Shown: in pieces, positions 1-64,000 of the stretch
How positions within the stretch are numbered: the stretch's first letter is position 1
Layout of the letters: each line of letters opens with the position of its first letter
Assembly (NCBI GenBank): GCA_963664825.1
Contig: OY761614.1
Span: 800,001-864,000 of the forward strand
Source: an uncultured Holophaga sp.
Lineage (GTDB): Bacteria; Acidobacteriota; Holophagae; Holophagales; Holophagaceae
DNA length: 64,000 nucleotides
Reading direction: 5' to 3'
Made by a program: the position numbers and the translations under genes
The notes under the pieces: model-generated
What the model was told of the DNA's origin: nothing
Database searches by the model: none
The model's input: only the letters and a program-made list of their open reading frames with translations

Positions 1-110
1 GCCCGATTCCGGTCCTGACGGATCGGACCTTTAGATAATCGGACGAACCTCAAATCGCCCCAGGCGATTCGCCAGGGCTGCCCCCTGAGTTATTCACAGA
101 AAATGGGTCC

Positions 111-653
111 TCAGTAGCTGATCACCCGGATGGCCGGGTCCACTTCCTCCTGAAGGATCCCTTCGATGTAGGCGAGGGTGCCCCCCTGGGCGCTAGGGCA
201 GGAACCGCAGGCGCCGTGATAGCTGATCTGAAGGGTGGTGCCATCGAAATCGAGCACCTCCACGCCGCCTCCGTCCCCTGCGAGACCAGGCCGGACGCGC
301 TCGTCCAGGAGGGCGTTGATGCGCAGAAGTTTCTCGTCGGCGCTGCCCCCGGGAAGACCGGGGGTCTGCTGTCCCACTTCCTCTTCGGAATTCTGGGATT
401 CCACCACGTCACAGACCGCATCGATGAGATCGCTCCAGTCGGCCCCGGGCTCCTTATTCACCGTCACGAAGCGGTCCATGTAGAACACAGAGGTCACGCC
501 CCCTAGGGCGAAGAGCGCCGAACCCAGGGGATCCCCCACGGCTGCACCGAAGTCCCGGAAGGAGCGGACGCCGGACTTGAGGATGGGCCGCTGGAGAATG
601 AACTTCAGCGCATCGGGATTGGGTGTGGGTTCGATATTGATGACCTTGGGCAT
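111..653 (-). CDS. Nfu/NifU-family Fe-S cluster carrier (Nfu_N + NifU C-terminal domain)
   Basis: N-terminal TPNPDALKF (Nfu_N); C-terminal RPGLAGDGGGVE...GACGSCPS CxxC motif. Confidence 0.92.
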   Translation of the reverse strand: MPKVINIEPTPNPDALKFILQRPILKSGVRSFRDFGAAVGDPLGSALFALGGVTSVFYMDRFVTVNKEPGADWSDLIDAVCDVVESQNSEEEVGQQTPGLPGGSADEKLLRINALLDERVRPGLAGDGGGVEVLDFDGTTLQISYHGACGSCPSAQGGTLAYIEGILQEEVDPAIRVISY

Positions 654-727
654 CGGAGACCTCTGGGCCTTTATACCTTACCATTTCTGTCAGGTTTGAC
701 CACACCGAATCGTCCCATACTGATGCC

Positions 728-1408
728 ATGACGAAGAAGGTCCTGCTGCCCTGGTCCAGCGGAAAAGATGCGGCCTGGGTACTGCACCTGTTGCAGGATG
801 ACCCTGGAATCGAAGTGGCGGGACTGCTCACCACGGTGAGCGCCTCTACGAAACGAGTGGCCATGCATGGCGTCCGGGAATCCCTTCTGGAACTCCAGGC
901 CCAGGCTGCGGGCCTGCCCCTCTGGAAGATCCCCTTGCCCTGGCCCTGCCCCAATGAGGTCTATGGGGTCCGCATGTCTGAGGCCATGGCGCGCATGCGG
1001 GAGGAAGGGATCGCGGCAGTGGCTTACGGGGATTTCTTCCTGGCCGATATCCGCGCCTACCGCGAGGCCCGCCACGCAGACTCGGGCATCGAGGCGCTCT
1101 TTCCCCTCTGGGGCCGCGACACGCCCACCCTGGCGCGGGAGATGATCGCCGGCGGACTCCAAGCCCGCCTCGCCTGCGTGGACACTTCGCGACTCGAAGG
1201 CCGCTTCGCGGGTCGACCCTTCGACCTCGAACTGCTGGCTGCACTTCCATCCACCGTGGACCCCTGCGGCGAGAACGGCGAGTTTCACACCTTCGTCCTG
1301 GACGGCCCCATGTTCCTCCATCCCGTGCCCGTTCAATCGGGCGACACAACCCTGCGCGATGGCTTCGCCTTCGCCGATCTGCTGCCCACCCCTGAATCCG
1401 AGCGATGA
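728..1408 (+). CDS. PP-loop ATP pyrophosphatase, diphthine-ammonia ligase (MJ0570)-like family
   Basis: WSSGKD PP-loop; DPCGENGEFHTFV signature. Confidence 0.9.
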   Translation: MTKKVLLPWSSGKDAAWVLHLLQDDPGIEVAGLLTTVSASTKRVAMHGVRESLLELQAQAAGLPLWKIPLPWPCPNEVYGVRMSEAMARMREEGIAAVAYGDFFLADIRAYREARHADSGIEALFPLWGRDTPTLAREMIAGGLQARLACVDTSRLEGRFAGRPFDLELLAALPSTVDPCGENGEFHTFVLDGPMFLHPVPVQSGDTTLRDGFAFADLLPTPESER

Positions 1409-2541
1409 ATGCCATGATCCCCATTCCTAATTTTCCCCGCGCGCTGGCCAGGGCCTTCCTGACCGCCCTGGGGCCTCTGCTCGCGGCCCAGGCTGCGGGC
1501 AGTCCTCTGCCCATCGTGGCCCTGGAAACCCTTGCCGCGAAGGATTGCCAACCCAATCCGGATGCAGGAATCCCCCCAAGAGCCCGCGCGGCCCTGGAAC
1601 ACTTCAAGGACCATCTGGGCCCCTGGATCCAAAAGCAGCTGACTTCCCTGCCCGATGGTTCGACGGCCGAACTCGGGCAGCGGCTCTCCCAGAGCCTGGA
1701 GTCCCTCGCGGCCCAGGCCCCCAAACCCGAGGACAGTTTCTGGCACCCCCTGCGCTTCCAGGTGGAGACGCCGGAGGCTCATTCGGAGCTCATTGCCGTC
1801 ACCGCGCGCTTCGGCATCGATGCCACCCTGCTGCTCTTCCGGCGGGGCGAGGGGGGCTGGAAGCTCCTCTGGCAGGACCGGGCCCCGGCCTTCGACGATA
1901 TCGATGGCGCCTTCGGCAGCTACACCACCGCTTTCACACCCAAGGGCACCGACGGGGCCTTCTTCCTCGCCGCCGCCCGCATCACACCCTGGTACCAGTC
2001 CCACTGGCAGACGGCGGAACTGCGCGTATTCCGCATCGACCCGGACGGCCAGGCCCGGAAGATCGGCGCCCGGGAGGAAGGGGTCTTCCTCGGGGTCGAG
2101 GACCCCATGTCCCTCAAGGCCCAGGACGCCCAGCACATCGTCCTCCGGCTGCGGGCAGCCTCCAATGATCCCGTCCGCCACACCTTCTCAAGGGTCTTCC
2201 ATCTGAGCCTGGATCCCGGAGGCCTCCACCGGGTGCCACCCTACGCCGAAACGCCCCTGGATCTGGCGGACGAGTGGCTGAGTCTGCCCTGGCCCGAGGC
2301 CGCGGCCCTCAACGATAGCGCAAGCCTCAAGCGGCTCAAGCCCCTCCATGCCCGGCTCAGCGATCACGAAGAGGACCTCCTGAATTTCGATGAGAAGGCC
2401 ACACTGGACCAGGCCAGCGGCCTCTGGGAACTCCGCGCCGAACTGGAGCGGGACGAGAAGGTGGAAGACTACGTGTTCCGCATCGGGAAAACCGAGGGAG
2501 AACTCCGGGTCCTGGATGTGCTGCGCCAGCACAAGCCCTGA
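1405..2541 (+). CDS. Hypothetical exported protein
   Basis: 378-aa ORF, ATGA overlap with previous stop, signal-peptide-like N-terminus, host-like GC3 codons. Confidence 0.7.
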   Translation: MNAMIPIPNFPRALARAFLTALGPLLAAQAAGSPLPIVALETLAAKDCQPNPDAGIPPRARAALEHFKDHLGPWIQKQLTSLPDGSTAELGQRLSQSLESLAAQAPKPEDSFWHPLRFQVETPEAHSELIAVTARFGIDATLLLFRRGEGGWKLLWQDRAPAFDDIDGAFGSYTTAFTPKGTDGAFFLAAARITPWYQSHWQTAELRVFRIDPDGQARKIGAREEGVFLGVEDPMSLKAQDAQHIVLRLRAASNDPVRHTFSRVFHLSLDPGGLHRVPPYAETPLDLADEWLSLPWPEAAALNDSASLKRLKPLHARLSDHEEDLLNFDEKATLDQASGLWELRAELERDEKVEDYVFRIGKTEGELRVLDVLRQHKP

Positions 2542-2604
2542 GCGCCGCGTGTTCTCAATCGGCTTGCGACGGGTCAATGGAAAAGAATTAATTGGGAGGT
2601 CCTG

Positions 2605-3384
2605 ATGTTTGAAGCCCAGCGTGAAGCGTGTGTGGAGGCGGCTCTGGCCGGCGGACGGGTGCTGGTGCCCTATTTCCGGAAGCTCGAACCGAGCGCCATC
2701 ACGGAGAAATCGAAGAACGACTACGTGAGCGACGCCGACCGGGCCTCGGAAGCCGCCATCAAGGCCGAACTGGATAGGCGGTTTCCCGGCTACGCCTTCC
2801 TCGGGGAGGAGAGCGGCGCCTCTGGTGAGAACGCCCGGATGTGGATCGTGGACCCCTTGGACGGCACCCTCAATTTCGTCCAGGGATTCCCCCAATGGTG
2901 CGTCTCCATCGCCCTCTGGGACGCCCAGGGCCCCATCGTGGGATGCGTCTGGGACCCTCTGCGGGAAGACCTCTTCGTGGCCACCCGAGGTGAGGGCGCC
3001 ACCTGGAACGGACAACCCATGTCCATCTCTTCCCAGGCCAGCCTCGATGGCGCGTTTCTCTCCACGGGCTTCGCCTTCCAATTGGGGGAACGCTTCCGGA
3101 TCTACAGCAAGGCCCTCGAAGCGGCCTTCTACCGCGCCAAGGGCATCCGCAGGGCCGGCAGCGCCGCCCTGGATCTAGCCCATGTGGCCGCGGGCATCTA
3201 CGACGGTTTCTTCGAGATGGGCCTCCAGAAGTGGGATATGGCCGCAGGGGTCCTGTTGGTGCAGGAGGCGGGGGGCCTGATCTCCGACTGGCAGGGCGGC
3301 GATCAATGGTTCCAGACAGGCAATGTCATCGCCGGGAACCTCTGGGTGCAGCAGGGTATGGTCGACGCGTTCCGCCCTCAGTGA
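2605..3384 (+). CDS. suhB: Inositol monophosphatase family protein
   Basis: GEE, WIVDPLDGTLNF, RRAGSAALDL and WDMAAG motifs; GGAGG RBS. Confidence 0.9.
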   Translation: MFEAQREACVEAALAGGRVLVPYFRKLEPSAITEKSKNDYVSDADRASEAAIKAELDRRFPGYAFLGEESGASGENARMWIVDPLDGTLNFVQGFPQWCVSIALWDAQGPIVGCVWDPLREDLFVATRGEGATWNGQPMSISSQASLDGAFLSTGFAFQLGERFRIYSKALEAAFYRAKGIRRAGSAALDLAHVAAGIYDGFFEMGLQKWDMAAGVLLVQEAGGLISDWQGGDQWFQTGNVIAGNLWVQQGMVDAFRPQ

Positions 3385-4382
3385 GGAGCCTTTTCCTCGC
3401 CCTTGGAGGCCTTGGGTAATTCCAGGAAACGCACCTTCCCGCTGGCCAGATCATAGATGGCCGGAACCACCTGGAGCTTCCCGGTCCCCACTAAATGTCG
3501 CACGATCTCGCTATGGTCCAGCACCACCTGGGCTTGGCGGAGGGCGTTGTTCGTCTCCAGATGCCGCAGATGCTCCTGGGCGCTCTCGTTGGGATCCTCA
3601 AGGGTGGTCTCCAGCAGGCCCGCCATGGCGGCCTGGAAGGACCAGAGATTGCCCGGCAGGGGCTTGCCCCCCGCCTCCAGGACGGCCTTCACCGCCCCGC
3701 AATTCGTGTGCCCCAGCACCACCACGAGCTTGGAGCCCAGGTGTTCCACGGCGTATTCCACCGAGGCCACCCCTTGGATATCCGGGCAGTTGCCCGCTTC
3801 GCGGATGGTGAAGAGACGGCCCAGCTCCTGATCGAAGATGAAGTTATCCATCAGGCGGCTATCGGAGCAGGTGACAATGACGGCAAAGGGCGCCTGCCCC
3901 TTGGAGAGTTCTTCCCGAAGGGCGGGATCCTGGGAGGCCATCAGGGAACGCACCCGCCTCCCCTCCACGAAGCGCAGATTGCCAGTCTTCAGCTCCAATA
4001 GGGCCGCCTCGGGGGTCTTGATTTCCATTGGGGCGCTGAAGTCCTTTTTCGCCAGGGCCTCCTGGAGCCGGGCATTCTCCGCCAACAGCCGGGAGGCCCT
4101 CGCCTCGGCCTCGGCCAAGCGCTTGGCCTCCTCGGGTTTCACGGCGGGCACCGCCCTCATCTTGGGCTTGGGTTTGGGGGCGGGCCGCTCGACCTTGGCC
4201 AGGGCTTCCGGAGCCTGGGTGGCCTTCCCCTCCGTTTCTGGAACGGCCACGGAACCATGCTTCTTGACCGCCTTGGCGGGCACGACCTTTTCCGTCTCGA
4301 TGGCCTTGGGCGGTTCCCCCGGGGTTCCGGGCAGGAGATTCAGGCAAAGGGCCAGGCTGAGTATGGAGATCGGATCGAACAT
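3378..4382 (-). CDS. Secreted beta-class carbonic anhydrase with N-terminal signal and Lys/Ala/Pro-rich linker
   Basis: GNLRF, TCSDSR, REAGN, SVEYAV, GHTNCGAV zinc-site motifs; start placed at MFDPISILSLAL. Confidence 0.88.
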   Translation of the reverse strand: MFDPISILSLALCLNLLPGTPGEPPKAIETEKVVPAKAVKKHGSVAVPETEGKATQAPEALAKVERPAPKPKPKMRAVPAVKPEEAKRLAEAEARASRLLAENARLQEALAKKDFSAPMEIKTPEAALLELKTGNLRFVEGRRVRSLMASQDPALREELSKGQAPFAVIVTCSDSRLMDNFIFDQELGRLFTIREAGNCPDIQGVASVEYAVEHLGSKLVVVLGHTNCGAVKAVLEAGGKPLPGNLWSFQAAMAGLLETTLEDPNESAQEHLRHLETNNALRQAQVVLDHSEIVRHLVGTGKLQVVPAIYDLASGKVRFLELPKASKGEEKAPH

Positions 4383-4473
4383 GAAAGGCCTCGGGTTCCC
4401 TTCCATCATCGGCAGGCCACCCCAGGTCTTCAATCCTGACGGCCCCACGCGCATGCCCTCGGGTTCACCAGCC

Positions 4474-5760
4474 TCACTCGTACCTCAGCGCCTCAATCGG
4501 ATCCTGCTTGGCCGCCTTCAATGCGGGCCACATGCCGAAGATGAGGCCAATGGCCGTGCTCACGCCGAATCCCAGGACGATGGACCAGAGGGGCGCCGCC
4601 GTGGGGAAGTCGAAGGCCAGCCGAGCCAGGAGACCGACGCCAAGCCCCGCGGCGATACCGATGGCCCCGCCCACTCCGGTGAGCGAAATGGCCTCCACCA
4701 GGAACTGGGCTGCGATATCCCGGCGGGTGGCGCCCATGGCTTTCCGAACTCCGATCTCCCGTGTGCGCTCGGTGACCGTCACCAGCATGATGTTCATCAC
4801 GCCCACACCCCCCACCAAGAGGGCAATGCCCGCGATGAGGATCATGGCCCCGGCCACCCCTCCGGTGATCTGCCGGAACTGCTCCAGCTGGGCCTCGCTG
4901 GTGAATATGGCAAAGTCGTTGGGCTGGTTGGGCCTCAGGCCCCGCCGGGCCCGCAGGATGGCCACTTCCTGGTCGGTCATGGCCACCATGCCCTTGGGAT
5001 CCTTGGGGATGGTGGCGATGTGGAGGGTATCCCCGCCGCCATTCTTCACTTGGGGGAAGAGTTCGTCGAAGGTGCTGATGGGGATGAACACGATGTTATT
5101 GGCGCCCCCATCCCCGAATTCGGGCTTCTTCTCCAGGGTCCCGATCACCTGGAAGGGCATTCCATTGACCATCAGTTCCTGGCCGATGGGATCCTTCCGA
5201 GGCCAGAGGGCCTTCACTACATCCTGGCCCACCACGCAGGTGCGGGCGGAATGGCTGAGATCGGCCTCTACGAAGAAGCGCCCATCCTCGACGACGCTAT
5301 TATTGGCCGGCATGTAATCGGGGTTCGTGCCGCAGAAGATGGGTCCATTGGCCTCATCCCCCCGGCGGTTCTTGAGGGTGAGCCCTTCTCCGGGGTGGTA
5401 GCGCTCCTGGGAGACCGCCGCCGCCAGGGTCGACAGGCGCTTCAAGGCCTCGGCATCCTCCCGGTTCAGATCCCGGCGATGCCGCTGTTCTTCAGGGATG
5501 CCCCCGGGGCCGAAGCGCGCCTCGTACTTCTGGAACTGCACCAGCGTGGTACCGAAGGCCGTGAAGGCTTCGGTCACCGAGTTATTGAAACCCACCACGA
5601 AGCTCACCATGGCGATCACCGTGGCCACCCCTGCGGTGATGCCCAGGAGGGTGAGGCTGCTCCGAAGCTTCTGGGCCAGGATCGCCCTCATGGCGAAACG
5701 GAAGTTCTCCCGGCTGATGGCCCGGAGGACTCTCGGTTTGTGGAGGGCAGCAGAGGCCAT
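4474..5760 (-). CDS. MacB/FtsX-family ABC transporter permease
   Basis: LRSSLTLLGI, GVMNIMLVTVTERTREIGVRKAMGA, DPIEALRYE. Confidence 0.93.
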   Translation of the reverse strand: MASAALHKPRVLRAISRENFRFAMRAILAQKLRSSLTLLGITAGVATVIAMVSFVVGFNNSVTEAFTAFGTTLVQFQKYEARFGPGGIPEEQRHRRDLNREDAEALKRLSTLAAAVSQERYHPGEGLTLKNRRGDEANGPIFCGTNPDYMPANNSVVEDGRFFVEADLSHSARTCVVGQDVVKALWPRKDPIGQELMVNGMPFQVIGTLEKKPEFGDGGANNIVFIPISTFDELFPQVKNGGGDTLHIATIPKDPKGMVAMTDQEVAILRARRGLRPNQPNDFAIFTSEAQLEQFRQITGGVAGAMILIAGIALLVGGVGVMNIMLVTVTERTREIGVRKAMGATRRDIAAQFLVEAISLTGVGGAIGIAAGLGVGLLARLAFDFPTAAPLWSIVLGFGVSTAIGLIFGMWPALKAAKQDPIEALRYE

Positions 5761-5763
5761 GGC

Positions 5764-6987
5764 TCACTCCGCCCGGATGGCGTCGATGACGACGAGATTC
5801 GAGGCGCGCCAGGCCGGGAGGAAGCCCGCGGCGAGCCCTACGAAGGTCGAAAGGGCGATGCCCGCCAGGATGATGCCGCTGGTGAGTTCGGCGGGGAAAC
5901 CCACCAGTCCCTTCACCAGCATGGCCGCCGCCCCTCCCAGGAGCACACCCACCACCCCTCCGGAGAGGGAAAGCAGGGCAGCCTCCAGCAGGAACTGGGA
6001 GCGGATGTCCTTCTTGCGGGCGCCGATGGCCAGGCGGATGCCGATCTCCGGCGTGCGCTCCGTCACGCTCACCAGCATGATGTTCATGATCACGATGCCC
6101 CCTACGCCCAGGCTCACCGAGGCCACCAGGACCATGAGGATGAAGGCCGCGCCGCTGATCTGGCGCCAGATCGCTTGAGCGGCCTCCTGGGTGATGATGC
6201 CGAAGGGATCGGGGGCCCGGAAGCTCGTATGCCGCATGGCGCGCAGGAGCGCCCGGGTCTCATCCAGGGAGGCCTCCATCCCGGCCACCCCACCGGTGGG
6301 CTTCACGTAGATCTCCAGGGACTGATTGGCGGCCATGAAATTGGTCCGGTAGACCTGCAGGGGCAGGTAGACCCGGTTGTCCTGGGTGAAGCCGATGCTG
6401 CGGCCCTGCTTGGGCATGAGGCCGATCACGCGGAAGGGCAGGCCTCGCACCAATACGGTCTTCCCGATGGGGTCCAGGCCCGGAAAGAGCTCGTCCCGCA
6501 CATTGGCGCCGATGACGGCCACGGGCCGGAAGGCGTCGTTCTCCATCTCCGTGAAGAAGCTGCCCGCCTCGAATTCCAGACTGAAGAGCCGGGCAAAATT
6601 GGGCGTGACTCCCGTGATCTGCACATCCTCCAGACGGCGCGTGCCCGCATTCACCGCGCCTCGCTGGCCCGTGCCCGCCCCGATCAGTTCGACCCGGTTC
6701 AGCGAAGAAGCCGCGCGCTGGTATTCCTGCCAGGTGACGGGAGGGCGCTTCAGGGCGTCCAGGAACTCCTTGCGGCTTTGGATGATGCCGAAGCGGGTGA
6801 GGATGTAGACATCCGGCGAGAGGACGATCACCTTGTCGCGCACATAGGCGTTCAGGCCATTGATGATGCTCACCACGCCCACGATTGTCGTGACGCCGAT
6901 GATGACCCCCAGCAGGGTGAGGAAGCTCCTCAGCTTGTGGGCCCGCAAGGCGCGCAGGGAGATATGCAGGGTTTCCGAGAATTTCAT
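5764..6987 (-). CDS. MacB/FtsX-family ABC transporter permease
   Basis: [38 protein letters not shown]. Confidence 0.93.
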
Positions 6988-6997
6988 GGGAGCCCCG

Positions 6998-8218
6998 CTA
7001 CTTGGCGGCCTCCTTCTTGGGTTCAGGCTTCTTCTCCACTCGCAGGGCCTCGCCCCCCTTCAGGTCCCGCAGGGTGCGGAAGGGCCCCGTGACCACGCGC
7101 TCGCCGCCCTTCAGGCCCTCCAGGACCTCCACGTTCAGCTCCCCCAGCAGGCCCGTCTTCACGGGGACGAACTTGGCCTTGCCGCCCTCCAGGACGTAGA
7201 CGCCCTCCTCTTCCTTGGGGGCGCCGGGCTTGGGTTGTTCGCCTTCCTTAGCCTTGATCTCCTTCATCACCAGGGCCTGGATGGGCACGGCCACGGCGTT
7301 CTCCCGGCTGCCCGTGCTGATCTCGGCCTGGGCGCTGAGGCCGGGCTTGATAGTCGGAGGCGGGTTCTTCATCTGCACCTTGACCTTGAATTTGATGGCC
7401 TCGTTCAGATTGGTGCGCAGGATGGGACTCCCGCCCACTTCGGTCACCATCGCCTCGAAATTCTGGTTGGGGTAGGCGTCGATGCGCACCACGGCGCTCT
7501 GGCCCAGCTTCACGCTGGGGATGGAGGCCTCGTCCACTTCCAGTTCCGCCTCCACCCGACTCATATCCGAGATGGTGAGCAGCACGGTGCCCGCCTGGTT
7601 CTGGACCCCGATCACTGCCGTCTCCCCCAATTCGATGCGCCGGGCCGTCACGACCCCATCCATGGGAGACGTGATGGTGGAGTACCGGAGATTCACCGAG
7701 GCTCCGCGCAGATCGGCCTGGGCCTGCTCCACCCTGCGGCGGGCGGCGGCGGCCGTGTGGGTGGCGGTGGTGAGCGCGGTGCGCAGCTGTTCGAAATCGG
7801 CCTGGGCGATGATGCCGGCCCTGCGGTTGGCCTCGGCCCGGGTGAAATCGGCCTTGGCCTGAGAGAAGCGCGCCTCGGCGCTCCGCATATCGGTGCGAGC
7901 GGCCTCCGCGTTGGCCTGGAGACTCTCGGCGCTGGCCTTGGAACGGCTGGGATCGATCTCCATGAGGAACTGGCCCTTCTTGACCACGTCCCCCTCCTTG
8001 ACGGCCAGGCGGGTCACCTGGCCCATGATATTGGCGGAGATATCGACCTTGGCCACGGCCTGGATCTTGCCGTTGGCGCTCACTTTGGCCGTGATGGTCT
8101 CCCGGGCCGCGGCCGTCACCTGCACGGGCTGGCCGTTATCCCCTCGAGTGGCGGCCACGCCGATGATCACCAGCAGCAGCGCCCCGCCCCCCAGCCACCA
8201 GATCTTCTTCCGCTTCAT
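6998..8218 (-). CDS. MacA/HlyD-type periplasmic adaptor subunit
   Basis: N-terminal anchor; [11 protein letters not shown] lipoyl half-motif; coiled coil; SPMDGVV; GGAGG RBS before ATG at 8218. Confidence 0.9.
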
Positions 8219-8324
8219 GTCAAAGCCTCCGGCCAAAGGGTCGTCCATTTGGGATGGAGACGCGGCACAGCGGGTTCTGGTTTAGCGCCGACAGGATTTC
8301 AGGGGACCTCCCAGAGAAGGTTAT

Positions 8325-8339
8325 TGAAAATAGTTTTCA
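8325..8339. promoter_or_regulatory. Fur-family-like 7-1-7 operator upstream of TonB receptor operon
   Basis: TGAAAAT-A-GTTTTCA inverted repeat in an AT-rich patch 30 bp before the receptor ATG. Confidence 0.6.
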
Positions 8340-8368
8340 TTTAGATCAAACTTTCGTCTGAGGTTTCT

Positions 8369-10759
8369 ATGCGCCGACTCTACCTTCCCACCCTTACCCT
8401 TCTGGCCCTCTCGCTCAGCTCATCTCCGGTCCAGGCCGCCACCGGCAGCGCCGGCCTAACGGGACGCCTCCTGGACGACCACGGGAAACCCGTGGCCCAG
8501 GCCAGGCTCGTGCTCGTCAACAAGGTCTCCGGATACCGCCAGAGCCTCCAATCCGACGCCCAGGGCCGCTTCACCTTCACCAACGTGCCCTTCAACGACT
8601 ACCACCTGGAGGTCTTCGCCCGGGACCTGGAAACGGTGCACCGGACCGTGGAACTGAGGAGCACACTGCCTCTGGAGCTCACGATACCCATGAAGGCCCA
8701 GGGCGCCACGATCACGGTGGAGGAAACCCTCTCCATCGTGGAGGACCACCCCTCCGTCCATCTCGATATCGACAAGAGCACCATCGAGACGATCCCCACG
8801 GCCGTGCAGAGCCGCGCCATGGAATCCATCCTGCTGGCCACGCCGGGTTTCACCCAGAACGCCGATGGGCGCTTTCATTTCCGGGGCAGCCACGGTCAGG
8901 TCATGTACGTGGTGGACGGCATCCCCGTCACCGACCAGATGCAGGCCACCTTCTCTAATAGCATGGACCCCTCCCAGGTGGAGAGCATGGAGGTGATCAC
9001 CGGCGGCATTTCCGCGGAATACGGCGGCAAGCCCGTGGCGGTCATCAATATGACCACCAAGTCCGGACTGGGCACCCCGGGCGGCTTCGAGGGCGATGTA
9101 TCCCTGGGAGCCGCGCGCTTCAATACCCATGAGGCGGGCCTGAGCGTCCGGGGCGGCGGGGATCGCTTCGGGTATTTCGTCACCGGGGCCGTCAGTGAGA
9201 GCGACCGCTTCCTGGATGCCCTCGACTTCAATGGCCAGAACAACAACGGCCACACCGGCAGGCTCTTCACGCGCTTCGACTGGATGATCGGCGACCAGGA
9301 CACCCTGCGGGCCTCCATCTCCGGCGGCGACACCCACCGCCGCGTGCTGAACCTGGCCAGTCAGCAGGTCAATGGCCAGGACCAGCGGGTCAGCACGTCC
9401 GATATCAACCTGAACGTGGCCTGGACCCACCTCTTCAATGCCCAGCAGAGTCTCGATGCCGCCCTCTTCTACCGGCGTTCGGAAGCCCAGCTCGACCCCA
9501 CCCAGGATCTGGCCCCCGGCTTCCAGACGGGAGGCCCCGATTCCCCCTACTGGGCCAAGCAGAACCGCAACCTGGAGAACCAGGGCTTCCAGGCCACCTA
9601 CACCCAGCGCTTCGGGGGGGAGAGCACCCTCAAGGCCGGGATCCAGTACGTGGCCTATCCCATCCAGGAGGATTTCCGCTTCGCCGTCACCCAGGACGGC
9701 CTCTTCCAGGCAGACAGCCCGCTCTATCCCTACACGCCTGCAGGAGGAGGCGCCATCTGGCACTTCCAGGACCACATCCGGCCCCAACTGGCCTCGGCCT
9801 TCGTGCAGAACGATCTCCACCTGGGCGACTGGTTCCTGGCCCTGGGCCTGCGCTACGACTCCTACACCGTCAAGGACATCTCCCAGGGCCAGTTCCAGCC
9901 CCGCCTCGGGGTCTCGTACCGGATCCCCTCCACCCGCACCATCTTCAGGGCCTCGTACGACCGCCTGCTCGTCACCCGGGAGAACGAGAACCTGGCCCTC
10001 TCCCTCTCCCAACAGGCCTGGGATCTGGGGCCCTATGCCGGCACTCCCGTACCCTCCCTGAAGCCCGAGCTCCAGGACAGCCTCAACGTCGGCATCGAAC
10101 AGCAGATCGGGAATTCCTTCCGCCTCATGGCCGACTACTGGGAGAAGCGCAGCCTCAACGCCGCCGATTCCAGCCCCTTCCTGAATACCGATGTGGTATT
10201 CCCCGTGGGGATGAACCGGGGCCGCTTCCATGGCTGGGATCTGCGCCTGGACGTGGTGCCCGTGATGGGTTTCTCCGGATACTTGAGCCTGGGGAAGACC
10301 CGGGCCCGGGTGCAGGCTCCCGTGGTGGGCGGCCTTCAGATGGACGCTCCGGAAGCCGCTCCCGGGGAATGGTTCCTCATCGATCACGATCAGAAGCTGA
10401 GCGCCCAGCTCGGCACACGCTTCGAGCAGAAGGGCTTCCATCTCCAGGTCATCGGCCGCTACGACTCGGGGCTGGTGAGCGGAGACCCCGCCGACGAGGC
10501 CGGCAACAAGGATTACGCCTTCGGCCTGCCCTACATCACCCAGGACAGCGAGGGCACCTGGCGCGCGAAATCCCGCACCGTCTGGAACCTCAGCCTGGGC
10601 CAGGAGATCAAGCTCAGAGGGAAGCAGAGCCTCATGCTGGGGGCCGATCTGCTCAATGCCTTCGACAAGAAGGCCCTCTACACCTATCTGAGCGGCTGTG
10701 GCGGCACCCACGTCATCCCGCCCCGCACCTGGGCCCTGCGGGTGAAGTATGCCTTCTGA
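8369..10759 (+). CDS. TonB-dependent receptor with N-terminal carboxypeptidase-regulatory-like domain
   Basis: Signal peptide; SDAQGRFTF; plug motifs (YVVDGIPV, EVITGGISAEYG); GLRYD barrel motif; terminal Phe. Confidence 0.9.
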   Translation: MRRLYLPTLTLLALSLSSSPVQAATGSAGLTGRLLDDHGKPVAQARLVLVNKVSGYRQSLQSDAQGRFTFTNVPFNDYHLEVFARDLETVHRTVELRSTLPLELTIPMKAQGATITVEETLSIVEDHPSVHLDIDKSTIETIPTAVQSRAMESILLATPGFTQNADGRFHFRGSHGQVMYVVDGIPVTDQMQATFSNSMDPSQVESMEVITGGISAEYGGKPVAVINMTTKSGLGTPGGFEGDVSLGAARFNTHEAGLSVRGGGDRFGYFVTGAVSESDRFLDALDFNGQNNNGHTGRLFTRFDWMIGDQDTLRASISGGDTHRRVLNLASQQVNGQDQRVSTSDINLNVAWTHLFNAQQSLDAALFYRRSEAQLDPTQDLAPGFQTGGPDSPYWAKQNRNLENQGFQATYTQRFGGESTLKAGIQYVAYPIQEDFRFAVTQDGLFQADSPLYPYTPAGGGAIWHFQDHIRPQLASAFVQNDLHLGDWFLALGLRYDSYTVKDISQGQFQPRLGVSYRIPSTRTIFRASYDRLLVTRENENLALSLSQQAWDLGPYAGTPVPSLKPELQDSLNVGIEQQIGNSFRLMADYWEKRSLNAADSSPFLNTDVVFPVGMNRGRFHGWDLRLDVVPVMGFSGYLSLGKTRARVQAPVVGGLQMDAPEAAPGEWFLIDHDQKLSAQLGTRFEQKGFHLQVIGRYDSGLVSGDPADEAGNKDYAFGLPYITQDSEGTWRAKSRTVWNLSLGQEIKLRGKQSLMLGADLLNAFDKKALYTYLSGCGGTHVIPPRTWALRVKYAF

Positions 10760-10760
10760 G

Positions 10761-11516
10761 ATGGGCCATTCCATCTGGATGGCCGCCCTGGGAGCCAGCC
10801 TGGTCACGGGCCTGGGAGGCGTGCTTCTAGCAGCCCTGGCCCTGACCCTCTCGGATCGCCTCCTGAAGGCCGTACTGCCGCTGGCCGTGAGCTTCGCCAC
10901 CGGCAGCCTGCTGGCGGCGGCCTTCCTGGATATGCTGCCCGAGGTGTCCCTGGCCCTTCCGGGCCAGCGAGGTTTCCTGGCGGTGCTCGCTGGGATCCTC
11001 CTCCTGCACATCCTGGAGCGCCTCCTGCTGTGGCGGCACTGCCACGAATCTCACTGCGGCCTGCATCCCAGCACGCGCCCCATCGTCTTGTTGGGGGATG
11101 GCCTCCACAACTTCGTGGATGGCCTAGCCATCGCGGCGGCCTTTTCGGTGTCCTGGGCCACGGGCCTGGGCATCACGCTGGCGATCCTGGCCCACGAGAT
11201 CCCCCAGGAGCTGGGGGACTTCGCGGTCCTGCTTCAATCCGGCATGAGCCGGGGCAACGCCCTCCGATGGAATGCCGCCATCAGCCTCACGTCGGTGCTA
11301 GGCACCCTGCTGGGCCTGGCCGCCCTGGGCTGGGGCAGTCATCTCCAGCCCTATGCCTTGGCCCTGGGCGCCGCCAGCTTCCTCTACATCGCCCTGGGGG
11401 ATCTCCTGCCCGCCCACCGCGTCCCGGGCACCCTGCGCACCTTCGCCAGCCGCCTCGCCTGCATGGGAGCCGGTGTGGCCTTCATCGCCTGGACCGTCGC
11501 CTGTCATCACGGCTGA
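10761..11516 (+). CDS. ZIP-family divalent metal transporter
   Basis: HNFVDG and HEIPQELGDF metal-site motifs; His/Cys-rich loop HCHESHC. Confidence 0.92.
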   Translation: MGHSIWMAALGASLVTGLGGVLLAALALTLSDRLLKAVLPLAVSFATGSLLAAAFLDMLPEVSLALPGQRGFLAVLAGILLLHILERLLLWRHCHESHCGLHPSTRPIVLLGDGLHNFVDGLAIAAAFSVSWATGLGITLAILAHEIPQELGDFAVLLQSGMSRGNALRWNAAISLTSVLGTLLGLAALGWGSHLQPYALALGAASFLYIALGDLLPAHRVPGTLRTFASRLACMGAGVAFIAWTVACHHG

Positions 11517-11628
11517 GACGCATCTCCCTCCAAATTCAGGACCCGCCGGATCCAGAGGCTGGAACGCAGGAGCCCCGAGAGGACTCCAAGGGTTAGGGGA
11601 TGCCAAGGGTTCCCCCCAGGAGGTCATC

Positions 11629-12123
11629 ATGATCAGTCCGAAGATGCAGGACGCCCTCAACGCCCAGATCAATGCCGAACAGTATTCGGCCCAACTCTAC
11701 TTGGCCATGAGCGCTCATTGCGATGCCAAGAGCTTCAAGGGGTTCGGGTCCTGGCTGCGGGTCCAGGCCTCCGAGGAGACGCTCCACGCCGCCAAGCTCA
11801 TTGATTTCCTGCTGGATCGCGGCGGCAGGCTGGAACTCAAGCCCATCCCGGCTCCCCCCATGGAGTTCGGCGGCGTGATCCAGGTCTTCGAACAGACCCT
11901 GGCCCACGAGAAGGGCATCACCACCAAGATCAACGCGCTCTTCGAGCTGGCCAGGAACGAGAAGGACTTCGCCAGCGAGATCACCCTCCAGTGGTACGTG
12001 AGTGAGCAGGTGGAAGAGGAATCCAATGTGGGCCAGGTCCTGGAGCACCTCCGGGCCGTGGGCGACCAGGGCGGCGGCATCTGGTACCTGGACGGCAAGA
12101 TGGGCAAGCGGGGCAAGGCCTAA
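11629..12123 (+). CDS. ftnA: Non-heme ferritin
   Basis: MISPKMQDALNAQINAE...YLAMS...EETLHA...HEKGIT...LQWYVSEQVEEE ferroxidase residues; GGAGG RBS. Confidence 0.92.
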   Translation: MISPKMQDALNAQINAEQYSAQLYLAMSAHCDAKSFKGFGSWLRVQASEETLHAAKLIDFLLDRGGRLELKPIPAPPMEFGGVIQVFEQTLAHEKGITTKINALFELARNEKDFASEITLQWYVSEQVEEESNVGQVLEHLRAVGDQGGGIWYLDGKMGKRGKA

Positions 12124-12130
12124 GCCTCTA

Positions 12131-12175
12131 TCCAAAACAGGGCGGGGCCGCGTTGCGGCCCCGCCCTGTTTTGGA
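12131..12175. terminator. Bidirectional intrinsic terminator
   Basis: Perfect 21-bp inverted repeat TCCAAAACAGGGCGGGGCCGC/GCGGCCCCGCCCTGTTTTGGA between convergent genes. Confidence 0.9.
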
Positions 12176-12184
12176 TGAAGAAAA

Positions 12185-13027
12185 CTATTTCTTCGGCCTC
12201 CACATCGCGCCCTCGAAGCTCAGGTAGAGGAAGATGGCCCGCTCCCCCTTGCTGGGACCGACGCCGATGGGCACGGAGATGCCGGGGACGATCTGGAGGC
12301 CATTCCTGAAGTTGAGGGCAAAGCGCAGGCCCGGATTGATGTAGAAGCTGTTCACCCGCGCCTTGAGGCCCGGACCGGCCACCACTTCGCCGCTATTGAA
12401 GGCGAATTCCAGCATGGCATTGGCATTGGGATGGGCCAGCCAGACGAAACTTTGGCCGATGTTCCAGGCGCTGAGATCGGCCTTCTCCCCTGCGGCATTC
12501 TTGGCCCCGGGCGTGTAGGTGGCGCCCAAGTTCCAGTGGGTCACGAAGGTCTTCGACAGCGCCACGCTGATGGGCAGATTGACCTGGTAGCCCAGGGCCC
12601 CGTTGCCCCTCAGCTGTTTCTCGTCTCCCGTGGGCAGGATCAGCGAAAAGCGGGGGGCCACGGCGATGGCTGCGTCCCCGTTCCCCAGCAGCTGGTAGCG
12701 GTAGTTGAGCACCACATCCCCGAGAGCCCGCTTGCCGTCCAGGGAGGCCTCCATGCGCTGGTAGGGCAGGGTGAAGCTGAGCTGGTGGGTCTCATCAGGC
12801 ACGGGCCATTCCTGGGTGAAGGTGTAGATCCAGTCCTTGCTCTGGCGGTACCGGGTGAAGGCGCTGATGTGCTGGACCACGCCCGGTTCCTGGTTGTAGG
12901 CCTCCTCCAGCAGGAAGGAGTTGTCCTGGATCGCCTTTGCTTCGGTTTGAGGGGCCTCCTGGGCCCCCAGGGCCAGGCAACCCACGAGGCAGGCTGGGGT
13001 GAGGAAGTGAAAGGAGAAAGGCGTCAT
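12185..13027 (-). CDS. Putative outer-membrane beta-barrel/transporter protein
   Basis: Signal peptide; IQDNSFLLEEAYNQEPGVVQHI block; amphipathic beta-strands. Confidence 0.7.
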   Translation of the reverse strand: MTPFSFHFLTPACLVGCLALGAQEAPQTEAKAIQDNSFLLEEAYNQEPGVVQHISAFTRYRQSKDWIYTFTQEWPVPDETHQLSFTLPYQRMEASLDGKRALGDVVLNYRYQLLGNGDAAIAVAPRFSLILPTGDEKQLRGNGALGYQVNLPISVALSKTFVTHWNLGATYTPGAKNAAGEKADLSAWNIGQSFVWLAHPNANAMLEFAFNSGEVVAGPGLKARVNSFYINPGLRFALNFRNGLQIVPGISVPIGVGPSKGERAIFLYLSFEGAMWRPKK

Positions 13028-13061
13028 GGAATTTCCTATGTGAGAAGGTTGGCATTACTGA

Positions 13062-13076
13062 TGAGATTGAGTCTCA
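13062..13076. promoter_or_regulatory. Second Fur-family-like 7-1-7 operator
   Basis: TGAGATT-G-AGTCTCA inverted repeat ~35 bp upstream of the 13027 start. Confidence 0.5.
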
Positions 13077-13219
13077 CTCGAAACGCATTTTTTCGCAAGC
13101 CCCCGAAGGGAGCCGCTCTGCTCATTCCATCGGCCTCCTGGCCCATGCTTCTAAGAAGCATCCCATTGGGCTAATCTGGAGGGAGGCATCGTAAATCGAT
13201 GCACCATGGAGTCGAACGC

Positions 13220-15109
13220 ATGCGCCTTCCGATCCGAGCCCTCGGCCTGAGTTCCATCGCCCTCCTGATCTCCGTCGCCGCCCGCGCCGACGAAGGCATG
13301 TGGACCTTCGACAACCTGCCCATGAAGCAGATGAAGGCGAAGTTCAACTTCGAGCCCAGCCAGGCGTGGCTGGACCATGTGCGCCTCTCCGCCCTGCGCA
13401 TGTCCGGGGGCAGCGCCTCCTTCGTCAGCGCCGACGGTCTCGTGCTCACCAACCACCATATGGGCCACGGCGCCATCCAGCAGGTCTCCGACAAGGACCA
13501 CGACTACGTGAAGAACGGCTTCGTGGCCAAGACCCGGGAGGAGGAGAAGAAGGTCCCGGGCCTGTCCATGTTCACCCTGATGGAGATGGAGAACGTCACC
13601 GCCCAGGTGGACAAGGCCGTGAAGCCCGAGATGGACGAGCAGCAGGCGGCCGCCGCCCGCAAAGAGGCCTTCGATAGGCTCGTGAAGGAGCAGACCGAAC
13701 ATACGAAGCTGGCATGCGAGCCCGTAAGCCTCTACCAGGGGGGCCAGCTCTGGATCTACCGCTACAAGAAGCACGAGGACGTGCGCCTGGTGATGGCCCC
13801 CGAATACGATGTGGCGGCCTTCGGCAAGGACTGGGACAACTTCACCTGGCCTCGCCATGATCTGGACTTCAGCCTCTTCCGCATCTACGAAAACGGCAAG
13901 CCGTACAAGCCCGCACACTTCCTCAAATTGGCCCAGCAGGGCGCCGCGTACGGCGACATGACCTTCACCGTGGGCCATCCCGGCCGCACCAGCCGCCTGA
14001 TGACCCTGGCCCAGATGGAGGCCGACCGGAATGCCTTCGGTCCCCTGCGCATCAAGACCCTGGATCGCGCCCGCAGGGGGCTTCATGCCTACGCCGCCCA
14101 GGGCGAGGAAGAAGCCCGCCAGGTCTCGGCCCAGATCATGGGCACGGAAAACGCTTACAAGGTGACCGTGGGTGACACTGCGGGGCTCCAGGACAAGGCC
14201 GCCATGGCCCGCGTCGCGGCCGCCGAGAAGGAACTGCGGGAGAAGGTGGCCGCCGATCCCACCGTCAAGGCCCTGGCCGGGGATAGCTGGACCAAGATCG
14301 AGGAGGCCCTGCAGGTCACCACCTCCCTGACCAAGGAGATGACCGCCATCGGCCAGCTGAGCCGGGCCGCTTCCACCCTCAAGCGCGCCGGGGACAAGCC
14401 CCTGCCCCCTTCGGCCCGCGTCTCCCTTCTGGTCTCCATCCAAGGCATCCGTGAGGATCTGGGCGCCGAGCATCCCCTGGTGAAGGCCCTCTTCCAGGAC
14501 AAGACCGACGAAGCCGTGCTGAACACCCTGAAGGGCGGCCTGCCTGAGGACTTCCAGAAGGCCGCCAAGGAGCTGACCCAGCGCCATCAGGCCGCCCAGG
14601 CGATCATCTCCGAACACCAGGTGCGCATCGCCAAGGCCCGTTTCGCGGTCTATGGCGCCTCCACCTACCCCGACGCCACGGGCACCCTGCGTCTCAGTTA
14701 TGGAACCATCGAGACCTACCCCATGGTGGGCACCCTGGCCCAGCCCTTCACCACCTTCGCCGGACTCTTCGACCGCGCCAGCGCCTGGGGTCCCAAGGCC
14801 GAGGAGGGCTCCTGGGCCCTGCCCTCCCGGTGGCTGCAGCGCCGGGACAAGCTGGACCTGACGACGCCCTACAACTACATCACCACCAATGACATCACCG
14901 GCGGCAACTCCGGCAGCCCCATCGTGGACCGCCAGGGCGAAGTCATCGGCCTGGCCTTCGATGGCAACATCGAGAGCCTGCCCGGCCGCTACTACTTCGA
15001 TGGCCGCGCCAACCGCACCCTCTCCGTGGATACCCGAGCCATCGTGGAAGCCCTCGGGAAGGTCTTCGACGCGCCCCACTTGGTGAAAGAGCTCAGGGGT
15101 CAGAAGTAG
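13220..15109 (+). CDS. S46-family dipeptidyl peptidase (paralog 1)
   Basis: Signal peptide, DEGMW, TNHH, DFSLFR, TGGNSGSP, FDGN. Confidence 0.92.
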   Translation: MRLPIRALGLSSIALLISVAARADEGMWTFDNLPMKQMKAKFNFEPSQAWLDHVRLSALRMSGGSASFVSADGLVLTNHHMGHGAIQQVSDKDHDYVKNGFVAKTREEEKKVPGLSMFTLMEMENVTAQVDKAVKPEMDEQQAAAARKEAFDRLVKEQTEHTKLACEPVSLYQGGQLWIYRYKKHEDVRLVMAPEYDVAAFGKDWDNFTWPRHDLDFSLFRIYENGKPYKPAHFLKLAQQGAAYGDMTFTVGHPGRTSRLMTLAQMEADRNAFGPLRIKTLDRARRGLHAYAAQGEEEARQVSAQIMGTENAYKVTVGDTAGLQDKAAMARVAAAEKELREKVAADPTVKALAGDSWTKIEEALQVTTSLTKEMTAIGQLSRAASTLKRAGDKPLPPSARVSLLVSIQGIREDLGAEHPLVKALFQDKTDEAVLNTLKGGLPEDFQKAAKELTQRHQAAQAIISEHQVRIAKARFAVYGASTYPDATGTLRLSYGTIETYPMVGTLAQPFTTFAGLFDRASAWGPKAEEGSWALPSRWLQRRDKLDLTTPYNYITTNDITGGNSGSPIVDRQGEVIGLAFDGNIESLPGRYYFDGRANRTLSVDTRAIVEALGKVFDAPHLVKELRGQK

Positions 15110-15126
15110 TTCCCAATTTAGGTAGG

Positions 15127-15161
15127 GAAGGCCGCGGAGAAGCCTCTTTTCCGCGGCCTTC
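15127..15161. terminator. GC-rich hairpin between S46 paralogs 1 and 2
   Basis: GAAGGCCGCGGA/TCCGCGGCCTTC 12-bp stem. Confidence 0.55.
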
Positions 15162-15191
15162 GCGCTCTGCTCAAGGTTTCCCGGAGATCCC

Positions 15192-17246
15192 ATGCGCCGA
15201 TCCGCCCTCATGCTCCTGCTGGCCCTGCCCGTCCTCCGCGGCGAGGAGGGCATGTGGACCTTCGATAATCTGCCCTTGAAACAGTTCAAGGCCGCCTGCG
15301 GCTTCGAGCCCACCCGAGCCTGGCTCGACCATCTGCGGCTCTCCAGCCTGCGCTTCCCCGGCGGCAGCGGCTCCTTCGTGAGTTCCGAAGGCCTCGTGCT
15401 CACCAATCATCATGTGGCGAGAGGCTTCATCCAGCGCCTCTCCACCCGGGAGCGGGATCTCCTCAAGGAGGGCTTCGTGGCGGCCAACCGGGACCAGGAG
15501 CTGAAGGTGCCCGGCCTGGAGCTGATGCAGCTGGTGGATATGCAAGACATCACCCAACGCGTCGCCCAGGCGGTGGGGAAGACCGAAGCCGAGAAACTCC
15601 GCGCCCAGGCCCTGGAAGTGCAGAAGGCCCGGGAGGAACTGCACGGGAAGACCGGCCTCACCGTCGAACCCGTCACCCTCTACCAGGGTGGGGAGACCTG
15701 GCTCTACGTCTACCGCAAGTTCACGGATGTGCGCCTGGTGATGGCGCCGGAGCTCTCCGTGGCGCGCTTCGGGGGCGACTTCGACAACTTCACCTTCCCG
15801 AGGCACCACCTGGACTGCGCCCTGCTGCGCGTCTACGAGAAGGGCCAGCCCTTTCATCCCGCACACCATCTCCAGTGGACCCGGCAGAACCTGAAGCTGG
15901 GGGATCCGGTCTTCGTATCGGGCCACCCCGGCACCACCAGCCGCCTCTGGACCCTGGCCCAGATGCGCCACGCCCGGGACTTCGCGACCCCCTTGCAGAT
16001 CCATTCCATGGAGCGCCGCCGGGCCGTGCTGGAAGCCTTCGCCCATCGCAGCTTCGAGGCTCGGGCCCTGGTGGGCGGCCAGATCTACGGCATCGATAAC
16101 GGCCTGAAGGCCACCAGGGGCTATCTGGCGGGCCTCCGGGACCCTGAAGGCATGAAACAGGTGGAGGAGGCCGAAGCCAAGCTGAAGCAAGCCGTGATGG
16201 CCGATCCGCAGCTGAGGGCCGAGGCCGGTGGGAGCTGGCATAGCCTCGAACAGGCCCTCCAACGGGAGGAAGGCCTGTCTAAAGAAAACCTCCTGATCAA
16301 CGCCCGGGGTTCCGAGCTGTTGGCCGCCGCCCTCAGCCTGGTGCGCGTCCCGTTCGAGCGCGCCAAACCCGAAAAGGATCGCCTCCCCGAATTCTCCGAA
16401 GCGGGCCTGAAGGCCCTCCAGGAGCGCCTGAGCCGACCCCGGCCCATCCCCTTCAATCCGGAGCTGGAGATCCATCTCCTCACCGAGGGTCTCAAGGAGG
16501 CCCAGGAGGTGCTGGGTCCCCAGCATCCCTTCGTGAAGGCCATGCTGGGTGGCCTCCAACCCGAAGCCGCGGCCCGCCAGGCCGTACAAGGCAGTGGCCT
16601 CCAGGATCCCGCGGAAGTGAAGCGCCTCCTGGAGGGCGGCCCGGATCATGGCGACGCGATGCTCCGGCTGGCCCGCCTCCTGGATCCCTTCCAGCGGGAT
16701 CTGCGGAAGCGCAACGAAGAACAGGTGGAGGGCCCCATCCGTGAACACGCCGCCCGCCTGGCCCGGGCCCGCTTCCAGATCTACGGCAAGTCCGCCTACC
16801 CCGATGCCACCTTCACCCTGCGGCTTTCCTACGGAAGGGTGGATAGTTACCCCGCCAACGGCACCATGGTCCAGCCCTTCACCACCGTCGGCGGTCTCCT
16901 GGATCGCTTCGAGGGCTGGGGTGGCACGCGCTTCAACCTCGAGCGGGAGAGCTGGCGCCTGCCGGAACGCTGGCTGGCGCGGCGGGACAAGCTGGACCCG
17001 GCCACCCCTTACAACTTCGCCAGCACCGTCGACATCATCGGCGGCAATTCCGGAAGCCCCATGGTGGACCGTCAGGGCGAACTGGTGGGCCTGGTCTTCG
17101 ATGGCAATATCGAGAGCCTGCCCGGCCGCTACTACTACGACGGCCGCATCAACCGCACCGTCAGCGTGGACGCCCGGGCCATCCTGGAAGTGCTGACGAA
17201 GGTCTATGACGCCCCCCACCTCGTCCGGGAACTCACCGCCCGCTGA
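15192..17246 (+). CDS. S46-family dipeptidyl peptidase (paralog 2)
   Basis: EEGMW, TNHH, DCALLR, IGGNSGSP, FDGN. Confidence 0.92.
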   Translation: MRRSALMLLLALPVLRGEEGMWTFDNLPLKQFKAACGFEPTRAWLDHLRLSSLRFPGGSGSFVSSEGLVLTNHHVARGFIQRLSTRERDLLKEGFVAANRDQELKVPGLELMQLVDMQDITQRVAQAVGKTEAEKLRAQALEVQKAREELHGKTGLTVEPVTLYQGGETWLYVYRKFTDVRLVMAPELSVARFGGDFDNFTFPRHHLDCALLRVYEKGQPFHPAHHLQWTRQNLKLGDPVFVSGHPGTTSRLWTLAQMRHARDFATPLQIHSMERRRAVLEAFAHRSFEARALVGGQIYGIDNGLKATRGYLAGLRDPEGMKQVEEAEAKLKQAVMADPQLRAEAGGSWHSLEQALQREEGLSKENLLINARGSELLAAALSLVRVPFERAKPEKDRLPEFSEAGLKALQERLSRPRPIPFNPELEIHLLTEGLKEAQEVLGPQHPFVKAMLGGLQPEAAARQAVQGSGLQDPAEVKRLLEGGPDHGDAMLRLARLLDPFQRDLRKRNEEQVEGPIREHAARLARARFQIYGKSAYPDATFTLRLSYGRVDSYPANGTMVQPFTTVGGLLDRFEGWGGTRFNLERESWRLPERWLARRDKLDPATPYNFASTVDIIGGNSGSPMVDRQGELVGLVFDGNIESLPGRYYYDGRINRTVSVDARAILEVLTKVYDAPHLVRELTAR

Positions 17247-17259
17247 TCTTGGAGTCTCC

Positions 17260-19347
17260 ATGCGCATTTCCATCCTCGCCGCGACCCTTGTCATGGCCCT
17301 GCCCTCGCTGCGTGCCGACGAAGGCATGTGGACCTTCGATAACGTGCCCGTGAAGCAGATGCAGGCCAAGTACGGCTTCACCCCCAGCGCCCCCTGGCTG
17401 AAGCATCTCCAACTGGCCACACTGCGCTTCCCAGGGGGCACGGGCTCCTTCGTGAGCGCCGAGGGTCTGGTCATTACCAACCATCACGTGGGCCGCAGCT
17501 CCATCGCCCAGGTATCGAGCGCCCAGGCCGATTTCATCAGGAACGGCTTCATGGCCGCCAGCCGCGAACAGGAAATCCGGGTGCCCGGCCTGGAACTCAT
17601 GATGCTGGTCGCCCAGGAGGACGTGACGGCCCGGGTGAACGCCGCGGTGAAGCCCGGCATGAATGAGGCGGAGGCCCTCAAGGCCCGGCGGAATGCCCTC
17701 AGCCGATTCCGGAAATCGGAGGAAGCCAAGAGCGGCCTCACCTGCGAACCGGTCACCCTCTACCAGGGGGGCGAATACTGGATTTACAGCTACAGGAAGT
17801 TCACCGACGTGCGCCTGGTGGCCGCGCCGGAGCTCCAGGTGGCCAGCTTCGGCGGCGATCCCGATAACTACACCTACCCCCGCTGGAACCTGGATTTCAG
17901 CCTCTTCCGCGTCTACGAAAACGGCAAGCCCTACAGGCCCCAAGCCTTCCTGCCCTTCACCCACACCCCCCTGAAGGCCGGAGATATCACGCTCATCTCC
18001 GGCCACCCGGGCACCACCTTCCGTCAACAGACGCTGGCCCAGATGATCTACGCCCGGGATCTGGGCATCCCGTACCGCCTGAAGTCCCTGGATCACCAGA
18101 AGCGCGCCCTCCAGGCCTTCGCGGCCACCGGCAGCGAGGCCAACCGCATCGCCTCCGATGCCATCTATGGCATCGAGAACGGCTACAAGCGGCTCTCGGG
18201 CCAGCTCCTGGGCCTTCAGAAAATTGAGAACCTCCGCAGGGTCGAAGAGGCCGAAAAGAACCTGAAGGCCGCCGTCTCCCGGGACCCCCAGCTCCAAGCA
18301 AGAGTGGGCCAGAGCTGGGCCACCATCGAAGGGGCCGTGAAGCGCCAGGAGGCCCTCCTCAAGGAATCCAGCCTCATCGATGCCCGGGGATCGGTCCTGC
18401 TGGGCCAGGCCCTCACGCTGGTGCGGATCTTCGAAGAAGGGGCCAAGCCCTCAGAAAAGCGCCTGGCGGAATTCAGCGAGGGCAGCCTCAAGGCCACCCG
18501 GGATCGCCTGCTGAACCCGCGCCCAACGCCCAAGGCGCTGGACGAGGCCCGCCTGGGGGCGGGTCTGCGGGAGGCTCAGGAGGAACTGGGCGCGGAGCAT
18601 CCCTTCGTGAAGGCCATGCTGGGGGGCCGCAGCCCAGAGGCGGTGGCCAAGACCGTCATCGAAGGCACCCAGATCCACGAGGTGGCCTTCCGCCAACGGC
18701 TCCTGGAGGGCGGCAAGACCGCCGTGGAGGCCAGCCAGGATCCCCTGATTCGCCTGGCTCGCATCCTGGAGCCCTTCCACCGGGCCATTCGTCGGCACGT
18801 GGAAGAAGAGATCACAGGCATCTTCAACGAGCATGGCAGCCGCATCGCAGAAGCCCGCTTCAAGATCCAGGGCAAGGAATGCTATCCCGACGCCACCTTC
18901 ACCCTGCGCCTCAGCTTCGGCCCCGTGGCCACCTACGCCACCGGCAGCGGCACCAAGGCCCAGCCCTTCACCACCTTCCTGGGCCTCTACGACCGCAACC
19001 TGGGCTGGGGAGGCAATGCCGCGGCGGCCGAAGACGGTGCCTGGACTCTGCCTCAGCGGTGGCTGGACCGCGAAGGCCGCCTGGATCTCGCCCTGCCCTT
19101 CAACTTCATCTACAACTGCGACACCGTGGGGGGCAACTCCGGCAGCCCGGTGGTGAACGCCCAAGGCGAATTCGTCGGCATCAACTTCGATAGCGTCTTC
19201 GAAGGCCAGGGCGGCTACTACGTCTACGACGCCGATACCAAGCGGGCCGTGGCGGTAGACGCCCGCGCCATCCTGGAGAGCCTCCGCAAGATCATGGACG
19301 GCGAGCACCTTGTGAAGGAACTTGGATCCGCCTCGGACGCGAAATAG
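17260..19347 (+). CDS. S46-family dipeptidyl peptidase (paralog 3)
   Basis: DEGMW, TNHH, DFSLFR, VGGNSGSP, variant FDSV; GGAG RBS before ATG 17260. Confidence 0.92.
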   Translation: MRISILAATLVMALPSLRADEGMWTFDNVPVKQMQAKYGFTPSAPWLKHLQLATLRFPGGTGSFVSAEGLVITNHHVGRSSIAQVSSAQADFIRNGFMAASREQEIRVPGLELMMLVAQEDVTARVNAAVKPGMNEAEALKARRNALSRFRKSEEAKSGLTCEPVTLYQGGEYWIYSYRKFTDVRLVAAPELQVASFGGDPDNYTYPRWNLDFSLFRVYENGKPYRPQAFLPFTHTPLKAGDITLISGHPGTTFRQQTLAQMIYARDLGIPYRLKSLDHQKRALQAFAATGSEANRIASDAIYGIENGYKRLSGQLLGLQKIENLRRVEEAEKNLKAAVSRDPQLQARVGQSWATIEGAVKRQEALLKESSLIDARGSVLLGQALTLVRIFEEGAKPSEKRLAEFSEGSLKATRDRLLNPRPTPKALDEARLGAGLREAQEELGAEHPFVKAMLGGRSPEAVAKTVIEGTQIHEVAFRQRLLEGGKTAVEASQDPLIRLARILEPFHRAIRRHVEEEITGIFNEHGSRIAEARFKIQGKECYPDATFTLRLSFGPVATYATGSGTKAQPFTTFLGLYDRNLGWGGNAAAAEDGAWTLPQRWLDREGRLDLALPFNFIYNCDTVGGNSGSPVVNAQGEFVGINFDSVFEGQGGYYVYDADTKRAVAVDARAILESLRKIMDGEHLVKELGSASDAK

Positions 19348-19381
19348 GCTACTCTTGATCCATCAGGCGCGGTTTCCGTCC

Positions 19382-19410
19382 TTGACCCTCTTTGAATCTG
19401 CAGGCAGAAT
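19382..19410 (+). promoter_or_regulatory. Sigma70-like promoter for tRNA-Lys/tRNA-Glu
   Basis: TTGACC-17 nt-CAGAAT, 24 nt before tRNA-Lys. Confidence 0.5.
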
Positions 19411-19434
19411 ATCCTTTCGTGCCGTCCACGGCAT

Positions 19435-19510
19435 GGGCCCATAGCTCAGTCGGTAGAGCAGCGGCCTTTTAAGCCGTTGGTCGCGCGTTCAAGTCGCGCT
19501 GGGCCCACCA
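19435..19510 (+). tRNA. tRNA-Lys(UUU)
   Basis: Cloverleaf: GGGCCCA/TGGGCCC acceptor, anticodon loop CTTTTAA, GTTCAAG T-loop, encoded CCA. Confidence 0.97.
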
Positions 19511-19522
19511 GATCCTCCCCAT

Positions 19523-19597
19523 GGGGCTATCGTCTAGGGGTCAGGACACCGCCCTTTCACGGCGGTAACACGGGTTCAAATCCCGTTAGCCCTACCA
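19523..19597 (+). tRNA. tRNA-Glu(UUC)
   Basis: GGGGCTA/TAGCCCT acceptor, CCGCC-CTTTCAC-GGCGG anticodon arm, GGTTCAAATCC, CCA. Confidence 0.97.
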
Positions 19598-19612
19598 GTA
19601 AACAAAGCACTT

Positions 19613-19635
19613 AGGCCCGGGAAACCGGGCCTTTT
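19613..19635 (+). terminator. Intrinsic terminator after tRNA pair
   Basis: AGGCCCGG-GAAA-CCGGGCCT followed by T run. Confidence 0.8.
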
Positions 19636-19715
19636 GCCTGCCAAGTCAAAATGGAGTCAAAAACCCCTTCCCGAACCGGGCCGTTCCCTCCCGAACCGGA
19701 ATGCACTCCAAGGCT

Positions 19716-19946
19716 TCACTTTTCCAACATGGTGCGCTGTTCCCTCAAGAGCCGATTCAGCCCCTTCATGAGTTCCCGCCATTCGGCCCGCTTGCCCCCC
19801 TTCCAGGCGTTCCGGGATGCGGCGGCCTTGCCTTCCCCGCTCTTCGGCCCCGTGGATCGTGCCCAGGGCTTCCAGCGCCGAATGGCCTCAGCTTGCTTTG
19901 CTCTTCGTTCGGGTGTCCACCCTGAGTCGCCAACTAGGGCTCGCAT
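19716..19946 (-). CDS. Small basic protein with STGPK-x2-EGK motif (HGGxSTG-like, mobile-element associated)
   Basis: WTPERRAKQAEAIRRWKPWARSTGPKSGEGKAAASRNAWKGG; start uncertain (19946 or 19970). Confidence 0.55.
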   Translation of the reverse strand: MRALVGDSGWTPERRAKQAEAIRRWKPWARSTGPKSGEGKAAASRNAWKGGKRAEWRELMKGLNRLLREQRTMLEK

Positions 19947-20058
19947 AGGGACATCAATCTGTCCTGCCATAGTCACGCTCCTATTTGTCGCGCTAAGCTC
20001 AACTTGCCTGCGCCGCATCAACGAAGCTACCGTGCCGCAAGGCAAGCAGGGAGAAAGC

Positions 20059-20475
20059 GTGCCAACGGATTTCCAGAATGCACATGAACGTCATTGGGAT
20101 GATGCGGAACGACTGTTCCAGGCTCAGCGCTGGGCCAATGCGGACCACCTCTATGGTTTGGCAGCCGAATGTGGGCTAAAGCGACTCATGCAGGCTTTCG
20201 GAATGCAGCTTGATCCAGTGCAGGGTCGGCCCATCTGCGACAGGGACGCCAAGCATGCCGATGCGGTTTGGCGGCGCTTCGAAACCTATCGTGGCAGGCA
20301 TGCCCAGGGCATTGGATACGCTCTACCGACCCAAAACCCGTTTGCCAACTGGAACGCCTCCCAACGCTATTCGCCGCAGGGTGACTTCACCGAGGCCATC
20401 ACCCAAGAACACCAAGACGGTGCCCGTATAGTTTGGGCCCTGGTCAGGAGAGCCGTATGCGAGGGGCTGATATGA
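20059..20475 (+). CDS. HEPN-like protein
   Basis: GTG start after AGGGAG; DAERLF...ADHLYGLAAECGLK helix, central KH and WxxxxRY, as in HEPN (PF05168-type) domains; 138 aa. Confidence 0.65.
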   Translation: MPTDFQNAHERHWDDAERLFQAQRWANADHLYGLAAECGLKRLMQAFGMQLDPVQGRPICDRDAKHADAVWRRFETYRGRHAQGIGYALPTQNPFANWNASQRYSPQGDFTEAITQEHQDGARIVWALVRRAVCEGLI

Positions 20476-21773
20476 CGACCTTCGATCAGATTGAGCCAAT
20501 CGTTCTTGATCTCCTTGAAACAAAACGAGAATGGCTCAAGACCATTCCTTGGTTGCTCGTCAACCGTGATCTAAACGGTAAGGTTCGGTTGATCGCCCCT
20601 GAGGAGATTTCGGATGATCCGGTAGGGCGCCAAGAGTTGGAGGCGATGGCAGTCACCCTCGCCGAGCGCCTGGGGCCACATTCCTATCCAGCCGACAAGG
20701 CTCTGTTGTTTGAACCTGATCGAAGCGTTGTCTGCCAAGGAGCTCCCCATTTCCGCATCGAAGACCACGAAAACGTCTGGGTAGTGGACCGTCTGGCCAC
20801 CGAAGGCGATTGGGCTTGCATTACCCCTGTATCGAGTGGGGCACCGCGCATTGCCTTCTACTCCATCAAAGGAGGGGTCGGACGATCTACCGCCCTTGCC
20901 GTCACGGCTTGGTGGCTGGCGCAGGCAGGCAAGCGCGTGTTGGTTCTGGATCTAGATCTGGAATCTCCGGGCCTCTCATCCTCGTTGCTGCCTCCCGATC
21001 GCCAACCGGCCTACGGCATCGCCGATTGGTTGGTAGAGGATCTGGTGGACAACGCCAATGACTTGCTTCTGGACATGGTTGCCACCAGCGGGCTCTCCCA
21101 CGACGGCGAGATCTTTGTCGTCCCCGCCCATGGGGTTGAGCCTGGTGATTACGTGGCAAAGCTCGGGCGGGTCTGGATGCCCAAGGTTTCCTTCGGGGGA
21201 ATATCCGAGAATTGGTCTAAGCGTCTTCGCCGCTTGATTGACAACTTGGAAACCCGCCTGGCACCAGATGTCATTTTGATCGATTCCCGTGCCGGAATCG
21301 ATGAAGTTGCCTCCAGTTGTGTGACCGATTTGGGGGCGGGTCTTGTGCTCCTGTTTTCCCTCGAAGGCGCCCAAACCTGGACCGGTTATCGCATTCTTTT
21401 CCAACACTGGTTGAAGCGAGGAGTCGCTGAAGAGATTCGAGAACGTCTCCAAATTGTGGGCTCCATGCTGCCAGAAACCGATCAGATCGAGTACCTCGAA
21501 GGCCTTCGGGACCATGCATACGATCTATTCGCGAATGCCCTCTACGATTCTGTCCCAGCCGGTGAGACGTTCGGTGAGCGGTGGCATTTCGAACCCACAG
21601 ATGATTCCGCACCGCACTATCCTTGGGGTGTGAAGTGGCAGCGGGGCCTTGCGGGGCTGCGATCACTTCATGGTCGACTGGCCGTCCTGGAAGTCCCCGA
21701 GGTCCGGAGCATTTTTGGGCCTCTTCTTGACGGCATCACCTGCGCTGTTGGCATGGAGGATCGCAATGCCTGA
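20472..21773 (+). CDS. ParA/MinD-superfamily ATPase with KGGVGR variant Walker A and unknown N-terminal domain
   Basis: FYSIKGGVGRST, RVLVLDLDLESPGL, DVILIDSRAG; ATGA overlap with the HEPN-like gene. Confidence 0.85.
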   Translation: MTTFDQIEPIVLDLLETKREWLKTIPWLLVNRDLNGKVRLIAPEEISDDPVGRQELEAMAVTLAERLGPHSYPADKALLFEPDRSVVCQGAPHFRIEDHENVWVVDRLATEGDWACITPVSSGAPRIAFYSIKGGVGRSTALAVTAWWLAQAGKRVLVLDLDLESPGLSSSLLPPDRQPAYGIADWLVEDLVDNANDLLLDMVATSGLSHDGEIFVVPAHGVEPGDYVAKLGRVWMPKVSFGGISENWSKRLRRLIDNLETRLAPDVILIDSRAGIDEVASSCVTDLGAGLVLLFSLEGAQTWTGYRILFQHWLKRGVAEEIRERLQIVGSMLPETDQIEYLEGLRDHAYDLFANALYDSVPAGETFGERWHFEPTDDSAPHYPWGVKWQRGLAGLRSLHGRLAVLEVPEVRSIFGPLLDGITCAVGMEDRNA

Positions 21774-23157
21774 TCCCGCTACCTTGCGTGACGCCATTCT
21801 CGCGGCTCCTATCGAGACCAGTAACCACAGTGAGCCTCCCCGGCCGGGTACGCTCTACATCCCCTTGTCCCATCTCAAAGCACTGCGGCTCGATGCCCAC
21901 GTTGTAGTGGGGGGTCGAGGTGTCGGCAAGTCATTTTGGACCGCAGCCTTGGTGTCGCCGCTGCTTCAGGCGACCCTGGGCACTATAGTGAAGGAACTCG
22001 ATGGGCTCGACATCCGCATCGGCTTTCAGAATGACCAATCGGAGAATTATCCGAATGAGGACGCTTTTGAGAAGCTGCTAAATGTCGGCACCGATCCCTA
22101 CGACATTTGGCGGTCCGTCATGCTTCGATGGGTAGCCGAGCGAAATGGATTGTCCCTGCCCAAGGAGACATGGGAGGAAACCGTAGGCTGGCTAAAAATG
22201 AAGCCAGAAGAAGCCGTGCGTGTAATGCGGGCGCCTCGGGACTGGCGCGGGTTGATTGTGTTTGATGCCCTAGACCGCACCAGTAACGACTGGCAGCGGA
22301 TGGACGCCATTGTGCGTGGCCTGCTGCGGGCCATCCTCTGGTTAAAAGCCGAACAAGGCCTGCACACCAAGGTGTTCTTGCGCGAGGACCAAGCCGAGCG
22401 AACGGTCTTCAATTTTCCGGATGCTTCCAAGCTCTTGGCGACCAAGGCGGAACTCACCTGGGCCCGACACGATCTCCATGGCCTACTCTGGCAGCGCTTA
22501 ATCAATGCCCCCGAGGCTCACGGTGAACGGATCCGTGAGATCTGCCCAGCGAGCATGAATGCTGGCTTGTGGCACCTCCCGGAACCCATGAAACGAGAAT
22601 CCGAGGCACAGCGCCAAGCATTCGAATATCTCGCGGGCCCTTGGATGGGAAGGGACAAACGCCGCGGTGTGCCCTATACATGGGCAGTAGGCCATCTCGC
22701 TGATGGTCGCTCCCAGACCTCCCCGCGCTCTTTTCTAGCAGCCATTGCACAGGCAGCCGAAGATTCGCGAGAGCGTTATCCGAACCACGATTACGCACTG
22801 CACTTCGAAAGCCTGAAGCGGGGCATCCAGAGTGCTTCGGAAATCCGAGTCCATGAGGTAGTTGAGGACTACCCCTGGGTCAGCGATGTCCTGGGCGTGC
22901 TCAAGGGGATGAATGTTCCGATCGGGTTCGAGGAAATTCGAGCTAAATGGGCGGAATTCTTCCCGAATGGTCCGCAAGATCTCCTGACCAACCGCCTGCC
23001 TGCACAGCATGCCATGCGAAGCTGGGAGGGCATTTGTGACGACCTGCAGCGATTAGGACTCCTCGAATCCAAAAAGGATGGCCGAATAGATATGCCGGAT
23101 TTGTACCGCGTGGGGTTTAGCTTGGGGCGTAAAGGTGGGGTCGCTCCCAAGGGGTGA
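21766..23157 (+). CDS. STAND-like P-loop NTPase (Sll1717-like) with probable C-terminal winged helix
   Basis: VVVGGRGVGKS Walker A, LIVFDALD Walker B, VFLRED, TSPRSF; GGAGG RBS; 8-nt overlap with upstream gene. Confidence 0.78.
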   Translation: MPDPATLRDAILAAPIETSNHSEPPRPGTLYIPLSHLKALRLDAHVVVGGRGVGKSFWTAALVSPLLQATLGTIVKELDGLDIRIGFQNDQSENYPNEDAFEKLLNVGTDPYDIWRSVMLRWVAERNGLSLPKETWEETVGWLKMKPEEAVRVMRAPRDWRGLIVFDALDRTSNDWQRMDAIVRGLLRAILWLKAEQGLHTKVFLREDQAERTVFNFPDASKLLATKAELTWARHDLHGLLWQRLINAPEAHGERIREICPASMNAGLWHLPEPMKRESEAQRQAFEYLAGPWMGRDKRRGVPYTWAVGHLADGRSQTSPRSFLAAIAQAAEDSRERYPNHDYALHFESLKRGIQSASEIRVHEVVEDYPWVSDVLGVLKGMNVPIGFEEIRAKWAEFFPNGPQDLLTNRLPAQHAMRSWEGICDDLQRLGLLESKKDGRIDMPDLYRVGFSLGRKGGVAPKG

Positions 23158-23497
23158 GGACCGTATCCGTCTCAAGTTTACGGATCAGGTACTCGTCTAA
23201 CCCTAAATCCGCCTCCTGGAAGTGCGTCGCAGGGCATGCTCCGGCATGGCCGCATGTAACCCGACTCCATAGCTACACCACCCCAGCCATTTCCGGCGAG
23301 GCATCCTGGAACCAGGAAACACCCTGCCCGGTTAGGACCAAAGCAAGTGATGGCGAAGGTTTCCGCAGAAAAATGTTGTGACCAGTTGTGTCAGAAACCA
23401 CGAGAAATGGTAGAATTTAGGCTAACCTGCGGGTCTCGTTTTGATCTTCGGATAGATAGCGGAAACCCCCTAAACTTTGCAGCCTAAGGGGTTTGTC

Positions 23498-23574
23498 TGG
23501 TGCAGCCGACTGGAATCGAACCAGCGACCTTTGGCTTCGGAGGCCAACGCTCTATCCAGCTGAGCTACGGCTGC
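23498..23574 (-). tRNA. tRNA-Arg(CCG)
   Basis: Reverse complement GCAGCCGTAGCTCAGCTGGATAGAGCG-TTGGC-CTCCGAA-GCCAA...GGTTCGATTCC...CGGCTGCACCA. Confidence 0.97.
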
Positions 23575-24040
23575 TTCAGGTTCCATCATGCCTTCGAGTG
23601 GCTCCCTCCGCAAGGCGCCCGTGCATGAAGGCCTGGAGTGTGATCCTGTCCTCGGGGCACACTTGGAGGATGCGAACCCCACAAATCCTGATCCCCACCC
23701 TTCTGCTCCCGGTTCTCCTGCAGGCCGCGCCGGAGCGTCTCCAAGCTCCCGATGCGCACTGGAAGACCTTCAAGACAGTCCACTACCGCATCCACTTTCC
23801 GGCCAGTCCGGCTGGGGGCTTCGAACCCTTCGCGCGAGAAATCGCTTCCAAGGTGGAGGGCATCCACGCCCGGGTCACGGAATGGGTGGGCTACGAGGCC
23901 AAGGGTCCCATCGATATCCTGGTGCGGGATCCGGTCATGGACGCCAATGGCATGGCGGTGCCCCTGCTCCAGCGGCCCTTTGTGGAACTCTGGAAGACGC
24001 CCCCTGAGCCCGAATCGGCCATCGGCCACTTCAATAATTG

Positions 24041-25370
24041 GGTTCTTCGCGGATTTGCGTGAAGTAGGTCGGCAGTGGCGGATTTCAGGCATCTTGGGTT
24101 TGTCGAGAACTCGAGATGAAGGAGGCCGCCACTGCCTACCAAAGAGCTTATGTCCCGCTTGGGCGGGTGGAAAGGGCAACGCGTCGGAATCGTGGAGCGC
24201 TTCGAAGCCGGGGTGAAGGGGCCGCGGGCCGAGGTGTGGATCGAGTTGCTTGGGTTCGGCGATCATCCCCGGAAGTGCAGCGGTTGTGGGCATTTCGTGC
24301 GGAGCGTCCACGACTGGTCAGAGCGGGAGATCCGCGACCTTCCGCTGTTCGACGCCGACACAGTCCTAGTGGTGTGGCGGGCTCGAGTAGCCTGCCCCCG
24401 GTGCGGCCCGAAGCTGGAAGCCCTGGACTGGTTGGAGCCCCATGCCCGGATCACGAACCGGCTTGCCGCGAGCGTGGCGCGGCTTTGCAAGGTCATGCCC
24501 ATCAAACAGGTCGCGGAGCACTATGACCTGCACTGGGGCACGGTGAAGGCGATCGACAAGGCTTACCTGGACCGAGAACTTGGGCCCGTGAAGCTGAGCA
24601 AGGCGAGGCTTCTTCTGATGGACGAATTCGCCATCCACAAGGGACAGAGCTATGCCACGGTCATCACGGATGCGGAAACGCGTCGCGTGCTCTGGGTCGG
24701 GAAAGGGCGTGGCCGCGAGGACATCCGCCCGTTCTTCGATCTGATCGGGAAGAAGGGCTGCAAACGGATCCAGGCCGTGGGCATAGACATGTCGGCGGCC
24801 TTCGAAGGCGAAGTCCGGGCGCGCTGTCCCAACGCCGAGATCGTCTACGACCAGTTTCATGTCGTGGCAAAGTACGGCCATGACGTCATCGACCGGATCC
24901 GGGTGGATGAGGCCAATCGATACCGGCACGACAAGGCCTCGCGGGAGCTCGTCAAGGGCGCGAAGTGGCTCCTGCTGGGCAATTGGGAGAACCTGCCGAA
25001 TCGGGATGCCAAAGTCCGCCTCAACGAGTTATTGGACGCGAACCAGCCTCTGATGACCGCCTACGTGCTGAAAGACGCCCTGAAGGCACTGTGGCGCTAC
25101 ACGCGGGAGGGCTGGGCTCTGAAGGCCTGGGAGAACTGGATGGAACTCGCCACCTCAAGTGGACTCCAGCCCCTCGTGAAGTTCGCCAAGAATCTCGCCC
25201 AGCGGATCGACGGAATCCTCTCCCATTGCCGCTGGCCGCTCAATACCAGCGTCCAGGAAGGGATCAACAACAAGATCAAAGTCCTCAAGCGCATCGCCTA
25301 CGGCTACCGGGATGAGGGCTACTTCTTCCTTAAGATCCGTGCGGCCTTCCCCGGAAAAACGTGAAGAACC
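24041..25370 (+). mobile_element. ISL3-family insertion sequence (1330 bp)
   Basis: Terminal IRs GGTTCTTCGCG / CGTGAAGAACC; 8-bp target duplication AATAATTG at 24033-24040 and 25371-25378. Confidence 0.95.
24150..25364 (+). CDS. ISL3-family transposase
   Basis: CSGC/CPRC zinc finger; MDEF, IDMS, YDQFHV, EGINNKIKVLKRIAYGYR motifs. Confidence 0.95.
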   Translation: MSRLGGWKGQRVGIVERFEAGVKGPRAEVWIELLGFGDHPRKCSGCGHFVRSVHDWSEREIRDLPLFDADTVLVVWRARVACPRCGPKLEALDWLEPHARITNRLAASVARLCKVMPIKQVAEHYDLHWGTVKAIDKAYLDRELGPVKLSKARLLLMDEFAIHKGQSYATVITDAETRRVLWVGKGRGREDIRPFFDLIGKKGCKRIQAVGIDMSAAFEGEVRARCPNAEIVYDQFHVVAKYGHDVIDRIRVDEANRYRHDKASRELVKGAKWLLLGNWENLPNRDAKVRLNELLDANQPLMTAYVLKDALKALWRYTREGWALKAWENWMELATSSGLQPLVKFAKNLAQRIDGILSHCRWPLNTSVQEGINNKIKVLKRIAYGYRDEGYFFLKIRAAFPGKT

Positions 25371-27609
25371 AATAATTGGGTGGAGCTGCTGGTGGTCCAC
25401 GAGCTGACCCACATCCATCACATGATGCGTCCCCAGAATCATCCCAATCTCTGGGAGAAATGCCTGGACCTCCCCATCGGCCCGGTAGCCCAGAAGGCGC
25501 CGCGCTGGGTGACGGAGGGCTACGCCACGCTCATCGAGGGCCGCATCACCGGTTCGGGCCGCCCCCACAGTGCCTACCGTGCGGCCGTGCTGCGGCAATG
25601 GGCGCTCCAGGGCAAGCTGCCGGACTATGGCGCCCTTTCCGGCATGGGCGGCTTCCGCGGCGGTTCCATGGCCTATCTGGTGGGCAGTGCCTACCTGGAA
25701 TGGCTGGAGCGCCAGAATGCCCAGGAGCCCGATATCCTGAAGAGATTCTGGAAACAGCTCGCCTCCAAGAAACGCCGGGATTTCGATCCCAGCTTCCGGG
25801 CCACCTTCGGGGTCGGTGCCCGGGACGGCTACGACCGCTGGCGGGCAGAGGTGACCCACGATGCCCTCGCCTTGGAAAGTCGGGCCAAGGGCCTGATCCG
25901 CCAGGGGGAACTCTTCGCCCGGATTCCGGGAGAGGTGACCGATCTGGCCGTGAGCCCCGATGGAACGCGGCTCCTGGCGAGGGTGTTGACGAAGTCCAAG
26001 CCGGGCATCCAGGTCTGGGATCTGGTGGTCAAAGCCGAGGAAGGGAAGGCCACTAAGAAGGCTGATAAATCCGATCCCAACGAGGTCCAGGACCGCAAAC
26101 CCGAATTCATCGCTCCCAAGGTCCTGGCGACCCTCGGCAGGCGGAATGGCGCCTTGCCGCGACATGCCTGGTGGTCCGGGAAGGACCAGATCGGCTTCGA
26201 GCTGCGCACCGCCAACACCGAAGGCGTGCTGAGGCCCCACTTCTTCGTGGCTGATCTCCAAAGCCACCGAGTCAGGGAGGGTGGCGCCCCCGGGGCGCAA
26301 CCGGATTCAGCCATCACCTGGAAGGAACTGAATGGCACCTGGGACCTAGTGAAGCGGCTGCCCGATGGCCGGGAGCAGCGCCTCACCCGCACCCTTGGCG
26401 CGGCCTGGCAGCCCGCTCCCACCCCCGATGGGAAGGCGGTCTACTACGTCCAGCTCTGCGCCACCGGTTGCGAGGTCCGCAGGCTGGATCTCTCTCTCCC
26501 TCCCCTCCCGGATGTGCCGCTGCCCGTGGATGACAAGGCCCTCGCGATCCGCACGATCCTGCCCGCTGCCGACGAGCCGAGCCTCCTTCCACCCCCAGGA
26601 AAAGCGCCGGAGCCTCAAGATTATTCGGTGTGGGATTCGCACTTCACCGGAAGCCGGGTGGGATATACGGCCCTGCCTTCGGCCAAGGGGCTGCAATACG
26701 GCTGGGGAGGCAACGATCTGCTGGGGCGCCTGAACTGGCATGTGCTGGGCGGTTTCGGCGAGGCGGCGGGGCCCCGGGGCGCCACCCTGGGCCTGGCCTA
26801 CCGAGGCTGGCGTTTCGCGCCGAGTCTGGAGGTATTCTCGAACCTGGAGAAGCCCTCGCGCCAGGCATTCGCACCGGTGTCAGGATTCGATCGGGAGCGT
26901 CGGGGAGCGGAATTGGCTTTCACTTGGCAGCAGCTCGGGGCCTGGCCTTTCACGTTCCGACCGGTACTAGCCTGGGAATCCGTGAAGGCTTGCGATGCGG
27001 GCGCGAAAGAGCTGGGGCGTGGCTTCGGGGGGGCCGAGGGGCGAGCCTCGCTGAACCGTTCCCGGGGCGAAGGATGGGGCCTTGGGATGAGCGTGCGCGC
27101 CCAGGGCGGCGCGGGCCGCACGGAGGGTCAGGCCTGGGATTTGGAGCGGGGGGACCTGAGCCTGCGCCTAGGAACCCCCGTGGGGCGCTTCGTGGCCAGG
27201 GTCTCGGAAGGCCGCGTCAATGGTAATCCCACGGCCCTGGACCGCTTCCATCTGGGAGGCCAAGGTTCCAGCCTGGTGCCCGCGAGCCTGGATTGGAACC
27301 GGGTGGAGCAGGTGGCGCTGCCGGACTACCTCCAGACCGGCGACAGGATGCGGTGTTTCCGAGGGGAATTCGGCGACGGGCTGCGCCTCTATCTGGAACA
27401 CCTGGCCGTGTGGAACCAGGGCCAGGGCCGTCCCGCCTACCAGCGCATCGTAGGCGTGGAACTGCCCATCCACGAGATGCTGCCCACGAGTCTGGCTCAG
27501 CTCCTGCTGGGTCATTTCACCTTCACCCTGGGGATCCATCGCACCCTGGATGGGGTAATGAAGGACCGCACCGTTGGAACCTTGAGCCTAGTGCTGCGAC
27601 CCTGAGGAC

Positions 27610-28812
27610 ATGCTGTTTTTCGGGTTGACCCTCCTGATCCTGGGCCTCCAGGCCCTGCATCGGCGCCTGCTGTGCAGGATCCTGCCGACGCGCTGGAGCC
27701 CCTGGATCCCGGGCGTGCTCATCGCGCTGCACCTGCCGCTGGCGGTCTACATGGCATTCCGGCTCATGGGCCTCTCCACCCATCCCCTGGCCCTGGAACT
27801 GCGCCCCCTCTCCCGGGCGGCCCTCTATTTCCAGGTCCTCACCGTCGTAAATCTGCTGGTCTGGGGCATGGCCTCGGCATTCTGGGCCTTCCGGATCTGG
27901 GTCAAGGAGGCCCCCCGCACGCTCCCGGATGATCCTTCGCGCCGTCACTTCCTCCAGGGAGGCGCCGCCGCCAGTCTGGGTGTCCTGGTCGTCACCAGTG
28001 GGGCTGGGGTTCGGGCGGCCTATGGCGACCCTGAAGTGACCCGCTTGGAGATTCCTCTCCAGGATCTGCCTCCAGGCTTCGATGGCCTGCGCATCGCGCA
28101 TCTCACGGATATGCATGCCGGGCCCCTGGTGCATGCCTCGCTGCTGCGCCGGTGGCGCGTGATGGCCGAGCGGGAGAGACCCGAACTGCTCCTCTTCACC
28201 GGGGACTTCGTGGATAGCCTGCCCCGGGAGATCGAGCCGCTGCTGGAGGCCTTCCGGGATTTCCCGGCGCCCCTGGGCCGTTTCGCCATCCTGGGTAACC
28301 ACGATTATTTCACGGATCCGCGGCCCATCTGGGCGGCGCTGGAGCGCAGCGGCATCGTCTGTCTGGAAAACCGCCATGTCATCCTTCCACGTGGCGGCGA
28401 GCGGATCGCGCTCTTCGGCCTCCAGGACCCCATGGCCCGGGATGGAAGGCTCCAGGGCATCCGGTTCGGCCCGGGGCCCATGCCCCAGGACGTAGCCCTG
28501 GCCCTGCCTCCGGAACTCTGGCGGATGGCCATGGTGCACCGCCCCAGCAACTGGAACCTGGCTCGGGAAGCCGGGGCCCAGTTCACCCTCGCGGGCCACA
28601 CCCATGGCGGCCAGATCAATCCAATCCCCGGCGTGAATAGCGCCACCCTGCTGGGCCCCTTCACCCATGGTCTGTATCGCCAGGAGGGACGGGCTCTTTA
28701 CGTGAGTCGAGGCCTCGGTGTTGTGGGCATCCCGTTGCGCATCGCCGCCCCCCCCGAACTGGCCATTCTCACCCTGCGTCGAGCCGAAAATCCCGCTTTG
28801 CGTCCCGCCTGA
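27610..28812 (+). CDS. Membrane-anchored calcineurin-like metallophosphoesterase (YkuE/YaeI-like)
   Basis: DMH, GDFVD, GNHD, GHTHGGQ, YVSRGLG; N-terminal TM helices; SRRHFL. Confidence 0.9.
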   Translation: MLFFGLTLLILGLQALHRRLLCRILPTRWSPWIPGVLIALHLPLAVYMAFRLMGLSTHPLALELRPLSRAALYFQVLTVVNLLVWGMASAFWAFRIWVKEAPRTLPDDPSRRHFLQGGAAASLGVLVVTSGAGVRAAYGDPEVTRLEIPLQDLPPGFDGLRIAHLTDMHAGPLVHASLLRRWRVMAERERPELLLFTGDFVDSLPREIEPLLEAFRDFPAPLGRFAILGNHDYFTDPRPIWAALERSGIVCLENRHVILPRGGERIALFGLQDPMARDGRLQGIRFGPGPMPQDVALALPPELWRMAMVHRPSNWNLAREAGAQFTLAGHTHGGQINPIPGVNSATLLGPFTHGLYRQEGRALYVSRGLGVVGIPLRIAAPPELAILTLRRAENPALRPA

Positions 28813-28843
28813 ACCAAGCTAGACTTGGGGTTCGTTCGACCGT

Positions 28844-28918
28844 GGCCCCATCGTCTAGCGGTTAGGACGCCGCCCTCTCACGGCGGTAGCATGGGTTCGA
28901 GTCCCATTGGGGCTACCA
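28844..28918 (+). tRNA. tRNA-Glu(CUC)
   Basis: GGCCCCA/TGGGGCT acceptor, CCGCC-CTCTCAC-GGCGG anticodon arm, GGTTCGAGTCC, CCA. Confidence 0.97.
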
Positions 28919-28921
28919 ACA

Positions 28922-28950
28922 AACACCCTAGAGGAATCTAGGGTGTTCTT
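28922..28950 (+). terminator. Intrinsic terminator after tRNA-Glu(CUC)
   Basis: AACACCCTAGA-GGAA-TCTAGGGTGTT hairpin. Confidence 0.75.
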
Positions 28951-29118
28951 GTATATAGGCGGCATTATTTTGGGTGAGGAGCCAAGCACCCGCCAGGGGG
29001 TCCCCTTTTCGCGTTGCACCAGACCGGGGATCACCGATCCTTGGGGCTACCCGGTATGCCGTTTATCCTCCTTTGGCGAGTCGAGGTTTCAGCCATGCGG
29101 AAACCCAGAGAAAACGCT

Positions 29119-29310
29119 ATGACACCGCGGTGTGCCTGGTGTGCCCTGATCCGGGTGGGTCAGACCTGGAAACCGGAGCGGAGAAGTGCCTTTGAGGTGA
29201 TCTACACCCATGGGATCTGTGACAGGTGCATGGCCCGCCTGCTGCGGGAAGGAAACCAACCCAGTGCCATCAAGTGGTTTACATCTGAGGGCCCCGGGTG
29301 CAATGTTTGA
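29119..29310 (+). CDS. Small CxxC...HGICxxC zinc-ribbon-like protein
   Basis: MTPRCAWCALIR...YTHGICDRC, 63 aa. Confidence 0.6.
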   Translation: MTPRCAWCALIRVGQTWKPERRSAFEVIYTHGICDRCMARLLREGNQPSAIKWFTSEGPGCNV

Positions 29311-29420
29311 CCGTCACCTGCTTCCATACGAGACATCGAGGGCAATCCACCGGGAGAGTCTAGCGATCGGTAAGAACCGCGCCTATCTTGGGATGGGCCG
29401 TTCCCCTGGAGCCGTCACCC

Positions 29421-29798
29421 ATGAAAGCGTCCAATCAGCGGGAATTCACCCGAGTGCCCACCCGAGTCCAGGCCGAAGTGAAGGGAGGAGGGCTCACCAT
29501 CACCGGTGTAGCCGCGGAGACCCTCAGTCTGAAGGGCATGTTCGTGAACTGCGCCGAGCAGCTGCCCGTAGGCACAGCCTGCCAGATCACCCTCTTCCTG
29601 GGGGAAGGCGATATCCAGATCCAGGCCGAAGGCCAGGTCGTCCACAGCTACCCCGAGGGCATAGCCCTCCAGTTCAGTCGGATCCTCGGCCTGGAAAGCT
29701 TCGAACACCTTCGGAAGCTGGTCCTCTACAACGCCCCGGATCCAAGCCTCGTGGAGAGCGAGTTCCTGAGTTCCACAGGCATCCACAGGAAGGCCTGA
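29421..29798 (+). CDS. PilZ-domain protein
   Basis: REFTR (RxxxR), TLSLKG (variant D/NxSxxG), GIALQF; GGAG RBS. Confidence 0.85.
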   Translation: MKASNQREFTRVPTRVQAEVKGGGLTITGVAAETLSLKGMFVNCAEQLPVGTACQITLFLGEGDIQIQAEGQVVHSYPEGIALQFSRILGLESFEHLRKLVLYNAPDPSLVESEFLSSTGIHRKA

Positions 29799-29809
29799 GG
29801 GCTTTTCAC

Positions 29810-29930
29810 CGCGAAGAGCACTAAGGAAGCGAAGGGACGCGAATGGGAATCCCTTGGCTGTTTTCATTGCTTCGCGCTCTTAGCCCCTTCGCGGCCTTCG
29901 CGTTCTATCCTTTCCTGATGTCGAGAACCC
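29810..29930 (+). repeat. Direct repeat copy 1 (palindrome with ~9-nt periodic arms, then TATCCT-N6-ATG)
   Basis: Aligns by hand to 32851-32971 with about 9 substitutions and 2 single-base indels. Confidence 0.9.
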
Positions 29931-30271
29931 GCTCACTCCGGTGATTTCACCGATCAGGTTGAAAATAGTTAGTAAATCGGGTTCGCGGAACCAGAGCGTC
30001 CGCATGGGTCGGCGCGATCACGCGCAACCCGATTTACGGTCTTGGACAAGCCCGGAGCGGCAGGGGGCGGCGCGACCGGACTATGGGCAAATCGAACTTG
30101 GCCGGTCGCCTTGGAGGGACCTGATCGGCTGACCGTGGGTGGGCATGCTCACTGATGTCCTTGTTGAAACCGGGCCGGAGTCCGCGCCAGTCATTCCGAG
30201 GCAGGCCCCTGGCCACCGATCGAACCTCGACAGGTCAGGGCAGGACTGACTGGGCGTTGTGGGGAAGATAA

Positions 30272-31429
30272 TCATGGCGCGGGTGGCGGCGGTGCGCGGG
30301 AGGTGGGTGCCAGGGGGATCCGCCGAAGCTCGCCTCCGCATGCCGGACAGGTGCGGGCGATCCGCTCCCATTGCTCGAGCTTGGCCCTGGCCCTCTTGGG
30401 CCGACGATAGCTGCCAGCGAAGGCCTTGGCCCGCTCCAGCAGGCCACCTGGACGGACCGACCCGTACAAACCCGCGTGACGGATCTTATGGAAGCCCGGG
30501 GGGAGGACGTGCTGAATCAGTCGACGCAGGAATTCCACGGGGTGGATGGTGGCGGTCCGGCCGTGCTTGGTTCCGAACGTGACTTGCTCGCGGGTGGAGG
30601 CCTGGATGCGGGAGTTGGAGATGCCGACCCGGTGCGTATATCTTCCGAGGTATTCAACGACGTAGGCCGAGCGCCGGAATGGCTTCTTGGCGTAGACGAT
30701 CCAACTCTTCTTCGACAGCGGGGCCATGAGGGCGCCGTAGGCGCCATCCGTGAAGGCAGGGAAGGCGCCCCGAGCACGAAGGAGCCCAAGTTCATGGAGC
30801 ATCTTGGCCCGGAATACGACGCCCATCACGTCCAGCGGGAAAAGGTAGTCCTGCCGGGTATGTGTGAAACCGCTACCGTCCAGCGCCAGCCCCCCGGCCG
30901 TGACCAGCACATGCAGGTGGACATGGAACCCCAGTTCTCGGGTCCCCCCGACAACGCATGCGTTGTCGGAGATCTATGGTCACGTGTGCAGCACCATCGT
31001 CAGACCCAGGGTGGCCTTCAGGCGGGTGCGCCCCAATTCCAGGAGGGTGGCGGCCACGGCCCGAAAGAACGCTCCGTAGACCTCGACGGGGTGCCACGAG
31101 GCCAGGGGGCGCAGTTCCGAGGGGAGCGTGAACACGCCGTGGAAGTGGCCGAGGTCCAGGAGTCGTTCGGCACGGGCCGCGATCCAGCGTTCCTGGGCCA
31201 GGGCCTGACACTTCATGCAGTGCCGGTTTCGGCAGGAATTGTAGGCATTCCGCCGGAAGTCCCCATGCTCACAGACCTCCTCATGGCCACCGAGCTTGGC
31301 GGTGCGACATAGGCCGATGGCGGTGAGCATGCGCCGCTGCTCGCGACTCGGACAGGCCTGGGCCTCCAGTGCGGGGCGATGCTCACGAACAATGTCGGCA
31401 ATGTCGAACTTGGGCCTGGCGTAGGCCAC
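30272..31429 (-). pseudogene. IS91-family rolling-circle transposase interrupted by a 36-bp stop-containing insert
   Basis: Zn-binding CRT...YNSCRNRHCMKCQ, VFTLP, LHT(W)TRELGFHVHLH HUH region, YLGRY; both halves share one frame, with TGA and TAG created by the 30945-30980 insert. Confidence 0.88.
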
Positions 31430-31433
31430 GGCC

Positions 31434-32273
31434 TCAATCCGGCAGATCCTCCAGCGGACTGCGCACGGCCGCGATCTGGCTGGGAGCGACCTGGGTATAG
31501 ATCTGCGTGGACTTGATGCTGCCGTGGCCGAGCACTACCTGGATCTTGCGCAGGTCGGTGCCCGCCTCCAGCAGGTGGGTGGCAAAGGCGTGCCGGAGCA
31601 GATGCGGGTTCACGATCTTGCCGATGCCCGAGGCCGCCGAGGCGCACAGCAGGGCCCTCCGGGCGGTTTCCAGGCAGATGGGTTTGCCCGCCATGGACGT
31701 GAACAGCCAGGGCTTCGCCGGCTGCGCGTGCTTGTAGTAAGCCCGAAGCAGGCCGTAGAGCTTGGTGTCCATGGGCACCATCCGGTCCTTCCCGCCCTTG
31801 CCGTTGCGGACGTGGATCACCTTTTGCATGACGTCGATGTCCCGGGTCTCGAGCAGGCTGGCCTCCCGGATGCGCAAGCCCGTGGCGTAGATCAGGGTAA
31901 AGAACATGCGGTACTTGGCACTGGTAAAGCCGTCCAGGAGGCGGGCGATCTCTGCCTTGACCAGGATCGAGGGCAACGGCGCCTTGGCATGGGGGAGGGT
32001 GATCCAGGCCACCTTCTCCGGTTGCCCCAGGGTGCGAGCGTAGAGGAACTTCAGGGCCGCGTAGTGGAGCCCCAACCGGGAGGGCCCAATGGCCTGCTGC
32101 CGGAGGACGTCCACCCATCGCCGCACGGCCTCCTGGCTGGCCTCGCCAAGGTCATGGCCAAGGAATTCCTCAAACCGCCGCGCAGAGGCGACGTATTGCT
32201 GGATGGTCTTATGGGCGCGGTTCGCCATTTCCAGATCGCCCGAGAATCGGGACAGAGATACACTGACTGCCAT
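31434..32273 (-). CDS. Site-specific tyrosine recombinase/integrase
   Basis: TGLRIRE (R), GKGGKDR (K), HLLRH, LGH, TQIY catalytic residues; AAGGAGG RBS. Confidence 0.93.
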   Translation of the reverse strand: MAVSVSLSRFSGDLEMANRAHKTIQQYVASARRFEEFLGHDLGEASQEAVRRWVDVLRQQAIGPSRLGLHYAALKFLYARTLGQPEKVAWITLPHAKAPLPSILVKAEIARLLDGFTSAKYRMFFTLIYATGLRIREASLLETRDIDVMQKVIHVRNGKGGKDRMVPMDTKLYGLLRAYYKHAQPAKPWLFTSMAGKPICLETARRALLCASAASGIGKIVNPHLLRHAFATHLLEAGTDLRKIQVVLGHGSIKSTQIYTQVAPSQIAAVRSPLEDLPD

Positions 32274-32447
32274 TGCAGTTCCTCCTTGAATGTGGGGCAG
32301 GTGCTAGTAACACCGCCATATTCAAGGAGACTGCAAGCAGCCGATTCAGCAAGCTTTATCGGGCGACCGGGCTGGACGGGCGCGGTTCACCCCTGCCGCG
32401 CAAGCGGCTTCGTCCAATAGAGAACACTATGGAAGTGAAGGGGGCGG

Positions 32448-32837
32448 ATGAGGGATCTCCTCTTCAAGGACGAAGTCTTTGCGGCCATCGGAGCTGCTAT
32501 TGAGGTGCATCGGATTTTGGGGCCAGGATTCCTGGAATCTGTCTATGCGGAGGCGCTTGCCCTGGAACTCGGAAGACGCGAAATACCTTTTGAAAGGGAA
32601 GTCTCCCTCCGGATCTCCTACAAAGGGGAACTGCTCAGCAAGCGGTTCCTGGCCGACATGGTCATGGATGGAAAGCTGGTAGTGGAACTCAAGGCCATCG
32701 AAAAGATCGGCCCGGTCGAGCGGGCCCAGATCGTAAACTATCTGAAGGCGGCAGGATTGAAGGTCGGCCTGCTCATCAATTTTGGTTCCCATCCCAAGCT
32801 TGAATGGGAGCGGATCGTTCATCAGGCACCGGATTGA
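32448..32837 (+). CDS. GxxExxY protein (PD-(D/E)XK nuclease-like)
   Basis: VHRILGPGFLESVY, ADMVM...VVELKA, QIVNYLKA, GLLINFG. Confidence 0.92.
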   Translation: MRDLLFKDEVFAAIGAAIEVHRILGPGFLESVYAEALALELGRREIPFEREVSLRISYKGELLSKRFLADMVMDGKLVVELKAIEKIGPVERAQIVNYLKAAGLKVGLLINFGSHPKLEWERIVHQAPD

Positions 32838-32850
32838 GTGAAAAGAAGAA

Positions 32851-32971
32851 CGCGAAGAGCGCTGAGGAAGCGAAGGACGCGAATGGGAATGCCTTGCCTG
32901 ATTTCATTTCTTCGCGCTCTTGGCCCCCTTCGCGGTCTTCGCGTTCTATCCTTTCCTGATGTCGAGAATCC
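32851..32971 (+). repeat. Direct repeat copy 2
   Basis: CGCGAAGAGC...CTTCGCGTTCTATCCTTTCCTGATGTCGAGAA, matching 29810-29930. Confidence 0.9.
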
Positions 32972-33078
32972 AGATCCTCTCTGATAACGTCGCGACCATG
33001 TGGGTCACGCAGCACGCTCCAGTGGAGCGCGCGGAGTGGGGCCCCACAGGGAGCGAATCACGGACGGGAAGGAACTGA
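32959..33078 (+). other. 39-codon uORF resembling the MutL N-terminus
   Basis: MSRIQILSDNVAT... vs MutL MPRIRILPDNVAN; stop TGA 33076-33078, 1 nt before the mutL ATG. Confidence 0.6.
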
Positions 33079-33079
33079 G

Positions 33080-34861
33080 ATGCCACGTATCCGTATACTC
33101 CCCGACAATGTCGCCAACCAGATCGCGGCGGGCGAAGTCGTGGAGCGGCCGGCCTCTGTGCTCAAGGAACTGGTGGAGAACGCTCTCGACGCTGGCGCCA
33201 CGGCCCTGGAGATCCGCTGGGAGGAGGGCGGCAAGCGCCTGCTGGAAGTCTCCGATGACGGCAGCGGCATGGGGCGGGACGATCTCTACTTGGCCCTGGA
33301 ACGCCACGCCACCAGCAAGGTCCGCACGGCCGACGACCTGGGCCACCTGGAGAGTTTCGGGTTCCGGGGGGAGGCCCTGCCCTCCATCGCCTCCGTGGCG
33401 CGCTTCGAACTCCACAGCGCCGAGCGGGATGGGGAAGGCCATCGCCTGCGGAGCGAATTCGGCGTCATCAAGGAGGTGGCCCCGGCGCCCCGCTCCCACG
33501 GCACCACCGTCACGGTGCGGGATCTCTTCGCCCAGCTCCCGGCCCGCAAGCGCTTCCTGAAATCCACGGACACCGAGCACGCCCATCTCTGGGGCGTCGT
33601 GACTCGCATGGCCCTTTCGACACCCGGTGTCCGCTGGACCCTCCGCACGGATCGCAGCAGCGATCTCGTAATGCCCCCGGTGACGGATCCCGGGGCCCGC
33701 CTGGCGCCCCTCTTGGGAGATAAATTCGGAAGCCTCGTGCCCTTCCAGGAGGGCCAAGCGCCCTGGCAGATCCGCGGTTACATCTCGGGACCCGAACTCT
33801 CCTTCCGGGACCGCAATCATCTTTATCTCTTCGTGAATGGCCGCTCCGTGCGGGATCGCCTGCTGCTGGCGGCCCTCTCGGCGGCCTGGCAGGGCTACTT
33901 TCCCAAGGGCGCCTACCCTGCGGCCGTGCTCTTCCTGGAGCTTCCCGCCGACGCGGTGGACGTGAACGTGCACCCCACCAAGGCCGAAGTGCGCTTCCGG
34001 GATCCCCAGCGCATCTTCCCCTGGGTGAGCCGCGCCGTGCGGGAGGCCTGGGCCCAGCTCCGGGGGGATCTCCCTTCGGTATTGGACCTGCCCCCCAAGC
34101 CCCTGGAGGCCGAATTCGATACGGCCCTCAAGCCCGTCACCGCCCAGCAGCCCCATCTCTGGACGGAGCCTGCTGGCGAGGCTTTTCACGTCCTGGAACA
34201 GGCCTTCGAGAAGCGCCTGGACACGGCCTACGCTGCGCGCCCCCAGGAAAGCAGAGCCGCCGAAGCGGAGAGAGGAACGCCGGACGTGGCTTACCTCGGC
34301 GCCTTCGATGCCACCTACCTGATCGCCGAAGTCCAGGGAGCCCTGGAACCCGAACTCTGGATCATCGATCAGCATGTGGCCCACGAGCGCATCCTCTTCG
34401 AAAGGCTCTTCCTGCGTGGCCACTCTCCCGCCATCCAGCCCCTGCTGCCCCCCCAGGTGGTGCACCTGGGCCCGGCAGCCCTTTCCCGCCTAGCCCCCTT
34501 CCTGGAGGAACTCAACCGAATCGGCGTGGAGTGCGAGGGCTTCGGCGAGGATGCCCTCGTGATCCGCGGCCTGCCGGATTTCCTCATCGATCGCGACCCC
34601 CAGGGCCTCCTGGAAGATCTGCTGGCGCGGCTAGAACAAGAGGGCCGGGTGGATCTCGATCTGTTTCGCCGAGAACTCAACGGCGAACTCGCTTGCCGCG
34701 CCGCCATCAAGAAGCATCACCGCCTGAGCCCGGAACTGGCCCTGGGCCTCATCCAGGACCTGATGGCCTGCCAGGTCCCCCACACCTGCCCCCATGGACG
34801 ACCCGTCATCAAGAAGCTGACCCGGGGGGAACTGGAGCGGAGCTTCGGACGGAGAGTGTAG
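33080..34861 (+). CDS. mutL: DNA mismatch repair endonuclease MutL
   Basis: IAAGEVVERPASVLKELVENALDAG, RHATSK, GFRGEAL, DVNVHPTK, DQHVAHERILFE, CPHGRP. Confidence 0.98.
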   Translation: MPRIRILPDNVANQIAAGEVVERPASVLKELVENALDAGATALEIRWEEGGKRLLEVSDDGSGMGRDDLYLALERHATSKVRTADDLGHLESFGFRGEALPSIASVARFELHSAERDGEGHRLRSEFGVIKEVAPAPRSHGTTVTVRDLFAQLPARKRFLKSTDTEHAHLWGVVTRMALSTPGVRWTLRTDRSSDLVMPPVTDPGARLAPLLGDKFGSLVPFQEGQAPWQIRGYISGPELSFRDRNHLYLFVNGRSVRDRLLLAALSAAWQGYFPKGAYPAAVLFLELPADAVDVNVHPTKAEVRFRDPQRIFPWVSRAVREAWAQLRGDLPSVLDLPPKPLEAEFDTALKPVTAQQPHLWTEPAGEAFHVLEQAFEKRLDTAYAARPQESRAAEAERGTPDVAYLGAFDATYLIAEVQGALEPELWIIDQHVAHERILFERLFLRGHSPAIQPLLPPQVVHLGPAALSRLAPFLEELNRIGVECEGFGEDALVIRGLPDFLIDRDPQGLLEDLLARLEQEGRVDLDLFRRELNGELACRAAIKKHHRLSPELALGLIQDLMACQVPHTCPHGRPVIKKLTRGELERSFGRRV

Positions 34862-34918
34862 GAACAGAGCCACGCGTTTCCCCCTGCTTTTCTCCGTGAG
34901 CTTCCGTGGTGAATCCGC

Positions 34919-37900
34919 TTAAAGCGCCTCGGGACCTCCTTCCCATTTCTCCCGTTCGGAAACCAGATCCAGTCCCATGCGCTTGGCGGCCACGTAGAGG
35001 GCCGGGCGGGTGATCCCCAGGCTGAGAGCGGCTTCGCTGACCTGGAAGCGGTGCTGGCGGAGGGTGTCCAGCAGGAACTGGCGCTGGAATTCCCGTGTGG
35101 CCTGTTCCCAGGTGCGGTTGCGGAGGATGGGCGCCTGGAGTTCGGGGAAATGCTCGGGTTTCAGGGGGCCGGATCCGCAGCGGAGGAGGGCGCGCTCCAG
35201 GGCGTGGCGCAGCTCCCGGAAATTGCCGGGCCAGGGCAGACGGCTGAGGGCCTGGGCCAGGCCCGGCGCAACTTCGGGAAAGGGCGCCTTGGCCTCCTGG
35301 GTGATCTGGGCGATGAGCCTCGGGATGAGATACGGGAATTCGTGGCGGCGCTGCCCCAGGGAAGGCAGCCGCAGGGTGGAGCCCTGGAGGCGGTACAGGA
35401 GATCCCGGCGAAAGGCGCCGGAGGCCGCCAGTTCTTCCAGAGAGCGATGGGTGGCCGCCAGAAAGCGCACATCCACATGGATGGCCCGATCCGAACCCAC
35501 GCGCCGCACCTCGCGCTCCTGCAATACCCGCAGGAAGAGGCTCTGGAGCCTCGGCGAAAGATCGGCCACCTCATCGAGGAAGAGGGTGCCCTTATCGGCG
35601 CTCTCGATGGCTCCCCGGCGCTCGTGATCAGCGCCCGTGAAGGCCCCCTTCACGTGTCCGAAGAGTTCGGATTCCAGGAGGCTCTCGGCCAGGGCCGAAC
35701 AGTTCACGGGCACCAGCTGACCCGGGCGGCCGGAAAGCCGGTGGATCTCCCGGGCCGCGAGTTCCTTGCCGCTGCCGGTGGGACCCAGGATGAGCAGGGA
35801 GAGTTCCGAAGGGGCCACCCGATTCAGCTCCCGGAGCAGGCTGGCCATCGGTTCCGAACCATCGGCCAGGAGGGCGCCCCCCTCCAGGGGTGGCGCGGCT
35901 TGCGGCGCAGGATGGACCAGGGCCAACCAGGGCGCCAATCGCCTCAGATCCGCGCAGGGGTCCGGGGGAGCCTCCGGATCCAGGGCCGCCAGGGCGTGCC
36001 CCACCACGCCGCCCTCCCAGACCAGGGGAAACCCCCACCAGAGCCTGCCCTGGGCCTCGAAGGGAGGCAGGGATCCCTGGCGATGGAGATGGCTCAGGGC
36101 CCCTTCCGGGGCCATAGCACCGGAACCCAGCAGCCTGGGCCTTTCGGGGGGGCCCCAGACCAGCCACGTGGGGAACGGGCGCCGGGCCAGGGCCTCCTCC
36201 AAGAGGCCGATCGGATCCTCGGGCTCCTGGGATGAGACCTCGGGCCAGAGGGCGCGCAGGCGCTCCTGATGGCGGGGGGATTCCATGCGGTCGACCAGCA
36301 CCTGCAGCTCCAGCAGGCGGGCCGCGGAACGCTGGGAGGGGAGCTCTTCCAGGAGGGAGAGGCCGGAATCCAGCCGCAGGGGCTGATTGGGACACTCCTT
36401 CCAGAGGTCCCAGAAGGCCTCGCACTCGCTGGAGGCCCCCAGGGCCCGGTGGTAGCGCCAGATCAGGGCCTGCTCCGGGACCAGTCCTGAGGGCGGGGCC
36501 GTGGGAAAGCCCTCCAGGTAGGCCTCGAAGAGCCTCCGGGCCCCGTCATCGGCGAGGTGGGGGAGCGCTTCCTGCACCCAATCCCGCCTCCCGAGATCCA
36601 GGCCGCGCTGGGCCAGGATGTACCAGGGATGGCCCAGCTGGGGGTACTCCGAGATCAGCTTCCGCAGCAGGGGGAGGGCCTGGGGCCATTCGTCCCGGAC
36701 GGCCAGCAGCGTGAGTTCCTCCAGCTCCCGGTGGGGCGAGGGTTGGGGGCCCCGGAGGGCCCTCCACCGAGCCAGGCCCGGGAGATCCCCCCAGAAGAGG
36801 GCCGCCTGCGCGGCGTTGGCCGCCGCCCGTTCGGCCCAGAAGGAGCTGCCCAGGCGCAGGAAATGGGCATGGGCCCAGGTGAAGGCCCTCAGGGCCCGCT
36901 CGATCCCTTGAGCCCGGTAGGCGAGGATGCCCTCGGCCATCCAGTGGAAGGGGTCTGCACAGGGATGAGCGCTCGCGCCCCAGGCGGGATAGCCGGGAGC
37001 CTGGGGAGCCGGGGCGCTGCCCGGCCAACGCATGCGCAGCCTGTCGAGGGCGGGGTCCCCGCAGGGTTCCGGTGCCTGGGCCACGGCCTCCCCGGCCAGA
37101 TCCCCTTGGACAGGAGCTGTCCAGCCCCCGGGCAGGGAGCCATCCGGTGGCTGGGTTCCCGCCAGGATCTCCACCCCGGGACTCCCAGGGAGGTCTCCCA
37201 GGGCCAGGGAGGGCGGGAGGAGTGCCTCCAGGGCCGCCGAGCAGGCGCCGAGGCCCCGGCCCCAGGCCCGCAATAGGGGCGCCACCGCAAAACCCAGGCC
37301 CGGCACCCCGTGGAGCCACTTCGTGCCCTGAAGGCTCAGGAGCGCCGGAGGGAGTTCCGGGAGCACCAGGGGCAGGAAGGGGGTTGGACCCTGAGCCAGG
37401 AGTTCGGTCCAGGGCAATGCCCCGGGGGGCGTTCCCGTCGGCAGGAGGCGGCCCTCCGCGTCCATGGAGCCCAGGAGCGTCTCCCACCAACCTGGGGGGA
37501 GCCCGCGCAGGGGGGCCGGGACGAGGGGCTCGAGGAAGGGCGGCAGGCAAAGGGTTCCATCCTCCTCCACCGCTCCCAGCAGGGCCACCCAGCGCTCCCG
37601 AGTCGGCCGGTCCAATAGCACGGTCCCCAGGCTCATCCAGGGGCTCCCGTCCCCCTCCAGCAGGGCCTGCCAGCACCAGGCCCGGAGTTCGTCCTCCCGC
37701 TTCCCCCGCCGCTCGGCGGGAATGGCCGCGCTCCCATGGCGGAGCAGGGAGACCCAGGCGGGATCGGGGCGGGCCGTCCAGGCCCCGGTCAGTTCCTCCA
37801 CCCAGGGGCCCCTCCCCTTCCCGGCCCTCCACGAGGCCCTGGGCCAGCGCCCTTCCCTGCCCCCCAGCATCCAGCCCTGGGCGATGGCGGCCAGGGCCCA

Positions 37901-37984
37901 GGGCGCGTCCCCCCAACGGCGGCCCCGCCCCAGTTCCCAAGGGGCCTCCCAGGCACCCAGCCAGGGGGCCCGCAGGCCGTTCAT
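34919..37984 (-). CDS. Sigma-54-dependent activator (AAA+ and Fis HTH) with long uncharacterised N-terminus
   Basis: GPTGSGKE, ESELFGHVKGAFTGA, LFLDEV, FRRDLLYRL, WPGNFREL, C-terminal HTH; ATG overlaps aroA stop. Confidence 0.85.
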   Translation of the reverse strand: MNGLRAPWLGAWEAPWELGRGRRWGDAPWALAAIAQGWMLGGREGRWPRASWRAGKGRGPWVEELTGAWTARPDPAWVSLLRHGSAAIPAERRGKREDELRAWCWQALLEGDGSPWMSLGTVLLDRPTRERWVALLGAVEEDGTLCLPPFLEPLVPAPLRGLPPGWWETLLGSMDAEGRLLPTGTPPGALPWTELLAQGPTPFLPLVLPELPPALLSLQGTKWLHGVPGLGFAVAPLLRAWGRGLGACSAALEALLPPSLALGDLPGSPGVEILAGTQPPDGSLPGGWTAPVQGDLAGEAVAQAPEPCGDPALDRLRMRWPGSAPAPQAPGYPAWGASAHPCADPFHWMAEGILAYRAQGIERALRAFTWAHAHFLRLGSSFWAERAAANAAQAALFWGDLPGLARWRALRGPQPSPHRELEELTLLAVRDEWPQALPLLRKLISEYPQLGHPWYILAQRGLDLGRRDWVQEALPHLADDGARRLFEAYLEGFPTAPPSGLVPEQALIWRYHRALGASSECEAFWDLWKECPNQPLRLDSGLSLLEELPSQRSAARLLELQVLVDRMESPRHQERLRALWPEVSSQEPEDPIGLLEEALARRPFPTWLVWGPPERPRLLGSGAMAPEGALSHLHRQGSLPPFEAQGRLWWGFPLVWEGGVVGHALAALDPEAPPDPCADLRRLAPWLALVHPAPQAAPPLEGGALLADGSEPMASLLRELNRVAPSELSLLILGPTGSGKELAAREIHRLSGRPGQLVPVNCSALAESLLESELFGHVKGAFTGADHERRGAIESADKGTLFLDEVADLSPRLQSLFLRVLQEREVRRVGSDRAIHVDVRFLAATHRSLEELAASGAFRRDLLYRLQGSTLRLPSLGQRRHEFPYLIPRLIAQITQEAKAPFPEVAPGLAQALSRLPWPGNFRELRHALERALLRCGSGPLKPEHFPELQAPILRNRTWEQATREFQRQFLLDTLRQHRFQVSEAALSLGITRPALYVAAKRMGLDLVSEREKWEGGPEAL

Positions 37985-39234
37985 CCCCCCGCCAGCATGG
38001 AACACCAAGCCTCCCAGAATCCGGGGAAGGTCTTGGCCACGCAATCCGGGTCCTTCAGGTCGCCCCCGCAGACCAGGGCGCCCACGGCCGCGGCGAAGGC
38101 CATGCGGTGATCCCCCCTGGGATCAAAGGCCGGGCGGGACCCGGGCCCAGGACCTGGCTGGATCCGCAGGGCCGCGCCCCCCTGGATTTCCGCCCGGCCT
38201 CCCAGCCACCGCACCAGTGCAACACTGGCCTCAAGACGGTCGCATTCCTTGAAAGGCAGGGTGTGGAGCCCCGTGAGCAGGGATTCCCCCGGAGCCAGGG
38301 CGGCCGTGGCCGCAAGCACGGGAGCCAGATCCGGACAGTCCCTGAGATCGGCCTGAAGGCCGTGCCGGAGGGGCCCGGAGAAATGGAGCGTCGCCCCCTT
38401 CCAGAGGCAGGAGCATCCGGCCCCGGCGAGGATTTCCAGGATCCGGCAATCCCCCTGGGGGTCCATGGGATCCAGGGATTCCAGATCGATGGGACGGCCC
38501 GTGACGGCCGCGGCGCAGAGAAAGGCGGCCGCGCCGCTCCAATCCCCGGGCAGGTTCACATCCTGAGGCCGCAGGCGCCCCCCCGGGATCTCCAGGGAGG
38601 AGCTTCCGAGCCTCCCGACGCATCCGAAGCGCCCCAGCCAGTGGAGGCTCAGTTCCAGATAGCTCCGGGAGGCGGCCTCCCCCGCCCAGCGGATGCACCC
38701 CCCCTGGGGCAGGCCCGCCGCAGCCAGGGCCATTCCCGTCACGAACTGGCTGCTGAGTGTGGCGTCGAGCGAAACCTCCAGGCGTTGGGGTGGCAGGGGG
38801 ACCGGATGTAGGGTTCCTCCCCGGGGACCCTTCTCCCAACGAGCGCCCATGCCTTCGAGGGAGCTCAGGAGGGGTTCCAGGGGCCTTTCGAAGAGGCGGG
38901 GTTCCCCGGCAAGGCTCACGGGCCCATCGGCCTGAAGGGCGAGCCAGGGTAGGAGGAAGCGCAGCGTGCCCCCGGAGGCCCCCAGCCAGAGGGGTTCCAG
39001 GGCGCGGGGAGGGGTGCCGCCGCGGATCTCCCAACCCGCCTCCGATCGGGAGATGGACACACCCAGGCCTCGCAGGGCCTCCTGCATCCAGCCCACGTCC
39101 TCGGCCTCCAGGTCTCCCTGAAGGCGCGAAAGCCCCCGGCACTGCGCGGCTAGCAGCAGCGCCCTGAGGGCGACGGACTTGGAACTCGGGACCGAGGATG
39201 GCCCCAGGGCCTTCCCGGGCGGGAGGGAATCCAT
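37981..39234 (-). CDS. aroA: 3-phosphoshikimate 1-carboxyvinyltransferase (EPSP synthase)
   Basis: SKS...R, GASGGTLRF, RPL, SSQF, DCPDL, KECDRL, DHRMA, KTFPGFW; start could be 39252. Confidence 0.92.
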   Translation of the reverse strand: MDSLPPGKALGPSSVPSSKSVALRALLLAAQCRGLSRLQGDLEAEDVGWMQEALRGLGVSISRSEAGWEIRGGTPPRALEPLWLGASGGTLRFLLPWLALQADGPVSLAGEPRLFERPLEPLLSSLEGMGARWEKGPRGGTLHPVPLPPQRLEVSLDATLSSQFVTGMALAAAGLPQGGCIRWAGEAASRSYLELSLHWLGRFGCVGRLGSSSLEIPGGRLRPQDVNLPGDWSGAAAFLCAAAVTGRPIDLESLDPMDPQGDCRILEILAGAGCSCLWKGATLHFSGPLRHGLQADLRDCPDLAPVLAATAALAPGESLLTGLHTLPFKECDRLEASVALVRWLGGRAEIQGGAALRIQPGPGPGSRPAFDPRGDHRMAFAAAVGALVCGGDLKDPDCVAKTFPGFWEAWCSMLAGG

Positions 39235-39292
39235 GGGAAGCGGAAGGATCATGCCCTCAAGGTGGGGGAAAGCGTTCCCCGGGGCAAGGGGA

Positions 39293-39685
39293 CTAGCGGG
39301 CATCCATGTAGGGGACCACCTGGGTCTTTTCGGTCACCAGGGGATAGGTGAAGACGCCGTAGAAATCGATCTTCCGCGTGTAATTGATCCGCACGGTGCA
39401 GCTGCCGGCTTGGCCGTCTCCGACCTTGGTGACGACGATGGCCCCAGGGGCCAGGGCTTCCGGGATGTTCTGTTCCCGCGCCTGCTGGTTGATCTGGGCC
39501 TCGATGGTGGCCTGGGGCAGAATGCCCGCCCGCCCGACCACATTCTCCACGGCGGTAAGGAACTCGTTATTGGAGAAGTAAACGGGCACAGCCTTGAAGC
39601 CCACCGCTCCCAGGAGGGCGATCACGAGCAGGGTGACGATGCAACCGATCTTGCCTTCGCCGCGCTGTTGTTGTGCGTTTCGCAT
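39293..39685 (-). CDS. Hypothetical membrane-anchored protein (DUF4845-like)
   Basis: QRGEGKIGCIVTLLVIALL N-terminal anchor; 130 aa in operon. Confidence 0.6.
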   Translation of the reverse strand: MRNAQQQRGEGKIGCIVTLLVIALLGAVGFKAVPVYFSNNEFLTAVENVVGRAGILPQATIEAQINQQAREQNIPEALAPGAIVVTKVGDGQAGSCTVRINYTRKIDFYGVFTYPLVTEKTQVVPYMDAR

Positions 39686-39698
39686 GGGATCCTCCGGA

Positions 39699-41738
39699 TC
39701 AGAATTTGAGGTCTTCCAGGGCCTGTTTGACCAGGGGAGCCACCAGGGGCCCCTGGGGTCCGAAGAGGGTCGCCTGGGGGTATTTCAGGGCCTGGTTGAA
39801 GGACTGGATGGCTTCGGGCACGTAGACGTTGCCGAGGCGCAGCAGACAGAGGCCCGTGTAGTAGTCCAATGTGCCCTGGCTCACGCCCTGGGTGGCCATC
39901 ATGCGGGCATCCCGCAGCACTTCCATGGCCCGGTCGAAGAGCCGGAAGTGCATGAGGGCCAGGGCCTGGTTCAGCCGGAGCAGGCCGGCCTCGTCTCCCC
40001 GGGCCCCCAGATAGCGCAGGCGGAGTTCGGCGAGCACGAAGGGGTAGCAGAGATCGGAGCCATTCAAGGGGATCTCCAGGCCCTGCCGACTGAGGGGCAC
40101 CTGGAAGGAGGCCTCGCCCTGGGCGAGGGTGATCTGCTCCCCCGGCGTCTCCGCCAGGGCCCTGCGGAAGGCGCCGACGCTCTCGACGGCCTTGCCATTG
40201 ACCTGGGTGATGGGACTCGAGGCCTTGATCCCGGCCTTGAGGGCCGCCTCATCGGCGCGGAGCACCCAGGGACCGGCTTCCCCCGGCAGATCCAGCATAT
40301 TGAGCCCCGCCCAGGGTTCCCAGAGGGGAGGCATCCGGTTCAGCCGGGCGGCCAGGGCGGCCAGGGGATCCTGTTCCAGGGCCTTGACCACACTGTGATC
40401 CTCTTCGCCCTGGAGGGTGGAGACCACCAACTCGATCTCGTGGATGGGCTTTCCGGGCACGGGGCGGGCCGTGAGGGTGAGCTCGACTTCCTTGCTGGCC
40501 CGGACTCGGGCCAAGGCTTCCGCCGGGCTCTCGCCCTTGGCCGGACTGAGGAAGGCCAGGGCCTGGAGCCGTTCCCCGAAGCCCTCCAGGAGGCGCAGGA
40601 TCCGCTCCCGCCCCGCGAAATCCTCGGAACCCTCAAAGCCCAGATAGATCATGCGGACCTTGGGCCGGGCGTTCACCCGGATGGATTTGCCCTCGGGCAC
40701 CTCCACGCGCTGGGTGAAGCCTCCGGCGGGGTAGCGCACCTGCACGTCATAGACGCCGCTGCACACCTGAAGATCCTTGACCGGCACGGGACCCATGCTC
40801 TTGCCCGAGAGCAGGAGTTCGCCGGGGCTCCCGCTGGCCACCGTGAGCAGGCCCCGGCTGGCCTCGAGCTTGATGGCCTCCAGCAGATGATCGGCGAAGG
40901 GCATCGCGAAGGTGGGATCGAGTTCCATGCGCCGCGTGCGGAAGCAGGGGGCCTGGAATTCCAGGACATGCTTCCCGGCGGAGAGTTCACCCACCACGCA
41001 AGGGGCCGAGAGTTCCTCCAGGCGCAGGCCCGCCTTCGCCGCCAAGGGCCCCATCTCTGGAGGGGCCATGCCCTGGGAGACTCCCACGCGCTTGCCATCC
41101 AGCCAGACCTCGACTCCCCGAGGGGAGGTGCAGAGGATGACCGTGCTGGAGACCCGGGTGAGCTTGAATTCCAGGTTCTTGGCTTCCCGGAGGGCCAGCT
41201 CCACCTGCTGTTCGACGCCCTGGTAGCCGGGCTTGGCATACAGGATCCTGTGGCTGCCGGGAGAGAGGAAGCGCAGGGCCAGGCCCTGGGGCCGAGGATT
41301 GCCGTCCACGCTCAGGCTCCCCCCCTCGGGGTCCAGGCTGAGCTTCACGCGCACGAGCCGCCCACTGCGCAGGGTCTCGAAGAGGCCCTGGAGCCGGGCA
41401 TTGGTGATGACCCGGTCCAGATCGAAATCAGGGTTGAGGGCGAGCAGGGACTCCAGATCCTTGGGCGTCCGGGCCCTCCGGGCCGGGCTCCGGTCATCGA
41501 GGACGGCCAGCCAATTGTAGGTCTCGCAGAGGACCTGCAGCCATCCCCCTTCGAGAGCCTTCCCCTTGGGTTCCAGGGCGCCGAGAACCTGTTCGAATTT
41601 GGCAGTCGCCCCCTCCCGGTCCCCTTGAGTGGCCCAGAGGGCCTTGGCCTCCTGGAAGGTTTCCTTCAGGGCGGGCTCCTGGGCCCAGAGACCCGCACAG
41701 GCGAGGAAGATTAGGGCGCGGCAGATACGCATGGACAT
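39699..41738 (-). CDS. Exported PEGA-domain protein with PDZ-like and TPR-like segments
   Basis: Signal peptide; LSPGSHRILYAKPGY and TSPRGVEVWLDG PEGA motifs; AGI...ITQVNG PDZ-like. Confidence 0.7.
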   Translation of the reverse strand: MSMRICRALIFLACAGLWAQEPALKETFQEAKALWATQGDREGATAKFEQVLGALEPKGKALEGGWLQVLCETYNWLAVLDDRSPARRARTPKDLESLLALNPDFDLDRVITNARLQGLFETLRSGRLVRVKLSLDPEGGSLSVDGNPRPQGLALRFLSPGSHRILYAKPGYQGVEQQVELALREAKNLEFKLTRVSSTVILCTSPRGVEVWLDGKRVGVSQGMAPPEMGPLAAKAGLRLEELSAPCVVGELSAGKHVLEFQAPCFRTRRMELDPTFAMPFADHLLEAIKLEASRGLLTVASGSPGELLLSGKSMGPVPVKDLQVCSGVYDVQVRYPAGGFTQRVEVPEGKSIRVNARPKVRMIYLGFEGSEDFAGRERILRLLEGFGERLQALAFLSPAKGESPAEALARVRASKEVELTLTARPVPGKPIHEIELVVSTLQGEEDHSVVKALEQDPLAALAARLNRMPPLWEPWAGLNMLDLPGEAGPWVLRADEAALKAGIKASSPITQVNGKAVESVGAFRRALAETPGEQITLAQGEASFQVPLSRQGLEIPLNGSDLCYPFVLAELRLRYLGARGDEAGLLRLNQALALMHFRLFDRAMEVLRDARMMATQGVSQGTLDYYTGLCLLRLGNVYVPEAIQSFNQALKYPQATLFGPQGPLVAPLVKQALEDLKF

Positions 41739-41739
41739 C

Positions 41740-43200
41740 TCAGTTCAACCGGACGATGAGGTCATTGGAGCGATCGGCCAGGAGGATGCCCCCCTGGCGG
41801 TCCAGGGCGATGGCGCGGAACTTCCCGTTCAAGCCCAGGGCCTTGAAGGTGGCCTGTCTCAGCAGGGCCCCATCGGGACCCCAGAGCACCACGCCTTCGA
41901 AGTCCCCGTCTACGATAGCCGCCACATGCCCGGTGGGATCGGCGCAGAGGGAGAGCACGTATTTGAAAGAGGACGGGAGTTCCTTGCCATAGGGCACCGT
42001 GAGCCGGGGCTGGCCGGTGGCATCCAGGAATAGCAGGCTGCGGTTGGCGTCGGAGGCCACCACGGCTCCGCCCGTGGGCAGGGCGGCCATGGCGTTGGCG
42101 GCCGGGGAGGGCAGGTTGCGGGTGCTGCCATCCCCGGCCAGGACCGTGATGGAGGCGGCCTTGGCATCGCTCACCCAGAGGTTCTGCCAGCCATCCAGGA
42201 AGGCGCCGGTGGGCGCCCCAAGGCCAGGGATGGGGACGGGAGGCGCCCCCTCCTCGCGGAGGACGCCCAGCTTGGTCACCAGCCAGGGAATGCCCGAGGG
42301 GGTGAGGGCCATGGTCCGGGCGCTCTTAGCCAGGACTCCGGCCGGGAGGAGTTCGCCGCCCTTCAGCAGGAAGGCCCGGTCCAGATCGTCCTGGTAGATG
42401 AAGAGTTCGCCCTTGGGGCCCGTGGCCAGGAGGGTGGGCGTCTTGAGCCACTTGGTGCGCCCCTGGGGCCAGGGGCCCTCGGATTTCAGTCCCGGTCTCT
42501 GGAGGCGGTGCCTGACCCGCACGGCGATGCGCCATTGGGCTTCCTGGGCCTCGGGGCTCTGGGGGAACTGGGTGAGGATCCCCTGGAGGAGGCGTAGGCA
42601 GCCAGGCAGATCGCCCATCACATCCAGCAGTTCTCCGGCCTGGAGCTGAGCCATGGGGGCCACGGGAGAGGTGGGATCCTGGCGCAGGACCTCGGTGAAG
42701 TGCTGGAGGGCCCGGACCCACTGGCCCTGGAGCCGAGCGGCGAGGCCCAGCTGGTAGCGGGCGGCGGGCACGGCGGGATGGTTGGGGAAGAGATCCACCA
42801 CCCGGTTGAATTCGCCGATGGCCTCCCGGAGATCCTGGGGCTTCCGGGCCTGGGAGGCGAGGATCTGGCCCCGCAGCAACAGGGCATCGGCGACCAAGGG
42901 AGCCTTGATGTACTCCGCCTTGAGGCGCTCCAACAGGGGAAGCGCGGCATTAGGCTTGCCTTCCACGTCCAGTTGATGATGGGCCATGCGCAGCAGAGCC
43001 TGAGCGCAGAAGGGCGATTTGGGCGCCTGGACCAGCAGCTGGTTCCAGGTTTCCAGAGCCTCCGCGTAGGACTTGGCGCCGTAGGCCCGCTCTCCCGACC
43101 GGAAGAGCCCTTCGGCCAGATCCCCATCCTGGGCACCGAGGGTGACGCAGACCGCCAGCACCAGGGTGAGGGCGCGGATCCGAGAGAAGGACAGGGGCAT
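41740..43200 (-). CDS. Exported TPR + NHL/beta-propeller protein
   Basis: Repeated YbgF/BamD-like TPR units (FPNHPAVPAARYQLG); C-terminal LWVSD and IALDRQGGILLAD blades. Confidence 0.72.
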   Translation of the reverse strand: MPLSFSRIRALTLVLAVCVTLGAQDGDLAEGLFRSGERAYGAKSYAEALETWNQLLVQAPKSPFCAQALLRMAHHQLDVEGKPNAALPLLERLKAEYIKAPLVADALLLRGQILASQARKPQDLREAIGEFNRVVDLFPNHPAVPAARYQLGLAARLQGQWVRALQHFTEVLRQDPTSPVAPMAQLQAGELLDVMGDLPGCLRLLQGILTQFPQSPEAQEAQWRIAVRVRHRLQRPGLKSEGPWPQGRTKWLKTPTLLATGPKGELFIYQDDLDRAFLLKGGELLPAGVLAKSARTMALTPSGIPWLVTKLGVLREEGAPPVPIPGLGAPTGAFLDGWQNLWVSDAKAASITVLAGDGSTRNLPSPAANAMAALPTGGAVVASDANRSLLFLDATGQPRLTVPYGKELPSSFKYVLSLCADPTGHVAAIVDGDFEGVVLWGPDGALLRQATFKALGLNGKFRAIALDRQGGILLADRSNDLIVRLN

Positions 43201-43254
43201 GGGGGCCTCAAAAGAAGGAAGGGATCTGATCCGATTCTAGTGCAACTCGCGCCT

Positions 43255-45942
43255 TCAGTTCTCGATGGCGCGCAGAAGCTGTTCCATGGGATAGGGTTTG
43301 AAGAGCGTGCCCTCCACCCAGGAGGCTTCAGCCAGGGAGCCCACGTCACGGCTGGCGGTGGAGAAGAACACGGCCCGGCAGCGCCCCTGGTTCCACTGCT
43401 GTTCGAGCCAGGTGACTAGGTCGCCCTCCCCATCCTGGGCCTCCGAAATGACCAGATCCACCGGGGAGGCCTCCAATAGGCTCCCGGCCTCCCCGCGGCC
43501 CCCGGCCTCTCGAATCTGCCAGCGTCCCGCAGCGGCCAATGCGGAGACCAGGCGCTTGCGGAAGAAGGCACTGGGCTCCAGCAGCAGAATGCTCTGGACG
43601 GGGGGCTTCCGGTTCAGTTCGGCCTCCGTGAGCCCGAGGTGGAGCAGGCTCTGGCGCGCCGCGCTCTTGAGGCCCAATCCCGAAGCCCTCAGGAAGACAC
43701 TCCGCACGGGTTCCACCAATTCCGGATGGCGCGTGAAGCCTCCGATCTCACAGAGATGGGCCAGTTCCTTCCAGTCGGTGCTCTGCTTCCCCAGATCCAG
43801 GAGCACCATTCGGGCCAGACTATTGGCCAGTTCCGGACGGATGATGAATTCGGAATCCGCCAGGGACTCCCGCAGGGCCAGCAGGGCCTCGGCCCGCCGA
43901 GGGCCGCTGCTCGGGATCTTATGGATCTGGCTCTGGATATCGGATTCCTTCTTGGCGAGCAGGCCCAGGCTGGCGCTGCGCCGCCCCAGTTCCTTCACGA
44001 CCCCGGCCACGGCTTCATTGCTCTCGTGGTCCCAGGTCTCCTTGGTGCGCATATCGAAGAGGAAATCCGAGAGCCGATCCTTCAATTTGTCGTAGGCGCC
44101 CTGATCGAAGGTATAGAGGTCCTGCATGGCCAACATGGCCGGGAGGCGCTGTCCTTCGCCTTCCCGCTCATCGCAGCAGCGCTCCACCAGGGCCAACAGC
44201 GCAGGCACATGCTCCGGCGGCAGGGGATGCTCGAATCCGGGGAAGGCCGCCAGGGTGCCTTCGAGGCAGAGGATGAGCACCTGCGGGTGTTTGAGTTGGG
44301 GGGCTTTCTGGAGCAACCCCAGGGAGGCCTGAGGCTTGTTCAAGAGGCCCAGGGCCCGCACCAGGCTCAATTGAAGCGCCAGAGGCTTGCCATCGTGCAG
44401 CAGTTCGAGGAAGGTCGGGAGGGCTTCCGGGCTGCGAATCTGCGCCAAGGCGTCCACGGCCTCCACCAGGAGTTCGTCCCGCTGGTCCTTCTGGAGGAAG
44501 GCCAGGAGCGGAGCGGCGGCAGCGCGGGTCTGGTTTTCGCCGAAGGCCCAGATGGCCCGGCGCACCTGCTCGGGATGGCCCGATTCGAACTGGGCCATCA
44601 GGGAAGGCACGCTGCTGGGGAGCTTGCCCAGATGGTGGCTGGCCAGCTGCCCCACCTCCACGATGGAATCCTGCATGGCCTTCAGGAAGAAGGGCGTGAA
44701 GGCGTCCTCCTCCCGGCTGCCGATGGCATCGATGCAGTGCTGACGCCGCCGGAGTTCAGGCTCGGCGAGGATCTCGTCGAGCAGGGCCTCCTCGGTGGCC
44801 GGCACAAAACGGAGGAAGGCGTGGATGAAGGCATCCCCCCCCAGCCGCAGGCGGAAGGGACCCGCCAGGGCCGGGATGACCTCCTCGGCCCTGGCCAGTC
44901 CCACATCCACCCGCCGCGCTAGGCCTTCCGCGGCCTGGTCGAGGGTGGCGTTGAGACGATCCTGGCGGGCCTCTGCGGCCTCGAGGCTCTCGGACTGGAA
45001 GGCCGAATAGCGGGCGACCTTGTTCTCCAATAGCAGCCCCAGGGCCTCGATGAGGAAGGCTTCCCGGACACCCTGCTGGGCGGCCCGGAAAGGATCCAGG
45101 AGGGCCGTGGGATCCTGTTCCTCGGAAGGCTTGGCTAGAGCCTCCGAGAGCGTGCGCAGGGGCTCGGGGAGCCGCTTTCCAAAGGCTTCGGCGAGCAGCC
45201 CGAAGAACTCGTCCCGGGCGTTGCCCCGGGCCATGTTGTGGATCTTCCGGAGGAGTTCCAGGAGCGCATGGTTGTCCTGCAACTCCCCGGTGCTCCGCTC
45301 CGCCAATGCGGCGAGGAAATCCGTGGCCTCGGGACCGGGAATCCCCGCCAGGATCCGGAGGGCCAGGTGGCTCACCATCTCATCGCTATTCTGCTGGGCC
45401 TCGATGAGCTCCGGCAGATCCTTGGCCTCGGCCAGGGGCGCCAGCACCCGGGCCCCCTGCACGGCCAGCCGGGGATTCCCTGAACCCTCCAGCAGACGCC
45501 CCAGGTAGTGGGCGAAGGGCTGGGAAGCCTGATAGAGAGTGAGTTCCCGGGTCAGGATGGTCTGGCGATCCACATCGAGCCGGGCCTTCTGGAGTTCCAG
45601 GAGGGCCTGGAAGGCCTCCCGGGTACCCAACAACCCCAGGGCAGCGGACCCCTCGTCGAAGATGCCCAGGTCTCCTTCCAGGAGCAGGGCCTCCCGGATG
45701 AAGGGGACCCATTCCGGCCAGTCGAAGCGGGCCACCAGGGAGAGCAGCAGGCGGCGCAGGCCCTTGGGGGCAGCGCCGGGAGCCAAGAGCGGGCCCAGCA
45801 CAGGCAGGGCCTGCTTCCGGAGGCTCTGGAGCCCGTGGGTCAGACGGACGGGAAAGCTGCTGTCTCCATCGGCAAATTCCCCCAGAAGGGCGCGCAACGC
45901 GTCCAGGGGAGTGAGCGGGGCGACACGGGGAAGGATCGGCAT
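43255..45942 (-). CDS. HEAT-repeat protein with C-terminal atypical receiver domain
   Basis: Leu-rich helical repeats (VRRAIWAFG, EAVDALAQI); ILLLEPS...DLVISE...LFKPY receiver fold. Confidence 0.72.
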   Translation of the reverse strand: MPILPRVAPLTPLDALRALLGEFADGDSSFPVRLTHGLQSLRKQALPVLGPLLAPGAAPKGLRRLLLSLVARFDWPEWVPFIREALLLEGDLGIFDEGSAALGLLGTREAFQALLELQKARLDVDRQTILTRELTLYQASQPFAHYLGRLLEGSGNPRLAVQGARVLAPLAEAKDLPELIEAQQNSDEMVSHLALRILAGIPGPEATDFLAALAERSTGELQDNHALLELLRKIHNMARGNARDEFFGLLAEAFGKRLPEPLRTLSEALAKPSEEQDPTALLDPFRAAQQGVREAFLIEALGLLLENKVARYSAFQSESLEAAEARQDRLNATLDQAAEGLARRVDVGLARAEEVIPALAGPFRLRLGGDAFIHAFLRFVPATEEALLDEILAEPELRRRQHCIDAIGSREEDAFTPFFLKAMQDSIVEVGQLASHHLGKLPSSVPSLMAQFESGHPEQVRRAIWAFGENQTRAAAAPLLAFLQKDQRDELLVEAVDALAQIRSPEALPTFLELLHDGKPLALQLSLVRALGLLNKPQASLGLLQKAPQLKHPQVLILCLEGTLAAFPGFEHPLPPEHVPALLALVERCCDEREGEGQRLPAMLAMQDLYTFDQGAYDKLKDRLSDFLFDMRTKETWDHESNEAVAGVVKELGRRSASLGLLAKKESDIQSQIHKIPSSGPRRAEALLALRESLADSEFIIRPELANSLARMVLLDLGKQSTDWKELAHLCEIGGFTRHPELVEPVRSVFLRASGLGLKSAARQSLLHLGLTEAELNRKPPVQSILLLEPSAFFRKRLVSALAAAGRWQIREAGGRGEAGSLLEASPVDLVISEAQDGEGDLVTWLEQQWNQGRCRAVFFSTASRDVGSLAEASWVEGTLFKPYPMEQLLRAIEN

Positions 45943-46081
45943 GCTTCATTGTCTTCGGACAAGGGCGGCCTGGGAATGAACCTCGACATCTTTTCATTGA
46001 AGAGCCGAAGGTCTAGCGTTGTGGAATGCACCTCCCTGGCCTGGCACTCCGCGGACTTCAGGCCCTCCCTGGGGAGGCCTA

Positions 46082-46771
46082 GTGTCGCTCCTCCGGAATC
46101 TCTGGCGAGGGGCCTTTTGGCCCACCCGCACCTTCGGGCAACGGGCCCTGGAGGCCCCCCCCCTCAGGGCTTCCCTGGGCACCCTCCTCCTGCTCAGGAC
46201 GCCCCTGGCCTTGGCCTCCATGGCCCTGGGCTACTGGGGCTTCCGCAGGACCTGGGGCGAATTCCTGAGGCCAGAAGGCGGGTTGGCGGAGTGGATCGGA
46301 TCCCAGGCTCTGCCCATCAATCCCGAAGATTGGCGGAAAATCTGCGCGGAGTTGCCGACCCTCCCGGGGCTAGGCCGGGTCCTGCCTTGGCTGGTCCTGC
46401 TGGCCCCCTTGAGCGTCCTGAGCCTCTGGCTGCACGATGCGGTGTGGGATCACGGCTGCCTCTGGATGCTGGGAGGGGTGAAGAGGCATTCTTTTCGGGC
46501 CACCCTGATCGCCGAGGCCGAGGCCCTCTCGGTGGGTTCCATCGGCGCCGCGGCGGGTTTCCTGGGCTACTTGCCCCACCTTGGCTGGGTGATCTGGGTG
46601 GCTATCGCGGTCTGGTTCTGGATCCTGCGGGGCTTCGCCCTGGCGGCCTGGCACCATTGCCCCGTCTGGAAAGCCATTGCGGCCACCCTATTCCACGCGG
46701 TGCTGGCTGCGTGCTGCCTGGCGGTCCTGTTCGGACTCTGCGCCACTGTGCTCACCATGGCCTTGGCGTGA
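46082..46771 (+). CDS. Integral membrane protein (Yip1-like)
   Basis: GTG after GGAGG; PTRTF motif; several hydrophobic helices. Confidence 0.6.
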   Translation: MSLLRNLWRGAFWPTRTFGQRALEAPPLRASLGTLLLLRTPLALASMALGYWGFRRTWGEFLRPEGGLAEWIGSQALPINPEDWRKICAELPTLPGLGRVLPWLVLLAPLSVLSLWLHDAVWDHGCLWMLGGVKRHSFRATLIAEAEALSVGSIGAAAGFLGYLPHLGWVIWVAIAVWFWILRGFALAAWHHCPVWKAIAATLFHAVLAACCLAVLFGLCATVLTMALA

Positions 46772-47151
46772 AGACCGGGCCCCGCACCCCCTGGCTGGCC
46801 CTGACGATCCTCGGGGCAGCCCTCGGATGCATGTGCCTGGCCTGGGCGGTGGGGACGCTGCATCTCCAGCCCCCACGCTGTCAATTCAAGGCGCTATTCG
46901 GGATTCCCTGCGCCACCTGCGGGGGCACGCGCTGCGTCTTGGCCCTCACGGGAGGGCATCTGGGGGAGGCCTTCCACTGGCACCCGGTACTAGCCCTCCT
47001 GGGTATCCTCTCCCCCCTGGCGCTCCTATGGGATCTGCGCCGGGCCTGGCGGGGAGAACCCTACCCTTTGCCCTCCGGGAAATGGGCCCCCCTGACCGCG
47101 GCGACCCTGCTGGCCGCCACTTGGCTCCTGCAACTAGCGCGAGGCCTTTGA
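46768..47151 (+). CDS. DUF2752-family membrane protein
   Basis: CQFKALFGIPCATCGGTR...AFHWHP signature; GTGA overlap. Confidence 0.8.
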   Translation: MKTGPRTPWLALTILGAALGCMCLAWAVGTLHLQPPRCQFKALFGIPCATCGGTRCVLALTGGHLGEAFHWHPVLALLGILSPLALLWDLRRAWRGEPYPLPSGKWAPLTAATLLAATWLLQLARGL

Positions 47152-47190
47152 TCGGGGCATGATGGTTCCACGTCCCTTTGGAGACTCCCA

Positions 47191-47550
47191 ATGCCCTTCC
47201 AGGATATTCTGGACCGTTTGATCGAGCGGATCCCGGAATCGATCGCCGCCAGTTTCAATGACAAGGATGGGGAACCCATCTGCGCGCGCACCATCGAAGT
47301 CCCCAATGATGCCCTCCAACTGCTGGGCGCCTACCGCAATGTGGTCAAGCGCCATCTGCAGCAGGCCGTGGAGGAATTCGACAAGGGCGAGATCGAACAG
47401 GTGGCCTTCTGCACGGATCAGCATTGGATCCTGATGATGGGCGCCGCGGAGCAGTGCTCCCTGGTGGTGGTCATGCACCGGGAGGGCATCCTGGGGCGCG
47501 CCCGCTTCGAGATGGGCCAGGCAATCGAAATCCTGAACCGGGAGCTCTAG
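47191..47550 (+). CDS. Roadblock/LC7 (MglB-like) domain protein
   Basis: DKDGEPI motif, LVVVM...ILGRARFEM; 119 aa; GGAG RBS. Confidence 0.75.
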   Translation: MPFQDILDRLIERIPESIAASFNDKDGEPICARTIEVPNDALQLLGAYRNVVKRHLQQAVEEFDKGEIEQVAFCTDQHWILMMGAAEQCSLVVVMHREGILGRARFEMGQAIEILNREL

Positions 47551-47591
47551 GGGCCCGTTGAACATCCGTTAAATTAAATCAAGGAGGAACC

Positions 47592-49040
47592 ATGGCGCGA
47601 TTCATGGGCTTGGTAGGTGTGCTGGTCTTTCTGAGCCTGGCATTCTTGATGTCCCGGGACCGGAAATCCATCCACTGGCGCACCATCGGATGGGCCCTGA
47701 CGCTCCAGTGGATCTTCGCCGTGATCGTCCTCAAGGGCGATCTCATTTCCGGAGGCCTCACCCATCTCCTGCCCTGGCCGGGTATCTGGCTCCACCCGGG
47801 CCAGCCCACCATGAAGTTCGTGGGCCTGGGCTGGATCGTGCTGCTGCTCATGTTCACGCCCATGCTGCTGAAGCGCTTCGCCGCCTACCAGAACAAGCGG
47901 CTGAACTGGACCATCTTCGGCGCGGTCGTCTTCGCCATGCTCTGGGGCAACCTGGTGGGCAAGACCTTTAGCACCATGCGCCAGGTGGTGGAGCACCTCA
48001 TGGCCTTCGCCAAAGAGGGCGCCACCTTCGTCTTCGGGGACCTGGCCAGTGGCGCAGGCGCCACCGTCATGGGCCCCAATGGCCTCAACGTGGGCAGGCT
48101 GGGGATGGTCTTCGCCTTCGTGGTGCTGCCCACCATTATCTTCGTGGCCAGCATCTTCGCAGTGCTCTACTACATGGGCATCATGCAGTGGGTGGTAGGC
48201 GCCTGCGCGAGGGCCATGGGACGCCTGCTGAAGGTGTCCGGCGCCGAGAGCGTGAGCGTGGCCGCCAGCGTCCTCATGGGCCAGACCGAAGCCCCCCTCA
48301 CCATCCGGCCCTACCTGCCCAAATTCACCCGCAGCGAGCTCATGGTCATCATGACGGCGGGCATGGCCCACGTATCGGGATCGATCATGGTGGCCTACGT
48401 GCAGATCGCCCATGTGGATATCGTCCATCTGCTCACGGCCGTGATCATGACGGCGCCGGGCGCCATCATGATCGCCAAGATCATGGAACCCGAGACCGGC
48501 ACCCCTGAAACCGCAGGAACAGTGCAGGTCAATATCCCCTGCACGGACGCCAATGTCCTGGACGCCGCCGCCCGAGGCGCGGGAGAGGGTGGGAACCTGG
48601 CCTTCAACGTGGCCGTGATGCTCATCGCCTTCATCGCCCTGGTGGCCCTGATCAACGGCCTCCTCAAGGCCGTGCATCCGGGCCTCTCCATGGAAGCCAT
48701 CATGGCCGTGGTATTCAGACCCTTCGCCTTCCTCATGGGCGTGCCCTGGCGGGAATCCGGCATCGTCGGCGCCCTGCTGGGCAAGCGCATGGTCATCAAC
48801 GAATTCGTGGCCTTCATCGAGCTGGGCAATCTGCCCCTCCTGAGCGCCAAGGCCAAGCTCGTGGCCACCTTCGCCCTCTGCGGCTTCGCCAACTTCTCCA
48901 GCATCGCCATCCAGATCGGCGGCATCGGCGCCCTCATCCCCGAGAGGCGCGGCGATCTCGCCCGCCTGGGCTTCCGGGCCATGATCGCCGGCACCCTGGC
49001 GAATTTCCTCAGCGCCTGCATCGCCGGCGTGCTGACCTAA
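47592..49040 (+). CDS. Concentrative nucleoside transporter (NupC/CNT family)
   Basis: GATFVFG, FAFVVLPTIIF, GQTEAPL, INEFVAF, FALCGFANFSS; AAGGAGG RBS. Confidence 0.95.
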   Translation: MARFMGLVGVLVFLSLAFLMSRDRKSIHWRTIGWALTLQWIFAVIVLKGDLISGGLTHLLPWPGIWLHPGQPTMKFVGLGWIVLLLMFTPMLLKRFAAYQNKRLNWTIFGAVVFAMLWGNLVGKTFSTMRQVVEHLMAFAKEGATFVFGDLASGAGATVMGPNGLNVGRLGMVFAFVVLPTIIFVASIFAVLYYMGIMQWVVGACARAMGRLLKVSGAESVSVAASVLMGQTEAPLTIRPYLPKFTRSELMVIMTAGMAHVSGSIMVAYVQIAHVDIVHLLTAVIMTAPGAIMIAKIMEPETGTPETAGTVQVNIPCTDANVLDAAARGAGEGGNLAFNVAVMLIAFIALVALINGLLKAVHPGLSMEAIMAVVFRPFAFLMGVPWRESGIVGALLGKRMVINEFVAFIELGNLPLLSAKAKLVATFALCGFANFSSIAIQIGGIGALIPERRGDLARLGFRAMIAGTLANFLSACIAGVLT

Positions 49041-49085
49041 ACCGGGAAGCCCGTTTCCAGCCAGGCCAGCGGTTCTACCGTTTCA

Positions 49086-49154
49086 GCTCTCACTGCTCTC
49101 ACTGCTCTCACCGTTCTCACTGGTTCCAAGACTTCACCGGTGAGGACAGTGAGA
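49086..49154. repeat. Four 9-bp tandem units plus an inverted arm
   Basis: (GCTCTCACT)2-GCTCTCACC-GTTCTCACT at 49086-49121; ACCGGTGAGGACAGTGAGA at 49136-49154 is near-complementary. Confidence 0.75.
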
Positions 49155-49203
49155 AAAAGAAAGAGGGCAGCGTGTGGGCGGAGTGGATGTTCTCCATCCC
49201 CCA

Positions 49204-50025
49204 TCACGCTCCCAATTTTTTCAAGGGCGCGGGCAGGCGCTCGGAGGCCATGTGGGCCCAGACCATCTGGCAGAACCAGAGGGCGGTTCGGAAGCGCTCC
49301 AGCACATTGAGCCTGGCCTGGAGCCTGAGGATGCGAAGGGCGGGATCCTGCGTGGGCGCAGCGCTCCGCTCGAATTCCAGCATCCTCAGGGCACTTCCGT
49401 TCAGGTGCTGGGCCAGGGGCTTCCAGCTGCGGGCGAGCTGGGGAGCCTGGGCATCGGCCAAGGCGGCGGCACCCCTAGCCAGGGAGCCCCAGCCCCGGTA
49501 ATCCAGCCCATCTACCGCCAGGAGATCGAAGAGGGACCAGGGCAGATCGCTCAGGTCCTGGGAACGCAGCTCGTTCCGCCGGAACGCGAGCAGGACCATG
49601 CGGGAGGTGATGGCCGAACCTCCGGGCTGGACGAGGCCCTGGCGGACCAGGAGGGTCTGCCAACGCACCCATTGGTCCAAGACCGCCTCCTCCATGGTCT
49701 GGCAGGATTCGTCGTGCAGCATGGAGGCCAGGAAGCGCCCCTCGGCCGTCCCTTGGGAGGGCATGAGGTAGAAAGCGGCCGAGGGCCCTTCGGGCCTGAG
49801 GGCCGCGTAGATCCCGGCGAGATCCCGCTCCAGATCCTGGAGGGCGGTCTCGATCCGGGGGCGCAGCGGCCCGTAAGCGGCCCGGGCCTGGGCCACCCCT
49901 TCGGGCAGAAAGGGCAACTCGATGGCCCGGTCCTGGACCGTGATCTCGATTCCAACAGCCCGAGGCCCTGGCGGTGGCGTTGCCGGTGCCCCCAGCAGCA
50001 GGCCGAGCACGAGGAAAGAGGGCAT
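49204..50025 (-). CDS. Hypothetical exported protein
   Basis: 273 aa, signal-like N-terminus, starts 1 nt after the upstream stop. Confidence 0.6.
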   Translation of the reverse strand: MPSFLVLGLLLGAPATPPPGPRAVGIEITVQDRAIELPFLPEGVAQARAAYGPLRPRIETALQDLERDLAGIYAALRPEGPSAAFYLMPSQGTAEGRFLASMLHDESCQTMEEAVLDQWVRWQTLLVRQGLVQPGGSAITSRMVLLAFRRNELRSQDLSDLPWSLFDLLAVDGLDYRGWGSLARGAAALADAQAPQLARSWKPLAQHLNGSALRMLEFERSAAPTQDPALRILRLQARLNVLERFRTALWFCQMVWAHMASERLPAPLKKLGA

Positions 50026-50026
50026 C

Positions 50027-50914
50027 CTAACCTCCCATCACCACCAGCCCCACGCCCAGGCTCAGCAGGATCACCGCCAGGATCTTGGGCAGGCCAATGG
50101 GTTCCTTGAAGATGAGGCGGCCGAACAGGATGGCGCCCACCATGCCGATGCCCCGTTTGAGGGTCTCGATGAAGCCCACCGGGGCGATGCGCAGGGACTC
50201 CAGCTGGATGGCAAGAGCGGCCGAACCGATGAGCGCCGCACTGACCAAGAGGGCCGGATGTTTGAAGAGCACCTTCCCGGCCTCCCCCAGGGCCGGCCCC
50301 TGGCCCCGCAGGAGCAGGATCGCGCCCAGCAGCAGGGCCACGCCAGCGGTGATGGCCGGGGCGTACCAGTAGCCCGCCCCGCGCTGCAAGGCCACCTGGT
50401 CGATGACGGCCGTGAGGCTCCAGAGGAAGGCCGCCAGGGCCATGCGGCGCACGCCAGGATCCCTGCCATAGGCCTTGAGCCCCGGCCACTGGGCGCTCTT
50501 GAGGCCCAGGGTGAAGGCCCCCGCCACCACCAGCGCCACGCCGCCGATCTGGAGATGGGTGGGGGTCTGGTTCCGCAGGCACCATCCGATGAAGGTGGTG
50601 CCCACGGGCGTGAAGCTGAGCAGGGGGATCGTGAGGCTCATGGGGCTGAGCCGCAGGGCCTGCATGAAGGCCAGCAGGCCGCCCAGGTTCAGGATGATGG
50701 AAAAGGCCATGGGCACGAGGCTGGCGCGGGGGAGCAGGATGGGCCCGGTGCTGGCGGCCCAGGCGCAAAGCAATGGCACCTGCATCAGGGGCAACCACAC
50801 GGTCAAAAGCGTAGGCAGCACCTTCTGGGACAGCCCCTTGCGGACCACGTCGAAGAGCGTCCAGCCGAGAGCCCCGAGGAGCGCGAGGGTGAGGCCAAAG
50901 GAAGTGACGGTCAT
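50027..50914 (-). CDS. DMT/EamA-family transporter
   Basis: Ten hydrophobic helices in two repeats; ALRLSPMSLTIPLL, FKEP. Confidence 0.85.
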   Translation of the reverse strand: MTVTSFGLTLALLGALGWTLFDVVRKGLSQKVLPTLLTVWLPLMQVPLLCAWAASTGPILLPRASLVPMAFSIILNLGGLLAFMQALRLSPMSLTIPLLSFTPVGTTFIGWCLRNQTPTHLQIGGVALVVAGAFTLGLKSAQWPGLKAYGRDPGVRRMALAAFLWSLTAVIDQVALQRGAGYWYAPAITAGVALLLGAILLLRGQGPALGEAGKVLFKHPALLVSAALIGSAALAIQLESLRIAPVGFIETLKRGIGMVGAILFGRLIFKEPIGLPKILAVILLSLGVGLVVMGG

Positions 50915-51077
50915 GGGGGATCCTTGGCTCCAGAATAGGCGAGCCTCGGGAAAGCTTCGTTGCCATTCCGTCACAGGGTTGGTTTACCTTGGAAGTTGGC
51001 CAGAACCGATCCTGACCCTTCGGCCATTCGCCCCAGGTCATCCTGGATCTCCATTCGCCCGTGACGGGAAGGGTTCC

Positions 51078-52670
51078 ATGACCTCCAGACCCACCCCAGA
51101 CCCAAAGCCCCCGGCCTTCCACGAGGAAGGCATGGCTTCGCTCTTGGACCAGGCCCTGCGGATCCTCCGGGTGACGACCGAGATCATCGCCCTCTCGGAT
51201 CCAGAGGATGTCTCCCGGCATGTGGTCCGCAGCCTGGTGGAAGAACTCCATTTCCAAGCCGTGAGCGTCGTGCTCCTGGACGCCACCAGCGGCCAGCTGC
51301 GCTATGCGGCGGAGACCGGCGTCCCCGAAGCCGTGAAGGCCCTGGGCTTCCGAGAACAGGGCCTGACCATGCACGCGTTCCGGACCGGGGAGGCCATGTT
51401 CGTGGAGAACATGGCCCAGGACGCAGGCACGAACCCCGATGCCCGTCCCTATTTCCAGAGCTATGCCGTGCTCCCCATCCAGCACCGGAACCGCCCCTTC
51501 GGCATACTCATCGTGAACTACGAGCGAGTCCACGCATTCGCTCCCCTGGAGCGCCAGATCCTGCGGACCTTTGCCAGCCAGATCGCGGTGGCCCTGGATA
51601 ACTCGCAGCTGCTGGCGGCCACCCAGCAGAGGGCCGATACCCTCTCCGCCCTGGCGCACCTGGGCCAGGCCCTCGCCGAGCGCATGGATCTCACCCACGC
51701 CCTGAGCGTCTTGGAGGACAGTCTCCGGACCCATCTCCCTCAAATGGAAACGGCCGCGTTCTGGCTGTTGGAGGGCCGGAACCACCTGGTGCCGGGCTTC
51801 CATTACGGCCTCGGCCTGAAGGATGGGGAGCTCCTGCCCCGGGATCTCATCGAAGGCGTCGACGGCGGCCTCTTGGCCAGCAAGGGACCCCAGATCCTGC
51901 CCTTCCTCCAGGTGCTGGGCCAAGACCTGCCGCCCCGGAAGAGGCCCTGGGGGGATGGCCTGGCGCTGGTGCTCCGGACGGCCTCGGGCGTGGAGGGACT
52001 CCTGCTGCTCCATGCGGCGGCGGGCCCCGGCATTCTCCGGCCCCTGGATCTGGATTTCCTCTGCGCCCTCACCGATCAGGCCGCGCTGGCGATCCACCAC
52101 GCCCGGATCTTCGCCTCCACCCGGGATTCGGCCTCCCTGGATAGCCTCACGGGTCTCCTCAACCATGGCGCCCTCCTTACCGCCGCCCAGGAGCGCATCA
52201 CCCAGACCGCGCAGGAGGGCAGCCCACTCTCCCTGCTGATGCTGGATGCGGACCACTTCAAGATCTCCAACGACACCCATGGACACCCCTTCGGCGACAA
52301 GGTGCTGGTGGCCCTGGCCAAAATTCTGAAGGCCCATGTGCGGCCCTCGGATCTGGTGGGGCGATGGGGGGGCGAGGAGTTCGTCGTGGTGCTGCCTGGA
52401 GCCGACACGGAGATGGCCTTCAGGGTGGCTGAGCGCATTCGACGCGCCATGGCCTCCATGGTCCTTTCGGCCCCCGGGGGCCAGAAGGTACCGGCCCCCA
52501 CCGTGAGCATCGGCATCGCCACCCGGGAAGCCGGGGGAAAGGGCTTCGCCGAACTCCTCCAATGCGCCGATACCGCCCTCTACCAGGCCAAATATGCGGG
52601 CCGGAACCTGACCATCCGCTTCGATCCGACGCTCTCTATTCCCGGAGAATCCCTGCCCACGGCCCTTTGA
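51078..52670 (+). CDS. GAF-domain diguanylate cyclase
   Basis: Two GAF-like segments; DSLTGLLN, DHFK...NDTHGH, RPSD I-site, RWGGEEF. Confidence 0.92.
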   Translation: MTSRPTPDPKPPAFHEEGMASLLDQALRILRVTTEIIALSDPEDVSRHVVRSLVEELHFQAVSVVLLDATSGQLRYAAETGVPEAVKALGFREQGLTMHAFRTGEAMFVENMAQDAGTNPDARPYFQSYAVLPIQHRNRPFGILIVNYERVHAFAPLERQILRTFASQIAVALDNSQLLAATQQRADTLSALAHLGQALAERMDLTHALSVLEDSLRTHLPQMETAAFWLLEGRNHLVPGFHYGLGLKDGELLPRDLIEGVDGGLLASKGPQILPFLQVLGQDLPPRKRPWGDGLALVLRTASGVEGLLLLHAAAGPGILRPLDLDFLCALTDQAALAIHHARIFASTRDSASLDSLTGLLNHGALLTAAQERITQTAQEGSPLSLLMLDADHFKISNDTHGHPFGDKVLVALAKILKAHVRPSDLVGRWGGEEFVVVLPGADTEMAFRVAERIRRAMASMVLSAPGGQKVPAPTVSIGIATREAGGKGFAELLQCADTALYQAKYAGRNLTIRFDPTLSIPGESLPTAL

Positions 52671-52729
52671 GGGGGAGGCAGGACGGGAATTCGGGAGGAG
52701 CGGAGAAGAGTCAGGTAGGGGAGGGAATA

Positions 52730-52746
52730 GTTCGCTATAATTTCGC
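52730..52746 (+). promoter_or_regulatory. Candidate SOS (LexA-type) direct-repeat box overlapping a -10 TATAAT
   Basis: GTTC-GCTATAA-TTTC, also readable as TTCGC repeated at 11-bp period, directly upstream of dinB. Confidence 0.5.
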
Positions 52747-52769
52747 CAGCCACCTTCCTGGATGACCGC

Positions 52770-53930
52770 GTGCCTTCGCGCCCTACCCCTCCCCGCATCG
52801 CCCACCTGGATATGGACGCCTACTTCGCCTCCGTGGAACTGCTGCGCCATCCGGAATTGAAGGGCCGCGCCGTGATCATTGGCGGGAGGCCCAGGCCCGG
52901 GGAGGCGGCGATCCGGAAACTCCGCGAATACACCGGCCGAGGTGTGGTGAGCACGGCCACCTACGAGGCCCGAGCCTTGGGCGTGCACTCGGGGATGGGG
53001 CTCATGAAGGCCGCCGCCCTGGCCCCGGAGGCCACCCTCCTCTCCGGCGACTACGAGACCTACAGCCGCGTCTCCCGCACCTTCAAGGCCGCCGTGACCC
53101 GGATCGCCCCCCTCATGGAGGACCGGGGCATCGATGAGATCTTTCTCGATCTGACCGAGGTGGAAGGAGAGACCCGGGAACTCGCCCAGCGCCTCCAGGA
53201 GGCCGTGCGCCTCGCCACCGGCCTCTCCTGCTCCATCGGCGTCACCCCCAATAAGCTGCTCTCCAAGATGGCTTCCGAGCTCGAGAAGCCCGGTGGCCTC
53301 ACCATCCTCGGCCTGGAGGATCTCCCGACCCGGATCTGGCCCCTGCCCTGCTCGGCCATCAATGGCATCGGCCCCAAGGCCACCGCCAAGCTGGAGAGTT
53401 TCCAGATCCGGACGATCGGGGAACTGGCCAAGGCCGACCCGGGCTTCCTCCTGGCCCACTTCGGCAAAACTTACGGCGCCTGGCTCTTCGCATCGGCCCA
53501 TGGCCGGGATGACCGCCCCCTCACCCTCACCCGGGAGCCCAAGTCCATCAGCCGGGAGACCACCTTCGAGCGCGATCTCCACGTCAAGGGGGACCGGAGG
53601 GAACTCACGGGCATCCTGCTGAACCTCTGCGAGCGCCTGGCCCAGGATCTGGCCCGCAAGGGCTATATGGCGCGCACCGTGGGCATCAAGCTGCGCTTCG
53701 AGGACTTCTCCACCCTCACCCGGGATCATTCGTTCCGGGTGCCCATCGCCGAGGCGGCCTCTCTCTGCGAAGCCGCCCGCGCCAGCCTGAAGCGGGTGCC
53801 CCTGGACCGGAAGCTGCGCCTCCTGGGCCTCAGGGCCGGCGGGCTGCTGAAGGCCGAGGATTACCGATCGCAGATCTCTGAAGTCGACCCCGGAACCGAG
53901 CCCAGCCTCTTCGCGGATCTGGAGCCGTGA
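52770..53930 (+). CDS. dinB: DNA polymerase IV (Y-family)
   Basis: HLDMDAYFASVE, TYEAR, GIDEIFLD, KPGG, GIGPK, KSISRETTF, RLLGL. Confidence 0.95.
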   Translation: MPSRPTPPRIAHLDMDAYFASVELLRHPELKGRAVIIGGRPRPGEAAIRKLREYTGRGVVSTATYEARALGVHSGMGLMKAAALAPEATLLSGDYETYSRVSRTFKAAVTRIAPLMEDRGIDEIFLDLTEVEGETRELAQRLQEAVRLATGLSCSIGVTPNKLLSKMASELEKPGGLTILGLEDLPTRIWPLPCSAINGIGPKATAKLESFQIRTIGELAKADPGFLLAHFGKTYGAWLFASAHGRDDRPLTLTREPKSISRETTFERDLHVKGDRRELTGILLNLCERLAQDLARKGYMARTVGIKLRFEDFSTLTRDHSFRVPIAEAASLCEAARASLKRVPLDRKLRLLGLRAGGLLKAEDYRSQISEVDPGTEPSLFADLEP

Positions 53931-56617
53931 TGGAGGAGATCACGCGCTCCGTGCGCGATTTCGTCCTGCCCCTGGAGCGGAGCGGTAGCCTGGACGCCTC
54001 TCTCTCCTTCCAGCTGGAGGAGGATGCCGCCGCCCAGGGCACCCGCCTGCACATCAAGGTCCAGAAGCGCCTGAAGGGGGAATATCCCGATCTCCAGTCG
54101 GAGCGGACGGTGCTGTGGACCTTCCAGCGCCCGGATTTCCAGTGCCTCCTGCGGGGGCGCATGGATGTGTTCATTCCAGGAGACAGACCGGTAATGGAGG
54201 AGATTAAGACCACCTTCCAGCCCCAGGGGCTCCTGCGGGCCCTGGACGCCGATCCCCAGCATCCCTTCGCCCAGCAGGTGCGGATGTATGCCTGGATCCT
54301 CGCCCAGAGGGAGGAGCGGGTTCCCGCCTGCCGCCTGCGGGTGATCTCCCTCCTGGACGAGCGTGAAACCCTGGTGGAGGTGCCCTTCGATCTGGAGGCC
54401 TTCTCGGCCTGGGTGGAGGCCCAGATGGATGGACTCCGCGCCCAGCACCTCCAGGCCCTGGCCCGGGCCGCGGAGCGGAAGCTGATCGGAGCCGGGCTCC
54501 GCTTCCCCTTCGAGGCGCCCCGCCCCGGCCAGGAAAGGCTTCTGGCCCTGGTGGAAGAAGCCCTCGGCGCGGGCTCCCGCCTGCTGGTCCAGGCCCCCAC
54601 GGGGCTGGGCAAGACAGCCGCTGTCCTGTATCCGGGGCTCCGGAAGGCCCTGGAGGAGGATCTGCGGGTCTTCTATCTGACCCCCAGGAACAGCCAGCAT
54701 TCCGTGGCCGAGGCCTTCCTGGGGCGCCTTTGCAGGGCGGGCCATCTCCTCCGCTCCATCACCCTGCGGGCCAAGGAGCGCATCTGCCCCCAGGAGGAGC
54801 TCCACTGCCACCCCGATGTCTGCCCAAGGGCCAGCGGCTACTACGACCGCCTCAAGGAGTCCAAGGCCCTGGAGCGCCTGATGGAGCTGGGTTGCGTGGA
54901 ATCGGCCACCCTCCAGGCCCTGGCCGAAGAATGCACACTCTGTCCCTTCGAGCTCTCCCTGGACGCGGCCCGGAATGCCGATGTCATCATCGGGGACTAC
55001 AACTACGCCCTCGCCCCCTCGGCCACCCTGGCGCGTTTCTTCGGTGACGAAGCCTCCCAGGGGCGGAATCTCCTGCTCCTCGACGAGGCCCATAACCTGC
55101 CGAACCGGGCCACGGATTGGTTCTCCCCGGCCCTGGACACCGATCAGCTCCGGGCCCTCAAGAAGGGCTGGAAGGGCAAGGGCCGGGGCCTGAAGGGCAG
55201 CTTCACCCGCCAGCTCGAGCGCTGCCTCAGGCTCCTGGAAACCCACGCCGGTCCCCACAGGCAGCTGGACGTGGACCCGACCCTCTTCAACGCCGAGGAA
55301 CAGCGGCTCCGCAAGCTGCTGGCCAAGGCCGCTTCCGACGGGCAGGAGCTGGCCCCGAGCCATCCCCTGGTGCAGCTCTTCCGCCAATGGTCGGAATTCT
55401 GCGGCGTGCTGCGGGAGCGCAGCGAGGCCCACCTGCTCACCTGGATGCCCCCGGGGAGGCTGCAGATCACCTGCGTGGACGCTTCCCCATACCTGGCCGA
55501 ACGCTTCAGGTCCCTGGCGGGAGCCGTGCTCTTCTCGGGCACGCTGAAGCCCTTCGCCTACTACCAGAGGCTCTGCGGCCTGGCCCAGGCCCGCTGCGAG
55601 GAGATCCCCTCCCCTTTCCCGCCGGAGCATCGCTGCCTGCTGGTGGTGCCCCAGATCTCCACCCTCTACCGCCAAAGGGAGCAGCAGACACCCCGCGTCG
55701 CCGAATTCCTCTCCAAGGTGCTGCCCCTGCGGAAGGGCAATTACCTAGTCTTCTTCCCCAGCTTCGAGTTCCTGGACAAGACCCGGCCCTTCCTGGATCT
55801 CCCGGGTTTTCGCATCCTGGCCCAGCCCCGGAGGGCCAGCCAGGACGCGCTCCAGGAGATCCTCGGCGCCCTTGAAACAGAACGCGGGCTGGTGGTGCTG
55901 GCCGTGCAGGGAGGCTCCCTCTCCGAGGGCGTCGACCTGCCCGGGGAAGCCCTCATCGGCAGCATCATCGTGGGCCCGCCCATCCCCCCCTTCGACCTGG
56001 AGCGCAAGCTCACCAAGGCCTACTTCGGCAGGGCCCTGGACACGGCGCCGGGGTCGCAAGCCAGCCCCCCTGCGAGCACAGGCGCTGTGGCCGGGCTCCG
56101 CCAGGACGCGGCGCGGGGGGCCAAGGGGGGACTTCGCGACCCCAGGGAGCAGGCGGTCCCCCCTGCGAGCACCGGCGCTGTGGCCGGGCTCCGCCAGGAC
56201 GCGGCGCGGGGGGCCAAGGGGGGACTTCGCGACCGCAGGGAGCAGGCGGTCCCCCCTGCGAGCACAGGCGCTGCGGCCGGGCTCCGCCAGGACGCGGCGC
56301 GGGGGGCCAAGGGGGGACTTCGCGACCCCAGGGAGCAGGCGGTCCCCCCTGCGAGCACAGCCGAGGCCTTCACCTACATCTACCCCGCCATGGCCAAGGC
56401 CATCCAGGCCGCAGGGCGCGTGATCCGGGGCCCCGAGGAGCGGGGCCTCCTGGTCTTCCTGGATGGCCGCTTCCTGGAGCCCGCCTTCGCGCAATGTTTT
56501 CCCGGCGACTGGTTCATCCAATCCCCCCGGGAAGTCGTCTCCGAAGCCATCCTGGCCGATGTCGCCCGGTTCTGGGAGCACACTCCTGGAACCGAAGAGC
56601 CCCCTGCCCCGAGATGA
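53930..56617 (+). CDS. PD-(D/E)XK nuclease fused to Fe-S DinG/Rad3-family helicase, with internal repeat insertion
   Basis: GRMD...EEIKT...QVRMY nuclease motifs; QAPTGLGKT, Cys cluster, CPFE, DYNY, DEAHN, SGTL, FFPSF, EGVD, QAAGRVIR; TGATG coupling to dinB. Confidence 0.9.
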   Translation: MEEITRSVRDFVLPLERSGSLDASLSFQLEEDAAAQGTRLHIKVQKRLKGEYPDLQSERTVLWTFQRPDFQCLLRGRMDVFIPGDRPVMEEIKTTFQPQGLLRALDADPQHPFAQQVRMYAWILAQREERVPACRLRVISLLDERETLVEVPFDLEAFSAWVEAQMDGLRAQHLQALARAAERKLIGAGLRFPFEAPRPGQERLLALVEEALGAGSRLLVQAPTGLGKTAAVLYPGLRKALEEDLRVFYLTPRNSQHSVAEAFLGRLCRAGHLLRSITLRAKERICPQEELHCHPDVCPRASGYYDRLKESKALERLMELGCVESATLQALAEECTLCPFELSLDAARNADVIIGDYNYALAPSATLARFFGDEASQGRNLLLLDEAHNLPNRATDWFSPALDTDQLRALKKGWKGKGRGLKGSFTRQLERCLRLLETHAGPHRQLDVDPTLFNAEEQRLRKLLAKAASDGQELAPSHPLVQLFRQWSEFCGVLRERSEAHLLTWMPPGRLQITCVDASPYLAERFRSLAGAVLFSGTLKPFAYYQRLCGLAQARCEEIPSPFPPEHRCLLVVPQISTLYRQREQQTPRVAEFLSKVLPLRKGNYLVFFPSFEFLDKTRPFLDLPGFRILAQPRRASQDALQEILGALETERGLVVLAVQGGSLSEGVDLPGEALIGSIIVGPPIPPFDLERKLTKAYFGRALDTAPGSQASPPASTGAVAGLRQDAARGAKGGLRDPREQAVPPASTGAVAGLRQDAARGAKGGLRDRREQAVPPASTGAAAGLRQDAARGAKGGLRDPREQAVPPASTAEAFTYIYPAMAKAIQAAGRVIRGPEERGLLVFLDGRFLEPAFAQCFPGDWFIQSPREVVSEAILADVARFWEHTPGTEEPPAPR
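56065..56360 (+). repeat. Three 93-bp in-frame tandem units plus a 17-bp partial unit
   Basis: Units start at 56065, 56158, 56251, 56344 (CCCCCCTGCGAGCAC...); encode PPASTGAVAGLRQDAARGAKGGLRDPREQAV with single-residue variants. Confidence 0.95.
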
Positions 56618-56668
56618 AGCAGGAAGCTCGGGCCCTGGAGAACCAGCCGGAAGGACCCTCATGAACAG

Positions 56669-56694
56669 GAGAACCCCGGGCCACCGGGGTTCTC
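56669..56694. terminator. Hairpin between convergent genes
   Basis: GAGAACCCCGG-GCCA-CCGGGGTTCTC. Confidence 0.75.
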
Positions 56695-56714
56695 ACTGGG
56701 CATCCTGGAATCCG

Positions 56715-59700
56715 CTATTGGACCCAGTAATTCAGAACCTTGAAGTCCTGCTTATTGTAATCGGCGGTAGCGGGGATGGTCTTGTTGTAGGAGAAGATGC
56801 CCCACTTGAAGATCGTGCCCCCACTGTAATCGGCGGCGTCCAGGCCGCCCACGCAACCCACGATCGAGCTGCCCAGGGAGACCTGGCTGCTGAGGGTTGC
56901 CCCCACAGAGAACGACTGGGAGCCTCCGGCAAGCACCACGAGGGAGACCTCGGCTTCGATACTCGTCTCTGAGGTCCAGCTCGCCGAGATGCCCGTCTCC
57001 AGGCTGGTGGAATAGGTGATGGTGTTGTAGAGGTTTCCCTCGGGCACGATCCCGCTCTGGGAATTCGCCAGGAGGAAGCCTTGGTTGAGGTCCAGCACAA
57101 CCAAGGAGGCGGCCTGGGCGCGGGTCGGGTAGGTGAAGGGCCGCCCGAGAGTGTGCTGAAGGATCGTGCGATCGATCTCAGGGCCCTTCCCGCAGTGGGC
57201 ATTGTAGAAGTCCACATCCGTGAACTGAAGGAGCGCCTCCCGTTCCCGCTGAATGAAGAGGGTGTCGCCCACCTTCACCTTCGAATTGGACCCGGAGCGG
57301 GTCACCCGGTAGCCATAGACATCCACCGGAACCGCCGCGAAGAGTACGGCGTCGCTGCCCGCGTAGGTGGCATAGGAAATATCCCGGGTGTATCCGTAGG
57401 TGGTTTCGAAGGCAAAGTCCCAGGCGTATTTCTGGGTCACCTTGATCTCGACCTCCCCGTTGGAGACCACGGGAAGCGTGATCTTGACGCCCCCCATGGT
57501 CGCCACCGAGAACCCCATGGAGGCGCTGAAACCCCCACTGATCCCGCTGGAATTGCCGAACTGCGTGAAGGAATTGCCGGTGTTCTGGTCGTGGGTCAGG
57601 CCCGTCCAGTAGGGAGGCGAGGCCAGCACGGCCTTGATCATGGGCTTGGTGAAGGTGAGGGCGTGGCCGAGGTATTCCACGACCGTGCCATCGTCATTCA
57701 GATCGGCCAAGCACAGGAAGGGAGCGAACTGGCCCGTGGTGGAATACTGGATCTCCGTACCCTGGAGCATCCGCTTGGTCTCGCTATCGTAATAGTAGCG
57801 GCGGAGCTTCTGGTTCCGGAAATTGAGGATCAGGATCTCCGGGAGGCCCTTGGGATCGCTGGTCAGCCTGCTCACCGCCGCCTGACCATACATGGACGAA
57901 GGATCCCGGCGGTTAATGTTAACTTCGTTCACAACGTCGCCCCAGAGGAGTTGTTTGCTGGTGCTGTCGTAGGCGTAGTCCAGGGAGGCCCCGGCAAGGC
58001 TGGTGGCCGCCGTATAGGTCAGGACATCATCGGCAGAGATGATCTCTTCCATGCCATCGCCATCCAGATCCGCGAGGGCCAAGACGGGCACGGCGGCGTC
58101 ATGTTCTTTTCTATTGGTTTCCTCCGTAGAGGAATAATTTCGATACAGCCAGCGGCTGGAACAGAGGTCACCATCCACGCCCACCGGCAGGAAACTCGGC
58201 GTCCAGACGCCACCGGAGATGCCGACCTGGGCCATGAGTGTCCGGTTCTTGCTCGTGCCGGAGACGAGCCCGGATAAGACGATCTCCACCTTGCCGTCGG
58301 CGTCGATATCCGAAGCCGCGATGGCCCCGCCACGGAGGGAGATCCCCGGGGTCGGGTGGGAGGTATCGATCTGGGTCACGTTGAAGCCATCGACCTTCTT
58401 CGAGATGGAGTTATCGCTATTGAGCTGCCAGATGGAGAGCTGGCCCACCGTCGCAGAGGTGTAGCCCCCGTTGAAGAGGAGGATCTCATCCCGACCATCA
58501 TGATCGATATCGGCACAGGCCACCCGGACGAAGGGAAAGCTCTCCACGGGCGCCAGCGAGGTGGGACCGCTGATCAGGTTCAAGGCACTATCGAAGATGT
58601 AGACCTTGTCCTCGGCCATCAGCACGATCTCTTGTTTCCCATCCTTGTTGAGGTCCCCCGCCACGGCGCTGAACTTCTGGTACCACTGTCTCGGATCGCC
58701 ATCGGTAGTGTTAAGGCTGGTGGGAGTCCAGGGAACGGTGCCCTTCATCGTCAGGGTGCTTCCTGATCCGCCGGTCAGGAGCGAGACCGTAAAGTGGTCG
58801 TTACTGCTACCCCTGGACGGGCCTGGGAAACTGAATAGGACCACCTCCTGCTTGCCATCGGCGTAGAGGTTCGCGGGCACCGGGATCACGATCTGATCGG
58901 GGGTCGGCGCGCTAGTGCTCAGACTCGATACGGGAAGCTGCGTGAAGGCATGAGCCAAGTCGGAGCTCAGCAGATAGGCGTTATTAGCGGTATCGACCAC
59001 CAGGGGCTCGTCGATCTTCCGGATATTGACGGTCCCGTTGCCCAGAGGCTGATCGGTGGAGGTCATATCCTGGCCTTGAGCGTTCTTCCGCGGGCCCAGG
59101 TCGGTGTTGATATTGAGGCTCGCCAGCACATCGGCATCCGTGAAGGTGACATCCACCGATTTGGAGGCGACTGCGCTCTGAACGCCCAGGCTATTGACGG
59201 CCATGCAGGTGAGAACCAGTGGGCTCTTGGCGCTCACAGAAAAGGACACGCTATTGCCGGTGGTGGAGGTGGTGAAGGTCCCCCCCTTGAGAGTCCAGAC
59301 ATAGGTGCAGTTGCTCTGGGAAGTCACCATGGCCGAACCGACGCCTCCGGCCGCGAGGGCTGTACTCAGCAGCGTGATATCGGGGGTGGTGGGACCATTG
59401 AGGATCGAACAGGCCGTAATCCCTGGGAGGGAGGCCGTTCCTGCCAGGTTGGTCAGGACACAGGAGAGCTGAAGCGCACCCGAGGCTCCGGCAGTGAAGG
59501 TCACCGCGTTGGTGCCATCACCTGCGGTAATGGCGCCGCCACTGATGGTCCAGGCATAGCTGTACCCGGCCTGGGCCGGGACACTGGCGGTATAGCCCGC
59601 CTGATTGGGAGATATCAGGGAGGGTGCGGTAACCATGGGCGCAACTGGCAATGGCAGAATCGTGGTGATGGCGCTTCCCGCAGGAGAAGCCACCCCCATC

Positions 59701-61241
59701 GCGTTGCTCACGATGCATGAGAGAAGCGCGTAGCCGCTGGTTCCGGCCGTGAAATTCACCGTGCTCGCATCGCTTCCAGAAAGCAGACTGCCTCCGCTGA
59801 TGGACCAGGCGTATTTGCATCCGTCCTGGGCGCTCACCGAGGCACTGCCGGTGGCGCCCACCGTCAGATACGTCGGGGCATTCACCATCGGCTGCCCAGC
59901 CAAGGCCACCACCGGAATGACGAGGGTTCCCGCCGGAGAAGATACACCAGCCTTATTGGTGAGGACACAGGAGAGCTGAACCACGCCCGACGCCCCGGCG
60001 CTGAAGATCACCGCATTATTGGCATCCCCGGCGGTGATAACGCCTCCACTGATGGTCCAGGCATAGCGGCACCCGTCCTGGGCCGGCACGCTGGCGGTGC
60101 AGCCCATCTGATTGGAGGCCACCATGGAAGGCGCCGAAAGCGTCGGCACCGTGGGAGCCGCCACCACCGTGGTGATGGCGCTTCCCGCAGGAGAGGCCAC
60201 CCCCAGCGCGTTGGTGACGATACATGAGAGAAGGGCGTAGCCGCTGGTTCCGGCCGTGAAATTCACCGTGCTCGCATCGCTTCCAGAAAGAAGACTGCCT
60301 CCGCTGATGGACCAGGCGTATCTGCATCCGTCCTGGGCGCTCACCGAAGCGCTGCCGGTGGCGCCCACCGTCAGGTACGTCGGGGCAGTCACCGTCGGCT
60401 GCCCAGCCAAGGCCACCACCGGAATGACGAGGGTTCCCGCCGAAGCGGAAATTCCGGCCTTATTGGTGAGGACGCAGGAGAGCTGCACCGTGCCCGTCGC
60501 CCCGGCGATGAAGACCACCGTATTCGTGGCATCTCCCGAGGTGATGATGCCCCCGCTGATGGTCCAGGCATAGCTGCACCCATCCTGGACCGGCACGCTG
60601 GCAGTGCAACCCATCTGATTGGAGGCCACCATGGGAGGCGCCGAAAGCGTCGGCACCGTGGGAGCCGCCACCACCGTGGTGATGGCGCTTCCCACAGGAG
60701 AGGCCACCCCCATCGCGTTGGTGACGATGCATGAGAGGAGCGCGTAGCCGCTGGTCCCGGCCGTGAAATTCACCGTGCTCGCATCGCTTCCAGAAAGCAG
60801 ACTCCCCCCGCTGATGGACCAGGCGTACGTGCACCCGTCCTGGGCGCTCACCGAAGCGCTGCCGGTGGCGCCCACCGTCAGGTAGGCCGGGGCGGTCACC
60901 TTGGGCTGCCCGGCCTGGGGAACCGCCTGGATGGTGAGTAACTGGGTGGCCGTCATCCCATTGTGCCCCGTCACCGTCAGGGAGTAGGTGGTATCAGCCA
61001 GGACGGCCCCTGTAGCCCTCGGAGCGCCACTGAGAACAGTGCCCACACGCTGGTCCACGACCCCTGAACCATTCGAAAAAATGGCCGTCAGCGTGGTCTC
61101 CTCACCGGAAGTGACCGTATTTTTTGCAGCCGTGAAGCTGGTAATGGTCGGAGGCGGGAAATAATCCTTCCCGCCGCCACATCCACTCAGCAGAACGCAC
61201 AGCCCCAACAGGGCCGCGCGACTCATGGTCCGGAAAATCAT
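56715..61241 (-). CDS. Large lipoprotein with tandem Ig-like domains, FG-GAP/VCBS repeats and a Ser/Thr-rich beta C-terminal domain
   Basis: AAAGGAG RBS; lipobox LLSGC; repeated YAWSISGG...C domains; GDLNKDG, DIDHDG, DIDADG, DLDGDG, DLNDDG repeats. Confidence 0.85.
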   Translation of the reverse strand: MIFRTMSRAALLGLCVLLSGCGGGKDYFPPPTITSFTAAKNTVTSGEETTLTAIFSNGSGVVDQRVGTVLSGAPRATGAVLADTTYSLTVTGHNGMTATQLLTIQAVPQAGQPKVTAPAYLTVGATGSASVSAQDGCTYAWSISGGSLLSGSDASTVNFTAGTSGYALLSCIVTNAMGVASPVGSAITTVVAAPTVPTLSAPPMVASNQMGCTASVPVQDGCSYAWTISGGIITSGDATNTVVFIAGATGTVQLSCVLTNKAGISASAGTLVIPVVALAGQPTVTAPTYLTVGATGSASVSAQDGCRYAWSISGGSLLSGSDASTVNFTAGTSGYALLSCIVTNALGVASPAGSAITTVVAAPTVPTLSAPSMVASNQMGCTASVPAQDGCRYAWTISGGVITAGDANNAVIFSAGASGVVQLSCVLTNKAGVSSPAGTLVIPVVALAGQPMVNAPTYLTVGATGSASVSAQDGCKYAWSISGGSLLSGSDASTVNFTAGTSGYALLSCIVSNAMGVASPAGSAITTILPLPVAPMVTAPSLISPNQAGYTASVPAQAGYSYAWTISGGAITAGDGTNAVTFTAGASGALQLSCVLTNLAGTASLPGITACSILNGPTTPDITLLSTALAAGGVGSAMVTSQSNCTYVWTLKGGTFTTSTTGNSVSFSVSAKSPLVLTCMAVNSLGVQSAVASKSVDVTFTDADVLASLNINTDLGPRKNAQGQDMTSTDQPLGNGTVNIRKIDEPLVVDTANNAYLLSSDLAHAFTQLPVSSLSTSAPTPDQIVIPVPANLYADGKQEVVLFSFPGPSRGSSNDHFTVSLLTGGSGSTLTMKGTVPWTPTSLNTTDGDPRQWYQKFSAVAGDLNKDGKQEIVLMAEDKVYIFDSALNLISGPTSLAPVESFPFVRVACADIDHDGRDEILLFNGGYTSATVGQLSIWQLNSDNSISKKVDGFNVTQIDTSHPTPGISLRGGAIAASDIDADGKVEIVLSGLVSGTSKNRTLMAQVGISGGVWTPSFLPVGVDGDLCSSRWLYRNYSSTEETNRKEHDAAVPVLALADLDGDGMEEIISADDVLTYTAATSLAGASLDYAYDSTSKQLLWGDVVNEVNINRRDPSSMYGQAAVSRLTSDPKGLPEILILNFRNQKLRRYYYDSETKRMLQGTEIQYSTTGQFAPFLCLADLNDDGTVVEYLGHALTFTKPMIKAVLASPPYWTGLTHDQNTGNSFTQFGNSSGISGGFSASMGFSVATMGGVKITLPVVSNGEVEIKVTQKYAWDFAFETTYGYTRDISYATYAGSDAVLFAAVPVDVYGYRVTRSGSNSKVKVGDTLFIQREREALLQFTDVDFYNAHCGKGPEIDRTILQHTLGRPFTYPTRAQAASLVVLDLNQGFLLANSQSGIVPEGNLYNTITYSTSLETGISASWTSETSIEAEVSLVVLAGGSQSFSVGATLSSQVSLGSSIVGCVGGLDAADYSGGTIFKWGIFSYNKTIPATADYNKQDFKVLNYWVQ
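59400..60910 (-). repeat. About three 507-bp intragenic tandem repeats (169 aa, two Ig-like domains per unit)
   Basis: Marker GAAATTCACCGTGCTCGCATCGCTTCCAGA at 59751, 60258, 60765; ends approximate. Confidence 0.9.
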
Positions 61242-61347
61242 ATTGACTCCTTTGATACGGGATATCCCGATCGATCGGCGGCAGGGCGCCACGGCACTTA
61301 TCCATGGCGGCAGGCCGTGTGTGGCCCAATATCCAAGGAAGGCCCCG

Positions 61348-64000
61348 TTACGGCATCGTGCGTACCAGTCTTACTAAGTGGCGGTTGCTGCGGAGGACCC
61401 CCTGATGGGTGCCACCATAAGCAAAATAGACCATCATGCAACGTGAAGGATAAGAAGGAAAACTGGACGAAGTCCACGTGTAGTTTTCAGTGTCGGCAAA
61501 GTATGCATAGAAACCATAGGCATCGACTAATGCAGACAATTCGTCCTCGGTCGGAAGCCGCCAGTCAGTGGCTCCGCACAGGCCTGCCGCATTCACGGCA
61601 TTCTTGAAGCCCACCGAGTTGGTGCTGGCATCGATCTGGGCCTGGGTCGGCGCATTTGTACCATCGAGCTGCGGTTCACTCGTGCTGTCGTAATTGGTAT
61701 AGATATTCATGTAATAACGCAGGTTTGAGCTGTCAGTCGTGTTTTTGACTTCCCAGGCCAGATTGTTGACATTGTCGGCCACACCACTCCAGCTTGTGGC
61801 GCTGGCATCCAGTGCCGCGCCAGTGGCATCCAGCTTGACGAACTGGGCAAACGTAATGGTGACCGTTGCAATATTGGTGCTGGTGAGTTTGCCATCGCTG
61901 ACCACCAACTGGGCCACATAACTGCCTACCTTGTCGGCCGTGAAGGTGGGTTTCTGCGCCGTGACGTTCAAAAAAACAGCGGCACTCCCGCTTGGTTTGC
62001 TGGTCAGCACCCACAGGTAGGTGAGCGTATCGCCATCGGCATCCGTGCTGCCAGAGCCATCAAGGGTGATCGTGCTGCCGCTGTGGGCGACCTGGTTGCT
62101 CCCGGCATTCGCCACAGGCGCCGTATTAGTAATGGCCGCCGTGGCCGTGATGACCACCGTGGCCACGGCGCTATTGACCTTGCCATCGTTGACGATGAGT
62201 TGGGCGACGTAGGTGCCGTCTTTGTCGGTGGTGAAACCAGGTTTCTGCGCCGTGGAGCTGGAGAGCGTGGCCGTGCTGCCGTTGGGAATGCTGCGGAAAC
62301 TCCACAGGTAGGTGAGCGTATCGTTATTGGCATCGCTGCTGCCTGAGCCATCGAGCGTCACGGCGCTGCCTGTCGCCACGCTCTGGTCGCTGCCCGCCTT
62401 AGCCACGGGGGCGGCGTTGCTGGTGGCGGCGGTGATGACGACGGTCGCCACAGCGCTATTCACCTTGCCATCGTTGACGATGAGCTGGGCGACGTAGGCG
62501 CCATCCTTATCGGCGGTGAAGGTGGGCTTCTGCACCGTGGAACCGGAGAGCGTGGCGTTGCTGCTGCTGGGGATGCTGATGAGGGTCCAGGCATAGCTCA
62601 GCGTGTCGCCGTTGGCATCGCTGCTGGCGCTGCCATCCAGGGCGACGGCCGCGCCCGTGGCGACGCTTTGCGCATTCCCTGCGCTGGCGACGGGCATGGA
62701 ATTGGCGGTGGCCGCCGTGATGGTCACGGTATCCGGGGCGCTATTGAGCCTGCCATCCGAGACGATGAGCTGGATGACGTAGGTGCCATCCTTGTCGGTG
62801 GTGAAGGTCGGTTTGGCGGTGCTGGCGCTGGAGAGCGCGGCGCTGCTGCCGGTGGGCAGACTGGTCAGCGACCAGAGATAGCCCAGGCTATCGCCATTGG
62901 CATCGCTGCTATCCCGCCCATCCAGGATGACGGCGCTGCCGGTGACGACGTTCTGCGGGCTGCCCGCTTTGGCCACCGGAGCGACGTTGAGGACGGCGGC
63001 TGTGAGGGTGACGGTGGCCGCTGTGCTATTGACTTGGCCATCATTGACGGTGAGGGTGGCCACGTAGCTGCCGCTGATATCGGCCGTAAAGCTGGGTTTG
63101 ACGGCCGTGGCGCTGGAGAGGGTCGCACTGCTGCCGCTGGGGGCGTTCAGGGTCCAGGCGTAGGTGAGCGCGTCCCCATTGGCGTCCGTGCTGGCGCTGC
63201 CATCCAAGGTGACGGAGCTGCCGGTGACGACATTCTGATTGCTCCCCGCGCTGGCTGTGGGGGCCACGTTGGCCATGGCGGCGCTGATGGTGACGCTGAT
63301 GCTATTGCTGTTCACCTTCCCATCATTGACGACGAGGCTGGCGACATAGCTGCCGCTGACATCGGCCGTGAAGCTGGGTTTGACGGCCGTGGCGCTGGAC
63401 AGCGCCGCGCTGCTGCCGCTGGGCCTGCTGGTGAGCGTCCAGGCATAGGTCAGCCTGTCGCCATTGGCATCCGTACTGGCGCTGCCATCGAGCGTGACCG
63501 TGGCGCCGACCGGGACGCTCTGCCCCGCGCCCGCGCTGGCCACGGGCGCCACATTGGCTGGGGTGGCGAGGACGACGACGGTGGCCGGAGCGCTGTTGAG
63601 GGCGCCATCATTGACGTACAGAACGGCGGTATAGACGCCGCTAACATCGGCCGTGAAGCTGGGTTTGACGGCGGCGGCGTTCGATAGCGTGGCGCTGCTA
63701 CCGCTGGGCACGATCAAAGTCCAGGCGTAGGTGAGTGTGTCGCCGTTGGCATCGCTGCTGGCGCTGCCATCCAGGGCGACGGCCGCGCCGGTGGCGACGC
63801 TTTGCGCATTCCCTGCGCTGGCGACGGGAATGGAATTGGCGGTGGCCGCCGTGATGGTCACGGTATCCGGGGCGCTATTGAGCCTGCCATCCGAGACGAT
63901 GAGCTGGATGACGTAGGTGCCATCCTTGTCGGCGGTGAAGGTCGGTTTGGCGGTGCTGGCGCTGGAGAGCGCGGCGCTGCTGCCGGTGGGCAGACTGGTC
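61348..64000 (-). CDS. Large PKD/K319L-repeat protein with C-terminal DUF1566 (Lcl-type) domain; 5' end outside window
   Basis: At least 7 N-x2-P-x-A-x-AG...LDG-x2-S-x-DA-x2-D-x-L-x-Y-x-W repeats; CGATDWRLPTEDEL...WTSS...VRLVR; frame open to the window edge. Confidence 0.88.
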   Translation of the reverse strand, partial: TSLPTGSSAALSSASTAKPTFTADKDGTYVIQLIVSDGRLNSAPDTVTITAATANSIPVASAGNAQSVATGAAVALDGSASSDANGDTLTYAWTLIVPSGSSATLSNAAAVKPSFTADVSGVYTAVLYVNDGALNSAPATVVVLATPANVAPVASAGAGQSVPVGATVTLDGSASTDANGDRLTYAWTLTSRPSGSSAALSSATAVKPSFTADVSGSYVASLVVNDGKVNSNSISVTISAAMANVAPTASAGSNQNVVTGSSVTLDGSASTDANGDALTYAWTLNAPSGSSATLSSATAVKPSFTADISGSYVATLTVNDGQVNSTAATVTLTAAVLNVAPVAKAGSPQNVVTGSAVILDGRDSSDANGDSLGYLWSLTSLPTGSSAALSSASTAKPTFTTDKDGTYVIQLIVSDGRLNSAPDTVTITAATANSMPVASAGNAQSVATGAAVALDGSASSDANGDTLSYAWTLISIPSSSNATLSGSTVQKPTFTADKDGAYVAQLIVNDGKVNSAVATVVITAATSNAAPVAKAGSDQSVATGSAVTLDGSGSSDANNDTLTYLWSFRSIPNGSTATLSSSTAQKPGFTTDKDGTYVAQLIVNDGKVNSAVATVVITATAAITNTAPVANAGSNQVAHSGSTITLDGSGSTDADGDTLTYLWVLTSKPSGSAAVFLNVTAQKPTFTADKVGSYVAQLVVSDGKLTSTNIATVTITFAQFVKLDATGAALDASATSWSGVADNVNNLAWEVKNTTDSSNLRYYMNIYTNYDSTSEPQLDGTNAPTQAQIDASTNSVGFKNAVNAAGLCGATDWRLPTEDELSALVDAYGFYAYFADTENYTWTSSSFPSYPSRCMMVYFAYGGTHQGVLRSNRHLVRLVRTMP

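Follow-up and report, generated by a model that had tools for sequence, protein, structure and literature searches.

The three-gene operon at positions 20059-23157 of the window (the whole stretch of 64,000 nucleotides that was analysed) was identified by profile matching as an already catalogued candidate defence system, PADLOC candidate PDC-M28, and is thus not new. Its layout fits HINPO, compared by the main-text description in a computational preprint (Li, Burroughs, Aravind, October 2026, bioRxiv 10.64898/2026.10.19.760177). We read this PDC-M28/HINPO-type operon, with a probability of about 0.5, as a gated anti-phage or anti-plasmid toxin system in which two ATPases would control a predicted RNase of the HEPN type. 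As a discovery this is modest; the value of the locus lies in offering a compact, intact 3.1 kb example of a widespread candidate system.

Operon layout and relation to known systems

The three genes (Table 1) lie on the same strand and overlap by their stop and start codons, with ATGA at 20472-20475 between genes 1 and 2 and ATGCCTGA at 21766-21773 between genes 2 and 3, in full agreement with an earlier interpretation of the DNA, here called the sequence-only reading. All motifs quoted there were also recovered (AAECGLK, KH, W98xxxxRY104, KGGVGRST, GGRGVGKS, FDALD and SPR); both letters of the KH in gene 1 are present, but the K is not conserved and only H66 is. Genes 1 and 2 are real rather than chance ORFs, because 642 and 2,504 homologues exist, respectively. 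The codons are A/T-richer than those of the host, as had been proposed, with a GC3 of 0.61-0.64 in the cassette versus a genome median of 0.80 (1,836 long ORFs, 17% of them below 0.66) and versus 0.86-0.90 in three S46 peptidase genes upstream. The copy is intact, and the operon was likely acquired horizontally. A scan for promoters and terminators gave no signal above chance level.

Table 1. Positions of the cassette genes and of flanking features in the window.
Feature	Position	Strand	Remarks
tRNA-Lys(ttt) and tRNA-Glu(ttc)	19435-19597	+	tRNA-Glu 3' end is an integration site in relatives
Edge remnant of tRNA-Glu-integrated, satellite-like element	19598-19922		similarity to G008 C94
ORF	19716-20045	-	109 aa; mostly within the remnant; no family match
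Gene 1, HEPN-domain protein, PDC-M28A	20059-20475	+	138 aa; GTG start, AGGGAG upstream; HEPN-T/PF05168-like; PA-HEPN1 position of HINPO
Gene 2, KGGVGR-type ParA/MinD-family ATPase, PDC-M28B	20472-21773	+	433 aa; ConB2 clade features
N-terminal domain of gene 2, residues ca. 1-108	20472-20800	+	alpha-beta-beta-alpha-beta; model pLDDT 83
Gene 3, P-loop NTPase, Sll1717/ORC-CDC6/STAND-like, PDC-M28C	21766-23157	+	463 aa; no attached effector or repeat domain
tRNA-Arg(ccg)	23498-23574	-	3' end towards cassette

The sequence-only reading had taken the system to be uncharacterised and unnamed, which must be given up. The PADLOC profiles PDLC04558 (M28A; E 1e-50, residues 1-137), PDLC04559 (M28B; E 7.6e-178) and PDLC04561 (M28C; E 4e-193) matched the adjacent genes in order and near full length, and no feature separating the operon from PDC-M28 was found at the profile level. 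According to the main text of Payne et al. (bioRxiv 10.1101/2024.01.29.577857), in which 'M28' does not appear, PDCs were predicted from their embedding in BREX, DISARM or RM systems and set aside for later. HINPO is described in the main text of its preprint as a HEPN protein, an inactive nucleotidyltransferase fused to ParA, and an ORC/CDC6-STAND protein. Our operon shares with it the upstream HEPN gene and the ORC-CDC6/STAND-like ATPase downstream. The ParA between them agrees as well, having Arg in Walker A, a PG behind sensor-1 and an additional domain at its N-terminus, and in a relative ParA and ORC are found fused. The interpretations differ in that we weight the inactive nucleotidyltransferase as a likely HEPN-binding antitoxin, whereas the preprint regards it as a nucleotide sensor. 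PADLOC and PDCs go unmentioned in the preprint's main text, and the passages available contain neither the link of PDC-M28 to HINPO, nor the nesting in BREX and DUF499 systems, nor the absence of orphan HEPN genes described below. Literature searches yielded no paper for 'PDC-M28' and no experimental test of the PDC-M28/HINPO system, and the DefensePredictor paper names no ParA system in its accessible part.

Compared with class II HEPN-MNT (type VII) pairs, the operon has in common the HEPN fold, an RY with conserved Tyr and a HEPN gene adjoining a possible MNT-like domain, but the partner in gene 2 lacks GSx10DxD, so AMPylation is not expected, and it forms one protein with ParA, with another ATPase encoded next to it downstream. 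The RX4HXY motif of class I pairs, in which the MNT is described as inhibiting the HEPN by binding (PMC11586414), is absent from gene 1. The likeness to AbiV, a HEPN RNase of abortive infection, is weak (PF18728 in 16 of 129 gene 1 homologues; structural Z 7.1), and AbiV differs by its reported RNA antitoxin, R91/H97 motif and lack of ATPases. With the Avs/STAND (NLR-like) antiviral ATPases, as described, the operon shares a STAND-like NTPase as presumed sensor, but gene 3 gave NTPase matches only and carries neither an N-terminal effector nor C-terminal repeats. ParABS systems differ in having KGGxGK[ST] instead of a Walker A Arg and an adjacent parB.

The HEPN protein

Judged from its predicted structure (pLDDT 96.6), the gene 1 product adopts the HEPN fold in its PF05168/HEPN-T form; the sequence-only reading had already suggested HEPN. 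The top five structural matches were all HEPN-type (Z 10.6-13.1), led by 1ufb (Z 13.1, rmsd 2.6 over 114) and including 3o10 (Z 12.6), 2hsb (Z 12.0) and 1wol (Z 11.9); the seven best Foldseek rows were likewise HEPN-type, but with E > 0.1. Sacsin HEPN and class II HEPNs were among the closest structures, and the gene 1 profile had no meaningful match to PDB sequences. Some homologues are labelled 'SAM-dependent methyltransferase', which we reject on account of the HEPN fold and which probably stems from an adjoining DUF1156 methylase.

Conserved among 109 distant homologues are E37xxxK41, H66, W98, R103-Y104 and H118, with 98-99% conservation for E37, K41 and H66 and 93% for R103. Rx4-6H is absent, R103-Y104 having no His 4-6 residues later. 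For HEPN-T proteins, an alternative His and Ex3K motif has been described in the part of the literature available to us (PMC3710099), and the conservation of E37, K41, H66 and R103 fits the alternative active site proposed there. In the accessible text of Yao et al. 2020, class II (PF05168) HEPNs are said to lack the RNase motif and to have been biochemically unstudied at that time (PMC7641770). If gene 1 codes for an RNase, this would answer whether HEPNs without Rx4-6H are active toxins.

The two ATPases

Gene 2 matched NCBIfam NF047398 with 198 bits (cut-off 90) and carries KGGVGRS, with the Walker A Arg, and DLDLESPG, with the PG after sensor-1. KGG[VI]GRS occurs in 118 of 119 homologues, which upholds the proposed assignment to a ParA clade with Lys replaced by Arg, and by these motifs the protein belongs to the ConB2 ParA group as the HINPO preprint defines it. 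No parB was found in the cassette and none recurred among the flank clusters, again as had been claimed.

The preprint assigns the N-terminal domain of this ParA to the inactive nucleotidyltransferases of the Pol-beta/MNT superfamily (bioRxiv 10.64898/2026.10.19.760177). In gene 2, this domain lacks GSx10DxD, the catalytic acidic motif, and its strand pair instead carries a conserved NRDLxGxxR (NRDLNG[RK]VR). The model aligned up to residue 96-104 with four minimal nucleotidyltransferases, 1ylq (Z 4.5, rmsd 3.7 over 83), 1no5 (Z 4.3), 5yep_A (Z 4.3) and 1wot (Z 4.2), all tied with or below unrelated folds; the top Z of 5.6 belonged to an unrelated designed protein, and a repeat VIA structure comparison gave Z up to 5.5, again for unrelated folds. 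An hhalign comparison with six MNTs gave P 0.6%, Foldseek with the domain model found no match at E up to 0.001, and an Atlas search with residues 1-122 gave no hit. Following the preprint, the 'missing MNT' may be this very domain. The earlier statement that the operon has no MNT stands insofar as an adjacent GSX10DXD MNT is absent and is doubtful insofar as the preprint places the gene 2 N-terminus in the MNT superfamily.

Gene 3 appears STAND-like, as previously read from its sequence: it matched NF047389 (E 1.9e-15; 57 bits, under the 75-bit cut-off), its Atlas neighbours were ORC-CDC6-like, Sll1717 and nSTAND1 proteins, and among 47 homologues AAA_16 (19/47), NACHT (6/47) and ORC-CDC6-like domains (2/47) were detected below the cut-offs. 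Invariant residues are G49, R51, G52, G54, K55, D167, R206 and P320-R321, and the gene 3 profile had no significant match to PDB sequences.

Conservation, distribution and defence context

The survey covered 86 loci with some redundancy, as 85 of them group into 71 clusters. Of the 68 loci in which the gene order could be tested, 67 preserve it, which supports co-conservation; gene 1 was upstream of gene 2 in 74/76 and gene 3 downstream in 74/74 testable loci. L128 encodes genes 2 and 3 as a single protein of 898 aa, and L048 and L010 have gene 2 but lack gene 1. Gene 2 came next after 30 of the 38 gene 1 profile hits and a small partner gene after six; the two partnerless hits were truncated fragments. 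In one of the 30 (L168), the HEPN C-terminus was lost along with the gene 2 N-terminal domain. On sequence grounds, this pattern is toxin-antitoxin-like. A lack of orphan copies of gene 1 is equally expected from any three-gene operon.

The distribution is patchy, with full-length gene 2 missing from 24/24 same-family genomes and present in 1/30 of another set, while two phylum samples contained the system in about 2% (7/401) and 5% (20/401) of genomes, decayed copies counted. Gene 2 was found in 16 of 72,556 plasmid records and gene 1 in 10 plasmid records, one homologue residing on an Enterobacter plasmid, and the cassette also occurs in prophages, including a lambdoid prophage context (L105). 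A protein search of 50,697 phage records and a DNA search of E. coli genomes gave no match; a single-sequence scan of genome contigs retrieved only one locus.

A defence role is supported because the cassette nests in DUF499 BREX-related systems and in BREX, a context that agrees with the function first proposed. After de-duplication, 28 loci had both flanks, and in 10 of these (raw count) the cassette is part of a DUF499 system, inserted between the DUF1156 methylase and the PLD-helicase. The BREX insertions are located between PglW and PglX (L065 and a Streptomyces plasmid) or between PglX and PglZ (L103).

Proposed mechanism and alternatives

In the reading we prefer, a HEPN dimer would act as a putative RNase with an alternative site (E37, K41, H66, R103) and would stay silent while in contact with the gene 2 product, the most plausible contact site being the N-terminal MNT-like domain, itself catalytically dead. 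Gene 3, the ORC/STAND-like ATPase, may recognise foreign DNA or some product of infection and make the ParA domain switch in an ATP-dependent manner, which would free the HEPN and lead to dormancy or death. Counted against this reading were the missing Rx4-6H of gene 1, whose RNase activity is only predicted, and the preference for ParA itself as primary effector in the preprint's available text. The model of the sequence-only reading, in which two NTPases would gate a HEPN effector, closely resembles what has been published, as far as that text goes.

The model of the preprint passages is possible, if well short of probable: the ORC/CDC6-like ATPase would sense invader DNA and nucleate multimers of ParA, which would cover this DNA and block it, with the dead nucleotidyltransferase sensing nucleotides and the HEPN serving as backup effector. 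The constant adjacency of genes 2 and 3, their fusion in L128 and the occasional loss of gene 1 (L048) favour this model, which is, however, purely computational; the retention of gene 1 in 74/76 loci with invariant putative catalytic residues would suit a core part equally.

A more specific version of our preferred reading, which we hold to be rather doubtful, sees a toxin-antitoxin pair rebuilt as an infection-gated switch: a class II HEPN without Rx4-6H would be a real RNase, held by a dead MNT-like domain and freed when an ORC/STAND sensor acts through a coupled ParA switch. Uncatalogued two-gene modules of a PF05168 HEPN and a partner of about 125 aa (such as the one at L176:1127-1507, minus strand), paired in 12/12 cases, would then be unfused relatives. 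An hhalign comparison of the gene 2 N-terminal domain with the module partner did not establish homology, giving P 1.5% and a score of 16.55 (P 0.4% in a second run), with 2/40 block-shuffled controls scoring higher and a third reaching 16.53. If true, class II HEPNs would gain their first activity, and MNT antitoxins a form that acts through binding alone.

It is unlikely that the HEPN is catalytically inactive and serves both ATPases as a sensor or adaptor that binds RNA or nucleotides, with an output other than RNA cleavage. The absence of Rx4-6H points in this direction, as do the closest structures, which include sacsin and class II HEPNs with no RNase activity reported in the available texts; against it stand the conserved residues that fit the alternative site of PMC3710099 and an operon without any other effector domain.

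A selfish addiction module or a partitioning or replication accessory riding on mobile DNA is very unlikely: ParA and ORC families do have housekeeping roles in partitioning and replication and the genes occur on plasmids and in prophages, but no parB belongs to the cassette or its conserved neighbourhood, the insertions within BREX-type operons are precise, and no phage record matched.

Flanking tRNA genes

The sequence-only reading had treated the region between the tRNA genes as a single tRNA-bounded island, which is doubtful, since no duplicated tRNA end (att duplication) was found at the locus and, in G007, a complete genome of the same genus, 1.5 Mb separates the two flanks. For the same two reasons, an att-bounded integrative element was ruled out. 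In G007 and G016, the tRNA-Glu 3' end recurs in further copies downstream, and another element with repressor and transposase genes is situated at the tRNA-Arg 3' end in G004. Positions 19401-19922 of the window are 86% identical to G008 C94, where excisionase- and primase-like genes come next. The cassette was also seen on one contig of 3,998 bp in X3, possibly the source sample.

Identity of the cassette

The cassette of genes 1 to 3 is a member of PDC-M28, a candidate defence system in PADLOC: the respective profiles PDC-M28A (E = 1e-50), PDC-M28B (E = 7.6e-178) and PDC-M28C (E = 4e-193) matched the three genes over nearly their full lengths. Gene 2 also scored above the NCBIfam cut-off as a KGGVGR-motif AAA ATPase, and gene 3 matched the Sll1717-family P-loop ATPases below the cut-off. 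The open reading frames, overlaps and motifs noted in the sequence-only reading were all found in the window, and the codons are indeed A/T-richer (GC3 0.61 to 0.64 vs. 0.86 to 0.90 in the upstream peptidase genes). That observation stands, while its interpretation is only partly supported; in particular, the claim that no named system applies does not hold, as PADLOC already catalogues all three genes and the HINPO system fits as well. The latter (HEPN, inactive nucleotidyltransferase-ParA and ORC/CDC6-STAND) is described in a computational preprint by Li, Burroughs and Aravind dated 22 October 2026 (10.64898/2026.10.19.760177), with a HEPN gene upstream, a ParA carrying a fused inactive Pol-beta nucleotidyltransferase domain, and an ORC-CDC6/STAND ATPase downstream, which is fused in some cases. 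Its ConB2 ParA group is defined there by a Walker A Lys to Arg exchange and a PG motif past sensor-1. The cassette very likely belongs to HINPO and is a further example of an already known kind of system. The preprint's main text mentions neither PADLOC nor PDC, and a full-text search for "PDC-M28" found no paper.

Location of the features discussed (L-numbers are compared loci)
Feature	Location	Strand	Remarks
Gene 1 (HEPN)	window 20059-20475	plus	
Gene 2 (ParA-type ATPase)	window 20472-21773	plus	
Gene 3 (P-loop NTPase)	window 21766-23157	plus	
tRNA-Glu	window, ends 19597	plus	
tRNA-Arg	window 23498-23574	minus	
Three tandem S46-like peptidase genes	window 13199-19347		first confirmed by Pfam
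ISL3 element	window 24041-25370		8-bp target duplication AATAATTG at 24033-24040 and 25371-25378
Two-gene HEPN module	L172, L173, L175-L177, L179-L190, L212; e.g. L176:1127-1896	minus (L176)	

Predicted functions of the proteins

As the most likely mechanism (probability about 0.5), we infer that the HEPN protein would be an RNase held silent by gene 2, and that sensing of an invader by the ORC/STAND-like ATPase of gene 3 would flip the ParA switch and release it. The main rival is the model of the preprint, in which ParA multimers are the primary effector and HEPN is a backup (10.64898/2026.10.19.760177); we regard it as possible but distinctly less probable. The Walker A Arg of gene 2 on which the sequence-only reading had remarked is retained in 118 of 119 homologues, and the extra N-terminal domain was borne out by the predicted structure as a separate alpha/beta domain (residues 1-108, pLDDT 83). 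Its model aligned with four minimal nucleotidyltransferases over nearly the whole domain at Z 4.2-4.5, values that unrelated folds equalled or exceeded (best 5.6); the nucleotidyltransferase identity rests on the assignment in the preprint (10.64898/2026.10.19.760177). The domain lacks the catalytic motif GS..DxD, and its strand pair reads NRDLNG[RK]VR. KGGVGR-type ParA proteins lacking both this domain and gene 3 (ten loci, L114-L122 and L124) represent different ConB2-type systems. Across 47 gene 3 sequences, no variation was seen in Walker A or at D167, R206 and P320-R321, and Pfam matched 19 of the 47 to AAA_16, six to NACHT and two to ORC-CDC6-like; the Atlas neighbours of gene 3 include ORC-CDC6-like, Sll1717 and nSTAND1 clusters, and a PDB sequence search gave no meaningful match.

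The proposal of a HEPN-type gene 1 was corroborated by its predicted structure (pLDDT 96.6, built from 129 sequences). The five best matches among 48,161 chains were all HEPN-type, namely 1ufb (Z 13.1, rmsd 2.6, 114 aligned), sacsin HEPN 3o10 (Z 12.6), AF0298 2hsb (Z 12.0), 1wol (Z 11.9) and 4nqf (Z 10.6), where a Z of about 13 can be common among helical bundles; the seven top Foldseek rows fell into the same group, but with E >0.1. Conservation was measured in 109 distant homologues, the members of a set of 150 with lengths of 120-160 aa: E37, K41 and H66 are conserved at 98-99% and W98, R103 and Y104 at 93-94%, and Rx4-6H is absent. The same combination of Ex3K, a retained Arg and an alternative His upstream has been described for HEPN-T (PMC3710099). 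Class II PF05168 HEPNs, which lack the RNase motif and are described as having had no earlier biochemical study (PMC7641770), count against RNase activity of gene 1. AbiV, to which gene 1 is weakly related (16 of 129 family members match), is an RNase but uses an R91/H97 motif (10.1101/2024.05.05.592566). An inactive HEPN that only binds is an unlikely reading.

Partners of the HEPN gene

Two samples of 401 genomes contained 38 matches to the gene 1 profile, of which 30 have gene 2 next downstream, six have a small partner gene there, and two are partnerless truncated fragments. One of the 30 (L168/L111, G111:C1:515249-516232) carries an in-frame deletion after which HEPN residues 2-100 run directly into ParA, at about its residue 170-183, so that the C-terminal RY motif and the entire gene 2 N-terminal domain are lost at once. 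Gene 2 occurs without gene 1 in two loci (L048, L010). The absence of an intact lone gene 1 fits a toxic gene 1, but much of this pattern is expected of any operon. The six exceptions are PF05168 HEPN genes (above the Pfam cut-off, weak PDC-M28A match) overlapping a reading frame of about 125 aa that has 220 homologues and matches no Pfam or PADLOC family. HEPN lay directly upstream in 12/12 matches of this frame in the 401 genomes, and the module is possibly an uncatalogued toxin-antitoxin pair. A profile comparison of the partner with the gene 2 N-terminal domain gave a score that shuffled controls also reached, and so does not show that the two are homologous.

Gene order and neighbourhood

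The comparison covered 86 loci: four viral, two genomic and, out of 318 metagenome matches, the best 80. Of these loci, 85 collapse into 71 clusters at 95% identity. Where the flanks sufficed, gene 1 lay upstream of gene 2 in 74/76 and gene 3 downstream in 74/74 loci; both flanked it in 67 of 68 testable loci, in agreement with the proposed co-conservation. Gene 2 also adjoins gene 1 in all ten plasmid records with gene 1. Of the 296 ORFs in the flanks, 131, chiefly cluster representatives, were assigned to families with PADLOC. A DUF1156 methylase lay directly upstream in 15/40 clusters, a PLD-helicase directly downstream in 12/41, and both in 10/28. DUF499-centred BREX-related systems include genes for both proteins, and the main text of that paper contains neither ParA nor MinD (PMC12839542). 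The cassette is also embedded in BREX (L065, L103 and a Streptomyces plasmid), is found at individual loci close to Septu-like, HEC-01 and further candidates, and occurs in a lambdoid prophage. It is highly probable that the cassette serves some defence function, and a non-defence role is very improbable.

The host genome carries a single copy. Full-length gene 2 was not found in one set of 24 same-family genomes and was present in one of 30 in a second set; we infer lateral gain of the cassette because of this patchiness and the codon bias. In one genome (G028, L125-L128), an intact cassette coexists with a divergent copy, a decayed one lacking gene 1 and a version in which ParA and ORC are fused.

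Genomic site

The suggested tRNA-bounded island was not confirmed as one unit. The cassette lies between tRNA-Glu and tRNA-Arg. No duplicated tRNA end was found around it, its left and right flanks lie at 1.41 and 2.91 Mb in the complete same-genus genome G007, so that the window brings together two distant sites, and positions 19401-19922 share 86% identity with one border of a G008 element bearing excisionase- and primase-like genes. The cassette, which has no integrase of its own, therefore sits in a tRNA-Glu element remnant where two insertion hotspots meet. The 3' ends of tRNA-Glu(ttc) and tRNA-Arg(ccg) bear different inserted elements in relatives (G007, G016; L156, L157), and in G016 a 17-kb stretch contains four additional tRNA-Glu 3' ends. 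A 71-bp segment (23261-23331) recurs with 87% identity at 2145692-2145762 of the genome, some 3 kb away from a tRNA-Met. Paralogous S46-like peptidase arrays also occur in same-genus genomes. Further ORFs at 30272-32273 are presumably a tyrosine recombinase and IS91-like transposases, judged by motif. The ISL3 element interrupts a gene running on to 27605, and its contig depth in contig set X3, about ten times that of the flanks, suggests that it is present in many copies.
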